Positions 1 to 32,000 of a stretch of 32,000 nucleotides of DNA are shown here, piece by piece; position 1 is the first letter of the stretch; each line of letters opens with the position of its first letter. The DNA lies in assembly GCF_001306055.1 (NCBI RefSeq), contig NZ_LGHJ01000012.1, positions 120,001 through 152,000 on the forward strand, given 5' to 3'. Origin of the DNA: Bellilinea caldifistulae (GTDB lineage: Bacteria > Chloroflexota > Anaerolineae > Anaerolineales > Anaerolineaceae). The notes under the pieces were generated by a model. That model ran no database searches. It was not told the DNA's origin and saw only the letters and a program-made list of their open reading frames with translations. The translations under genes were made by a program, and so were the position numbers.

Positions 1-807
1 CTTGCGAAGAGCCGTTTGGGCTGTATCTCCACCAAAATAAGCATGCAGAAAGGCGGCAAAAAGCGCATCGCCTGCGCCAATCGTGTTGCGCACCGGACGG
101 GTATTCACCGCCGGAACATGGCAGACCTCTCCGGCGTCGCGCTCACCCAGCAGACATCCCTTTTCCCCCAGCCCAATCCCCACAATTTGTGCCGGGTATC
201 TGGCCTGAATCGCCCGCAGCCACTCCTCCGGCGGTAAGGGCAGCCTTTCATGGCTCATAAAGAGAATATCCGCAAATTGCATAAAATCCCGGTTGTAATC
301 ATCCTCCAAATCCCCGATGGCGTGTACATCGGTTGCAATCGGTTTGCCCAGACGGCGCGCCTGCACTAGCAACGGGCGGGAAAAATTGATGTTGCAGAGG
401 ATGGCTGCATCACAAGCCGCCAGAGCCTGTGCGGCGAGCCGGGGCGGGTAAACCTGCTCTTGAATGTCCTTCAAATCCGTGTGAATCTGACGCCTGCCAT
501 GTGAATCGTAGAGGATCACTGACTGGGGCGTCTCTTCGAGCCGCTCCAGCACACTGGTTGATGGGATGCGGTCTCTCTGTAAGGCATTTTGCACCCGCCG
601 GCCGGCATCGTCCCTGCCAATCATTGAAAGAAATTCCACTTCGTTCCCCAGGCAGATGAGTGCTTTGGCAAGGTTATAGCCAACCCCTGAAACACTGGAC
701 TGGATGCCGTAAAAAGGAAAATTAACCGGATTGTAATCCAGCGGGAAGCGTTCAATTCGCAGGGTTGTTTCGATGTTGATCAGGCCCGAAACCAGAAAAC
801 GAGTCAT
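1..807 (-). CDS. PfkB-family carbohydrate kinase; C-terminus runs off the window edge
   Basis: Hand translation from the ATG at 807 gives MTRFLVSGLINIETTL...NTIGAGDALFAAFLHAYF. The GAGD anion-hole motif and overall layout fit ribokinase/PfkB kinases. The frame stays open to position 1. The ORF is missing from the supplied track because no stop lies in the window. Confidence 0.8.
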   Translation of the reverse strand, partial: MTRFLVSGLINIETTLRIERFPLDYNPVNFPFYGIQSSVSGVGYNLAKALICLGNEVEFLSMIGRDDAGRRVQNALQRDRIPSTSVLERLEETPQSVILYDSHGRRQIHTDLKDIQEQVYPPRLAAQALAACDAAILCNINFSRPLLVQARRLGKPIATDVHAIGDLEDDYNRDFMQFADILFMSHERLPLPPEEWLRAIQARYPAQIVGIGLGEKGCLLGERDAGEVCHVPAVNTRPVRNTIGAGDALFAAFLHAYFGGDTAQTALRK

Positions 808-816
808 CCGAAAGGC

Positions 817-1731
817 TCATACCACCGTTTCCACAATGCGGGTCAGCACATGACGCTCGACCTGCGCATCGTTGTGGGGTGTCGGCACATCCCGGAACAG
901 ATACCAGTCCTCGACATGCTCGATGAAGCCCTGAGGGGGAATGGTTTGCAGCGGGCCAAGCGTTTCCAGTTCCAAAAAGCGTTCGTTGATAAAAACCTCG
1001 ACATTGCAGCCCAAATCGGGATAGACCGCCTCGCCTGCCACCGCAAAGCGTTTGATGAACAAATGTCCACGGCGGGCATAGGCACACCACCCGCTGGGGA
1101 TGAAGGCGCCAATCTTCTGGGCGATTTTGATCAAGGGGTCTTGGCGCACCAGCAAGTACTGACGGCCCCAAATCAAGCGCGCATCGCTCAGGTCGGTATA
1201 CGGCCACAACGCAAGGGAATTGACCGGCAGTAAACCAGCCGGATCGGTATGCGGCAGGCGCGGCGGCATCGGTAAAATGGCCGTGCCGCCGGAAAGCATC
1301 ACCGAGAGCGCCCAAGGGGCAAGCCGCACATCCCATAACCCGCGGTTATACAACCGATGAATCACCCGTACATGAGTTCCCACCGGCGAAAGGCGGATAT
1401 CCATCTCCTTCTGGATGCCGGTGGTGCGCTCAACCGGTTGAGTAACACGAACACCGTCCCCCAAATCCTGCCAGACGAGAGGTTCATTATCGGGGTAGTA
1501 GGTACGCGGGTCGGCTTCCGGCGCATGCCACAGGCGGTGACCGCCGTACATCCGCCATCCATCCCTGCCCGCTTGGCCCTGGTCTTCCTCGATTTCGGCA
1601 AATTCGTTTTCCTCATCGAGGAAACCGTACCGCAAAATCCGTGGCCCGAATTGAGTAGAGACAATCACATCCACCAGTTCATTTCGAAAGCGGATGCACT
1701 CCTGCCAGCCGTTGAACGATACCATCTCCAT
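817..1731 (-). CDS. Conserved hypothetical protein, possibly with a galactose-mutarotase-like beta fold (tentative)
   Basis: Long ORF with non-repetitive composition. The track start at 1749 is a GTG. I prefer the ATG at 1731 (MEMVSFNGW...), which has a GAGGGTGG purine tract upstream. The stop lies 10 nt before the PfkB kinase start, suggesting a sugar-related operon. The fold call comes only from length and composition. Confidence 0.55.
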   Translation of the reverse strand: MEMVSFNGWQECIRFRNELVDVIVSTQFGPRILRYGFLDEENEFAEIEEDQGQAGRDGWRMYGGHRLWHAPEADPRTYYPDNEPLVWQDLGDGVRVTQPVERTTGIQKEMDIRLSPVGTHVRVIHRLYNRGLWDVRLAPWALSVMLSGGTAILPMPPRLPHTDPAGLLPVNSLALWPYTDLSDARLIWGRQYLLVRQDPLIKIAQKIGAFIPSGWCAYARRGHLFIKRFAVAGEAVYPDLGCNVEVFINERFLELETLGPLQTIPPQGFIEHVEDWYLFRDVPTPHNDAQVERHVLTRIVETVV

Positions 1732-1770
1732 AAGACCTACCACCCTCACTCCAGGATTCGATGCCGGACT

Positions 1771-2277
1771 CTATCCCAGCGAATTAGCCAGCAACACCAC
1801 ACTACCGATACATAAGATTGTAACCGCAATCACCACCAGGATAATTCCCGCCACCAATTCGGCTTTGCCGGTCTTACCGGCTTCCAAAACCGCCTCGGAT
1901 GGGTTTTGAGGATTGTAGAAGACCGGAACATTTTTCCCGGCGGGGTAATACGCAATCCGCTCTTCAACTTTCCTGCGGTTACTGATGGCAACGCTGGGGC
2001 CAATCCCCATTCGATCACCGGTATAAGTTATCCCCGCCACCTGATATTCGAACCGCACAACGGGGGAGTAGGTATAGGTTGAGATACCGTCTTCATCTTC
2101 GCTCTCATGTTCCGCAATGCGCGACTCGATTATCCGGCCGGTGGTTTTTGGCCAGTCAAGGCTTTGCCGGGCTTTTTCTTTGTTCTTCTGATAGCGCAGA
2201 ATTAACCACACCCCAATGCCGGCAAAGAGCAAAAACAGACCACCCCCACACAAAACAACAAAAAGCGCACTAGCCAT
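1771..2277 (-). CDS. DUF3592-like membrane protein (TM, beta-rich domain, TM)
   Basis: An N-terminal TM (ALFVVLCGGGLFLLFAGIGVWLIL) and a C-terminal TM (LVAGIILVVIAVTILCIGSVVLL) flank about 110 soluble residues. A GGGAGGGG RBS precedes the ATG at 2277. Confidence 0.6.
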   Translation of the reverse strand: MASALFVVLCGGGLFLLFAGIGVWLILRYQKNKEKARQSLDWPKTTGRIIESRIAEHESEDEDGISTYTYSPVVRFEYQVAGITYTGDRMGIGPSVAISNRRKVEERIAYYPAGKNVPVFYNPQNPSEAVLEAGKTGKAELVAGIILVVIAVTILCIGSVVLLANSLG

Positions 2278-2360
2278 TGGCAGCCCCTCCCGTGATCAGG
2301 AATTCCTTTTCATTATACATAACTTTATAATGGGAAAGGGCGTTGGACGAGGGGCACTTT

Positions 2361-3602
2361 TCAACCAATCTCTACCAGCAATTGACCCGGGTCTTCGAGC
2401 ATCTGTTTGATGCGTACCAGAAACTGAACCGCCTCGCGGCCATCCACAATCCGGTGATCGTAACTCAACGCCAGATACATCATCGGGCGGATGACCACCT
2501 GCCCGTTGACTGCCACCGGCCGCTCTTGAATCCGGTGCATACCGAGGATGCCAACCTGGGGTGGATTGAGAATCGGCGTACTCAGCAGGGAGCCAAACAC
2601 GCCACCATTGGTGATGGTAAAAGTGCCACCGCGCAAATCATCCAGGGTGAGACTTCCTTCGCCGGCTTTGCGAACAAACTCGCCAATCTTGCGTTCAATC
2701 TCGGCAAAGCTCAGGTTTTGGGCATCCCGCAGCACCGGCACCACCAACCCTTCGGCATCCCCTACCGCAATGCCAATGTCGTAGTAGTATTTGCGGACAA
2801 TCTCAGTCCCCTGAATCTCGGCATTCAGGTTGGGGAACTCACGCAGAGCGGCAACACTGGCCTTGACGAAAAACGACATGAAGCCCAAATCCACCCCATG
2901 GCGCTTTTGAAAGGCTTCGCGGTAACGTTTGCGCAAAGCGATGATCTCGCTCATGTCCACCTCATTGAACGTGGTCAGCATGGCAGCAGTTTGCTGGGCT
3001 TCTACCAGCCGGCGGGCAATTGTCTGGCGGCGGCGGCTCATGCGGATGCGCTCCTCGCGCCGCTCACCGGTGACGGGGGGCGGTGCCGCCTGCGGAGCCG
3101 GTTGAACCGGCCGAGCAGGCGGTTCGCTCGACCTGGCCGGTTCGGATGGAGCAATTTTCTGGCGACTGAGGTAGGTCAGCACGTCCTCACGAGTGATTCG
3201 TCCCCCCGTTCCGCTGCCGCTGATTTCTTCCAGCGGAACACCCTCTTCTTCGGCTAACTTGCGCGCCAGCGGGGTGATTGAGGGGGCAGCCGGCTGAGGC
3301 TTTTCAATGAGCGGCTGGGTTTGTGCGGAAGGCTCACTCACCGGCGGCGCGGTTTGTTTCTCCTCCGTCGGTGCAATCAGCGCAAGCACCTCCCCAACCG
3401 CTACCGTTTCACCGGCCTGTTTCTCAATCCGTTCCAGCACTCCGTCGGCGGGTGCGCTGACTTCCAGGTTGATTTTATCGGTTTCCAGTTCCAGCAGCAC
3501 CTCGCCGGCACGTACCGGTTCGCCTTCTTTCTTTAACCAACGTCCAACCGTGCCTTCCAGAATCGATTCGCCCATTTCGGGAACTTTGACCGCTATGCTC
3601 AT
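2361..3602 (-). CDS. sucB: 2-oxoglutarate dehydrogenase E2, dihydrolipoyllysine-residue succinyltransferase
   Basis: Contains a lipoyl domain with the ETDK lipoyl-lysine motif and an Ala/Pro-rich linker. Also contains an E3-binding segment ([12 protein letters not shown]) and a catalytic domain ending in SYDHRIVDG (the DHRxxDG motif). Its ATG directly abuts the E1 stop (TAGATG). Confidence 0.9.
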
Positions 3603-6380
3603 CTACTCCTCCTCTTGCGGGTTTGCCGAAAAAGCGCGCCGGATCAGCCATTGTTGATTGTAGAGATGCAGGGCATTCGAGCCTTCTGCCGGGCTGGCGC
3701 TGCGCGGCCGGCTGATGACCTGCACCGGCGCACCCCAAACTTTCTCGATGTACGGACGCACAAACTCCCATGCCCCCATATTTTGGGGTTCTTCCTGCAC
3801 CCAGCGGACTTCTTTGAGATTGGGAAAGCCATCTAACACAGCGGCGAGCTCTTCGAGGGGGAATGGCGCCAGTTGTTCCAGGCGGACAATGGCGGTTTGG
3901 GGGTTCTGGCGACGCACCTCACTGACGGTCAAGTCCACCGCCACCTTACCACTGCACAACAGCGCCCGCTCGACCTCTTCCGGCGGGGTGTTATCGGTCA
4001 GCACCGGCAGAAAGCCGCCGCGCGTAAAATCCACTCCCGCCGAAGCCACCAGCGGATGGCGTAGCAGGCTTTTGGGGGTCATCACCACCAGCGGTAGGGG
4101 ATGTTTCTGAATCAACAGGGCCTGCCGGCGCAGCAGGTGAAAGTACTGAGCGGCGGTGGTGCAGTTGACCACTTGCAGATTCTCATCCGCATACAGGTTG
4201 AGGATGCGCTCCAGACGCCCACTGGAATGATCCGGCCCCTGGCCCTCAAAGCCGTGCGGCAGCAGCAGCACCAGCCCCGGGGTCAGCAGCCACTTGGCGC
4301 GGGCGGTTGTGATGAACTCATCCACCATCACCTGAGCGCCGTTGATGAAATCACCGTATTGGGCTTCCCAAATCACCAGCCGGTCGGGTGACTGAATGCT
4401 GTAGCCGTATTCAAAGCCCAGCGCAGCCAGCTCCGAAAGCGGGCTGTTGTAAATTTCAAAGGCAGCCCTTGCCTGCGGCAAGCGCTGTAATGGAATGAAC
4501 TTTTCGCCGGTTTGGTAATCAAACAGGGCGGCATGGCGTTGACTGAACGTACCCCGCAGGACATCCTGTCCAGTCATACGGATGGGAATACCCTCCTCCA
4601 GTATCGAAGCAAACGCCAGTTCTTCCGCCTGCGCCCACTCAATTGCAGGCCAGTGGATGTCCTCCATCCATCGGGTGCGCCGCTCGCGCGCCTTGGTCAA
4701 CTTGGGGTGCAGGTGAAAATTCTCCGGCAATTGCTGCAAAGCCCGGCTGAGGGTCTGCAATCGTTCAAGAGGAATGCCGGTTTCAATGTCTTTCAGGGAA
4801 AATCGGCCGGGTTTGGGAGATTCGGCCTCCGTTTGAAGGACGGCGTTGGCATCCAGGCTGTTTAGGATGTTTTGCAGGCGCTGCTCACAGTCAAGGATGA
4901 TCTGCTCTTCCTGGGCGGGGGTCAATTCGGCTCGCTCCATTAATTGCTGCGCCCACTGACGGCGTACGGTGGGGTGCTGCTCAATTTTTGCGTACAGGCG
5001 CGGCTGGGTGAATGAGGGTTCATCCCCCTCGTTGTGTCCGTGGCGGCGGTAGCCGATCAGGTCAATCACAAAATCGCGATGAAACTGCTGGCGGTAAGCC
5101 CATCCCAGGCGAATCGCCAATAAACAAGCCAACGGGTCATCGGCGTTGACATGCACAATCGGCACGCGAAAGCCCTTTGCCAGATCACTGGCAAAGATGG
5201 TGCTGCGCCCGTCCTTGGGGTCGGTTGTGAAACCCAACTGATTGTTGGTGATGATATGAATCGTACCGCCGGTATGATAACCTTCCAATTTGTACAGGTT
5301 GAAGGTTTCGGCGACCACCCCCTGACCGGGAAAGGCTGCATCCCCATGAATGAGCACCGGCAGAGCCGCCAGCGGGTCGAAACGGGGGGAACCGGGTTGG
5401 CAGGTCTGGCTGCCGGCTGCCCGCGCCATTCCCTCAACCACCGGGTTGACCGCTTCCAGATGACTGGGGTTGGGCACCAGGGTGATCTCGATACAGGCCG
5501 CACATTCATCCTCGGCGGCTTGCCGACCGCCCAGATGGTATTTGACATCCCCGCTGAACCCCAGCGCATCATCATTGCGCAGTCGGCGCTCCAGCGGGTC
5601 TTTGAACTCCGCCAGAATCGTTTCGTACGGCATACCCAACACATGCGCCAGCACATTCAAGCGCCCGCGATGTGCCATGCCCATCAGCACGTGCCGGACT
5701 CCGCCCTCCCCAGCCAGTCGGATGAGCTCATCCAGCATCGGCACCAGCATATCCACCCCTTCAATCGAAAAACGGGTTTTACCCGGGAAAGTGCGTTGCA
5801 GAAAACGCTCAAAAACTTCCACCTCGGTCAGGCGTTCCAGCAAAGCCAAACGCTCTTGCGGGGTTAAATCCGGCTGGTAGAGTTCCTCCTCAACGGCCTG
5901 TCGCAACCAGTGGCGTTCCTCCGGCACACGAATTTGCAGATAATCATGGCCGATCCTGCCGCTGTATAGCGATCGCAGCCGTTGAACGGCATCCAGCGCC
6001 GTCGAACTGCGCCGGGCAGCCGCTCCACCCACCAGGCGTGCCGGCAGAGCAGCCAGTTCTTCCTTGCTCAGGCCGTAGGTAGATTCCTCCAGCCACGGGT
6101 CACCCGGTGGCGGGGAACCGAGCGGATCCAGATGGGCATCAAAATGCCCGTACTGACGGATTGCCTCAGCCAGACGGCTGACCGCCACGGCCTTTTCGGG
6201 TGGGATACCGTCCTGGCTAAGCTCGGGGCGAAGGGTCTCACTTTTTTTCTCGAAAACGGGAGGAAATCGGTCAAAGAAAATTCGCAATGCCGTATCTACG
6301 GCGTTCGGATCCTCACAGTATTTTTCATATAAATCCAGCAAATAGGCTTGATTGAAGCCGTTGAACTCATCCCACTCCAT
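3603..6380 (-). CDS. sucA: 2-oxoglutarate dehydrogenase E1 component
   Basis: The 925-aa length fits. A ThDP-binding region (IHGDAAFPGQGVVAETFNL) is present and the protein is SucA-like throughout. A GGGAGAGGG RBS precedes the ATG at 6380, and E2 follows immediately. Confidence 0.92.
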   Translation of the reverse strand: MEWDEFNGFNQAYLLDLYEKYCEDPNAVDTALRIFFDRFPPVFEKKSETLRPELSQDGIPPEKAVAVSRLAEAIRQYGHFDAHLDPLGSPPPGDPWLEESTYGLSKEELAALPARLVGGAAARRSSTALDAVQRLRSLYSGRIGHDYLQIRVPEERHWLRQAVEEELYQPDLTPQERLALLERLTEVEVFERFLQRTFPGKTRFSIEGVDMLVPMLDELIRLAGEGGVRHVLMGMAHRGRLNVLAHVLGMPYETILAEFKDPLERRLRNDDALGFSGDVKYHLGGRQAAEDECAACIEITLVPNPSHLEAVNPVVEGMARAAGSQTCQPGSPRFDPLAALPVLIHGDAAFPGQGVVAETFNLYKLEGYHTGGTIHIITNNQLGFTTDPKDGRSTIFASDLAKGFRVPIVHVNADDPLACLLAIRLGWAYRQQFHRDFVIDLIGYRRHGHNEGDEPSFTQPRLYAKIEQHPTVRRQWAQQLMERAELTPAQEEQIILDCEQRLQNILNSLDANAVLQTEAESPKPGRFSLKDIETGIPLERLQTLSRALQQLPENFHLHPKLTKARERRTRWMEDIHWPAIEWAQAEELAFASILEEGIPIRMTGQDVLRGTFSQRHAALFDYQTGEKFIPLQRLPQARAAFEIYNSPLSELAALGFEYGYSIQSPDRLVIWEAQYGDFINGAQVMVDEFITTARAKWLLTPGLVLLLPHGFEGQGPDHSSGRLERILNLYADENLQVVNCTTAAQYFHLLRRQALLIQKHPLPLVVMTPKSLLRHPLVASAGVDFTRGGFLPVLTDNTPPEEVERALLCSGKVAVDLTVSEVRRQNPQTAIVRLEQLAPFPLEELAAVLDGFPNLKEVRWVQEEPQNMGAWEFVRPYIEKVWGAPVQVISRPRSASPAEGSNALHLYNQQWLIRRAFSANPQEEE

Positions 6381-6498
6381 GCTGCCCTCTCCCTTAGCCG
6401 CGTCGTCGGTTAATCTTAACGGTCATGGCGCATGGCTGTCAACCAGATCGGGCAAAGTTGAACAAGGTTGTACAACCTGTGTGGAAAAGCCGGGTGGT

Positions 6499-7578
6499 TT
6501 ACCGCGACGGTTGAACGCGCACCACCCTGCCGCGGCTGTTGACATCCAGTATCCAGCGGCTGCCGGGCTGAGCCTGCCGGAAGAGCGATTCATCACTGGT
6601 TTCGTAGGTGTAAGTTTCGCCATCGGCGCGGAAAACGATTTGATAAACTGCCTGCCGGGAACCAATCCGCTGGTCGCTGCTCAACTGGGGCTGGGGAAAG
6701 ACCGGATTGGAGTCGCTGCCGCTCAGGGTCAGGGTATCCACCTCCGTCCAATCCAGGATGGAATAGCGGCAGTATTCGGCATAAACCTGATAGACACAAT
6801 CCTGAACGACTTCGCCGAAACCGGTGCCCTGATCCACGGTGTAGGGAGTGCCGCACACCTCGGTGGCAACCGGCTGAGGCTCATCGGAGGTGAACGCAAA
6901 ACGATATTCACAGCCCAGCACCTGCGCCCCACCGGGCAGGTTCTCGCGCCAATCGGCCCGCTCAACCGGCTGCAAGGCTTCCAGCACCAGCCGGGTTTGC
7001 CAGCCGGCCGACTCGACCGTGCCGACGACTTCGCTGGTACGATTGAACACACCGCCGATCACCAGCAAACAACCAAGGATTGCCACAATCAGCACCGCTG
7101 CAATCACCAGCATAGCGCTGCGTGAACGGGTTTTCGGCGCAGCTGCAGCCGGAGCAGGCGGCGGGGTTTTGGTCAGCGGCGACCCGCAGGTTCGGCAATA
7201 GCGGGCGGCCGCGGGGTTCGGCGAGCCGCAGGCCGGGCAAGCCACATCTTCAACCGCTGCGGTTGAAAACGCCCCCACGACTTCACCCGCCTTGCGCTGA
7301 ACACCCTCTTTCAAATCGGCACCGCATTGGCGGCAGGTTTCAGCCTCAGCCGGGTTGCGGGTTCCGCAAAATCCGCAGTGAATATCCGGTTTCCGGGCTG
7401 CAATTTGTTGGGCTTCTTCCCCGCTAATCAGTTCCTGTTCGAGGGGTTGTTCAAACTTCACATCTTCCGGCTGCGGCCCGCCGCAGGAAAGACAGACCTT
7501 CTCGGCACCTGGGTTGCGCGTTCCGCAGCGCGGACAGGTCCATTCCAACTGGGTGTATCCAAGGCTCTTGCGCGCCAC
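6499..7578 (-). CDS. Membrane protein with three N-terminal zinc-ribbon repeats
   Basis: The unit C-x2-C-G-[TS]-x-N-P-x(5-6)-C-x2-C-G occurs three times. One TM follows (AMLVIAAVLIVAILGCLLVIGGV), then about 190 C-terminal residues. The track start at 7614 is a TTG. I prefer the GTG at 7578, which lies 8 nt after AGGAG (7591-7587). The start is uncertain. Confidence 0.7.
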   Translation of the reverse strand: MARKSLGYTQLEWTCPRCGTRNPGAEKVCLSCGGPQPEDVKFEQPLEQELISGEEAQQIAARKPDIHCGFCGTRNPAEAETCRQCGADLKEGVQRKAGEVVGAFSTAAVEDVACPACGSPNPAAARYCRTCGSPLTKTPPPAPAAAAPKTRSRSAMLVIAAVLIVAILGCLLVIGGVFNRTSEVVGTVESAGWQTRLVLEALQPVERADWRENLPGGAQVLGCEYRFAFTSDEPQPVATEVCGTPYTVDQGTGFGEVVQDCVYQVYAEYCRYSILDWTEVDTLTLSGSDSNPVFPQPQLSSDQRIGSRQAVYQIVFRADGETYTYETSDESLFRQAQPGSRWILDVNSRGRVVRVQPSR

Positions 7579-7718
7579 AATTCCAACTCCTGTTTTTTTG
7601 ATTACTTTATTCAACTATAAGATTACCTTATTTCCTCAATTTGTTCCACAATTCCGGCAGGGTACTTTTCAAAACACCTCATCTGAATTGGGTTTATAAT
7701 CGGGGCGGGAGGGTTACC

Positions 7719-8453
7719 ATGACACTGATTGAAGCATTACTGAAGACCATGCCAGCCGAACCGGTCGCGGTACGGGAAGTAATGGTTGGCGTAAACTGGA
7801 CGGCTGTGTGCAGTCGTCAATGCGGCCTTGCCGCTACGCTGCGAAATGAAGGGGAACACGGCAGCAACCGCATTCGGGATGTGGGCAGCCTTCACCTCAA
7901 AACCGCTCAAGAGCTGGCCGGCTGGCTGAAATCCGAAAATCCGCTGGAAGCCAGTTTGGGCATGGCGGCTGTAAACTCGCTCCTGCCGCCTCCTCCTGAG
8001 AATCTGCTGACGGAAATCAACGCTTTTGATTACTTACAAACCATCGCAGCCGGAAAAACGGTTGTGATGGTCGGGCACTTTCCGCAAGTGGAAAAATTAC
8101 GTCACAGCGGGGCGCGCGTTCTGATTCTCGAAAAGCAACCCCGCGAACGAGACCTCCCCGCCGAAGCCGCACCGGATGTTGTTCCGTTGGCGGATATTCT
8201 TGCCATCACCGGAATGACGCTGGTCAATCACACCCTGGAAGACCTGCTGGGGTGGCGCAGTCCGCATTCCCTGGTCATGCTGCTTGGCCCCAGTACCCCG
8301 CTGACTCCCTTGCTGTTTGACTTCGGCATTCACCTGATTTCCGGCACTCAAATTGTGGATGAACAAGCCGCTCTGCTCACGATTCAGCAGGGAGCCGCTT
8401 TTCCGCAGGTCAAAGGCACCCGGCTGGTGACTCTGAGCCGATTACCGGTCTGA
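7719..8453 (+). CDS. DUF4213/DUF364-type Rossmann-like protein (putative metal-chelation domain family)
   Basis: Begins MTLIEALL... The Rossmann-like core is VVMVGHFPQVEKL...ARVLILEKQP...ILAITGMTLVNHTLEDLL. The ATG at 7719 is preceded by GGGAGGG. The track start at 7641 looks like an upstream extension. Confidence 0.6.
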   Translation: MTLIEALLKTMPAEPVAVREVMVGVNWTAVCSRQCGLAATLRNEGEHGSNRIRDVGSLHLKTAQELAGWLKSENPLEASLGMAAVNSLLPPPPENLLTEINAFDYLQTIAAGKTVVMVGHFPQVEKLRHSGARVLILEKQPRERDLPAEAAPDVVPLADILAITGMTLVNHTLEDLLGWRSPHSLVMLLGPSTPLTPLLFDFGIHLISGTQIVDEQAALLTIQQGAAFPQVKGTRLVTLSRLPV

Positions 8454-8517
8454 ACTCAACTTTTCGATGCAACTTTTTTTGACCCTCCATCGTAAGTAAA
8501 AACGGAGGTAATGAACC

Positions 8518-8718
8518 ATGCAAACCAAACGTTTATATCGAAGTCGTCAGGATCGAATGCTGGGCGGAGTGTGCGGCGGTCTGGCGGAGTATTTGGGCCT
8601 GGACCCCACCGTCGTCCGGCTGGTTTTTCTTTTGTTGTTTTTCCTCGGTGGTCAGGGATTGCTAATTTACCTGATCATGTGGCTGATTGTACCGGAAGAG
8701 CCGGTTTCTCCGCTTTAA
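8518..8718 (+). CDS. PspC-domain protein (phage-shock protein C family)
   Basis: RLYRSRQDRMLGGVCGGLAEYLGLDPTVVRLVFLLL is a classic PspC domain, followed by a TM. A GGAGG RBS at 8504-8508 lies 9 nt upstream. Confidence 0.8.
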   Translation: MQTKRLYRSRQDRMLGGVCGGLAEYLGLDPTVVRLVFLLLFFLGGQGLLIYLIMWLIVPEEPVSPL

Positions 8719-8791
8719 ATCCAAGCTTTATGGACGGCTATGGCCCCTTCTTCCCCAACCCGGACAGGCCATAGCCGCCTTGACCAATTGA

Positions 8792-9781
8792 ATGGAAAAA
8801 GATATGCATCAGAAATCCTACCGTTCTCTATTTTGGCCGGTGTTGTTGATCGGCGTCGGTGTCATCTGGCTGCTGAGCAATCTCGGCGTGATTCCCCCCC
8901 AGAATCTGGCCATGCTGGTCAACCTCTGGCCGTTGATCTTGATCGTCATCGGGCTTGATTTATTGATTGGGCGCCGCTCGGCGCTGACAGGCGCACTGGT
9001 TGCCGTGGTAGCGGTTGGCATTGCTGTGGTTGTCCTGATAGCCGGGCCGGCGTTGGGACTTTCCACCAGCGGTGTTCTGCGCCATGAATCGATCCGCGAT
9101 CCACTGCGAGAAGCCGCCCACGCCGAAATCACCCTCAACCTGAGCAGCCAGCCAGCCCGCATCTACCCCCTCAGCAATTCCACCAACCTGCTGGAAGCAG
9201 AGATTGATTATTTTGGCGAGCTGCGCTACACCTCAAACGGCGAAAGATTGCGCCGCATCCGCCTGCAACGTATCCAGCCCAATCCCTCGCTCAACTTTTC
9301 GGTTGATCCAACCGCCCGATGGGATATTGGCTTGACCCCTGCCATCCCGCTGGAATTAACGATTGACGCATCCTCCGGCTCGGCGGAATTCGATCTTTCT
9401 TCTTTGCAGCTAACCAGTCTGGTGATTGACCAGTCCTCGGGGCGATTGCAGATTCAACTGCCTTCGAGCGCCACGGCCTATACTGCCAAAATCAACGGCG
9501 GTTCGGGCAGTTTGCAAATCACCCTGCCGAAAGAGGGCAACTTCACCCTGCGGCTGGAAGGCAGCAGCGGAGCCATCCAGATCCGCACGGCTGGTGAAAT
9601 TCCGCTGCGGCTGGAAATTCGCGATGATGGTTCGGGGAGCGTGAATCTGCCGGCCTGGCTGAATCGCATTTCCGGCAGAGATAAAGAAGGCGTGTGGGAA
9701 AGCGCCTCTTATTCTGGCGCCTCTAATCCAATCGTGATCATCTGTGAAGATTTAGGCTCTGGCTCCTTTACCATCCGCTGA
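8792..9781 (+). CDS. LiaF-like membrane protein (LiaI/LiaF-type TM region plus a 'toast-rack' beta-repeat domain)
   Basis: Carries N-terminal TMs (LFWPVLLIGVGVIWLLSNLGVIP, LWPLILIVIGLDLLIG and others). The C-terminus repeats GSGS/SSG-x-(I/L)-x-(I/L) strand units (SSGSAEFDL, SSGRLQIQL, GSGSLQITL, SSGAIQIRT, GSGSVNL). It sits next to the PspC gene. Confidence 0.6.
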   Translation: MEKDMHQKSYRSLFWPVLLIGVGVIWLLSNLGVIPPQNLAMLVNLWPLILIVIGLDLLIGRRSALTGALVAVVAVGIAVVVLIAGPALGLSTSGVLRHESIRDPLREAAHAEITLNLSSQPARIYPLSNSTNLLEAEIDYFGELRYTSNGERLRRIRLQRIQPNPSLNFSVDPTARWDIGLTPAIPLELTIDASSGSAEFDLSSLQLTSLVIDQSSGRLQIQLPSSATAYTAKINGGSGSLQITLPKEGNFTLRLEGSSGAIQIRTAGEIPLRLEIRDDGSGSVNLPAWLNRISGRDKEGVWESASYSGASNPIVIICEDLGSGSFTIR

Positions 9782-9805
9782 GGATGAAGCAGCAACTGAA
9801 CCAGG

Positions 9806-9849
9806 GACGGCTGGGCAAACCCAAAAAGCGCCAGCCGTCTTTGAGTTTA
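9806..9849 (+). terminator. Putative rho-independent terminator after the LiaF-like gene
   Basis: GACGGCTGG ... CCAGCCGTC forms a 9-bp perfect stem followed by TTTGAGTTT. The loop is rather long, about 16 nt. Confidence 0.45.
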
Positions 9850-9938
9850 GAGACAAATCACTTTCGACGAAAGGATGACCGGCTAACCTTCCTGTGAGAT
9901 AATCAGGGACACAATCTCTTGACGGAGCATGCTCGGAT

Positions 9939-11339
9939 ATGCGCTTTCTGGAAAACATCATCCTGATTCTGTTGTTGCTTGCTTTAGCCTGGTCATTTTT
10001 ACCCCCGCAACGCCGCTCGCGGATCATCCTCTACCTGCCCTTCCTGACCGGTTTACTGATCATCGTCCATCTTGTGGTCGAAGGTGCCCGTTGGCAAATG
10101 TTTCCGGCTTACCTGCTCGCCATCGGGCTGCTGGCTAACAACACCCGTTTATTGCGCTCAACTGCCAGCCGTCCCACCTCACAGCCGGTCTGGCTGCGCT
10201 TGCTGCTCGTCCTTGGTGGACTGCTGTTATTCATTGTGGTTTCTCAACTGCCGGTACTGATTCCGGTGTTCAACCTTCCACAGCCGGGCGGCGGTTTTGA
10301 TGTGGGCATAAGCCAGGTGGTACTCACCGATGAGACCCGCCCTGAAACCTTTACCAGCCAGACCGACGATTTCCGCCAAGTCCCGCTGATGATCTGGTAT
10401 CCTGCCGCGAACCCCCTCAATGCCCGACCGGTTACTTACTGGCTGGATCAGCCCCAGATCAGCCGCCAGCTGGCCGGTATGCTGAACCTGCCGTTCTTTT
10501 TGCTGGATCACCTCTCGCTGGTGCAGACTCACGCCGCTTTGGATGCTCCGGCGGCAGGCGGACAGCCGCCCTTTCCGGTCATCCTCTTTTCTCACGGCTA
10601 CCGGCTGGGTTACCTGCAGCAGAACACCTCCCTGATGGAAACCCTTGCCAGTCAGGGTTATGTGGTCATCAGCATTGGGCATCCCTATCAGGCGGCGGCA
10701 GTACCCGACGAAAATGGGAACTTAATCCGCTTTGCGGCTGAAACCGCCCGACGCTTTTCGCAAGATGCTGCCTTCCGTGAAGAAAGCCTGACCATCTGGA
10801 CGGATGACCTGCGGTTCGTTCTCAATCACCTGCCGGATTTTCAACAGGGCAAGTTCCTGCCTCAACTGACTGGCAGACTGGACCTGGAACGAATTGGTGT
10901 CGCCGGTATGTCCTTTGGCGGTTCTGCCGCCAGCCGTTTATGCCTGCAAGAAGTCCGCTGTGATGCGCTCCTCACCCTCGACAGCCCGCAGTACGAGCCG
11001 GTGCTTTCCGCATCCTTGCAACAGCCGTCCCTGTTCTTTGCTGCGCAGGAAAGCGAATATGTACGCCGTGAGGTGTACGAACAGGTTAACGCCCCTGCCT
11101 ACCTGCTCACCATTCAGGGCAGCGCTCATTATGACTTCACCGATCTGACGCTGGTTTCACCGCTCAATGCCGCTCTGGGCTTTTCCGGCGGAGTGAATGG
11201 CGATCAAATGGTGCGCATCCTCAATCAGTACAGCCTGGCTTTCTTCAATCGCCACCTGAAAGACCTGCCCGCCCCGCTGCTGGATAGCCCCTCGGCTGCT
11301 TATCCTGAGGTGACCATCACCGCCCGCAACCTGCCCTGA
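9939..11339 (+). CDS. Membrane-anchored alpha/beta hydrolase (PAF-acetylhydrolase or dienelactone-hydrolase-like)
   Basis: About three N-terminal TMs are followed by a hydrolase core. The core has the nucleophile elbow GVAGMSFGG (GxSxG) and a late SAHYDF His region. Confidence 0.65.
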   Translation: MRFLENIILILLLLALAWSFLPPQRRSRIILYLPFLTGLLIIVHLVVEGARWQMFPAYLLAIGLLANNTRLLRSTASRPTSQPVWLRLLLVLGGLLLFIVVSQLPVLIPVFNLPQPGGGFDVGISQVVLTDETRPETFTSQTDDFRQVPLMIWYPAANPLNARPVTYWLDQPQISRQLAGMLNLPFFLLDHLSLVQTHAALDAPAAGGQPPFPVILFSHGYRLGYLQQNTSLMETLASQGYVVISIGHPYQAAAVPDENGNLIRFAAETARRFSQDAAFREESLTIWTDDLRFVLNHLPDFQQGKFLPQLTGRLDLERIGVAGMSFGGSAASRLCLQEVRCDALLTLDSPQYEPVLSASLQQPSLFFAAQESEYVRREVYEQVNAPAYLLTIQGSAHYDFTDLTLVSPLNAALGFSGGVNGDQMVRILNQYSLAFFNRHLKDLPAPLLDSPSAAYPEVTITARNLP

Positions 11340-12175
11340 ACCGACTCCGCCAGAGGAAGCCGCTCCAGTGCGGCTTCCAGCACCGGCTGGAAAATGCCCC
11401 GTTCGTTACGGTCGAAGATGAATTGAGCATGAGCTTTCAATGGCGGATGCGCATTGGCGGGCGCACAGGCCAGATCGGCCATATCCAGCATGGTAAAGTC
11501 GTTTTCGCCATCCCCAACCGTAATGAGCGGGACATCCTGCAGGCCGAGCGCTGGCAGCAGCGCACTCAGACCGGTCGCTTTGGTAACCCCTTTGGGGGTC
11601 ATCTCGTACAGATCCCCCAGACTGGAATTACCCTCGATGGGCAAATCCCTCAGGATTTGCGCCAATTCTTCCAGTACCGGCGGTTGATCGGAAATGCACA
11701 ACAACTTGCTGAACACCGGCACGGGTTCTCCCGGCTGCCACGGCAGGGGACGATAACCGTAGATAATCGCCCGCGGCCCGCCGTACGGCGAGGTGCGAAT
11801 CAGCCACTCGCGCCCCTCACCCTGGGCTACCACCGCCAGCGGATGCGGGAAAGCCAGCATCCGCTCGATCAGCACAGCCGCAACCGAGGGTTCGAAAGCA
11901 AAGTGACGGTGCACCCGCTCACCCGGCAGGTAGACCAGCGCGCCGTTGTGCAATACCAGCGGGTACGGCACCGGCTGATTTTCAGCAATCAACCCGTTGA
12001 TCAGCAGCGGCAGGCGCATCCCGGTCAGCGAACGCCCGGTGGCAAACACCACTGTGAGCGGTAATTCTTGTTTCAAAAATTCCACATCCATCGGGTGAAA
12101 GCGGTTTTCGGCAAACAACATCGTGCCGTCCATATCCACGGCAATCACCAGTTCCAAAGAATTCATCCCGTTCAT
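11300..12175 (-). CDS. Cof-type HAD-IIB phosphatase
   Basis: Motif I is VDMDGTML (DxDxT) and motif IV is GDGENDFTML. The track start at 12181 is a GTG and I prefer the ATG at 12175. The 3' end overlaps the convergent hydrolase gene by 40 bp. Confidence 0.8.
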   Translation of the reverse strand: MNGMNSLELVIAVDMDGTMLFAENRFHPMDVEFLKQELPLTVVFATGRSLTGMRLPLLINGLIAENQPVPYPLVLHNGALVYLPGERVHRHFAFEPSVAAVLIERMLAFPHPLAVVAQGEGREWLIRTSPYGGPRAIIYGYRPLPWQPGEPVPVFSKLLCISDQPPVLEELAQILRDLPIEGNSSLGDLYEMTPKGVTKATGLSALLPALGLQDVPLITVGDGENDFTMLDMADLACAPANAHPPLKAHAQFIFDRNERGIFQPVLEAALERLPLAESVQGRLRAVMVTSG

Positions 12176-12259
12176 AAACACAATATCCTTCTACCTTTCT
12201 AACCAAAACAGCCCAATTATTGCCTGAAAATCGAAAAAACACAAGGTCAGCGCGCCGAC

Positions 12260-13129
12260 TCACGGCGCAGAGGAACATTTGTCCAGAAGGCACATCGCAT
12301 CCATGCTCTGAAACAACCCGCTGACCCGCCAAAGGCAGTAAGCCGCCATTTCTTCATTGGTCGCGGAAGGATCGTAATGCGCCATGGAAGGAAAATTCAC
12401 ATCCGCCGGGCCGATGCGCGCTTCCAGATGCAGGTGCGGCGCCAGCGCATTGCCGGAATCACCGACCGCACCGATCACCTGTCCGCATTCGACCATCCCG
12501 CCGGGCGTGACCGCCGGCACATCCTGAAGGTGGGCATACAGCAAATAGAGCGAACGCGGACGGCTCTGCCAGTCCTCGGGCAGCGGATAAGGCGGACAGG
12601 TCAGCGCCAGCGGTTGAACCACATCTTCCGGAGCTTCCGGCAGGTTAAGCCTTGCCAAAACCTGTTCGTCCAGATCGCTCAACGGTGTCTCCACAATCAG
12701 CGCATTCCCATAAGGAAAGCGGTTGACGATGACACCGGCGACGCGCCCGCTCAAAACCGCCTGAACCGCCATTCCGCTGCGCGCAATCCGCTCCGGTTGG
12801 CTGAAATCGGCCAGATCCACCCCAAAGTGAGGATCATCGCTGCCCGGCGGAGGCGGCTTGTAGGGGTTGGAAATCTGCTCGGTCAACCGCGTCAATTCAT
12901 ACCCTTCCAGCGGCGAACAAATCCGGCTTTGCGGTGATGGGGTAGCGGTGGGGGATGGGGAGGGGGTCGGACCAGGCAATGCCGCCGTCCGCACGGCAGT
13001 TGCCGTCCATCCGGGTGCGGGGGAGGCGGTTTGCGGCACATGAACCGGACTGGTCGGGCTGCAGCTGACTGCCAGCAGCAACGACAATCCCAGCAGCCAG
13101 CCCGCTCCAAATCGAATTCTGTGAAGCAT
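12260..13129 (-). CDS. M23-family metallopeptidase, probable lipoprotein
   Basis: Contains HFGVDLA (HxxxD) and APHLHLEAR (HxH). The signal/lipobox region is LLLAVSCSP, followed by a Pro/Thr/Ser linker. The track start at 13135 is a TTG and I prefer the ATG at 13129. Confidence 0.8.
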   Translation of the reverse strand: MLHRIRFGAGWLLGLSLLLAVSCSPTSPVHVPQTASPAPGWTATAVRTAALPGPTPSPSPTATPSPQSRICSPLEGYELTRLTEQISNPYKPPPPGSDDPHFGVDLADFSQPERIARSGMAVQAVLSGRVAGVIVNRFPYGNALIVETPLSDLDEQVLARLNLPEAPEDVVQPLALTCPPYPLPEDWQSRPRSLYLLYAHLQDVPAVTPGGMVECGQVIGAVGDSGNALAPHLHLEARIGPADVNFPSMAHYDPSATNEEMAAYCLWRVSGLFQSMDAMCLLDKCSSAP

Positions 13130-13250
13130 GGGCAAATTTTACCCGCAAAATCATGGCTGAAACGATGGATTGGCTACCGTTTTTTCCCTCCATGGGGTAT
13201 CATCATAGAAAAGCAATTCTCCGACCTGTGAGGTTGCTGGGGAAACCGGT

Positions 13251-13607
13251 ATGAAGGATGAAATCTTCAACGACCGCTCGACCAATCAACGAATTTACGA
13301 CCTTGTGCGCCAGATTCCACCCGGTCGGGTGGCCAGTTACGGGCAAATTGCCCGCATGGTGGGCGGCGGGGTTGGGCCGCGCCAGGTCGGTTACGCACTG
13401 GCTGCCCTTAAATCCGGCACGGATGTACCCTGGCAGCGAGTGATCAATGCCAAAGGGCGCATCAGCCTGCCCGGCATCGGCGGGGCCATTCAACGCCAGT
13501 TGTTGATCGAGGAAGGCGTGCAATTTGACGAAAACGACAGCGTGGACTTTGAGCGTTACGGCTGGAACGCCGCTGCCGATCCAAAAAGCCGCCCTTCCAC
13601 TGACTGA
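13251..13607 (+). CDS. atl: Alkyltransferase-like (ATL) protein of the MGMT family, lacking the acceptor cysteine
   Basis: The MGMT DNA-binding domain is present (VASYGQIARMVG...RQVGYAL). The canonical PCHRV site reads PWQRV. At 118 aa it has no N-terminal Ada/Ogt domain. Confidence 0.75.
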   Translation: MKDEIFNDRSTNQRIYDLVRQIPPGRVASYGQIARMVGGGVGPRQVGYALAALKSGTDVPWQRVINAKGRISLPGIGGAIQRQLLIEEGVQFDENDSVDFERYGWNAAADPKSRPSTD

Positions 13608-13610
13608 CTC

Positions 13611-14525
13611 ATGGTTGATCTGAAACAAGCCATTCTCCCTTATTACCTGCGGCTCAACCGCTTCAGCCGTGGGACCATTGAAATCATCCGGGTGACTCTC
13701 AAAAACTTTTCCCTGGCACGCGGCAGTGAAGCGGCGGCCAGCCTGGCGTACTATGCGCTTTTCTCATTATTCCCTTTGCTGCTGATCCTCATCTCGGTAG
13801 CCGGTTTTGTCCTCAACCGCGAAGATGCCTATCAGGCGGTGCTGACGCTGGTTTTCCAGGCCCTGCCCAACGCCGAACCGCTCATCGAACGCAATTTACA
13901 GGTCATTCTCAACCGACGCGGAACTATCGGAATCATCGGTCTCTTGGGAGCGTTCTGGTCGGCTTCGGGTTTTTTCAATACGCTGGTACGCAACATTAAC
14001 CGCGCCTGGCTGAACCTCAAACCGCGCGATGTGATTCGCACCCGCCTGCTGGCTCTCGGCATGATCGGCATGATCATCCTGCTGCTCGTGCTTTCGCTGC
14101 TTTCCACCGCCGTTTTCAACCTGATTCGGGTATTCGACCGCATATTTCTCAACGGCAACCATCTGGAAAACACCTTCATCTACCCCTACCTGCGCCTGCT
14201 CATCCCGGCTTTCTTCACCTTTCTCATGTTCCTGATCATCTACCGCTGGATTCCCAATACCAAAGTGCGCTGGCGGGCCTGCATGTGGGGTTCTTTGTGG
14301 ACAAGCGTAGCCTGGGAACTGGCCAAATACGGATTTAGCGCGTATTTATCCAGCGGATTGGCGCAATATGAGATTTTATACGGCTCACTCGGCACGGTAT
14401 TGGCGCTGATGTTCTACATCTACCTGTCCTGCACCATCATCCTGCTGGGGGCACACCTCACTGCCACGATTGACCAGCGCAAACCGCGCCGCACCTTGAC
14501 AGAACAGACCGAGGTTAAAAACTAA
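13611..14525 (+). CDS. YihY/BrkB-family inner-membrane protein
   Basis: Has about six TMs and the typical SLAYYALFSLFPLLLIL N-terminal region. It starts 4 nt after the ATL stop. Confidence 0.8.
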   Translation: MVDLKQAILPYYLRLNRFSRGTIEIIRVTLKNFSLARGSEAAASLAYYALFSLFPLLLILISVAGFVLNREDAYQAVLTLVFQALPNAEPLIERNLQVILNRRGTIGIIGLLGAFWSASGFFNTLVRNINRAWLNLKPRDVIRTRLLALGMIGMIILLLVLSLLSTAVFNLIRVFDRIFLNGNHLENTFIYPYLRLLIPAFFTFLMFLIIYRWIPNTKVRWRACMWGSLWTSVAWELAKYGFSAYLSSGLAQYEILYGSLGTVLALMFYIYLSCTIILLGAHLTATIDQRKPRRTLTEQTEVKN

Positions 14526-14552
14526 AAGGCAGCCCATCTTACGGCTGCCTTT
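14524..14552. terminator. Bidirectional hairpin terminator between the convergent YihY and sodA genes
   Basis: AAAGGCAGCC (14525-14534) and GGCTGCCTTT (14543-14552) form a perfect 10-bp inverted repeat with an 8-nt loop. A-residues lie on the left and T-residues on the right. Confidence 0.55.
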
Positions 14553-14575
14553 GCACCTTGTAACTCCACAATGGT

Positions 14576-15193
14576 TTAGCGGTTAGCCTGATACCGGCTC
14601 TCGACAAAATCCCAGTTGACAATCGTCCAGAAGGCTTTGACGTAGTCGGGACGGCGGTTCTGGTAATGCAGGTAATAGGCGTGTTCCCAAACATCCAACC
14701 CCAGCAGCGGAATGTGGCCGTCCATGTAGGGGCTGTCCTGATTTGCGGTGGAATAGACCTGCAATTTTTTCTCGCCATCCAGCACCAGCCAGGCCCAGCC
14801 GGAGCCAAAGCGAGTAACGGCAGCGTTGCTGAACTTTTCCACAAAGGCGTCGTACGAACCGAAGGTGGCGTCAATCGCCTTGGCAATCTCACCCACCGGG
14901 GTTTTGCTGCCGCCGGGGGCAATCCAGTCCCAGAAGAGGGTGTGATTGAGGTGTCCACCGCCGTTGTTGCGCACCGCCGTGCGGATGTTCTCCGGCACTT
15001 CGTTGATGCGGCGCAAAATCTCTTCAATTGGATGGTCAAACCACTCGGGGGCACTCTCAAGGGCTTTGTTGAGATTGGTCACATACGCGCCGTGATGCTT
15101 ATCGTGGTGAATCTCCATGGTGCGGGCATCAATGGCGGGTTCCAGGGCGTTGAAGGCGTATTTCAGGGGAGGCAGTTCAAATACTTTTGCCAT
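14576..15193 (-). CDS. sodA: Superoxide dismutase, Mn-type
   Basis: Contains [17 protein letters not shown] (an Mn-type Gln context) and [18 protein letters not shown]. An AAAGGAAA RBS lies upstream. Confidence 0.92.
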
Positions 15194-15262
15194 CGTTCAA
15201 TTTCCTTTCTTTTTGTTCTTGTTTTGATATTCATATCCCCACCCGTTCGGGGTATTTATTTA

Positions 15263-15281
15263 TATTATTATGATAATAATA
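15263..15281. promoter_or_regulatory. 19-bp perfect 9-1-9 palindrome, candidate Fur/PerR-family operator
   Basis: The sequence is TATTATTAT-G-ATAATAATA. Its 7-1-7 core, TTATTATgATAATAA, resembles the Fur-family box architecture. It lies 70-88 nt upstream of the sodA ATG. Confidence 0.4.
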
Positions 15282-15293
15282 CTACGATTTCAA
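15265..15293 (-). promoter_or_regulatory. Putative sigma-70-type promoter of sodA
   Basis: On the minus strand, TTGAAA (15293-15288) is followed by a 17-nt spacer and then TAATAA(T) (15270-15265). The -10 element and spacer lie inside the palindrome. Confidence 0.35.
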
Positions 15294-15392
15294 AAGGGAG
15301 TCAATCAAGCCTGTACAGGTTTCATATCGAGTTCGTACAAGCGGGGGATGCGCACCATCACCCCGCCGGACCTGGGAATCACCCTTCTTGAA

Positions 15393-15431
15393 TAAAAAAA
15401 CAAAAGCTGCCCGCCTTCTACGGCAGGCAGC
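15393..15431 (-). terminator. Rho-independent terminator after the PilZ gene
   Basis: The plus strand reads AAAAAAACAAAA-GCTGCCcGCC-ttctac-GGCaGGCAGC. On the minus strand the hairpin is followed by TTTTGTTTTTTT. Confidence 0.5.
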
Positions 15432-15471
15432 CTGAAAAGCCCATTCCACATCCGGAAGTGCTGCCGGCGCC

Positions 15472-15762
15472 TCAGGAAATGTTGACCGCCACGCGCATAT
15501 CCTGCGCGGTGCGCTCCACCCTCACCACCTTGCCGTGCACCACCATCGAATCGCGCCCTTCCAGATGGGGAATGGACAGGGCAATCTCGGCTCCCAGCGG
15601 CAGATTGAGGTGACGGTCGGTGGAGAGCAAGATGCCCACAGCGCTGACGTTGATGGTCTTGCCGCTGGCGCGTACCGGGTCAACAATCAGCACCGGGCGT
15701 TCCCAGACGATGCGGTTGGCACGGCGGGTATTGGCGCTAGAAGGGGATAAGCGGTCTTCCAT
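15472..15762 (-). CDS. Single-domain PilZ protein (c-di-GMP receptor family)
   Basis: RRANR (RxxxR) is followed about 20 aa later by INVSAVGIL (N-x-S-x-x-G). I prefer the ATG at 15762 (MEDRLSPSS...). The longer track ORF, starting at 15873, adds a non-PilZ leader. Confidence 0.7.
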   Translation of the reverse strand: MEDRLSPSSANTRRANRIVWERPVLIVDPVRASGKTINVSAVGILLSTDRHLNLPLGAEIALSIPHLEGRDSMVVHGKVVRVERTAQDMRVAVNIS

Positions 15763-15877
15763 TTGTTGACAACCTTTCTTTACGATTAATCCTGAAAAAA
15801 TAATAGCACATTTTATGCCAGAATAAAAGTGGGTGGAACTGCTAGTTTGTTCCTGAAACTGCACCATCGTCACGGTA

Positions 15878-15886
15878 TGTTATAAT
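15878..15886 (+). promoter_or_regulatory. Extended -10 element (TGtTATAAT) upstream of the YibE/F gene
   Basis: TG at 15878-15879 and TATAAT at 15881-15886 lie 20 nt before the ATG at 15906. This implies a very short leader. No good -35 element was found. Confidence 0.35.
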
Positions 15887-15905
15887 CCCTCTCGCATCCA
15901 GAGCC

Positions 15906-17123
15906 ATGACCTTTAACCCGAATCGAGTGAGTTTAATCCTCAGCCTGCTGGCGGTGATCGCCGGCGTAGCGCTGATTGTCTGGCTTGTTCCGTTGCTCAG
16001 CGGGCTGCTGAGTACCGAACGTCCCGCCGGTCAGGTCGGTTACGATTCCAGCACCGTGCGCGCCGAGGTGCTGGAAATCCTCGAAAGCGGGCAAATCACC
16101 CTCGGCGAGCGCCCGCAACGTTATCAGGTCTTTACCGCCCGCGTGCTGGAAGGCGATTTTGCCGGTCAAATCGTCGAGATCGAATACGGCTTGCAGCAAA
16201 TCCGTTCAAACGATGCCGATGTGCGCCCCGGCGAAGTGGTGTTGATCACCGTTGGGGTAAGGCCGGATGGGAAAATCATTGCTTTTTTCACCGATTTCAT
16301 CCGCACCGGCAGCATTTTGCAGTTGTTTCTGCTGTTTGTGCTGATCAGCATCCTGATCGGCGGCTGGAAGGGACTGCGCGGGTTGCTCGGTATCGCCCTC
16401 AGCCTGCTGGTCATCGTTCTGTACATCATCCCCCAGATTCTGGCCGGTAAGAACCCGGTGCTGGTCAGCATCATCGGCTCGTTTGGCTTTCTGGCCGTTT
16501 CGCTTTACATTGTCTACGGTTGGACGCTGAAAACGCACGCCGCCGTGCTGGGCATGTTGATCGCGCTGATCATCACCGGCACACTGGCCTGGGTTTCGAT
16601 CAACTTCACCCGCCTGAGCGGCTTCGGCGATGAAAACGTGATGTTCCTCGCCCAAATGACCGCCACTCCGCTCGACCTGCGCGGCCTGCTGCTGGGCGGC
16701 ATGATCATTGGTGCGTTGGGCGTACTGGATGATCTGGTTATCAGTCAGTCCTCGGCCGTGTTTGAATTACACGGGGCAAACCCGGCCCTCTCGCTGGGTT
16801 TTCTCTACCGCCGGGCAATGAACATCGGCCGGGATCACGTTGCCGCCACGGTCAACACGCTGGTGCTGGCTTATGCCGGCGCATCCCTGCCCATGCTGCT
16901 GCTCTTTTCGCTCAACAATCAGAATGTCGCTCTGCTGCTCAACCTCGATTTCATCGCCGAAGAGGTGGTGCGCACCCTGGTCGGTTCGGTGGGCTTATTC
17001 GCCTCGGTGCCAATTACCACGGCGCTGGCTTGTCTGGCGGCGGTTCATTCTCACCGACTCGGCAAATGGCGGCGCTGGCTCGGCCCGGAGACCGGATCAG
17101 AAGAACACACCCACTCCCATTAA
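15906..17123 (+). CDS. YibE/F-family membrane protein
   Basis: An N-terminal TM and a soluble beta domain are followed by about seven TMs. The conserved-looking region GALGVLDDLVISQSSAVFEL is present, and the tail is His-rich. Confidence 0.7.
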   Translation: MTFNPNRVSLILSLLAVIAGVALIVWLVPLLSGLLSTERPAGQVGYDSSTVRAEVLEILESGQITLGERPQRYQVFTARVLEGDFAGQIVEIEYGLQQIRSNDADVRPGEVVLITVGVRPDGKIIAFFTDFIRTGSILQLFLLFVLISILIGGWKGLRGLLGIALSLLVIVLYIIPQILAGKNPVLVSIIGSFGFLAVSLYIVYGWTLKTHAAVLGMLIALIITGTLAWVSINFTRLSGFGDENVMFLAQMTATPLDLRGLLLGGMIIGALGVLDDLVISQSSAVFELHGANPALSLGFLYRRAMNIGRDHVAATVNTLVLAYAGASLPMLLLFSLNNQNVALLLNLDFIAEEVVRTLVGSVGLFASVPITTALACLAAVHSHRLGKWRRWLGPETGSEEHTHSH

Positions 17124-17785
17124 ATTTGCAGATAGCCGCGGCGCGCCCCAACACGGACTGCCTCGGCACGGTTCATCACCCCCAGTTTGCCGTAAATGGA
17201 CGAGATGTGATATTTGACGGTATGCTCGCTGATGCCCAGCGTCAGTGCGATTTGCTTGTTGGTCAATCCCTGCGCCAGCTGCTCCAGCACTTCCACCTCA
17301 CGGGGGGTCAAACGCTCTTCACCCGCTGGCGAGATCCACCCCCTCACCGCCGATGTCCCCCGCGGGTTGAACCAGACCGGCAGCCCAACCGAAAGCCCCT
17401 CCACCAGCGCAGCCAACGCCGCGCGCAAAACTTCCTCTTCCACCCCCAGTGGCAGCACGCCGACCGGCCGGTTATGGAAAACGGACGGAAGAGGCGTGCC
17501 TTGCGCCTCTTCCCAATCCGTCAGCAGCAGCAACATTGCCGCCGGATGATCCCTTGGCAGGTGGTGATCCACCTCGTTTAACTGGCGGGACGAAAGAACT
17601 GCCACCAGCACATCCACCGGTTCTTCCAACCGGTTTAATTCGGCTGTATCTGCCATCTCAGCAGTAATGGTGAGGCGTTCGCTGCCGGATAGCAACGCCC
17701 GAAGCCCGGCACGGATGGTACCGCCCGGGCTCAGCAGTGCAACCTGCAACGGACTTTCTTGCCTGCCCCTGAAATCCGCTGCCAT
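17120..17785 (-). CDS. LuxR/NarL-type transcriptional regulator with a degenerate (pseudo-)receiver domain
   Basis: The C-terminal HTH is LTPREVEVLEQLAQGLTNKQIALTLGISEHTVKYHISSIYGKLGV. The N-terminal domain has a REC-like beta-alpha rhythm but lacks the acidic pocket and the phospho-acceptor Asp, judged by eye. Confidence 0.8.
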   Translation of the reverse strand: MAADFRGRQESPLQVALLSPGGTIRAGLRALLSGSERLTITAEMADTAELNRLEEPVDVLVAVLSSRQLNEVDHHLPRDHPAAMLLLLTDWEEAQGTPLPSVFHNRPVGVLPLGVEEEVLRAALAALVEGLSVGLPVWFNPRGTSAVRGWISPAGEERLTPREVEVLEQLAQGLTNKQIALTLGISEHTVKYHISSIYGKLGVMNRAEAVRVGARRGYLQI

Positions 17786-17794
17786 CAGTTCATC

Positions 17795-18706
17795 TCAACG
17801 TTCACCCACGGTGACCTGTTTTTCAAGCCGTTGACCACCGCGCAGCAATTCAAGGGTGACAGTGCTGCCGACCACATCCGCCGAAAGCACCGAAACCAGG
17901 TCTTCGGGGTCATTCAACGGTCGAGTGTTGATGGCAGCCAGAATATCACCTACCATCAAACCGGCTTCCGCCGCCGGAGTGCCTTCCTCAACGCCAACCA
18001 GCAGTAAACCGCGTTCCTGCGTGCGGTTCAACGCTTGTTGCAAGGCCGAGGGGATTTCAACCGGCTGGCTGCGAATGCCCAAATACCCGCGCCGAATGCG
18101 TCCATGCCGGGCCAATACATTGCCAATCTCCCAGGCCACCGCCACCGGGATGGAGAGGAACGTACCGCCCGCCAGCCCGGAGGTATTGATACCCAGCAGC
18201 CGGCCGTTCAGATCAACCAGGCCACCGCCCGAAAAGCCGGGGTAAGGGGTGGCATCCAGCCGAAAGAAGCGCCGCAGAAGCCCACCCCGCATCGTCCGCA
18301 CCGGCCCGCCGATGGCCGAAATCAACGCCCAACCCACCTGAATTCCGTCCGGATCCGGGCGCGCCACGGTCAGCGCCGGTTGGCCGATTTTGCCTTCGCT
18401 TTCGGCGGTTACCGCAGGTGTCAGCACCGCTTCTTCCAGCCGCAGCAAAGCCAGATCATTGGCAGGGTCACGGCCTGCCAGCGAAGCAGCCTGAACACTG
18501 CCATCCGGCAAAAGAATGCGGATATTTTCCTCCCGTTCGACCACATGATCGGCGGTCAGGATCAAATTAGACGAATACGCCAACCCGCTGCCGGGCAGAC
18601 GCTTGCGGGCATCCACCAGCACCGTGTAGGTGGCCGCCCGCTCGGCCGCGCTGGTCCATCCCTCCGAGACTTTGCTCATCCACTCGCTGCTCGTTTCACC
18701 TGACAT
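17795..18706 (-). CDS. HtrA/DegP-like S1C serine protease with a C-terminal PDZ domain; no obvious signal peptide
   Basis: The triad contexts are TADHVV, NDLALLRL and GFSGGGLVD. The PDZ-like segment is LLLVGVEEGTPAAEAGLMVGDILAAIN. A strong AAGGAGGTG RBS is present. Confidence 0.8.
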   Translation of the reverse strand: MSGETSSEWMSKVSEGWTSAAERAATYTVLVDARKRLPGSGLAYSSNLILTADHVVEREENIRILLPDGSVQAASLAGRDPANDLALLRLEEAVLTPAVTAESEGKIGQPALTVARPDPDGIQVGWALISAIGGPVRTMRGGLLRRFFRLDATPYPGFSGGGLVDLNGRLLGINTSGLAGGTFLSIPVAVAWEIGNVLARHGRIRRGYLGIRSQPVEIPSALQQALNRTQERGLLLVGVEEGTPAAEAGLMVGDILAAINTRPLNDPEDLVSVLSADVVGSTVTLELLRGGQRLEKQVTVGER

Positions 18707-18894
18707 TCAACACCTCCTTTTTCAGTATAACGATATGCCCTTTTCAGGGCAATCCACCTGTCTGATTTCAGTATACTTAGGCGGGTTGATTTCTGCCTCT
18801 GCCATTTGGGGGATGCCCCCACCCGGAAAAACGGACAGGAACAGGTCATCACTACCTTGCCCTGCAAAGATGTGATAAGATTGCCCCCAAGCCC

Positions 18895-19809
18895 ATGGAT
18901 GCCCTCCTCGATCTGCTTCTCTCCCCCATCGGCGGTGGTCTGGCTGCCCTGACCGCCGCTTTTCTGTGGGCGCTGGCCTCCTTGTGGTTCACCCGCCTGG
19001 GCAGCCACCTGTCGGTGATTGAAGTCAACCTCCTCAAAGGGCTGCTGGCGTTGATTCTGCTGGTGATAACCCTGTACGGCAGCGGCGGCAGCCTGCAATC
19101 CATTCCAAAAAACGCGTTGGGGCTGCTGCTGATCAGCGGGGTGGTCGGCATTACGCTGGGTGATAGCGCCTATCTGCAAGCTCTTCAACACCTGGGGCCG
19201 CGCCGAACTTTGCTTTTAGCCACGCTTGCCCCGCCCATGGTCGGGCTGATCGCCTGGGGAGTGTTGGGTGAAACCCTCTCGTGGCTCTCCTGGCTGGGTA
19301 TCTTTGTCACGGTGGCGGGCATTGCCTGGGTAATTCTGGAACGCACCCCGGATTCAGCACCGGCATTTGACCTTAAACGCGGTTTGTGGTTTGGTTTTCT
19401 GGCGGCCCTCTCGCAGTCGGTTGCTCTGGTGCTTTCACGCGTGGCTTTGACCCGCACCAGCGTGGATTCGCTGCAAAGCACCATTTTGCGCCTGGCAGCC
19501 GCCGTGGTTGTACTGGCGGCCTGGTCGCTGATCCGCCGCCGGTCGCTCATCAGTATTTCCGTTTTTCGGGCTCAACCTCAGCTGTGGGGAACCCTGGCAG
19601 CAGCCACGTTCATCGGCACCTATCTGGCGATGTGGCTGCAACAGGTCTCGATTGGGCTTGCCCCGGCCGGTATCGTCCAGACTCTGCTTTCGGCCAGCCC
19701 GTTATTCATCCTGCCGATGGCTGCCTTACAGGGACAAAAAATCACCCCGCGCGCCGTGCTGGGCGCTCTGCTGGCCTTAAGCGGGGTGGCCTTGTTATTC
19801 GCGAGTTAA
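18895..19809 (+). CDS. DMT-superfamily (EamA-like) transporter
   Basis: Contains about ten TMs arranged as two EamA-like halves. Confidence 0.75.
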   Translation: MDALLDLLLSPIGGGLAALTAAFLWALASLWFTRLGSHLSVIEVNLLKGLLALILLVITLYGSGGSLQSIPKNALGLLLISGVVGITLGDSAYLQALQHLGPRRTLLLATLAPPMVGLIAWGVLGETLSWLSWLGIFVTVAGIAWVILERTPDSAPAFDLKRGLWFGFLAALSQSVALVLSRVALTRTSVDSLQSTILRLAAAVVVLAAWSLIRRRSLISISVFRAQPQLWGTLAAATFIGTYLAMWLQQVSIGLAPAGIVQTLLSASPLFILPMAALQGQKITPRAVLGALLALSGVALLFAS

Positions 19810-19913
19810 CTTCCGGTTAAAACCGCCTTTTTCTGCTGCGAATTTACCGCGAATTGTATACAATGAAGCCGTATTGGGGTTAATCCCTTAAGAATCCACC
19901 TGCAGCGAGGTCA

Positions 19914-20810
19914 ATGATGAAATTCGGAATCATGGCGATGCAAATGGAAGCCCTTCTCCCGCCGGTCAGCAATGCGCAGGAAGCCATGCAGCATGTTGCC
20001 TCTTTCAGCCATGCGGGGCTGATTCGTAAGCTGCATTCAGCCGGTTTCTCCCTCATTGAACTGGGCGGTGATCTGGGGATGTGGTTTCCAACGGCTTTTT
20101 CCCCAACCGTCATCGAAGAACTGGCTCAACTGAAAGACGAACTGGAATTGGCTTATACCGTTCACCTGCCGCTCTGGTCGGTGGAGCCCTCCACTCCCCT
20201 TCAGGCGGTACGACTCGGCTCGGTGCAGGCGCTGACAGACTGCATCCACGCCACCCTGCCCTTACAACCCGCTTGTTATGTCCTGCATGCTACTGGCGCG
20301 CTGGCCGCCGAGTTTTACCAGATGCGCTTGCCGCCCGCCGGCAAGGGGTTGATTTTACGCCAGTTCCAACAAAACGCGCTGCAATCCATTCAGGAACTTC
20401 TTCAGCAAACCGGCCTGCCGCCGCGCAAACTGGCCATCGAAACCATTGAGTTCCCCTTTGACCTGACGCTGGAGATGGCCGAGCGGCTCGACCTGTCGGT
20501 TTGTCTGGATACCGGTCACGTACTGGCCGGTTTTTCCGGGGCGCTGGATGTCTTCACGGTGTTGGAGCAGGTGCTGCCGCATCTGGGCGAAGTCCATCTG
20601 CACGACTGTCCCCGCCCGGCCAGGCCAGATCAACCTTCCTACGGCATGGACCATCAACCCCTCGGCAGCGGTGACCTCGACACCGCCCGTTTGCTCGATC
20701 GTTTGAGCGAATCCGGCTTTGATGGCCCGGTGATCTTTGAACTGACCGTTCCACAGGCTTTATCCTCCCTGCAGGTGATCCGGCAATTGCGCCCGGCACT
20801 GCTGGCCTGA
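19914..20810 (+). CDS. Xylose-isomerase-like TIM-barrel (AP endonuclease 2 superfamily) protein
   Basis: Has an alternating beta/alpha pattern and His/Asp/Glu metal-ligand contexts (YVLHATG, LAIETIEFP, LDTGH, EVHLHD). A GCGAGG RBS is present. Confidence 0.6.
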   Translation: MMKFGIMAMQMEALLPPVSNAQEAMQHVASFSHAGLIRKLHSAGFSLIELGGDLGMWFPTAFSPTVIEELAQLKDELELAYTVHLPLWSVEPSTPLQAVRLGSVQALTDCIHATLPLQPACYVLHATGALAAEFYQMRLPPAGKGLILRQFQQNALQSIQELLQQTGLPPRKLAIETIEFPFDLTLEMAERLDLSVCLDTGHVLAGFSGALDVFTVLEQVLPHLGEVHLHDCPRPARPDQPSYGMDHQPLGSGDLDTARLLDRLSESGFDGPVIFELTVPQALSSLQVIRQLRPALLA

Positions 20811-20828
20811 CCCGCCGGAGAAAATTCC

Positions 20829-22321
20829 ATGGACAAGAAAAAATTAAACTGGTTCGATCACATTGCGCTGAATGCCTGCTGGCTGGGAATAAACATCGCC
20901 TCCGGCGTGATTACGCCATTGCTGCTGCCTTATCTGGTGCTGCTGTTCATGCCCGAAGAGCAAAAAACACCTACCTTGCCAATGTACGAGTCATCGGCCT
21001 GACGGTTGCCATGCTGGTGCAGCCGCTTGGCGGCATGTTATCGGATCGCAGTACCTCACGCTTTGGACGGCGGCGGCCATTCATCTTTGGCGGTACGCTG
21101 GCCAATGTGGTTTTCCTTGCCATCATTGGCGCAACCCCCCTGTTCATCGGCTCACCCTTGGATGAGGTCTTTCAATCCAGTTTGGGCATTTCAACCGCTT
21201 ATGCAGTCCTGCTGGTAGGAATTGTCCTGCTGCAAATTTCATCCAATATTTCCCAGGGTGCGCTGCAAGGTCTGATTCCCGACCTGGTGCCGGAAAATCA
21301 GCGTGGGCGTTCCTCCGGTATCAAAGCAGTTATGGAACTTCTGCCGGTCTTTCTGGTCATCTTCATCGGCCCGCTCATTGACCGCGGGCAGGTTGGAGTG
21401 GTCATGGGGATTGTGGCAGTCGGTTATCTGGTGACGATGGCAGTAACCGTCCTGTTTGCCCGAGAAACCCCCATCCGCCAAAAGCCCGCTGATGGCGTTG
21501 GAGACCGTTTTCTGCGCCTGCTGGCACTGACCGGCATTTTTGTTGGGGCTACGCGGCTGGCGGTCTGGCTGGTGAGCATCAGCGGCAGCCGCCTGACCCA
21601 AATGGGGGTAAGCCGCGAGGTCCAGATTTTACTGATCGGGTTGGCCGGGCTGGCAGCCATGGCCGGCTCCATCCTGATTGGCGTTTATTTTGGCGCCTCG
21701 GTCGGGATCGGAAAAGAGGCCCGCCAGCAGACTTCTTTTATCTGGTGGGTGATCAACCGCCTGCTCTTCCTGGCAGCCGTCGGCTCCATTCAGGGCTTTG
21801 CCCAGTTTTACCTGCGCGATGTACTGCAACTCCCCAACCCGGCTACCAGTACAACCCTGCTGCTGGCGGCTGTAGCCATCTTTCTGATCCCCTCGGCAAT
21901 TTACGGCGGCACCCTGGCAGACCGCTTTGGGCCAAAACGTTTGGTGCTGTACGCCGGGCTGATCGCCGCCTTTGGCACGCTGATTCTCCTGTTTGCTCCA
22001 AACTTCCCGGTCGTGATTCTAAGCGGCTGCATCATTGGTCTGGGTACCGGCACCTTCTTTGCCTCCAACTGGGCGCTGGGCACCGAACTGGCCCCTCCTC
22101 AGGAAGCCGGACGTTACCTGGGGATTTCCAATCTGGCCGGGGCTGGAGCAGGCATTGTGGGGGCTGGCATCGGCGGCCCGATTGCCGACTTCTTCAACAA
22201 GATTGAACCCGGTCTGGGTTATCTGGTCATCTTTACCATCTACGGGGCGCTTTTCCTGTTCTCCGTACTGACTCTTGCGAAAATCCGCCTACCGGGTCAA
22301 AGAACCGCCCGCAGTTCCTGA
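20829..22321 (+). pseudogene. MFS transporter interrupted by a 1-nt frame break in an A6 run (pseudogene or homopolymer miscall)
   Basis: Frame A (ATG 20829) encodes MDKKKLNWFDHIALNACWLGINIASGVITPLLLPYLVLLFMPEEQK and stops at 21000-21002. The -1 frame continues from the A-run (20962-20967) as NTYLANVRVIGLTVAMLVQPLGGMLSDRSTSRFGRRRPF (MFS motif A) and runs to 22321. A GGAGAA RBS precedes 20829. Confidence 0.7.
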
Positions 22322-22329
22322 TTAAACCG

Positions 22330-22710
22330 CTATTTCGACTGTGACGTTTGACGTTGGGCGGCAATGCCGCTCAACGTCCCGATCACCACAATCAACACCA
22401 GAACGACCGCCCCAAACACAATCCCAAAAGTTTGCTCGCGGTTGGCAAGCAATTCCGCCGGTATCGGGGTGGGGGATGGTCTGCCGGCCTGAATCTCACC
22501 GGTCGGTGTCTGTGCCGGCAGGGGAGTTATCTCAACCGTTGGCGAAGGCGCAGCGGTCTGACGAGGAGAAATCGGCTCGCTGAACGCCATTGCCGCCCAA
22601 AAGGCCGCCAGCACCAGCACCAAACCGAGAAGATGGGGGTTTTGCTTCTTCACCCACTCCCGCCAGATGGCAATTCGCCGGATAATTCCATCCACAAAGC
22701 CCTGGTTCAT
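22330..22710 (-). CDS. Small two-TM membrane protein with a Pro/Thr-rich linker
   Basis: Begins MNQGFVDGIIRR. TM1 is LLGLVLVLAAFWAAMAF, followed by a P/T-rich segment, and TM2 is FGIVFGAVVLVLIVVIGTL. Its ATG (22710-22708) overlaps the upstream TGA (22709-22707) as ATGA. The 204-aa track ORF is an overlapping extension. Confidence 0.55.
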   Translation of the reverse strand: MNQGFVDGIIRRIAIWREWVKKQNPHLLGLVLVLAAFWAAMAFSEPISPRQTAAPSPTVEITPLPAQTPTGEIQAGRPSPTPIPAELLANREQTFGIVFGAVVLVLIVVIGTLSGIAAQRQTSQSK

Positions 22711-24083
22711 GGTGTAAGCAACTTCTCCACCGCCGATTGTGCCGCCTGAGCCGGGCTGGACTGGTTGCGCAGTACAGCCAGACCACTTTCCCTCAGCACC
22801 GGACCGAGACTGGCAAGGATTTCGTTCGAGGGGCGAATTTGTGCCGAAAGCACCACGCGGCTCAACGTGTTTTGCAGCGTGACCGGCTGCCAGGCCGAGA
22901 GAGAGGTGGGGTGTACCGGCAGATAACCAGCCGCCACCGCCCATTCGGCCAGAAAATCAGCCGCGTTGAGATACTCCGCCAGTTCCACCGCCATTTGACG
23001 GCGCTGCGGATCGGGATCGGCAATCGCCAGTCCCCAACCAATTGCCTGAGTAAAATCATCTCCACCCAGCGAGGGAAGTAACATGGGGGTCGTATCGGCT
23101 GGCAGTTCGCTCAGGTAAAAAGAGGCAAAAGTCACTGCCCAATCCGCCTGTCCTTCCAGATAGGCCTGCCAGACCTGCCCGCCGCTCTGATACTGGGTCA
23201 CCGATTGCGGAAACGTTCCCCGGCGGGCGCCTTCCTGATACAGTTCAAAAACTTGTTGCAGTAAATCCGCTTGCAGGGCAGGCCTGCCCTGCAAATCCTG
23301 CACCAGTCCACCCAGCGAACGGTACAGGGTCAGGGTAAGCAGGGCTTGGGGGTCATCGCCGGCGAAAAGAAGCGGGTTACCAAAGGCGAGTACTTCCTGC
23401 CAGGTTTGCGGCGGGCTGCCGCCTACGCTGGCCGGGCGGTAAAAGAGCATCAACGCATCGCCAGCAATCGGCAAAGCAAAGGGGATATCCTGCACCCGGC
23501 TCAACTGACGGGCATACGGATACCAGTCCACGCTTTCGATTTCTTCGCTCACCCCCTCCAGGGGATAGATCAGGCCTTTCAGAGCCGCCGCTTCCAGGTC
23601 ACCCCGGTTCAAGGCAATCACCGAGGGTAAGGCAGCCGGGGCGGCAGCAGCCGCCGCCGTCAGCGATTCGAGCAGCCCGCCCGGCCCGGAAGGGGCTTTG
23701 ATCCGTACATGAATCAACACCCCCGGATTTTCCTCCATGAACGCATCCAGCCGTTGCTGCAGCAATTGTGCGGCAGGAGTATCGGCAGCCGGGTCAAATT
23801 GCGGCGGCAGCCAGAGCGTGAGGGTGACTGCACCGCTAAAAGTCGGTTGTGGTTCGGGCGTAACGCTCGCTTCTGCCTCAGGTGTGAGCGTGATCGGGGC
23901 TTCCGGCGTGCTGGTCGGAGGGGGGCTGAATAACCCCGGCAAAATCGGTTCCAGCCACTGGACACATCCACCTAACAGTGCCAGAATCAAAACCGCCGCC
24001 GTCAGGCGCATCAGCGCCGGAGAGATCCTTCGGTTGCCATCCCCCTTTCGGTTTTTACCGGTGCGGGGAAGCAGACCAGTCAT
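22707..24083 (-). CDS. Extracellular solute-binding protein (ABC family-1 type), probable lipoprotein
   Basis: The signal/lipobox is AAVLILALLGGC, followed by a P/T/E linker and then an SBP-like body of about 380 aa. The ATG at 24083 overlaps the upstream TGA as ATGA. An alternative start is M25, at 24011. Confidence 0.7.
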   Translation of the reverse strand: MTGLLPRTGKNRKGDGNRRISPALMRLTAAVLILALLGGCVQWLEPILPGLFSPPPTSTPEAPITLTPEAEASVTPEPQPTFSGAVTLTLWLPPQFDPAADTPAAQLLQQRLDAFMEENPGVLIHVRIKAPSGPGGLLESLTAAAAAAPAALPSVIALNRGDLEAAALKGLIYPLEGVSEEIESVDWYPYARQLSRVQDIPFALPIAGDALMLFYRPASVGGSPPQTWQEVLAFGNPLLFAGDDPQALLTLTLYRSLGGLVQDLQGRPALQADLLQQVFELYQEGARRGTFPQSVTQYQSGGQVWQAYLEGQADWAVTFASFYLSELPADTTPMLLPSLGGDDFTQAIGWGLAIADPDPQRRQMAVELAEYLNAADFLAEWAVAAGYLPVHPTSLSAWQPVTLQNTLSRVVLSAQIRPSNEILASLGPVLRESGLAVLRNQSSPAQAAQSAVEKLLTP

Positions 24084-25078
24084 TTCAATTCAACCGGTGA
24101 TTCCAGCAAAGCCTTTAACAAGCCGACGGCGTTTTGCACATCCTCAAAATCCACCATCTCGGATGGCGTATGAATGTAACGGCAGGGGATGGAAAGACAG
24201 CCAGCCGGCACGCCGGCGCGGGTCAACTGCATGGCGCGGGCATCCGTTGACCCGCCTTCCAGAATCTCCAGTTGATAGGGAATGCCAGCCTGTTCGGCGG
24301 TATCCGCCATCCAGCGCACCACGCGCGGGTCGGCAATCATGCCGCTATCCTTGACTTTGATGGCGGGCCCCTTGCCAAGCGCAACCGCCATCTTCAACCC
24401 TTTGGGGGTATCGCCGGTAGCGGTTACATCCACCGCAATCCCAATTTCCGGGTCAACACCAAAAGCGGCAGTGGTAGCGCCCCGCACCCCAACCTCTTCC
24501 TGAGTGGAGAAGACGAAGTAGACCTCATGCGGGGTGTTCTTCAACTGGCGCAGCGTTTCCATCATGACCGCTACCGAGATGCGGTCATCCATAGATTTGG
24601 CTACCAACCGCTTGCCCAGGTCCAAAAACGGGCGTTCAAAAGCAGCCACATCCCCCACCCGTACCGGGCAATCCTCCTTGCTGGTTGCTCCCACGTCAAT
24701 GAACAATTTGTCAAAACTGTGGACGCGCTCCATATTTTCCAGACGTTCACCGCCGATTACCCCGGCAACCCCGTTCAAAAAGCGTACCCGTCCGCCATAG
24801 AGTGTGTGCGGACGCACGCCGCCAATGGTCGAAAAGCGCACAAAACCATTTTCATCTACATGAGTGGCAATCAGGCCGATTTCGTCCATGTGGGCCGCCA
24901 GCATGATGCGCTTGCCGGACGGGCTTTTTTGACCTTTTCGCACGACCAGATTACCCAGCGCATCCACGCGTACCTCATCCGCCCAATCTTTGACTTCTCC
25001 CAAAATCAGTTCGCGGACAGGCATCTCATAGCCCGAGGGGGCAATGGTTTCCACCAGTTTTTGAATTAGCGCTTTCAT
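24080..25078 (-). CDS. M42-family (TET/FrvX-like) aminopeptidase, paralog 3 in transcription order
   Basis: Starts MKALIQKLVETIAPSGYE. LAAHMDEIGL is present and the M42 pattern runs to the C-terminus. A GGAGA RBS precedes the ATG at 25078. The track start at 25210 overlaps the upstream gene. Confidence 0.85.
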   Translation of the reverse strand: MKALIQKLVETIAPSGYEMPVRELILGEVKDWADEVRVDALGNLVVRKGQKSPSGKRIMLAAHMDEIGLIATHVDENGFVRFSTIGGVRPHTLYGGRVRFLNGVAGVIGGERLENMERVHSFDKLFIDVGATSKEDCPVRVGDVAAFERPFLDLGKRLVAKSMDDRISVAVMMETLRQLKNTPHEVYFVFSTQEEVGVRGATTAAFGVDPEIGIAVDVTATGDTPKGLKMAVALGKGPAIKVKDSGMIADPRVVRWMADTAEQAGIPYQLEILEGGSTDARAMQLTRAGVPAGCLSIPCRYIHTPSEMVDFEDVQNAVGLLKALLESPVELK

Positions 25079-25097
25079 GCAAATCTCCTGGAACAGT

Positions 25098-26177
25098 TTA
25101 GCGATCTTCTGAGAATAACTGCGGGCTGAGCCGCTCCAATCCATGATACAACAAAGACAGGGTGTTTTCCCAATCCAACAAGCGCGCTTGAAGGGCGGGG
25201 GTATGGGCATAGCGCACCGGTACCGAAACGGACACTACCGGAATACCCTCCCGCTGCTTGTGAATGGCGCCGGCATCCGTGCCGCCACCGCCGGGCTGGC
25301 GAATCTGATAAGGAATACCCATCTCCTCCGCCGTGCGAATCAGATGACGAATCAAGCGCGGGTCGGAAAGAGTGGCGGCATCGGCTACATAGATGGCCGG
25401 ACCACCCCCAAGGCGGGTATTATACCGGGTATTTTCCTCCCCGTCCCAGGCAGGCAAGTCATTGGCAGGGGTGGCATCTACGGCAATCGCCACATCCGGG
25501 TTGAACGCATAAGCCGCCACGCCAGCCCCGCGCAAGCCGATCTCCTCCTGCACGGTAAAGGCTGCCTGCAATTCCACGTTAGGCGGTGGATTTTTGATTA
25601 ACTCGATCAGGGCAGCCACGCCCAGCCGGTCATCCAGCGCCTTACCCACCAGACTCGGCCCAGCCTGCCGGAAACGAGTCGCAAAGCCAGCTCGCTCACC
25701 CGTTTTGACCTTCTTGCCGTTTTCATTGCCAAGGTCAATCCGTAATTGTTCAACCGTGAGGGCGTTTTTTCGCTCATCGGGTGTCGTCAGATGAATGGGG
25801 CGCGTGCCGATCACCCCCGGCAGATGCTCTTTTCCCACTAAAACCGGCTTGCCGACCAACACGCGCGGGTCAATACCGCCGACTACTTCAAAGCGATACC
25901 AACCGCCCTCTTCCTCTTCAACGAGGATGAAACCGACCTCGTCCATGTGGGCGGCCAGCATGACTCGCAGGGGGTTTTCTTCCTGGGCATGGCGCACGGC
26001 CAGCACATTCCCAAGGGCATCCACGCGCACTTCATCGGCAAAGGGTTGGATTTCCTCCAGTACGATGGCGCGCACTTCACGCTCATCACCCGAAACAGCC
26101 ACCGCATTCGACAGGCGTTCGAGCAGATCCAGTTGGCTTTTTGAAACAGGTTGTGAAAATGGGGAATATTCGCTCAT
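25098..26177 (-). CDS. M42-family aminopeptidase, paralog 2
   Basis: LLERLSNAVAVSGDEREVR and LAAHMDEVGF are present, and the protein is homologous in pattern to the other two copies. The ATG at 26177 lies 4 nt after the upstream TAG. Confidence 0.85.
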   Translation of the reverse strand: MSEYSPFSQPVSKSQLDLLERLSNAVAVSGDEREVRAIVLEEIQPFADEVRVDALGNVLAVRHAQEENPLRVMLAAHMDEVGFILVEEEEGGWYRFEVVGGIDPRVLVGKPVLVGKEHLPGVIGTRPIHLTTPDERKNALTVEQLRIDLGNENGKKVKTGERAGFATRFRQAGPSLVGKALDDRLGVAALIELIKNPPPNVELQAAFTVQEEIGLRGAGVAAYAFNPDVAIAVDATPANDLPAWDGEENTRYNTRLGGGPAIYVADAATLSDPRLIRHLIRTAEEMGIPYQIRQPGGGGTDAGAIHKQREGIPVVSVSVPVRYAHTPALQARLLDWENTLSLLYHGLERLSPQLFSEDR

Positions 26178-26181
26178 AAGA

Positions 26182-27129
26182 CTAATTCTTTTCGTGGTAT
26201 TTTTTGGGAACGAAATCCAACACGATTTTTTCAAGATCGCCTAAATTGCTCAGGTTCAGGAAGAAATGACAGTTTTCCCAAAGGCGATAAAGGTCTCGTC
26301 TTCTGGCCAGCCAGCCACCACCATCGGCAAAATTAACGAAAATTCGCTTTTCATTATAACGGCTATTACTATGACGAATGCGGTCATAAATTGCGAGCAT
26401 GTCCCGCGCCTTATTGGTTTGACCACTGCTTGTGGTTTCCTGGAAAGAGCTCATAATAATCACCCATGGGTCATCCAGGCTCGGCACTGCAAAATCTATG
26501 TCGGTTTCCACGAAACGTGATCGTCCTTGTTCAAACGGTATGCCATACTGGCTTTCAACTTTCCGCAAAACATTTTCTATTTCTGCTTCGACGTGATGTC
26601 CTTTTTTCGCGCCATAAGTCCCGATTAATGAGCGCTTGTAACGTACTTTGCGAGCCGCCTGTGTACTGGCACCAATTTCAGCGTAATTCAAACTTTCCAG
26701 ATAATATCGGGGAATAAAGGCAGTCAGTTCCCCATCATTGCAACCGTTAAAAAGTAAAGAAACGATTTGACTCAGAAAATTCGGATCTTGTGAAATCCTG
26801 CTCTTGATCCTGACAAGCGACCATTCTGCATCAAAACCGCCCTCAATTCTTCCTATGCGCCTCAAGAGAGAAATAATTCTCAAGAATTTTTCTTCGGAAA
26901 GCTCCAAATCCCTGAGAATAACATCCAAAACTGCGGGGTTTTGAACAATTTTCTTCCGCAAATCTTCTTCTCTAATCGGATGAACACCGGAAAGCTGCGC
27001 CTGGGCTGCCAGTTCCAGCAAATTGTCAACCTCTCGATCAATTTCATCCTCCAAAGAAGGATTTAGATAAAAAACGCTTGCGCTCTTCCAGACTTGCTCA
27101 AAGGATATTTTTTCAATGCTTCTGGTCAT
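26182..27129 (-). CDS. Putative restriction endonuclease partner (315 aa, helical N-half plus nuclease-like C-half); family unassigned
   Basis: The ATG at 27129 (MTRSIEKISF...) overlaps the methyltransferase 3' end by 17 nt. The C-half has elements typical of type II REase cores. These are YGAKKGHHVEAEIENVL, TDIDFAVP, VIIMSSFQETTSSGQTNKARD and FVNFADGGGW. From memory it resembles the DpnII/MboI-type layout, which I could not verify. Confidence 0.5.
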   Translation of the reverse strand: MTRSIEKISFEQVWKSASVFYLNPSLEDEIDREVDNLLELAAQAQLSGVHPIREEDLRKKIVQNPAVLDVILRDLELSEEKFLRIISLLRRIGRIEGGFDAEWSLVRIKSRISQDPNFLSQIVSLLFNGCNDGELTAFIPRYYLESLNYAEIGASTQAARKVRYKRSLIGTYGAKKGHHVEAEIENVLRKVESQYGIPFEQGRSRFVETDIDFAVPSLDDPWVIIMSSFQETTSSGQTNKARDMLAIYDRIRHSNSRYNEKRIFVNFADGGGWLARRRDLYRLWENCHFFLNLSNLGDLEKIVLDFVPKKYHEKN

Positions 27130-28792
27130 CGGCAATCTCCAATTTTGCGGCCTTGATCGCTTTCCCCCATGTCGGGAACACATCCAGATAAACTTTCAAA
27201 TCATATTGGCTGTAGGTTTCCACATCTTGCGGTGTGGGAAGTCTTCCTAGTTTTCTGGCCAACGAACGCAATTCCAGCTGGAGCTCTTTCTTTGTCAATT
27301 CCGTTTTTGAACGCCGGATAGAAGGACGAAGCACTTCCCCATTTTGCTGAACTTCTTGAATTTTTTTCTGCATCAATTCAACATAAAAGGGATCAATGTC
27401 AATTCCGACGAAACGACGGTTTAATTTTGCCGCCGTGATGATTGTGGTTCCAGTGCCGGCTAGCGCATCGAGAACGACATCATTTGGATTCGTTGTGAGT
27501 AATATGATTCGTTTGAGCAACGCTTCCGGCAATTGACAGGGATGCCAGTCACGATCACGCCGATGCTTAATCCGATGGATATCCCACCATATATCCGAAA
27601 GCATTTCCTGCTGGTTTTCACCCCTTAACTTCCGATTGCGAATACAGGAAGCCCGTAAACAATAGACACGGCTTTCAATATTCTTGATTGCTTCATAGTT
27701 AAACGTAAAACCTTCTTTTTGTTTGGTGTAAAAAAGCAGGCTGTAATGAGCAGGCATTAATTTTCCACGCGGCTCAGAAAGTGCATCCCAAACAATCCAG
27801 TTTTGAAAGTACAATCGCTGGTTCAGGTAATCAGCATGATACATGGACCAACGCGGGAGGTTCAGAACAAACAAAGAACCGGTAGGTTTCAAGACCCGGA
27901 TATATTCTGCCAGCCACTGATTACACCATTCCAGATATTCTTTACCAGCCAGTTCATCATTATACACATTGTAAGATTTGTCTAGATTATAGGGAGGATC
28001 AGCAAAGACCAAATCAATTGAATCGTTCGGATATTTCTTAAGAATCTCTAACGCATCTCCCTGTAATACCACATTAAAGCCGGGGATTGTCTCATCCAGA
28101 CGATCAGTGTTTGAAGCAGTTTTTTGCGGTTCAATCACCGAAAACAAGCCTGGTTGATATTGAATTCTATTTTCCCCAATCTGCTTCACTGTTGAGTTTG
28201 TGTGTAATGCCCCCGCCGGGCCAGCCCAGCCGACAATTTCCTTACCATTGACATCTACCAAACTCAATATCCGCTGAAAGGATGCTTCGCTCAAAGAAGT
28301 ATAGTTATCTTCTGTATCTAACGATTTCCAAACATCCGAAATGGCTGCCCCAGCCGGATTCATCAAGTGGGCTTTCCCTCCCCAGTCCTTCACTGTTTTA
28401 CCGCAGGCTTTGCAAAACTCATGGGGAGTTCTTATTTTGTTAATTTCAAAATGATGACCTTTTACAAACATCAATAAACCGGCGTGGACAGATGGTAGTC
28501 CATTGGTAAATTGTCTTACCCTGGACTCAAGAGCAATCCAGTACTTAAAGTTCAAGCGCTGATCGAGATACACCCCAAGCGAGGGCAAATTAAACGGCAA
28601 ACCCTGGACGAACAATATTCCACCAGGTTTCAAGGCACGCACCAGATTATCCAAAATATTATAAATGGACCGACGGGTCTCTTGACCAAGCCCGCCCGAA
28701 ATCAGTAAGGCAAAATCCAATGATTTGGATTCAAGCTTTTTAGCATTATCTACTATAAATGGTTCATCTGGTGTAATTAGATGTTTGATCAT
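27113..28792 (-). CDS. DNA methyltransferase, beta-class (DPPY, probably N6-adenine), with an N-terminal degenerate duplicate domain and a C-terminal accessory repeat
   Basis: Motif IV, FADPPYNL (aa 263-270), was confirmed on the DNA: GATCCTCCCTAT at 28000-27989. Motif I, LDALAGTGTT (aa 441-450), lies downstream of it, which is the beta order. Residues 24-196 repeat the same fold with the motifs lost. Confidence 0.85.
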   Translation of the reverse strand: MIKHLITPDEPFIVDNAKKLESKSLDFALLISGGLGQETRRSIYNILDNLVRALKPGGILFVQGLPFNLPSLGVYLDQRLNFKYWIALESRVRQFTNGLPSVHAGLLMFVKGHHFEINKIRTPHEFCKACGKTVKDWGGKAHLMNPAGAAISDVWKSLDTEDNYTSLSEASFQRILSLVDVNGKEIVGWAGPAGALHTNSTVKQIGENRIQYQPGLFSVIEPQKTASNTDRLDETIPGFNVVLQGDALEILKKYPNDSIDLVFADPPYNLDKSYNVYNDELAGKEYLEWCNQWLAEYIRVLKPTGSLFVLNLPRWSMYHADYLNQRLYFQNWIVWDALSEPRGKLMPAHYSLLFYTKQKEGFTFNYEAIKNIESRVYCLRASCIRNRKLRGENQQEMLSDIWWDIHRIKHRRDRDWHPCQLPEALLKRIILLTTNPNDVVLDALAGTGTTIITAAKLNRRFVGIDIDPFYVELMQKKIQEVQQNGEVLRPSIRRSKTELTKKELQLELRSLARKLGRLPTPQDVETYSQYDLKVYLDVFPTWGKAIKAAKLEIADDQKH

Positions 28793-28804
28793 CTTGAGAA
28801 TCAG

Positions 28805-29872
28805 TTACTCATCCCATTTCATTTGTTCCATAAAATTCGCCGGCAGGCTGGCGATGAATTGTGCCAGCAAGTGACCGGTACGCTGCACATCTTTCATGGA
28901 GATGATTTCCACCGGTGTATGCATGTAACGCAAGGGTATGCTCAGGACCGCCGTTGAGATGCCCTCCCCGATGATTTGCATGGCGTAGGCATCTGTGCCG
29001 GAGCGAGCCGGTAAAATTTCATTGTGGAAGGGGATGTCCAAGCGCTCCGCCGTCTCTTTGAGGGCACGGTAAAACGCCGGATGAATATTTGCCCCCCACC
29101 CAATCGTCAGCCCCTTGCCCAACGGGAAGGTGCGGTAATCCGAAGGTCCTCCCGGCCCTTTTGCAAAAGTTACATCCACTGCCACCGCCAGATCCGGGCG
29201 GATCGAAAACGGCGAGGTGTACCCGCCGCCCAGGGTAATTTCTTCCTGCACGGTGGCTACAGCCCACACATCCCACACATGATGTACCGGCTGCAACGCC
29301 CTGAGGCAAACAGTCAGGGCTGCAATTGAGGCGCGGTTATCCAGACTGTGACCAGCCAACAGGTCATTGCTCAATTCCAGCGGAGGCTGGGCAAACGAAA
29401 TCAGATCACCAACCCGCACCAGTTCCCGAACCTGCTCCGGCAGCAGGCCGGTATCCACCAGCAGGTATTTCAGGTCCACCGATTGCCGCGGCGAAACTTC
29501 GTCCGGCAGCAGGTGGGCTGGCGGCTGCACCACAACGGCTGGCAAGTCCTCTCGCCCATGCACAATCACCTGCTGACCGGGCAAAATGCGCGGGTCAATT
29601 CCGCCGATCGGGGTAAAACGCAGCCAGCCGTCCACAATTTCCGTCACCATCATTCCAATGGCGTCCATGTGGGCGGCCAGCAAAATGCTGGGGCGCGGTT
29701 CTTCACCACTGCCGCGTTTGAGGGCGTGCAGGCTGCCCAGCGGACTGAACGATATTTCATCCACCAGCGGCTGCCATTCCTGTTGAATCCGCTCGCCCAC
29801 CGGGCTTTCATAACCGGAAAGCCCCGGCAGAGAAATCAGATCTTTGAGAAAATCCTTGATTTCACTCATCAT
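28805..29872 (-). CDS. M42-family aminopeptidase, paralog 1
   Basis: LISLPGLSGYESPVGERI and LAAHMDAIGM are present, and the C-terminal PLRYMHTP matches PCRYIHTP and PVRYAHTP in the other copies. Confidence 0.85.
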   Translation of the reverse strand: MMSEIKDFLKDLISLPGLSGYESPVGERIQQEWQPLVDEISFSPLGSLHALKRGSGEEPRPSILLAAHMDAIGMMVTEIVDGWLRFTPIGGIDPRILPGQQVIVHGREDLPAVVVQPPAHLLPDEVSPRQSVDLKYLLVDTGLLPEQVRELVRVGDLISFAQPPLELSNDLLAGHSLDNRASIAALTVCLRALQPVHHVWDVWAVATVQEEITLGGGYTSPFSIRPDLAVAVDVTFAKGPGGPSDYRTFPLGKGLTIGWGANIHPAFYRALKETAERLDIPFHNEILPARSGTDAYAMQIIGEGISTAVLSIPLRYMHTPVEIISMKDVQRTGHLLAQFIASLPANFMEQMKWDE

Positions 29873-29893
29873 TTTTGAATGGTTCCCTTGAGG

Positions 29894-30307
29894 TTATGGA
29901 GAAGTTGGAGTATCGGTGGGGGTCGGCGTAGCCACCACCGGCGTATCGGTTGGCAGAAGGGGGGGTTCGGTCAGGGTCAGGGTCACGGTCAGCGTCGGCG
30001 TTTCGGTGAGAGTCGGAGTACGGGTCGGCGGCACAAATGGCGTAAACGTCTGGGTTGGCGTCCACGTTTGGGTTGGGGTCGGCGTAAATGTGTCGCTCGG
30101 CAGGATGAAAAATGTGGGGGTCAGGGTGGGAGGTTGGGGCGGTTCAGCCGTATTGGTAAGCGTGACCGTCGGGGTTGGCGTTGGCTCAGGCACATTCCCG
30201 TTGAGCTGCAGAATAAAAAACCCCAAGCAATAGCAGGGTATGGTTGCCAGTATGATAAAAACCAGAATGGATCGGATCCGAGTGCGGCGTTCGGCGCGAA
30301 AGGCCAT
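29894..30307 (-). CDS. Small N-terminally anchored Thr/Pro-repeat protein
   Basis: Begins MAFRAERRTRIRSILVFIILATIPCYCLGFFIL (a TM). About 95 residues of TPT/TLT repeats follow. The stop lies 21 nt before the next M42 gene. Confidence 0.55.
   Translation of the reverse strand: MAFRAERRTRIRSILVFIILATIPCYCLGFFILQLNGNVPEPTPTPTVTLTNTAEPPQPPTLTPTFFILPSDTFTPTPTQTWTPTQTFTPFVPPTRTPTLTETPTLTVTLTLTEPPLLPTDTPVVATPTPTDTPTSP
29900..30200. repeat. Imperfect codon-level low-complexity tract (Thr/Pro/Leu codons)
   Basis: Contains GGTCAGGGTCAGGGTCACGGTCAGCGTCGGCGT-type reiterations. It is the DNA image of the TPT/TLT repeats. Confidence 0.5.
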
Positions 30308-30378
30308 CCAGAAGTTCTCCCAGTACTCCTCGATAATATCACGGCCTTATGGATGTGGCAAGTCGAGTAACGGACAAG

Positions 30379-31206
30379 TCAGCGGCGTTCATCCGGCATG
30401 GGATTCAACTGGGTCGTTTGCATCTCCTTGCGGACGGTTTGGTAAAGGTTCTCGGCTTTCAACTCCCCAATCGTGTAGCAGGGTGCTTGCAGTTGATCGG
30501 CCAGGGCCTGCGCCAGTCCCTGATCAAACGCCACATGCTCCATGTTGATGACCACACTGTGGATGTGTTCCTCGGCAATCTGCCGGGCAATTCGATAGGC
30601 TTCTTCATGGGGCGGAAGCTTGCCCATTGAAACATTCCCGGCGCCATCGGTGAGGACGATCAGCAGCGGCATCACATCGGGATGCAGCATCCGTTCGCGC
30701 ATCAGCACATCGTAAGCCAGTTTCAGGCCGGCCGAAAGCGGCGTCTTGCCTCCTACCGGAATATCGGCAAGTGCCCGCTGTGCCAGCGTAACCGAATTGG
30801 TGGGTGGCAGAACCAGCGTGGCGCGGTCTTTCTGGAAAACGATCAACCCGACCCGATCACGACGCTGGTAAGCATCCGTCAAGAGGGAAAGGATGGCTCC
30901 CTTGGTCGCCTGCATCCGCTCCGCCACCGCCATAGACCACGAGGCATCCACCAGAAAGAGGATTAAGTTTGCCGCCCGGCGCACCCGCACTTTGCGCATG
31001 TAATCGCTGGGGCGCACCGAAAAAGCCACTCTCTGCCGGTCTTCCTCACGTTCCCGCTGATGGGGAGCAGCCGCCCGTAAAGTAGCATCAAAAGCCAGAT
31101 CATCAGCCTTGCCATAAGAAGGCCGCGATTGGATATAACGGCCGCGTTTTCTTTCGGTGCGGGTACGTGACCGACGCCCGGCAAAACGACGCACCATTTT
31201 ATCCAA
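30379..31206 (-). CDS. VWA-domain protein (ChlD/BchD C-terminal-like)
   Basis: The MIDAS motif is LFLVDASWSM (DxSxS). RGRYIQSRP...FDATLRAAAP and VGGKTPLSAGL fit the chelatase D-subunit VWA pattern. The track start at 31206 is a TTG and an ATG lies at 31197. The frame stays open upstream to 31392. Confidence 0.8.
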   Translation of the reverse strand: MDKMVRRFAGRRSRTRTERKRGRYIQSRPSYGKADDLAFDATLRAAAPHQREREEDRQRVAFSVRPSDYMRKVRVRRAANLILFLVDASWSMAVAERMQATKGAILSLLTDAYQRRDRVGLIVFQKDRATLVLPPTNSVTLAQRALADIPVGGKTPLSAGLKLAYDVLMRERMLHPDVMPLLIVLTDGAGNVSMGKLPPHEEAYRIARQIAEEHIHSVVINMEHVAFDQGLAQALADQLQAPCYTIGELKAENLYQTVRKEMQTTQLNPMPDERR

Positions 31207-31361
31207 GGGTGTGTCCAGCCGGCGCGGGTCGAAAGACTGACCGATTTTTACCCGCTCACCGCCATCCCACCATTGAGCGTTCTGTTTTCCAAAAATTTCT
31301 TCCGTCTGTCCGGGTTGAGGAGTTCCCTGAGGGAGCGTTTCCGGACTTTCCGCTCCCTCGT

Positions 31362-32000
31362 TCAGACTTTTTTTTGCTGATTCTTCTCTTCCTCAACCCT
31401 TTCAACTTCTTCGCGCCGCTGACCGGTAGAACTGGCTCCCTGTAATTGCTCAATCCGGTCTTGCAGTTCTTCCATAGTCACTTCTTCCTGAGAGAAAGGC
31501 CCGCGGCGCAGACGGTGCGGAAGCGCCAGTTCTGCTGCCAGCGCAATATCCCGCCCGTTGATTGCCGTGCGCCCATCGAAGGCGGCCTGCGCCCGGGCGG
31601 CTTTGAGAATGACCAGATCGGCGCGGTGTCCGTCCACATTCAAAGAAGCGGTCAATTGAGCAATTGAAAGCAGATCGCGACTGGTATAACCAACCTGATC
31701 AATCAACCGGCGAGCGCGTTCAATCTGGCGGGAGAGTTCTTCCTCTTTTGGCAGCCACTGCTGACGGAATTTTTCGGGATCGGCTTCAAAAGCCAGATTG
31801 CGTTCCATGATCTGCACCCGTTCGCGCGCATCCCGGATACCGTATATCTCTACGGAAAGGGCAAACCGATCCAGCAGTTGCGGGCGTAAATCACCCTCTT
31901 CGGGGTTCATCGTCCCCACCAGAATAAAGCGGGCCGGATGGCTGAACGAGATGCCTTCGCGCTCTATGATGTTCATCCCCATGGCAGCCGAGTCGAGCAG
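31362..32000 (-). CDS. ChlI/BchI-family AAA+ ATPase; N-terminus lies beyond the window edge
   Basis: NIIEREGISFSHPARFILVGTMNPEEGDLRPQLLDRF is the hallmark ChlI/BchI segment. The frame is open to position 32000. The acidic tail ends in the A8 run. Confidence 0.85.
   Translation of the reverse strand: MLDSAAMGMNIIEREGISFSHPARFILVGTMNPEEGDLRPQLLDRFALSVEIYGIRDARERVQIMERNLAFEADPEKFRQQWLPKEEELSRQIERARRLIDQVGYTSRDLLSIAQLTASLNVDGHRADLVILKAARAQAAFDGRTAINGRDIALAAELALPHRLRRGPFSQEEVTMEELQDRIEQLQGASSTGQRREEVERVEEEKNQQKKV

What the first reader, a model, noticed from the sequence alone, without database searches (positions are those of the whole stretch)
26178..28804. AT-rich methyltransferase/nuclease islet inserted almost spacer-free between paralogous M42 peptidase genes
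Seen in the sequence: three M42 paralogs lie on the minus strand at 28805-29872, 25098-26177 and 24080-25078. Two genes of clearly lower G+C sit between the first and second copies. Sampled 60-nt lines give 22/60 and 29/60 G+C inside, against 36/60 in the neighbouring M42 gene. The junctions are extremely tight. Only 12 nt separate the M42 TAA from the methyltransferase ATG. The methyltransferase and nuclease overlap by 17 nt. Only 4 nt separate the nuclease TAG (26182-26184) from the next M42 ATG (26177). I saw no integrase, transposase, tRNA or flanking inverted repeats. Inference: this is a horizontally acquired defence-type cassette with no room for its own promoter or terminator. It is presumably transcribed as part of a host peptidase operon, and it arrived by an unexplained route. 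It is the best candidate in this window for something not yet described.
Basis: partly seen in the sequence, partly recalled or inferred. Interest (0 to 1): 0.75.

Follow-up and report, generated by a model that had tools for sequence, protein, structure and literature searches.

The report
Old restriction-modification cassette inside peptidase operon
The A+T-rich two-gene islet is an ordinary-looking Type II restriction-modification (DNA defence) pair lodged long ago between two peptidase genes of Bellilinea and passed between related bacteria by recombination in the flanking genes. It is a real and tidy insertion, but of a known kind.

Summary
Window 26182-28792 (minus strand) has ~43% G+C against ~58% in the flanks, and the junctions are 12 nt, a 17-nt overlap and 4 nt.

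The two genes are a Type II restriction-modification (R-M) pair:
- a beta-class N6-adenine methyltransferase (DPPY motif);
- a 315-aa endonuclease, weakly DpnII-like, whose model folds like BstEII/BsoBI.

The window is Bellilinea caldifistulae, where NCBI already names the nuclease DpnII.

The insertion is real. A relative with 92-94% identical peptidases has the empty site (TAA-TTT-ATG), as do ~60 other Anaerolineae loci.

It is neither recent nor unique. The same cassette sits at the same site in at least six lineages, including Anaerolinea thermolimosa. All these cassettes form one clade (100% bootstrap). Both genes are under purifying selection (dN/dS 0.07-0.14). Third-codon-position G+C stays ~0.43 although synonymous sites are saturated.

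Cassette and flank phylogenies conflict, and the similarity switch lies 30-45 nt inside the flanking genes. This points to exchange by homologous recombination, which removes the "unexplained route".

Homologous pairs occur in ~75 species in many different housekeeping contexts and always have lower G+C than their hosts.

Verdict: a new member of a known kind, of modest interest.

The parts
28805..29872 (-). M42a, the first M42 aminopeptidase paralog and the upstream host gene. Its last ~33 nt (28805-28837) belong to the tract shared with A. thermolimosa.
   Evidence: Pfam PF05343, E 4.9e-71. The last 33 nt are 88% identical to A. thermolimosa, against ~66% for the gene as a whole (alignment).
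28793..28804 (-). 12-nt spacer between the M42a stop and the methyltransferase start (left junction).
   Evidence: Read from the sequence. The spacer is 12-13 nt, with unconserved sequence, in the type-1 cassettes (L017, L018, L019, L097). In L026 the M42a stop overlaps the methyltransferase start.
27113..28792 (-). Type II beta-class N6-adenine DNA methyltransferase, 559 aa.
   Evidence: PF01555, E 2.7e-57. PADLOC MTase_II, E 3.5e-80. Nearest solved relatives are M.MboIIA, CcrM and M.RsrI. The DPPY and AGTGTT motifs are read from the translation. dN/dS is 0.08-0.14.
28094..28792 (-). N-terminal degenerate half-domain of the methyltransferase (aa 1-233). It is an internal duplicate of motifs IV-VIII plus the TRD (target-recognition domain) region, with DPPY changed to DEPF and no SAM-binding half.
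   Evidence: BLASTP of aa 5-187 against the catalytic domain gives E 7e-10. On its own it hits PF01555 profile positions 25-150. The DNA-level repeat D1 links 27793-27829 to 28534-28570.
27353..28075 (-). Catalytic N6_N4_Mtase domain (aa ~240-480).
   Evidence: PF01555 best stretch is aa 259-475. The M.MboIIA match covers aa 240-473.
27137..27295 (-). C-terminal HNH_repeat (homing-endonuclease-associated repeat) domain of the methyltransferase. It is probably a DNA-binding module.
   Evidence: PF18780, E 3e-10 to 1e-11, aa 500-552.
27137..27140 (-). GGAG Shine-Dalgarno-like motif 7 nt upstream of the endonuclease ATG, inside the methyltransferase gene.
   Evidence: Read from the sequence.
26182..27129 (-). 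Type II restriction endonuclease, 315 aa. It overlaps the methyltransferase gene by 17 nt.
   Evidence: PF04556 DpnII, 22.7 bits against a cut-off of 23; relatives reach 30.3 bits. PADLOC REase_II, E 8e-4. AlphaFold model pLDDT 84.7. Foldseek best matches are BstEII 9ibq (E 1e-4) and BsoBI 1dc1 (E 9e-4), both with probability 1.00. dN/dS is 0.065. NCBI names it a DpnII restriction endonuclease.
26178..26181 (-). 4-nt spacer between the endonuclease stop and the M42b start (right junction).
   Evidence: Read from the sequence.
25098..26177 (-). M42b, the second M42 paralog and the downstream host gene. Its first ~45 nt (26133-26177) belong to the tract shared with A. thermolimosa.
   Evidence: PF05343, E 1e-75. 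The first 45 nt are 89% identical to A. thermolimosa and 73% to Bellilinea L018. Over the whole gene the values are 67% and 81%.
24080..25078 (-). M42c, the third M42 paralog and the next gene in the operon.
   Evidence: PF05343, E 1.1e-89.

Best explanation
The islet is a two-gene Type II restriction-modification cassette.

What the parts are. The first gene encodes an N6-adenine DNA methyltransferase that marks the host's copies of a so far unknown recognition sequence. The second gene is translationally coupled to it through a 17-nt overlap and its own GGAG. It encodes a restriction endonuclease of the PD-(D/E)XK nuclease type that cuts unmarked DNA.

How it is expressed. The cassette has no promoter or terminator of its own. 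It is most likely transcribed as part of the long same-strand host operon: (MoxR-VWA)-137aa-M42a-[MTase-REase]-M42b-M42c-SBP (solute-binding protein).

How it got there and spread. It entered the stop/start spacer between M42a and M42b once, in an ancestor of the Bellilinea group. It has stayed there under purifying selection. It then spread to, or was replaced in, other lineages by homologous recombination whose crossovers lie in the conserved flanking peptidase genes:
- gained by the Anaerolinea thermolimosa lineage;
- lost, or replaced by an empty allele, in the lineage of L098.

Composition. The low G+C is a stable property of this gene family in all hosts. It is not a mark of recent arrival.

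Shown: gene identities, the insertion and the empty site, monophyly of the cassettes at this site, phylogenetic discordance with the flanks, purifying selection, and persistent low G+C.

Inferred: enzymatic activity, operonic transcription, and recombination as the transfer mechanism.
For: Identity:
- Pfam, PADLOC and PDB matches for the methyltransferase.
- Weak DpnII/BanI profile matches for the endonuclease, plus a confident model that matches BstEII and BsoBI.

Functionality:
- dN/dS is 0.07-0.14 for both genes in three comparisons.
- The M-then-R order is kept in ~60 loci.

Insertion:
- The empty site TAA-TTT-ATG occurs in L098, whose M42 proteins are 92-94% identical.
- About 60 further loci have M42a adjacent to M42b.

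Age and single origin:
- The cassette sits at the same site in the window, L017/L099, L018, L019, L097/L011-13, L026/L014-16 and L090.
- The M42-site cassettes form one clade in both the endonuclease and the methyltransferase trees, with 100% bootstrap support.
- Synonymous divergence within the clade is saturated.

Lateral exchange:
- The window's cassette groups with A. thermolimosa (97.5% bootstrap; the host-like grouping gets 0%).
- The flanks are 65-67% identical to A. thermolimosa and 80-85% identical to Bellilinea relatives.
- Against A. thermolimosa the cassette is ~82% identical at nucleotide level and the flanks ~66%. Against Bellilinea relatives the relation is reversed.
- The lineages nearest to A. 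thermolimosa have empty sites.
- The similarity switch lies within the first ~45 nt of M42b and the last ~33 nt of M42a.

No mobility apparatus.

Precedent: PMC2853133 and PMC7973814.
Against: - No expression or methylation data exist, so activity and co-transcription are inferred.
- The recognition sequence could not be deduced. GATC is only mildly under-represented.
- The endonuclease in the window scores just below the Pfam DpnII cut-off, and its catalytic residues were not mapped.
- The recombination tracts in the flanks are short (30-45 nt) and rest on few informative sites (5 T against 4 B in the first 60 nt of M42b).
- Flank identity between the two genera (~66%) is low for classical RecA-dependent exchange.
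- Trees are neighbour-joining on tblastn-derived segments.
- Why the G+C stays low is not explained by the data.
Confidence: 0.8

Rival explanations
1. This is a recent horizontal acquisition private to this genome. The low G+C is then the un-ameliorated signature of a foreign donor.
For: The G+C drops sharply by ~15 points. Codon-position G+C is distinct from the flanks. A close relative has an empty site.
Against: The same cassette sits at the same site in at least six lineages of two genera. Cassette copies differ by dS 0.8 to more than 1.8 yet all keep GC3 at 0.36-0.49. Family-wide, the pair has lower G+C than its host in 61 of 61 loci, and its G+C tracks the host's (r = 0.81, slope 0.83).
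Confidence: 0.03
2. Inheritance was purely vertical. The cassette was present in the common ancestor of Bellilinea and A. thermolimosa, was lost many times, and was never transferred laterally.
For: The site is identical in all carriers. The M42-site cassettes are monophyletic.
Against: The window's cassette is sister to that of A. thermolimosa (97.5% bootstrap) and not to those of the much closer Bellilinea relatives (0%). Against A. thermolimosa, cassette dS (0.8-1.2) is lower than flank dS (1.5-1.8). Against L018 it is higher (1.85 against 1.0-1.3). The lineages nearest to A. thermolimosa, and ~60 others, are empty, so dozens of precise losses would be needed.
Confidence: 0.07
3. The cassette repeatedly targets this junction, or operon stop/start junctions in general, by an active mechanism of its own. 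One example would be restriction-driven homing into unmodified empty sites. Another would be targeting through the methyltransferase's HNH_repeat DNA-binding domain.
For: - The same site is used in two genera.
- Homologous pairs lie at very tight junctions inside other housekeeping operons: fcl/gmd at 15 and 17 nt, aminotransferase/leuS, and helicase/efp at 3 and 21 nt.
- Co-orientation with the upstream gene is enriched (82% against 66%, p = 0.015).
- The methyltransferase carries a homing-endonuclease-associated repeat domain.
- Other small A+T-rich genes have landed in the same operon in other lineages.
Against: - Cassettes at the M42 site are monophyletic, so independent insertions are not required.
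- The shared tract extends into the flanking genes, as expected for recombination and not for precise insertion.
- Tight spacing is not significantly more frequent than for ordinary gene pairs in the same loci (37-39% against 27%, p = 0.07-0.16).
- No conserved sequence is seen at the junctions.
Confidence: 0.08
4. The pair is a domesticated, non-defence module. It would be kept for epigenetic regulation, or to stabilise the peptidase operon by post-segregational killing, and not for phage defence.
For: It has resided at the site for a long time under purifying selection. It sits inside a conserved operon.
Against: The endonuclease is retained intact with the methyltransferase in essentially all loci, which is the signature of a working R-M pair. 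The pair is absent from most Anaerolineae that have the same operon, so the operon does not need it. Addiction and defence are not mutually exclusive.
Confidence: 0.05

Closest known systems
Type IIP restriction-modification systems with a beta-class (PF01555) m6A methyltransferase and a DpnII/MboI-family (PF04556) endonuclease
   Same: It has two adjacent co-oriented genes. The methyltransferase has the DPPY motif IV and the AGTGTT motif I in the beta-class order. The C-terminal ~105 residues of the endonuclease match the DpnII and BanI profiles. NCBI names it DpnII family.
   Different: - Only the C-terminal third of the DpnII profile is matched, and the window's protein is 0.3 bits below the cut-off.
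- There is a single methyltransferase, whereas the DpnII cassette has DpnM and DpnA (my own knowledge).
- The methyltransferase carries an extra degenerate duplicated half-domain and a C-terminal HNH_repeat domain.
- The specificity is unknown, and GATC is not clearly avoided.
BstEII (PDB 9ibq) and BsoBI (PDB 1dc1) restriction endonucleases
   Same: They are the best structural matches to the endonuclease model (Foldseek E 1e-4 and 9e-4, probability 1.00, near full-length alignment).
   Different: Sequence identity is only 10-11% and TM-scores are 0.40-0.44. Sequence or profile searches against the PDB find nothing. This is a fold-level resemblance, not family membership.
R-M units lodged between housekeeping genes without mobility genes, such as NmeDI between pheS and pheT in Neisseria meningitidis (PMC7973814), and Type II R-M inserted into operon-like clusters (Furuta et al. 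2010, PMC2853133)
   Same: The cassette has low G+C. It sits at a stop/start junction inside a conserved housekeeping cluster. Related genomes have an empty site. There is no integrase or transposase. Spread is attributed to recombination with flanking homology.
   Different: No flanking long target duplication is detectable here. The hosts are Chloroflexota, whose natural competence is unknown. The insertion is old, being shared across species and one other genus.

Membership tests
Type II restriction-modification system | [quoted passage not shown] | tested here: met
   The methyltransferase lies at 27113-28792 and the endonuclease at 26182-27129. They share a strand and overlap by 17 nt. 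The pairing is conserved in ~60 loci.
Type II restriction-modification system | Methyltransferase with a SAM-binding motif I and a catalytic motif IV | tested here: met
   FADPPY and LDALAGTGTT are read from the translation. PF01555 is matched over its full length, E 2.7e-57.
Type II restriction-modification system | Endonuclease with a restriction-enzyme fold and catalytic core | tested here: inconclusive
   The fold matches BstEII and BsoBI with probability 1.00. Invariant D212, E231 and K240 are seen in the alignment. The catalytic residues were not mapped onto a structure.
Type II restriction-modification system | Site-specific cleavage that is blocked by the cognate methylation | not testable with these tools
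   This needs enzymology or a methylome.
DpnII restriction endonuclease family (PF04556) | Score above the Pfam gathering threshold over the family profile | tested here: inconclusive
   The window's protein scores 22.7 bits against a cut-off of 23. Its relative P0023 scores 30.3 bits. Only profile positions ~167-273 of 278 are matched.
DpnII restriction endonuclease family (PF04556) | GATC recognition | tested here: inconclusive
   GATC observed/expected is 0.79 in host flanks that carry the pair and 0.90 in loci without it. This is not decisive.
Beta-class N6-adenine DNA methyltransferases (PF01555; MboIIA, RsrI, CcrM) | Motif order IV-VIII, TRD, X, I-III, with D-P-P-Y as motif IV | tested here: met
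   DPPY lies N-terminal to AGTGTT. The best PDB relatives are M.MboIIA (3e-29), CcrM and M.RsrI.
R-M insertion with long target duplication (Furuta et al. 2010) | Direct repeats flanking the R-M unit that correspond to a single copy at the empty site | tested here: not met
   No direct repeat pairs the two junctions. The empty site is TAA-TTT-ATG. An ancient duplication could have decayed.
R-M insertion with long target duplication (Furuta et al. 2010) | An empty site in a related genome | tested here: met
   L098 and ~60 other loci have the empty site.
Integrase- or transposase-borne genomic island | An adjacent integrase, transposase or tRNA gene, with terminal repeats | tested here: not met
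   No mobility family recurs among 108 neighbours in other contexts.

The most novel reading that the evidence does not exclude
This family of promoter-less Type II R-M pairs in Chloroflexota may have a specialised 'operon-lodger' lifestyle. It would settle at stop/start junctions of conserved housekeeping operons and borrow their transcription. It would keep an A+T-rich coding style under selection, for example to throttle expression. It would spread between species by converting empty alleles. That conversion could be helped by its own endonuclease cutting unmodified empty chromosomes (homing-like), or by the HNH_repeat DNA-binding domain of the methyltransferase.
Probability: 0.12. Interest if true: 0.55.

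Novelty: new member of a known kind. Interest (0 to 1): 0.3.

Why it matters
It is a clean natural example of how a defence cassette without any mobility gene persists and moves. There was one ancient insertion at an operon junction. The cassette was retained under selection, lost or replaced in one close lineage, and transferred to another genus with crossovers just inside the flanking genes.

It also shows that a sharp G+C trough is not by itself evidence of recent transfer. Here the trough has outlasted saturation of synonymous sites.

Practically, the pair is a candidate new restriction enzyme and methyltransferase from thermophilic Chloroflexota, with an unusual methyltransferase architecture. 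It is also a likely barrier to genetic manipulation of these poorly tractable organisms.

Tried and rejected
1. Recognition site from palindrome avoidance (one search timed out). GATC is only mildly depleted. ATCGAT shows the largest difference between hosts with and without the pair (observed/expected 0.46 against 1.03), but several other 6-mers behave similarly. The host sets are heterogeneous, so no assignment was made.

2. Consensus promoter and terminator scan. Counts equal those from shuffled sequence, so the scan is uninformative beyond showing no obvious signal.

3. Flanking direct or inverted repeats. None at the junctions.

4. Carriage on known plasmids or phages. No plasmid hit. The only phage hit of note is a ~30% identical homolog in a Streptococcus prophage.

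5. Sequence and profile searches of the endonuclease against the PDB. Nothing found; only fold comparison worked.

6. Apparent frameshift of the endonuclease in L090. It coincides with masked N runs, so it is not evidence of decay.

7. 'Tight embedding is special'. A control with ordinary gene pairs in the same loci shows the spacing is not significantly tighter. Only co-orientation with the upstream gene is enriched.

8. The global alignment of the empty-site locus L098 to the filled operon misaligned. Gene-by-gene alignments replaced it.

9. A literature search for these organisms' R-M systems or methylomes found nothing relevant.
Full report
**1. The observation**

The window comes from Bellilinea caldifistulae (GCA_001050215.2, contig DF967971.1).

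- Three Peptidase_M42 genes lie on the minus strand at 28805-29872 (M42a), 25098-26177 (M42b) and 24080-25078 (M42c). They are 36-41% identical to each other.
- Between M42a and M42b lie a 559-aa ORF (27113-28792) and a 315-aa ORF (26182-27129).
- G+C falls from 0.52-0.63 to 0.41-0.46 within one 150-nt step at each edge. The shift affects all three codon positions: 0.51/0.36/0.43 in the pair against about 0.65-0.70/0.42/0.62-0.66 in the flanks.
- The junctions are a 12-nt spacer, a 17-nt overlap and a 4-nt spacer, exactly as stated.
- There is no tRNA gene in the window.
- No integrase or transposase lies within 10 kb on either side.
- No repeats pair the two junctions.

**2. What the genes are**

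The first gene is a beta-class N6-adenine DNA methyltransferase.

- It gives a full-length PF01555 match (E 2.7e-57) and a PADLOC Type II MTase match (E 3.5e-80).
- Its nearest solved relatives are M.MboIIA, CcrM and M.RsrI.
- The DPPY motif lies N-terminal to AGTGTT.

It has two additions.

- An N-terminal ~230-aa region is a degenerate duplicate of the first half of the catalytic domain. BLASTP gives E 7e-10, and DPPY has become DEPF. The duplication is still visible at the DNA level as repeat D1.
- A C-terminal HNH_repeat domain is also present (PF18780).

The second gene has only weak profile matches: DpnII at 22.7 bits against a cut-off of 23, BanI, and PADLOC REase_II. Relatives pass the DpnII threshold, and NCBI names the protein a DpnII restriction endonuclease. 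An AlphaFold model built on 20 homologs (pLDDT 84.7) is most similar to the Type II enzymes BstEII and BsoBI (Foldseek probability 1.00). A GGAG lies 7 nt before the endonuclease's ATG, inside the end of the methyltransferase gene.

This is a Type II restriction-modification (R-M) pair in the usual order, methyltransferase first and endonuclease second, with translational coupling between them.

**3. Is it an insertion, and how old is it?**

A scan of metagenome contigs with M42b returned 80 loci. About 60 of them contain both M42a and M42b, directly adjacent. One of these is L098, whose M42 proteins are 92-94% identical to the window's. Its empty site reads TAA-TTT-ATG. So the operon M42a-M42b-M42c-SBP (solute-binding protein) is the ancestral state, and the pair is an insertion.

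The insertion is not private to this genome. The same pair sits at the same junction in several other places:

- Anaerolinea thermolimosa (L006/L017/L099);
- three other Bellilinea-like lineages (L018; L019; L097 and L011-13);
- in a more divergent form, two further Bellilinea MAGs (L026 with L014-16, and L090).

In neighbour-joining trees of both proteins, all cassettes from the M42 site form one clade. A concatenated bootstrap supports it at 100%.

Both genes are under purifying selection (dN/dS 0.065-0.14), although synonymous divergence within the clade is at or beyond saturation.

The simplest reading is one old insertion, with the cassette retained as a working system.

**4. How it moved**

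Cassette and host histories disagree.

- Host flanks. The window, L097, L098, L018 and L019 are roughly equidistant (80-85% nucleotide identity). L026 is further away (73-76%) and A. thermolimosa further still (65-67%).
- Cassettes. The window's cassette is sister to that of A. thermolimosa (97.5% bootstrap). The host-like grouping gets 0%.
- Along the operon, identity to A. thermolimosa is ~66% in the flanks and ~82% in the cassette. Against Bellilinea relatives the relation is reversed.
- The lineages closest to A. thermolimosa have empty sites, so A. thermolimosa is the likely recipient.
- The switch points lie just inside the flanking genes. The first 45 nt of M42b are 89% identical between the window and A. 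thermolimosa and 73% identical to L018. The last 33 nt of M42a are 88% identical to A. thermolimosa (alignment).
- The empty-site lineage L098 is nested among filled lineages. Its M42b 5' end is unlike theirs. This fits replacement of the junction by an empty allele.

Together this indicates allelic exchange by homologous recombination in the flanking genes. It needs no mobility gene and so removes the 'unexplained route'. The weak points are that the tracts are short and that inter-genus flank identity is low for RecA-type exchange.

**5. The wider family**

A scan of species-representative genomes found the same pair in ~75 species. Most are Chloroflexota: Anaerolineae, Thermoflexales, Caldilineaceae, Promineifilaceae and Ardenticatenia. 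A few more distant copies occur in Nitrospirota, Thermodesulfovibrionales, Brocadiia, Bacteroidia and Armatimonadota.

Contexts are almost all different, and they are housekeeping. Examples are fcl-like/gmd, class-IV aminotransferase/leuS, and DinG-like helicase/efp. No mobility family recurs among 108 immediate neighbours.

The pair has lower G+C than its flanks in 61 of 61 loci, by 8.8 points on average. Its G+C tracks that of the host (r = 0.81, slope 0.83). Low G+C is therefore an equilibrium property of the family.

Within the M42-site clade, GC3 stays at 0.36-0.49 against 0.61-0.74 in the flanks, despite saturated synonymous change. Weaker selection or weaker biased gene conversion on accessory genes may explain this (my own knowledge). 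Selection for low expression is another possibility. Neither was tested.

A control shows that tight spacing to neighbours is not significantly more frequent than for ordinary gene pairs in the same loci. Only co-orientation with the upstream gene is enriched (82% against 66%, p = 0.015, from crude gene calls). That enrichment is consistent with dependence on read-through transcription.

**6. Comparison with what is known**

R-M units without mobility genes, lodged at start/stop junctions and in operon-like clusters with empty sites in relatives, are documented by Furuta et al. 2010 (PMC2853133). NmeDI lies between pheS and pheT in Neisseria (PMC7973814).

The present case lacks the flanking target duplication described by Furuta et al.. 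Otherwise it fits that picture. The enzymes themselves are uncharacterised, and their recognition sequence could not be inferred.

**7. Verdict**

The islet is a horizontally mobile defence cassette embedded in a host operon with no signals of its own. But it is old, it is shared with relatives, it is already annotated as an R-M system, and its route is explicable.

It is a new member of a known kind and of modest interest (0.3). The most novel reading still open is a dedicated operon-lodging, homing-like lifestyle for this family, to which I give about 12%.

Noticed in passing
L135:1270-1734, L124:2389-2826, L148:7059-7886, L153:1756-2541, L168:1380-3570: In other Anaerolineae the junction between M42b and M42c carries different inserted genes. 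Two are A+T-rich islets: a PDDEXK_3 nuclease (G+C 0.48 against 0.62) and a Pol-beta-type nucleotidyltransferase (0.47 against 0.64). The others have host-like G+C: an aminoglycoside 3-N-acetyltransferase, S51 peptidases, and an MFS transporter. The junctions of this operon seem to be recurrent landing places.
   Followed up: partly
window:27793-27829 and 28534-28570 (inside the methyltransferase gene): The methyltransferase contains an internal duplication. Its N-terminal ~190 aa are a degenerate copy of motifs IV-VIII of its own catalytic domain, with DPPY changed to DEPF and no SAM-binding part. This may act as a built-in pseudo-dimer partner. It is conserved across the family, where homologs are ~550-560 aa.
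   Followed up: partly
L089, L091, L094, L096: The most distant endonuclease homologs (34-40% identity) have a different arrangement. The endonuclease comes first and is followed by a much shorter methyltransferase match (~245 aa), or the methyltransferase is on the opposite strand (L089). This looks like a variant without the duplicated half-domain.
   Followed up: no
window plus L017, L018, L019, L026 (pooled): AGCT is strongly under-represented in the loci of the Bellilinea group (91 observed against 299 expected). CTAG is also low (15 against 42). The AGCT deficit hints at another AluI-like restriction pressure in these genomes.
   Followed up: no
pooled flanks of L017-L096 against L098-L176: ATCGAT shows the largest difference in avoidance between hosts that carry the pair (observed/expected 0.46) and M42-operon loci without it (1.03). 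TCGCGA, AGGCCT, ACGCGT and GTCGAC behave similarly. This is a weak lead to the recognition site.
   Followed up: partly
window:29894-30307 (-): A 137-aa ORF directly upstream of M42a is very rich in Pro and Thr (TPTPT-type low complexity) after a hydrophobic N-terminus. It has no Pfam match, and the region has a strong local GC skew (+0.38). It is conserved in position in relatives as a 131-142 aa gene.
   Followed up: no
window:24080-31200 and L098-L176: The cluster MoxR-like ATPase, VWA protein, small ORF, three M42 aminopeptidase paralogs and a solute-binding protein is conserved in order across many Anaerolineae. Three tandem M42 paralogs might form mixed TET-like peptidase complexes.
   Followed up: no
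phage record MK448700.1:22-909 (Streptococcus phage Javan191): A distant homolog of the endonuclease (30% identity over 96% of its length) lies at the very start of a streptococcal prophage record. It is annotated as a hypothetical protein.
   Followed up: no

What the first reader, a model, noticed from the sequence alone, without database searches (positions are those of the whole stretch)
27395..28723. Methyltransferase is a covalent pseudo-dimer, with a dead N-terminal copy fused to a live beta-class domain
Seen in the sequence: residues 24-196 align block by block with the catalytic domain at residues 258-466. SLDFALLISGGLG matches SIDLVFADPPYNL. ALKPGGILFVQGLP matches VLKPTGSLFVLNLP. YLDQRLNFKYWIAL matches YLNQRLYFQNWIVW. 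HAGLLMFVKG matches HYSLLFYTKQ. ISDVWKSL matches LSDIWWDI. FQRILSLV..EIVGWAGPAGAL matches LLKRIILL..DVVLDALAGTGTT. The catalytic DPPY has become SGGL in the N-terminal copy, and the AdoMet loop GTGTT has become GPAGAL. Established knowledge: several beta-class MTases act as dimers, and active/inactive MTase pairs are known (the METTL3-METTL14 principle). Inference: the dead copy has become a DNA-binding or target-recognition scaffold. That arrangement could allow an asymmetric or unusually long recognition site.
Basis: partly seen in the sequence, partly recalled or inferred. Interest (0 to 1): 0.7.

Follow-up and report, generated by a model that had tools for sequence, protein, structure and literature searches.

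The report
Fused dead-plus-live DNA methyltransferase
This restriction-modification methyltransferase carries a conserved, catalytically dead copy of its own fold ahead of the working copy, and relatives encode the two copies as separate adjacent genes, so it looks like a bacterial single-chain counterpart of the active/inactive methyltransferase pairs known from eukaryotes.

Summary
The 559-aa protein (window 27113-28792, minus strand; Bellilinea caldifistulae) holds two homologous class-beta amino-methyltransferase folds. Self-alignment gives z=15 against shuffles, and profile-profile comparison gives 98.6% probability (E 5e-15). Pfam N6_N4_Mtase hits each half independently. An AlphaFold model of the N-half alone best matches M.BceJIV, M.MboIIA, CcrM and M.RsrI.

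The N-copy is dead. It has no (D/N/S)PP(Y/F/W) motif and no FxGxG motif, and the fold stops right after the strand that precedes motif I. It is nevertheless conserved. Its invariant residues lie in the segments that form the dimer interface and the target-recognition domain (TRD) in M.BceJIV, whose TRD acts in trans.

The architecture defines a family of at least about 30 clusters (at 50% identity) found in several phyla. In four independent contig sets the dead and live halves are separate, adjacent genes, translationally coupled in three. Dead copies show graded decay of motif IV (A/M/L/T/C-PPF, then nothing).

The gene overlaps a DpnII-family-like restriction endonuclease gene. The pair sits in a low-GC island.

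Physical pseudo-dimer packing and trans DNA reading are inferred, not shown. I found no description of this arrangement in the searched papers. Verdict: new variant of a known kind, moderately interesting.

The parts
27113..28792 (-). Methyltransferase gene, 559 aa: dead beta-class copy, disordered linker, live beta-class domain, helical tail
   Evidence: ORF. 100% match to the Bellilinea caldifistulae 'DNA modification methylase'. Pfam domains. AlphaFold model with pLDDT 79 and pTM 0.77.
28199..28792 (-). N-terminal dead copy of the methyltransferase fold (aa 1-198), truncated after the beta-1-equivalent strand
   Evidence: Pfam N6_N4_Mtase E 4e-6 on its own. hhalign against the C-domain 98.6%. 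Model of aa 1-200 alone has pLDDT 82; Foldseek best hits are M.BceJIV 1.4e-8 (TMq 0.62), M.MboIIA, CcrM and RsrI. A profile of this region finds M.MboIIA in the PDB at E 2e-5.
28685..28723 (-). Motif IV-equivalent of the dead copy (aa 24-36, SLDFALLISGGLG); DPPY is replaced by SGGL
   Evidence: Register from hhalign and AlphaFold strands. No invariant column in aa 1-53 across 40 homologues. This region is hypervariable across 32 distant representatives.
28463..28633 (-). Conserved core of the dead copy (aa 54-110: strand, helix, strand, loop, strand); equivalent to helix alphaC, strands beta4-beta5 and loop-45 of M.BceJIV, i.e. its dimer interface
   Evidence: Invariant residues L54 G58 F61 Q63 P66 L69 L76 F82 K83 Y84 W85 S90 P100 H103. 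Interface elements as described in PMC11380664. Equivalence rests on the alignments.
28298..28462 (-). TRD-like segment of the dead copy (aa 111-165) with the signature R-x-P-H-x2-C-x2-C-x5-D-W-G-G-K-x-H-L-M-x-P-x-G-x3-S-D-V-W
   Evidence: It is the most conserved part of the N-half: 18 of 55 columns invariant, against 13% for aa 1-110. The signature is kept in 30 of 32 distant representatives and in all genome-derived members. It aligns to the M.BceJIV TRD, residues 167-194.
28199..28240 (-). Motif I-equivalent of the dead copy (aa 185-198, EIVGWAGPAGALHT); no FxGxG, and the fold ends here
   Evidence: AlphaFold strand 186-191 corresponds to strand 439-443 of the live domain and is followed by disorder. 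Only P192 is invariant.
28088..28198 (-). Disordered inter-domain linker of variable length (aa 199-235)
   Evidence: pLDDT below 50 for residues 199-233. No invariant columns, and length varies by tens of residues in the family. An orthologous locus has a frameshift here that splits the gene.
27338..28087 (-). Live class-beta amino-methyltransferase domain (aa 236-485)
   Evidence: Pfam N6_N4_Mtase E 4e-50. PDB sequence hits are M.MboIIA 3e-29, M.BceJIV 1e-26, CcrM 3e-24 and RsrI 9e-23. Foldseek best hit is M.BceJIV at 2.8e-17.
27989..28000 (-). Catalytic motif IV, DPPY (aa 265-268)
   Evidence: Direct reading. Invariant in all 40 homologues.
27443..27481 (-). Motif I / AdoMet loop, DVVLDALAGTGTT (aa 438-450)
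   Evidence: Direct reading. D438 D442 G446 G448 T449 T450 are invariant.
27137..27295 (-). C-terminal four-helix module (aa 500-552), Pfam HNH_repeat (homing-endonuclease-associated repeat); presumed accessory DNA-binding module
   Evidence: Pfam PF18780 E 3e-10. Helices 501-515, 521-527, 532-538 and 542-556. 32% of columns invariant. Absent from the live subunits of the split systems.
26182..27129 (-). Partner restriction endonuclease gene (315 aa); its start overlaps the methyltransferase stop by 17 nt
   Evidence: Sequence. NCBI names it 'DpnII restriction endonuclease'. Its homologues sit on the same contigs as the methyltransferase homologues. It lies next to the methyltransferase in L001, L004, L006 and L010. 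The Pfam DpnII match covers only the C-terminal ~110 aa and is borderline (22.7-30 bits against a cut-off of 23).
26178..28804 (.). Low-GC island holding the two genes, wedged between two M42-peptidase-like genes on the same strand
   Evidence: GC is 0.433, against 0.585 and 0.572 in the flanks. Spacers are 12 nt upstream and 4 nt downstream.

Best explanation
The gene encodes the modification enzyme of a two-gene type II restriction-modification cassette. It is probably an N6-adenine enzyme, because motif IV is DPPY.

The enzyme is a single-chain hetero-pseudo-dimer of the class-beta amino-methyltransferase fold. The C-terminal domain (aa 236-485) binds AdoMet and does the chemistry. The N-terminal domain (aa 1-198) is a decayed copy that can neither bind AdoMet in the canonical way nor catalyse.

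Proposed mechanism (inferred):
1. The dead copy takes the place of the second subunit that class-beta enzymes need.
2. It packs on the live domain through the usual interface (helix alphaC, strands beta4-beta6).
3. It lends its TRD, the conserved CxxC...DWGGKxH...SDVW segment, in trans to read the major groove of the site.
4. The target base of that site flips into the live domain's pocket. The live domain contributes its own loops and catalysis.
5. The C-terminal helical module adds DNA affinity.

Relatives build the same machine from two adjacent genes, one dead subunit and one live subunit; the two overlap, so are probably translationally coupled, in three of the four sets. The window protein is the fused form.

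Shown:
- homology of the two halves
- loss of motifs and of part of the fold in the N-half
- family-wide conservation pattern
- split and fused forms
- linkage to the endonuclease gene

Inferred:
- physical packing of the two domains
- DNA reading in trans
- the methylated base and the target site
For: - **Homology of the halves:**. The N-half alone has the beta-class fold.
- **Dead:** DPPY and motif I occur only once per protein in the window protein, in 40 homologues, in 32 distant representatives and in 9 genome loci from several phyla. The N-fold stops after the beta-1 equivalent.
- **Kept by selection:** there are 32 invariant columns between aa 54 and 153, none in aa 1-53, and one after residue 153. 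The TRD-like segment is 33% invariant. pLDDT is about 90 over most of the N-domain.
- **Mapping to M.BceJIV:** the invariant segments match its dimer interface and TRD. In that closest solved structure the TRD of one monomer reads the DNA methylated by the other.
- **Active relatives with the same TRD:** active single-domain relatives carry the same CxxC...GGK TRD signature, for example the Klebsiella plasmid enzyme with DPPF. The dead copy therefore descends from a DNA-reading enzyme.
- **Class-beta dimerisation:** these enzymes are described as obligate dimers with division of labour, including heterodimers with an eroded motif IV (PMC7544214).
- **Split gene pairs:** there are four independent dead+live pairs, with 17-41 nt overlaps or a 12-nt gap. 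The live partners are 45-58% identical to the window C-domain.
- **Domain placement:** pTM of 0.77 for the whole 559-aa model, despite 76 residues with pLDDT below 50, suggests a confidently placed domain pair.
- **Restriction-modification linkage:**
Against: - No coordinates, predicted aligned error (PAE) or complex model could be inspected. The pseudo-dimer geometry rests on pTM and analogy.
- The TRD loop of the dead copy (aa 138-152) is the least confident part of the models.
- The live domain's own TRD is also well conserved (22% invariant). The dead copy may therefore not be the main or only reader of the site.
- Solved beta-class dimers divide labour in different ways (M.EcoP15I, CcrM, M.BceJIV). 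The M.BceJIV mode may not transfer.
- More distant two-domain members have no recognisable endonuclease next door. The family is not strictly a restriction-modification family.
- There are no biochemical or methylome data.
Confidence: 0.62

Rival explanations
1. The dead copy is only a structural chaperone or scaffold for the live domain. It provides folding, stability or allosteric activation, as DNMT3L or Trm112 do, and as shown for the N-domain of RsmC. It makes no sequence-specific DNA contact. Specificity would lie entirely in the live domain and perhaps in the C-terminal helical module.
For: - The live domain keeps a conserved TRD of its own.
- The interface-equivalent core (aa 54-110) is conserved.
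Against: - The most invariant part of the dead copy is not the interface. It is the TRD-equivalent loop with the CxxC...DWGGKxH...SDVW signature, which active relatives share.
- A mere scaffold would not be expected to keep that segment across phyla.
Confidence: 0.2
2. The N-half is an evolutionary relic with no function: a second methyltransferase that decayed after fusion and is drifting.
For: - The N-half evolves faster than the C-half (47% against 68% mean identity to distant members).
- The motif IV and motif I regions are hypervariable.
Against: - It has 33 invariant columns among 40 homologues that are 54-82% identical overall.
- It is present in about 30 clusters at 50% identity and in several phyla.
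- Its predicted fold is confident.
- In split systems the dead subunit persists as its own gene, overlapping its live partner in three of four sets. A useless gene would be lost.
Confidence: 0.04
3. The dead copy has a regulatory role. It might bind the cassette's own promoter or operator DNA, or the endonuclease, to time restriction against modification, rather than taking part in methylation.
For: - One split-type dead subunit carries an N-terminal XRE-type HTH (P0147). Three others have a ~100-aa N-terminal extension. N-terminal HTH regions on methyltransferases are known autoregulators (own knowledge: M.SsoII, M.EcoRII).
- The cassette has no separate controller (C) protein gene.
Against: - The window protein has no HTH on the dead copy.
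- The cassette sits inside a host operon with 4-12 nt spacers and no obvious promoter region of its own.
- Distant members without an endonuclease keep the dead copy.
- A regulatory role does not exclude the main explanation.
Confidence: 0.1

Closest known systems
Homodimeric class-beta DNA amino-methyltransferases (M.BceJIV, CcrM, M.MboIIA, M.RsrI, M1.HpyAVI; M.EcoP15I Mod2)
   Same: - Same fold and motif order in the live domain. These are the best sequence and structure matches.
- Same need for two copies of the fold, with division of labour between recognition and catalysis (PMC7544214; PMC11380664).
   Different: - Those enzymes use two identical, fully active chains.
- Here the two copies are in one chain, they are only 26% identical, and one is permanently dead and truncated. 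Roles are hard-wired, and only one catalytic pocket exists per molecule.
METTL3-METTL14 and ciliate MTA1-MTA9 (AMT1-AMT7) heterodimers
   Same: They pair an active class-beta subunit with a homologous inactive one whose motif IV is eroded (METTL14 has EPPL). The split dead+live gene pairs found here are the direct bacterial analogue.
   Different: - Those belong to the MT-A70 family, are eukaryotic, consist of separate polypeptides and need extra RNA- or DNA-binding partners.
- This protein scores as Pfam N6_N4_Mtase, is bacterial and fused, and sits in a restriction-modification cassette.
- Its dead copy has lost motif IV altogether and also motifs I-III.
RsmC (and RlmG) rRNA methyltransferases
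   Same: A single polypeptide with two tandem homologous methyltransferase domains. The domains have sub-functionalised into substrate binding or folding help on one side and catalysis on the other (PMC1934991).
   Different: RsmC acts on rRNA guanine N2 and has the ordinary I-to-IV motif order, not class beta. It has no link to restriction-modification. The two duplications are independent events.
Fused double methyltransferases of type IIS systems (e.g. M.FokI; own knowledge)
   Same: Two methyltransferase domains in one chain of a restriction-modification enzyme.
   Different: In those enzymes both domains are active, and each modifies one strand of an asymmetric site. Here only one domain has catalytic and cofactor motifs.

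Membership tests
Class-beta amino-methyltransferase (Pfam N6_N4_Mtase, PF01555): live C-domain | Motif order IV ... TRD ... X-I-II-III, with (D/N/S)PP(Y/F/W) and an FxGxG-type loop | tested here: met
   DPPY at 265-268 comes before HPCQLP (417-422) and DALAGTGTT (442-450). Pfam score is 171-195 bits against a cut-off of 26.7.
Class-beta amino-methyltransferase (Pfam N6_N4_Mtase, PF01555): live C-domain | Fold similarity to solved members | tested here: met
   Foldseek gives M.BceJIV 2.8e-17 (TMt 0.72) and M.MboIIA 4.7e-17, followed by CcrM, RsrI and PvuII.
Class-beta amino-methyltransferase: N-terminal copy, as a homologue | Significant sequence and fold similarity to the family | tested here: met
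   Pfam gives 27.4 bits against a cut-off of 26.7. hhalign against the C-domain gives 98.6%. A profile of this region finds M.MboIIA at E 2e-5. Foldseek gives M.BceJIV 1.4e-8.
Class-beta amino-methyltransferase: N-terminal copy, as an enzyme | Catalytic motif IV, AdoMet motif I, and the motif II acidic residue on strand beta-2 | tested here: not met
   SGGL stands in place of DPPY and GPAGAL in place of the FxGxG loop. The chain becomes a disordered linker after the beta-1 equivalent, so motifs II-III are absent. The same holds in all relatives examined.
Type II restriction-modification system | Adjacent methyltransferase and endonuclease genes that travel together | tested here: met
   The genes overlap by 17 nt. 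The endonuclease homologue is adjacent in L001, L004, L006, L010 and L082.
Type II restriction-modification system | Partner is a recognisable restriction endonuclease | tested here: inconclusive
   Pfam DpnII scores 22.7 bits (cut-off 23) for the window protein and 25-30 bits for homologues. It covers only the C-terminal ~110 aa, and RE_BanI scores similarly. There is no PDB relative by sequence. NCBI names it DpnII family.
Type II restriction-modification system | Site-specific methylation that protects against the cognate cleavage | not testable with these tools
   This needs a methylome or enzyme assays. Word statistics on 29 kb of host DNA (GATC O/E 0.67) are uninformative.
Active/inactive beta-class methyltransferase pair (METTL3-METTL14 principle) | Two homologous copies of the fold, one with eroded catalytic motifs | tested here: met
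   In related dead copies motif IV decays stepwise: APPF, MPPF, LPPF, TPPF, CPPF, then nothing.
Active/inactive beta-class methyltransferase pair (METTL3-METTL14 principle) | The two copies pack as a dimer, and the inactive one is required for substrate binding or activity | not testable with these tools
   Only indirect support is available: pTM 0.77 for the whole chain, conservation of the interface-equivalent segments, and split dead+live gene pairs, overlapping in three of four.
Active/inactive beta-class methyltransferase pair (METTL3-METTL14 principle) | Membership of the MT-A70 family | tested here: not met
   Pfam lists N6_N4_Mtase and generic methyltransferase models, but no MT-A70, for either half. 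The resemblance is of principle, not of family.
Double-active fused methyltransferases (M.FokI type) | Both domains carry catalytic and cofactor motifs | tested here: not met
   There is one DPPY and one motif I per protein.

The most novel reading that the evidence does not exclude
Bacteria hold a widespread, undescribed class of obligate hetero-(pseudo)dimeric class-beta DNA methyltransferases. They occur in split form (dead subunit gene plus live subunit gene) and in fused form (this protein). In them the sequence reader for the major groove would sit in a catalytically dead paralogue and act in trans on the live one.

This would be the prokaryotic counterpart, and possibly an evolutionary model, of METTL3-METTL14 and MTA1-MTA9. 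It would also mean that specificity in these restriction-modification systems can evolve in a module free of catalytic constraints. The paired cysteines in both TRDs may in addition mark a metal site.
Probability: 0.45. Interest if true: 0.72.

Novelty: new variant of a known kind. Interest (0 to 1): 0.6.

Why it matters
Structural work of the last decade led to the proposal that class-beta amino-methyltransferases must dimerise and split recognition from catalysis between the two subunits. In homodimers that split is hard to dissect, because any mutation hits both roles.

A natural single-chain enzyme in which one copy is permanently dead separates the two roles genetically, and split two-gene relatives exist as well. 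This makes the proposal directly testable through deletion, TRD swaps and complementation of halves.

It also shows that the active/inactive pairing known from eukaryotic m6A writers has a bacterial parallel within restriction-modification systems.

In practice, annotation pipelines call these proteins plain 'DNA methyltransferase' and miss the dead subunit genes. Specificity predictions that look only at the catalytic domain could therefore be wrong for this family.

Tried and rejected
- **BLAST's register.** BLAST aligns LITPDEPF (aa 5-12) with LVFADPPY, which would suggest a half-preserved motif IV. I rejected it. The profile alignment and the AlphaFold strands place aa 24-31 opposite the DPPY strand, and the DEPF residues are not conserved in the family.
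- **Stand-alone N-domain proteins.** Many proteins of 150-290 aa that match only the N-domain first looked like stand-alone dead subunits. Most end where a contig would cut the full-length protein, and several carry the first residues of the live domain. I did not count them. Only four cases checked on their contigs are used.
- **L082/L083.** This locus looked like a split gene pair. It is a frameshift in the linker of an orthologous fused gene, and the two records are identical in sequence. It is weak evidence at most.
- **Guessing the target site from word avoidance.** GATC O/E is 0.67 in the window and 0.43-1.03 in related loci. AGCT is strongly avoided only in the window. No conclusion follows.
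- **Endonuclease against solved structures by sequence.** Nothing was found. NCBIfam has no model for it or for the N-half.
- **Phage collection.** No relative of the N-half.
- **Literature.** Searches for a fused or tandem beta-class DNA methyltransferase with an inactive copy found none. The 2020 class-beta review uses 'tandem' and 'fusion' only for the ancestral SAM-binding duplication and for TRD gain, and for MettL3's tandem zinc fingers. Absence from the searched library is not proof of absence, and REBASE could not be consulted.
- **Inter-domain contacts.** The tools return neither coordinates nor PAE. About 150 sequences are too few for a covariation analysis, so I did not attempt one.
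Full report
**What is at the coordinates.** The finding's span, 27395-28723, lies inside one ORF on the minus strand (27113-28792, 559 aa). It corresponds exactly to residues 24-466. The protein is identical to a Bellilinea caldifistulae (Anaerolineae, Chloroflexota) entry named only 'DNA modification methylase'.

**Check of the observation.**
- BLASTP of residues 1-230 against 231-559 gives one alignment of 197 columns, 26% identity, E 2e-8.
- The Smith-Waterman score of 99 compares with 30.9 +/- 4.5 (maximum 51) for 2000 shuffles of the N-half, so z=15.
- I built an alignment of 40 full-length homologues (A1). Profiles of residues 1-200 and 234-490 from it align with 98.6% probability, E 5e-15.
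- Pfam N6_N4_Mtase hits the C-half (E 4e-50). It also hits the N-half submitted alone (aa 36-158, E 4e-6, just above the curated cut-off).

BLAST and the profile alignment disagree only for the first block.

**Structure.**
- AlphaFold2 on A1 gives a model with mean pLDDT 79 and pTM 0.77.
- The secondary-structure elements of the N-half (strands 2-6, 25-31, 54-64, 81-93, 101-110, 152-155, 186-191; helices 10-19, 43-53, 69-77, 169-179) parallel those of the C-half one for one. The parallel holds up to the strand that precedes motif I (439-443).
- After that strand the N-half runs into a disordered linker (199-233). It therefore lacks the helix, strand beta-2 and motifs II-III that complete the AdoMet site.
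- A separate model of residues 1-200 (pLDDT 82) was searched against the PDB. Its best matches are all class-beta amino-methyltransferases: M.BceJIV (E 1.4e-8, TMq 0.62), M.MboIIA, CcrM and M.RsrI. Further down come MTA1 and METTL3-14 chains.

**Dead, but kept.**
- In all 40 aligned homologues, DPPY and the D-x-x-x-G-x-G-T-T loop occur once, in the C-half.
- The same holds for 32 two-domain representatives of clusters at 50% identity. These were found by searching 1.84 billion representatives with the N-half.
- It also holds for nine genome-derived members from MAGs labelled Chloroflexota, Verrucomicrobiota, Planctomycetota, Blastocatellia (Acidobacteriota), Clostridia and Bacteroidetes.
- The N-half evolves faster than the C-half (47% against 68% identity to distant members). 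Its conservation is sharply patterned: no invariant column in residues 1-53, which includes the motif IV equivalent; 32 invariant columns between residues 54 and 153; and one afterwards.
- The stretch 111-165 is the best conserved (33% invariant). It carries a signature, R-x-P-H-x2-C-x2-C-x5-D-W-G-G-K-x-H-L-M-x-P-x-G-x3-S-D-V-W, that persists in almost all distant members. The motif IV and motif I equivalents, by contrast, are hypervariable.

**What the conserved parts correspond to.** The closest solved structure is M.BceJIV. According to its paper (PMC11380664):
- the dimer interface is formed by helix alphaC, strands beta4-beta6 and loop-45;
- the TRD spans residues 167-194;
- the TRD of one monomer enters the major groove of the DNA whose adenine is methylated by the other monomer.

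The HMM alignment of the N-half profile to M.BceJIV places the CxxC...DWGGKxH segment on that TRD. It covers the positions of the base-contacting Arg180, Leu182, Phe183 and Trp188. Residues 54-110 and 152-155 of the N-half correspond to alphaC, beta4, loop-45, beta5 and beta6.

So the dead copy has kept what a partner subunit needs, interface and TRD, and has lost what it does not need, the pocket and the cofactor site. The 2020 review of class-beta enzymes argues that the beta motif order imposes dimerisation, with 'division of labor'. It lists heterodimers with an eroded motif IV (METTL14, MTA9) (PMC7544214).

**Split relatives.** Among the hits to the N-half were proteins of 220-340 aa that contain only the dead domain. 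I looked up four of them on their contigs.
- In every case the dead-subunit gene is followed directly by a 257-277-aa N6_N4_Mtase gene, with overlaps of 17-41 nt or a 12-nt gap.
- That downstream gene has DPPY and D-x-F-x-G-x-G-T and is 45-58% identical to the window's C-domain. The loci are L081, L084/L085, L086 and L087/L088.
- The dead subunits end right after the beta-1-equivalent strand, like the window's N-half. They keep CxxC...(W/Y)GGKK.
- One carries an XRE-type HTH at its N-terminus.
- Their motif IV equivalents form a decay series: MPPF, LPPF, TPPF, CPPF, and APPF in the fused protein of L007. In the window's clade no trace is left.

Fused and split forms of the same two modules are the classic sign of physical partners.

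An active single-domain enzyme on a Klebsiella plasmid has DPPF, the same CxxC...YGGYK...DVW TRD, and a BamHI/BglII-like neighbour. This shows that the dead copy descends from a DNA-reading enzyme lineage.

**Context.**
- The stop of the methyltransferase gene overlaps by 17 nt the start of a 315-aa ORF (26182-27129). NCBI calls this ORF a DpnII-family endonuclease.
- Homologues of that ORF occur on the same contigs as the methyltransferase homologues, with parallel identity levels. They are adjacent in L001, L004, L006, L010 and L082.
- The Pfam DpnII and BanI matches are borderline and cover only the C-terminal third. The target site cannot be inferred. Word statistics did not help.
- The two genes form a 2.6-kb island of 43% GC in a 58% GC background. 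The island is wedged between two M42-peptidase-like genes, with spacers of 12 and 4 nt.
- More distant two-domain members lack this endonuclease next door and may be solitary.

**Mechanism and its rivals.**
- *Best reading (confidence about 0.6).* This is a single-chain hetero-pseudo-dimer in which the dead copy supplies the second subunit's interface and its TRD in trans. The live domain flips and methylates the base, probably adenine N6 given DPPY. The C-terminal HNH-repeat helical module adds DNA affinity.
- *Pure folding or stability scaffold.* The RsmC precedent (PMC1934991) makes this possible. It explains the TRD conservation less well.
- *Functionless relic.* This is very unlikely given the conservation and the split genes.
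- *Regulatory role.* This is possible and does not exclude the main reading.
Homodimeric beta enzymes already serve both palindromic and asymmetric sites, and the partner endonuclease weakly resembles enzymes of short palindromes.

**Limits.**
- I could not see model coordinates or PAE. The packing of the two domains is therefore inferred from pTM, from the conservation pattern and from the split gene pairs.
- REBASE could not be searched.
- The literature searches found no description of this arrangement, but they cover open-access papers and preprints only.

**Verdict.**
- The core interpretation is supported and extended: this is a family, and split forms exist.
- The recognition-scaffold role is plausible but unproven.
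- The site-asymmetry idea is unsupported.
- This is a new variant of a known kind and is of moderate to good interest to people working on DNA methyltransferases.

Noticed in passing
window 26178-28804: The restriction-modification cassette is a 43% GC island in a 58% GC genome. It is inserted between two M42-peptidase-like genes on the same strand, with spacers of only 12 nt and 4 nt, so it probably rides on the host operon's transcript. The same peptidase-M-R order is seen in L082.
   Followed up: partly
window 1-26000 and 29001-32000: AGCT is strongly under-represented in the host DNA of the window (22 seen, 106 expected; O/E 0.21). GGCC is also low (O/E 0.54). This is not seen in the related loci. 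It hints at other restriction systems (AluI- and HaeIII-like sites) in this genome.
   Followed up: no
L082:1077-2748 (identical in L083): The orthologous methyltransferase gene has a frameshift inside the disordered linker. The dead and live halves therefore read as two overlapping ORFs, with an in-frame ATG just before the live domain. This could be a sequencing error, a pseudogene or a natural fission in progress.
   Followed up: partly
L008:7269-9137 and L009:7839-9806: Two distant two-domain members (MAGs labelled Clostridia and Blastocatellia) share a housekeeping neighbourhood: a folP-like gene, a 314-aa gene, the methyltransferase, then a ~400-aa gene. No endonuclease is present. They may be solitary methyltransferases with a regulatory role.
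   Followed up: no
window 28403-28414 (C127, C130) and 27644-27661 (C378, C383): Both TRD regions carry an invariant cysteine pair, CxxC in the dead copy and Cx4C in the live one, with conserved histidines nearby (H124/H142; H406/H410). A structural metal site or a disulfide in each TRD is possible. No solved beta-class relative matched here shows this feature in the sequence alignments.
   Followed up: partly
L089 (Klebsiella michiganensis plasmid NZ_CP058124.1) 25-906 and 3909-5162: A 5.5-kb ColE1-type plasmid carries an active single-domain DPPF methyltransferase with the same CxxC...GGxK TRD signature and an N-terminal extension. It also carries a 293-aa protein with a weak BamHI/BglII endonuclease match. 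This is a culturable handle on the ancestral TRD type.
   Followed up: partly
L086:6739-8637: One split dead+live pair lies directly upstream of a 632-aa gene with N6_Mtase/Eco57I/TaqI_C domains (gamma-class, type IIG-like). Two different methyltransferase systems are therefore clustered here.
   Followed up: no
window 29894-30307 (-) and 30379-31206 (-): The first ORF has long Thr-Pro repeats (TPTPTPT...). The second has a D-x-S-x-S motif (LVDASWS) of the kind found in von Willebrand A domains. Both lie outside the finding, and neither was examined.
   Followed up: no
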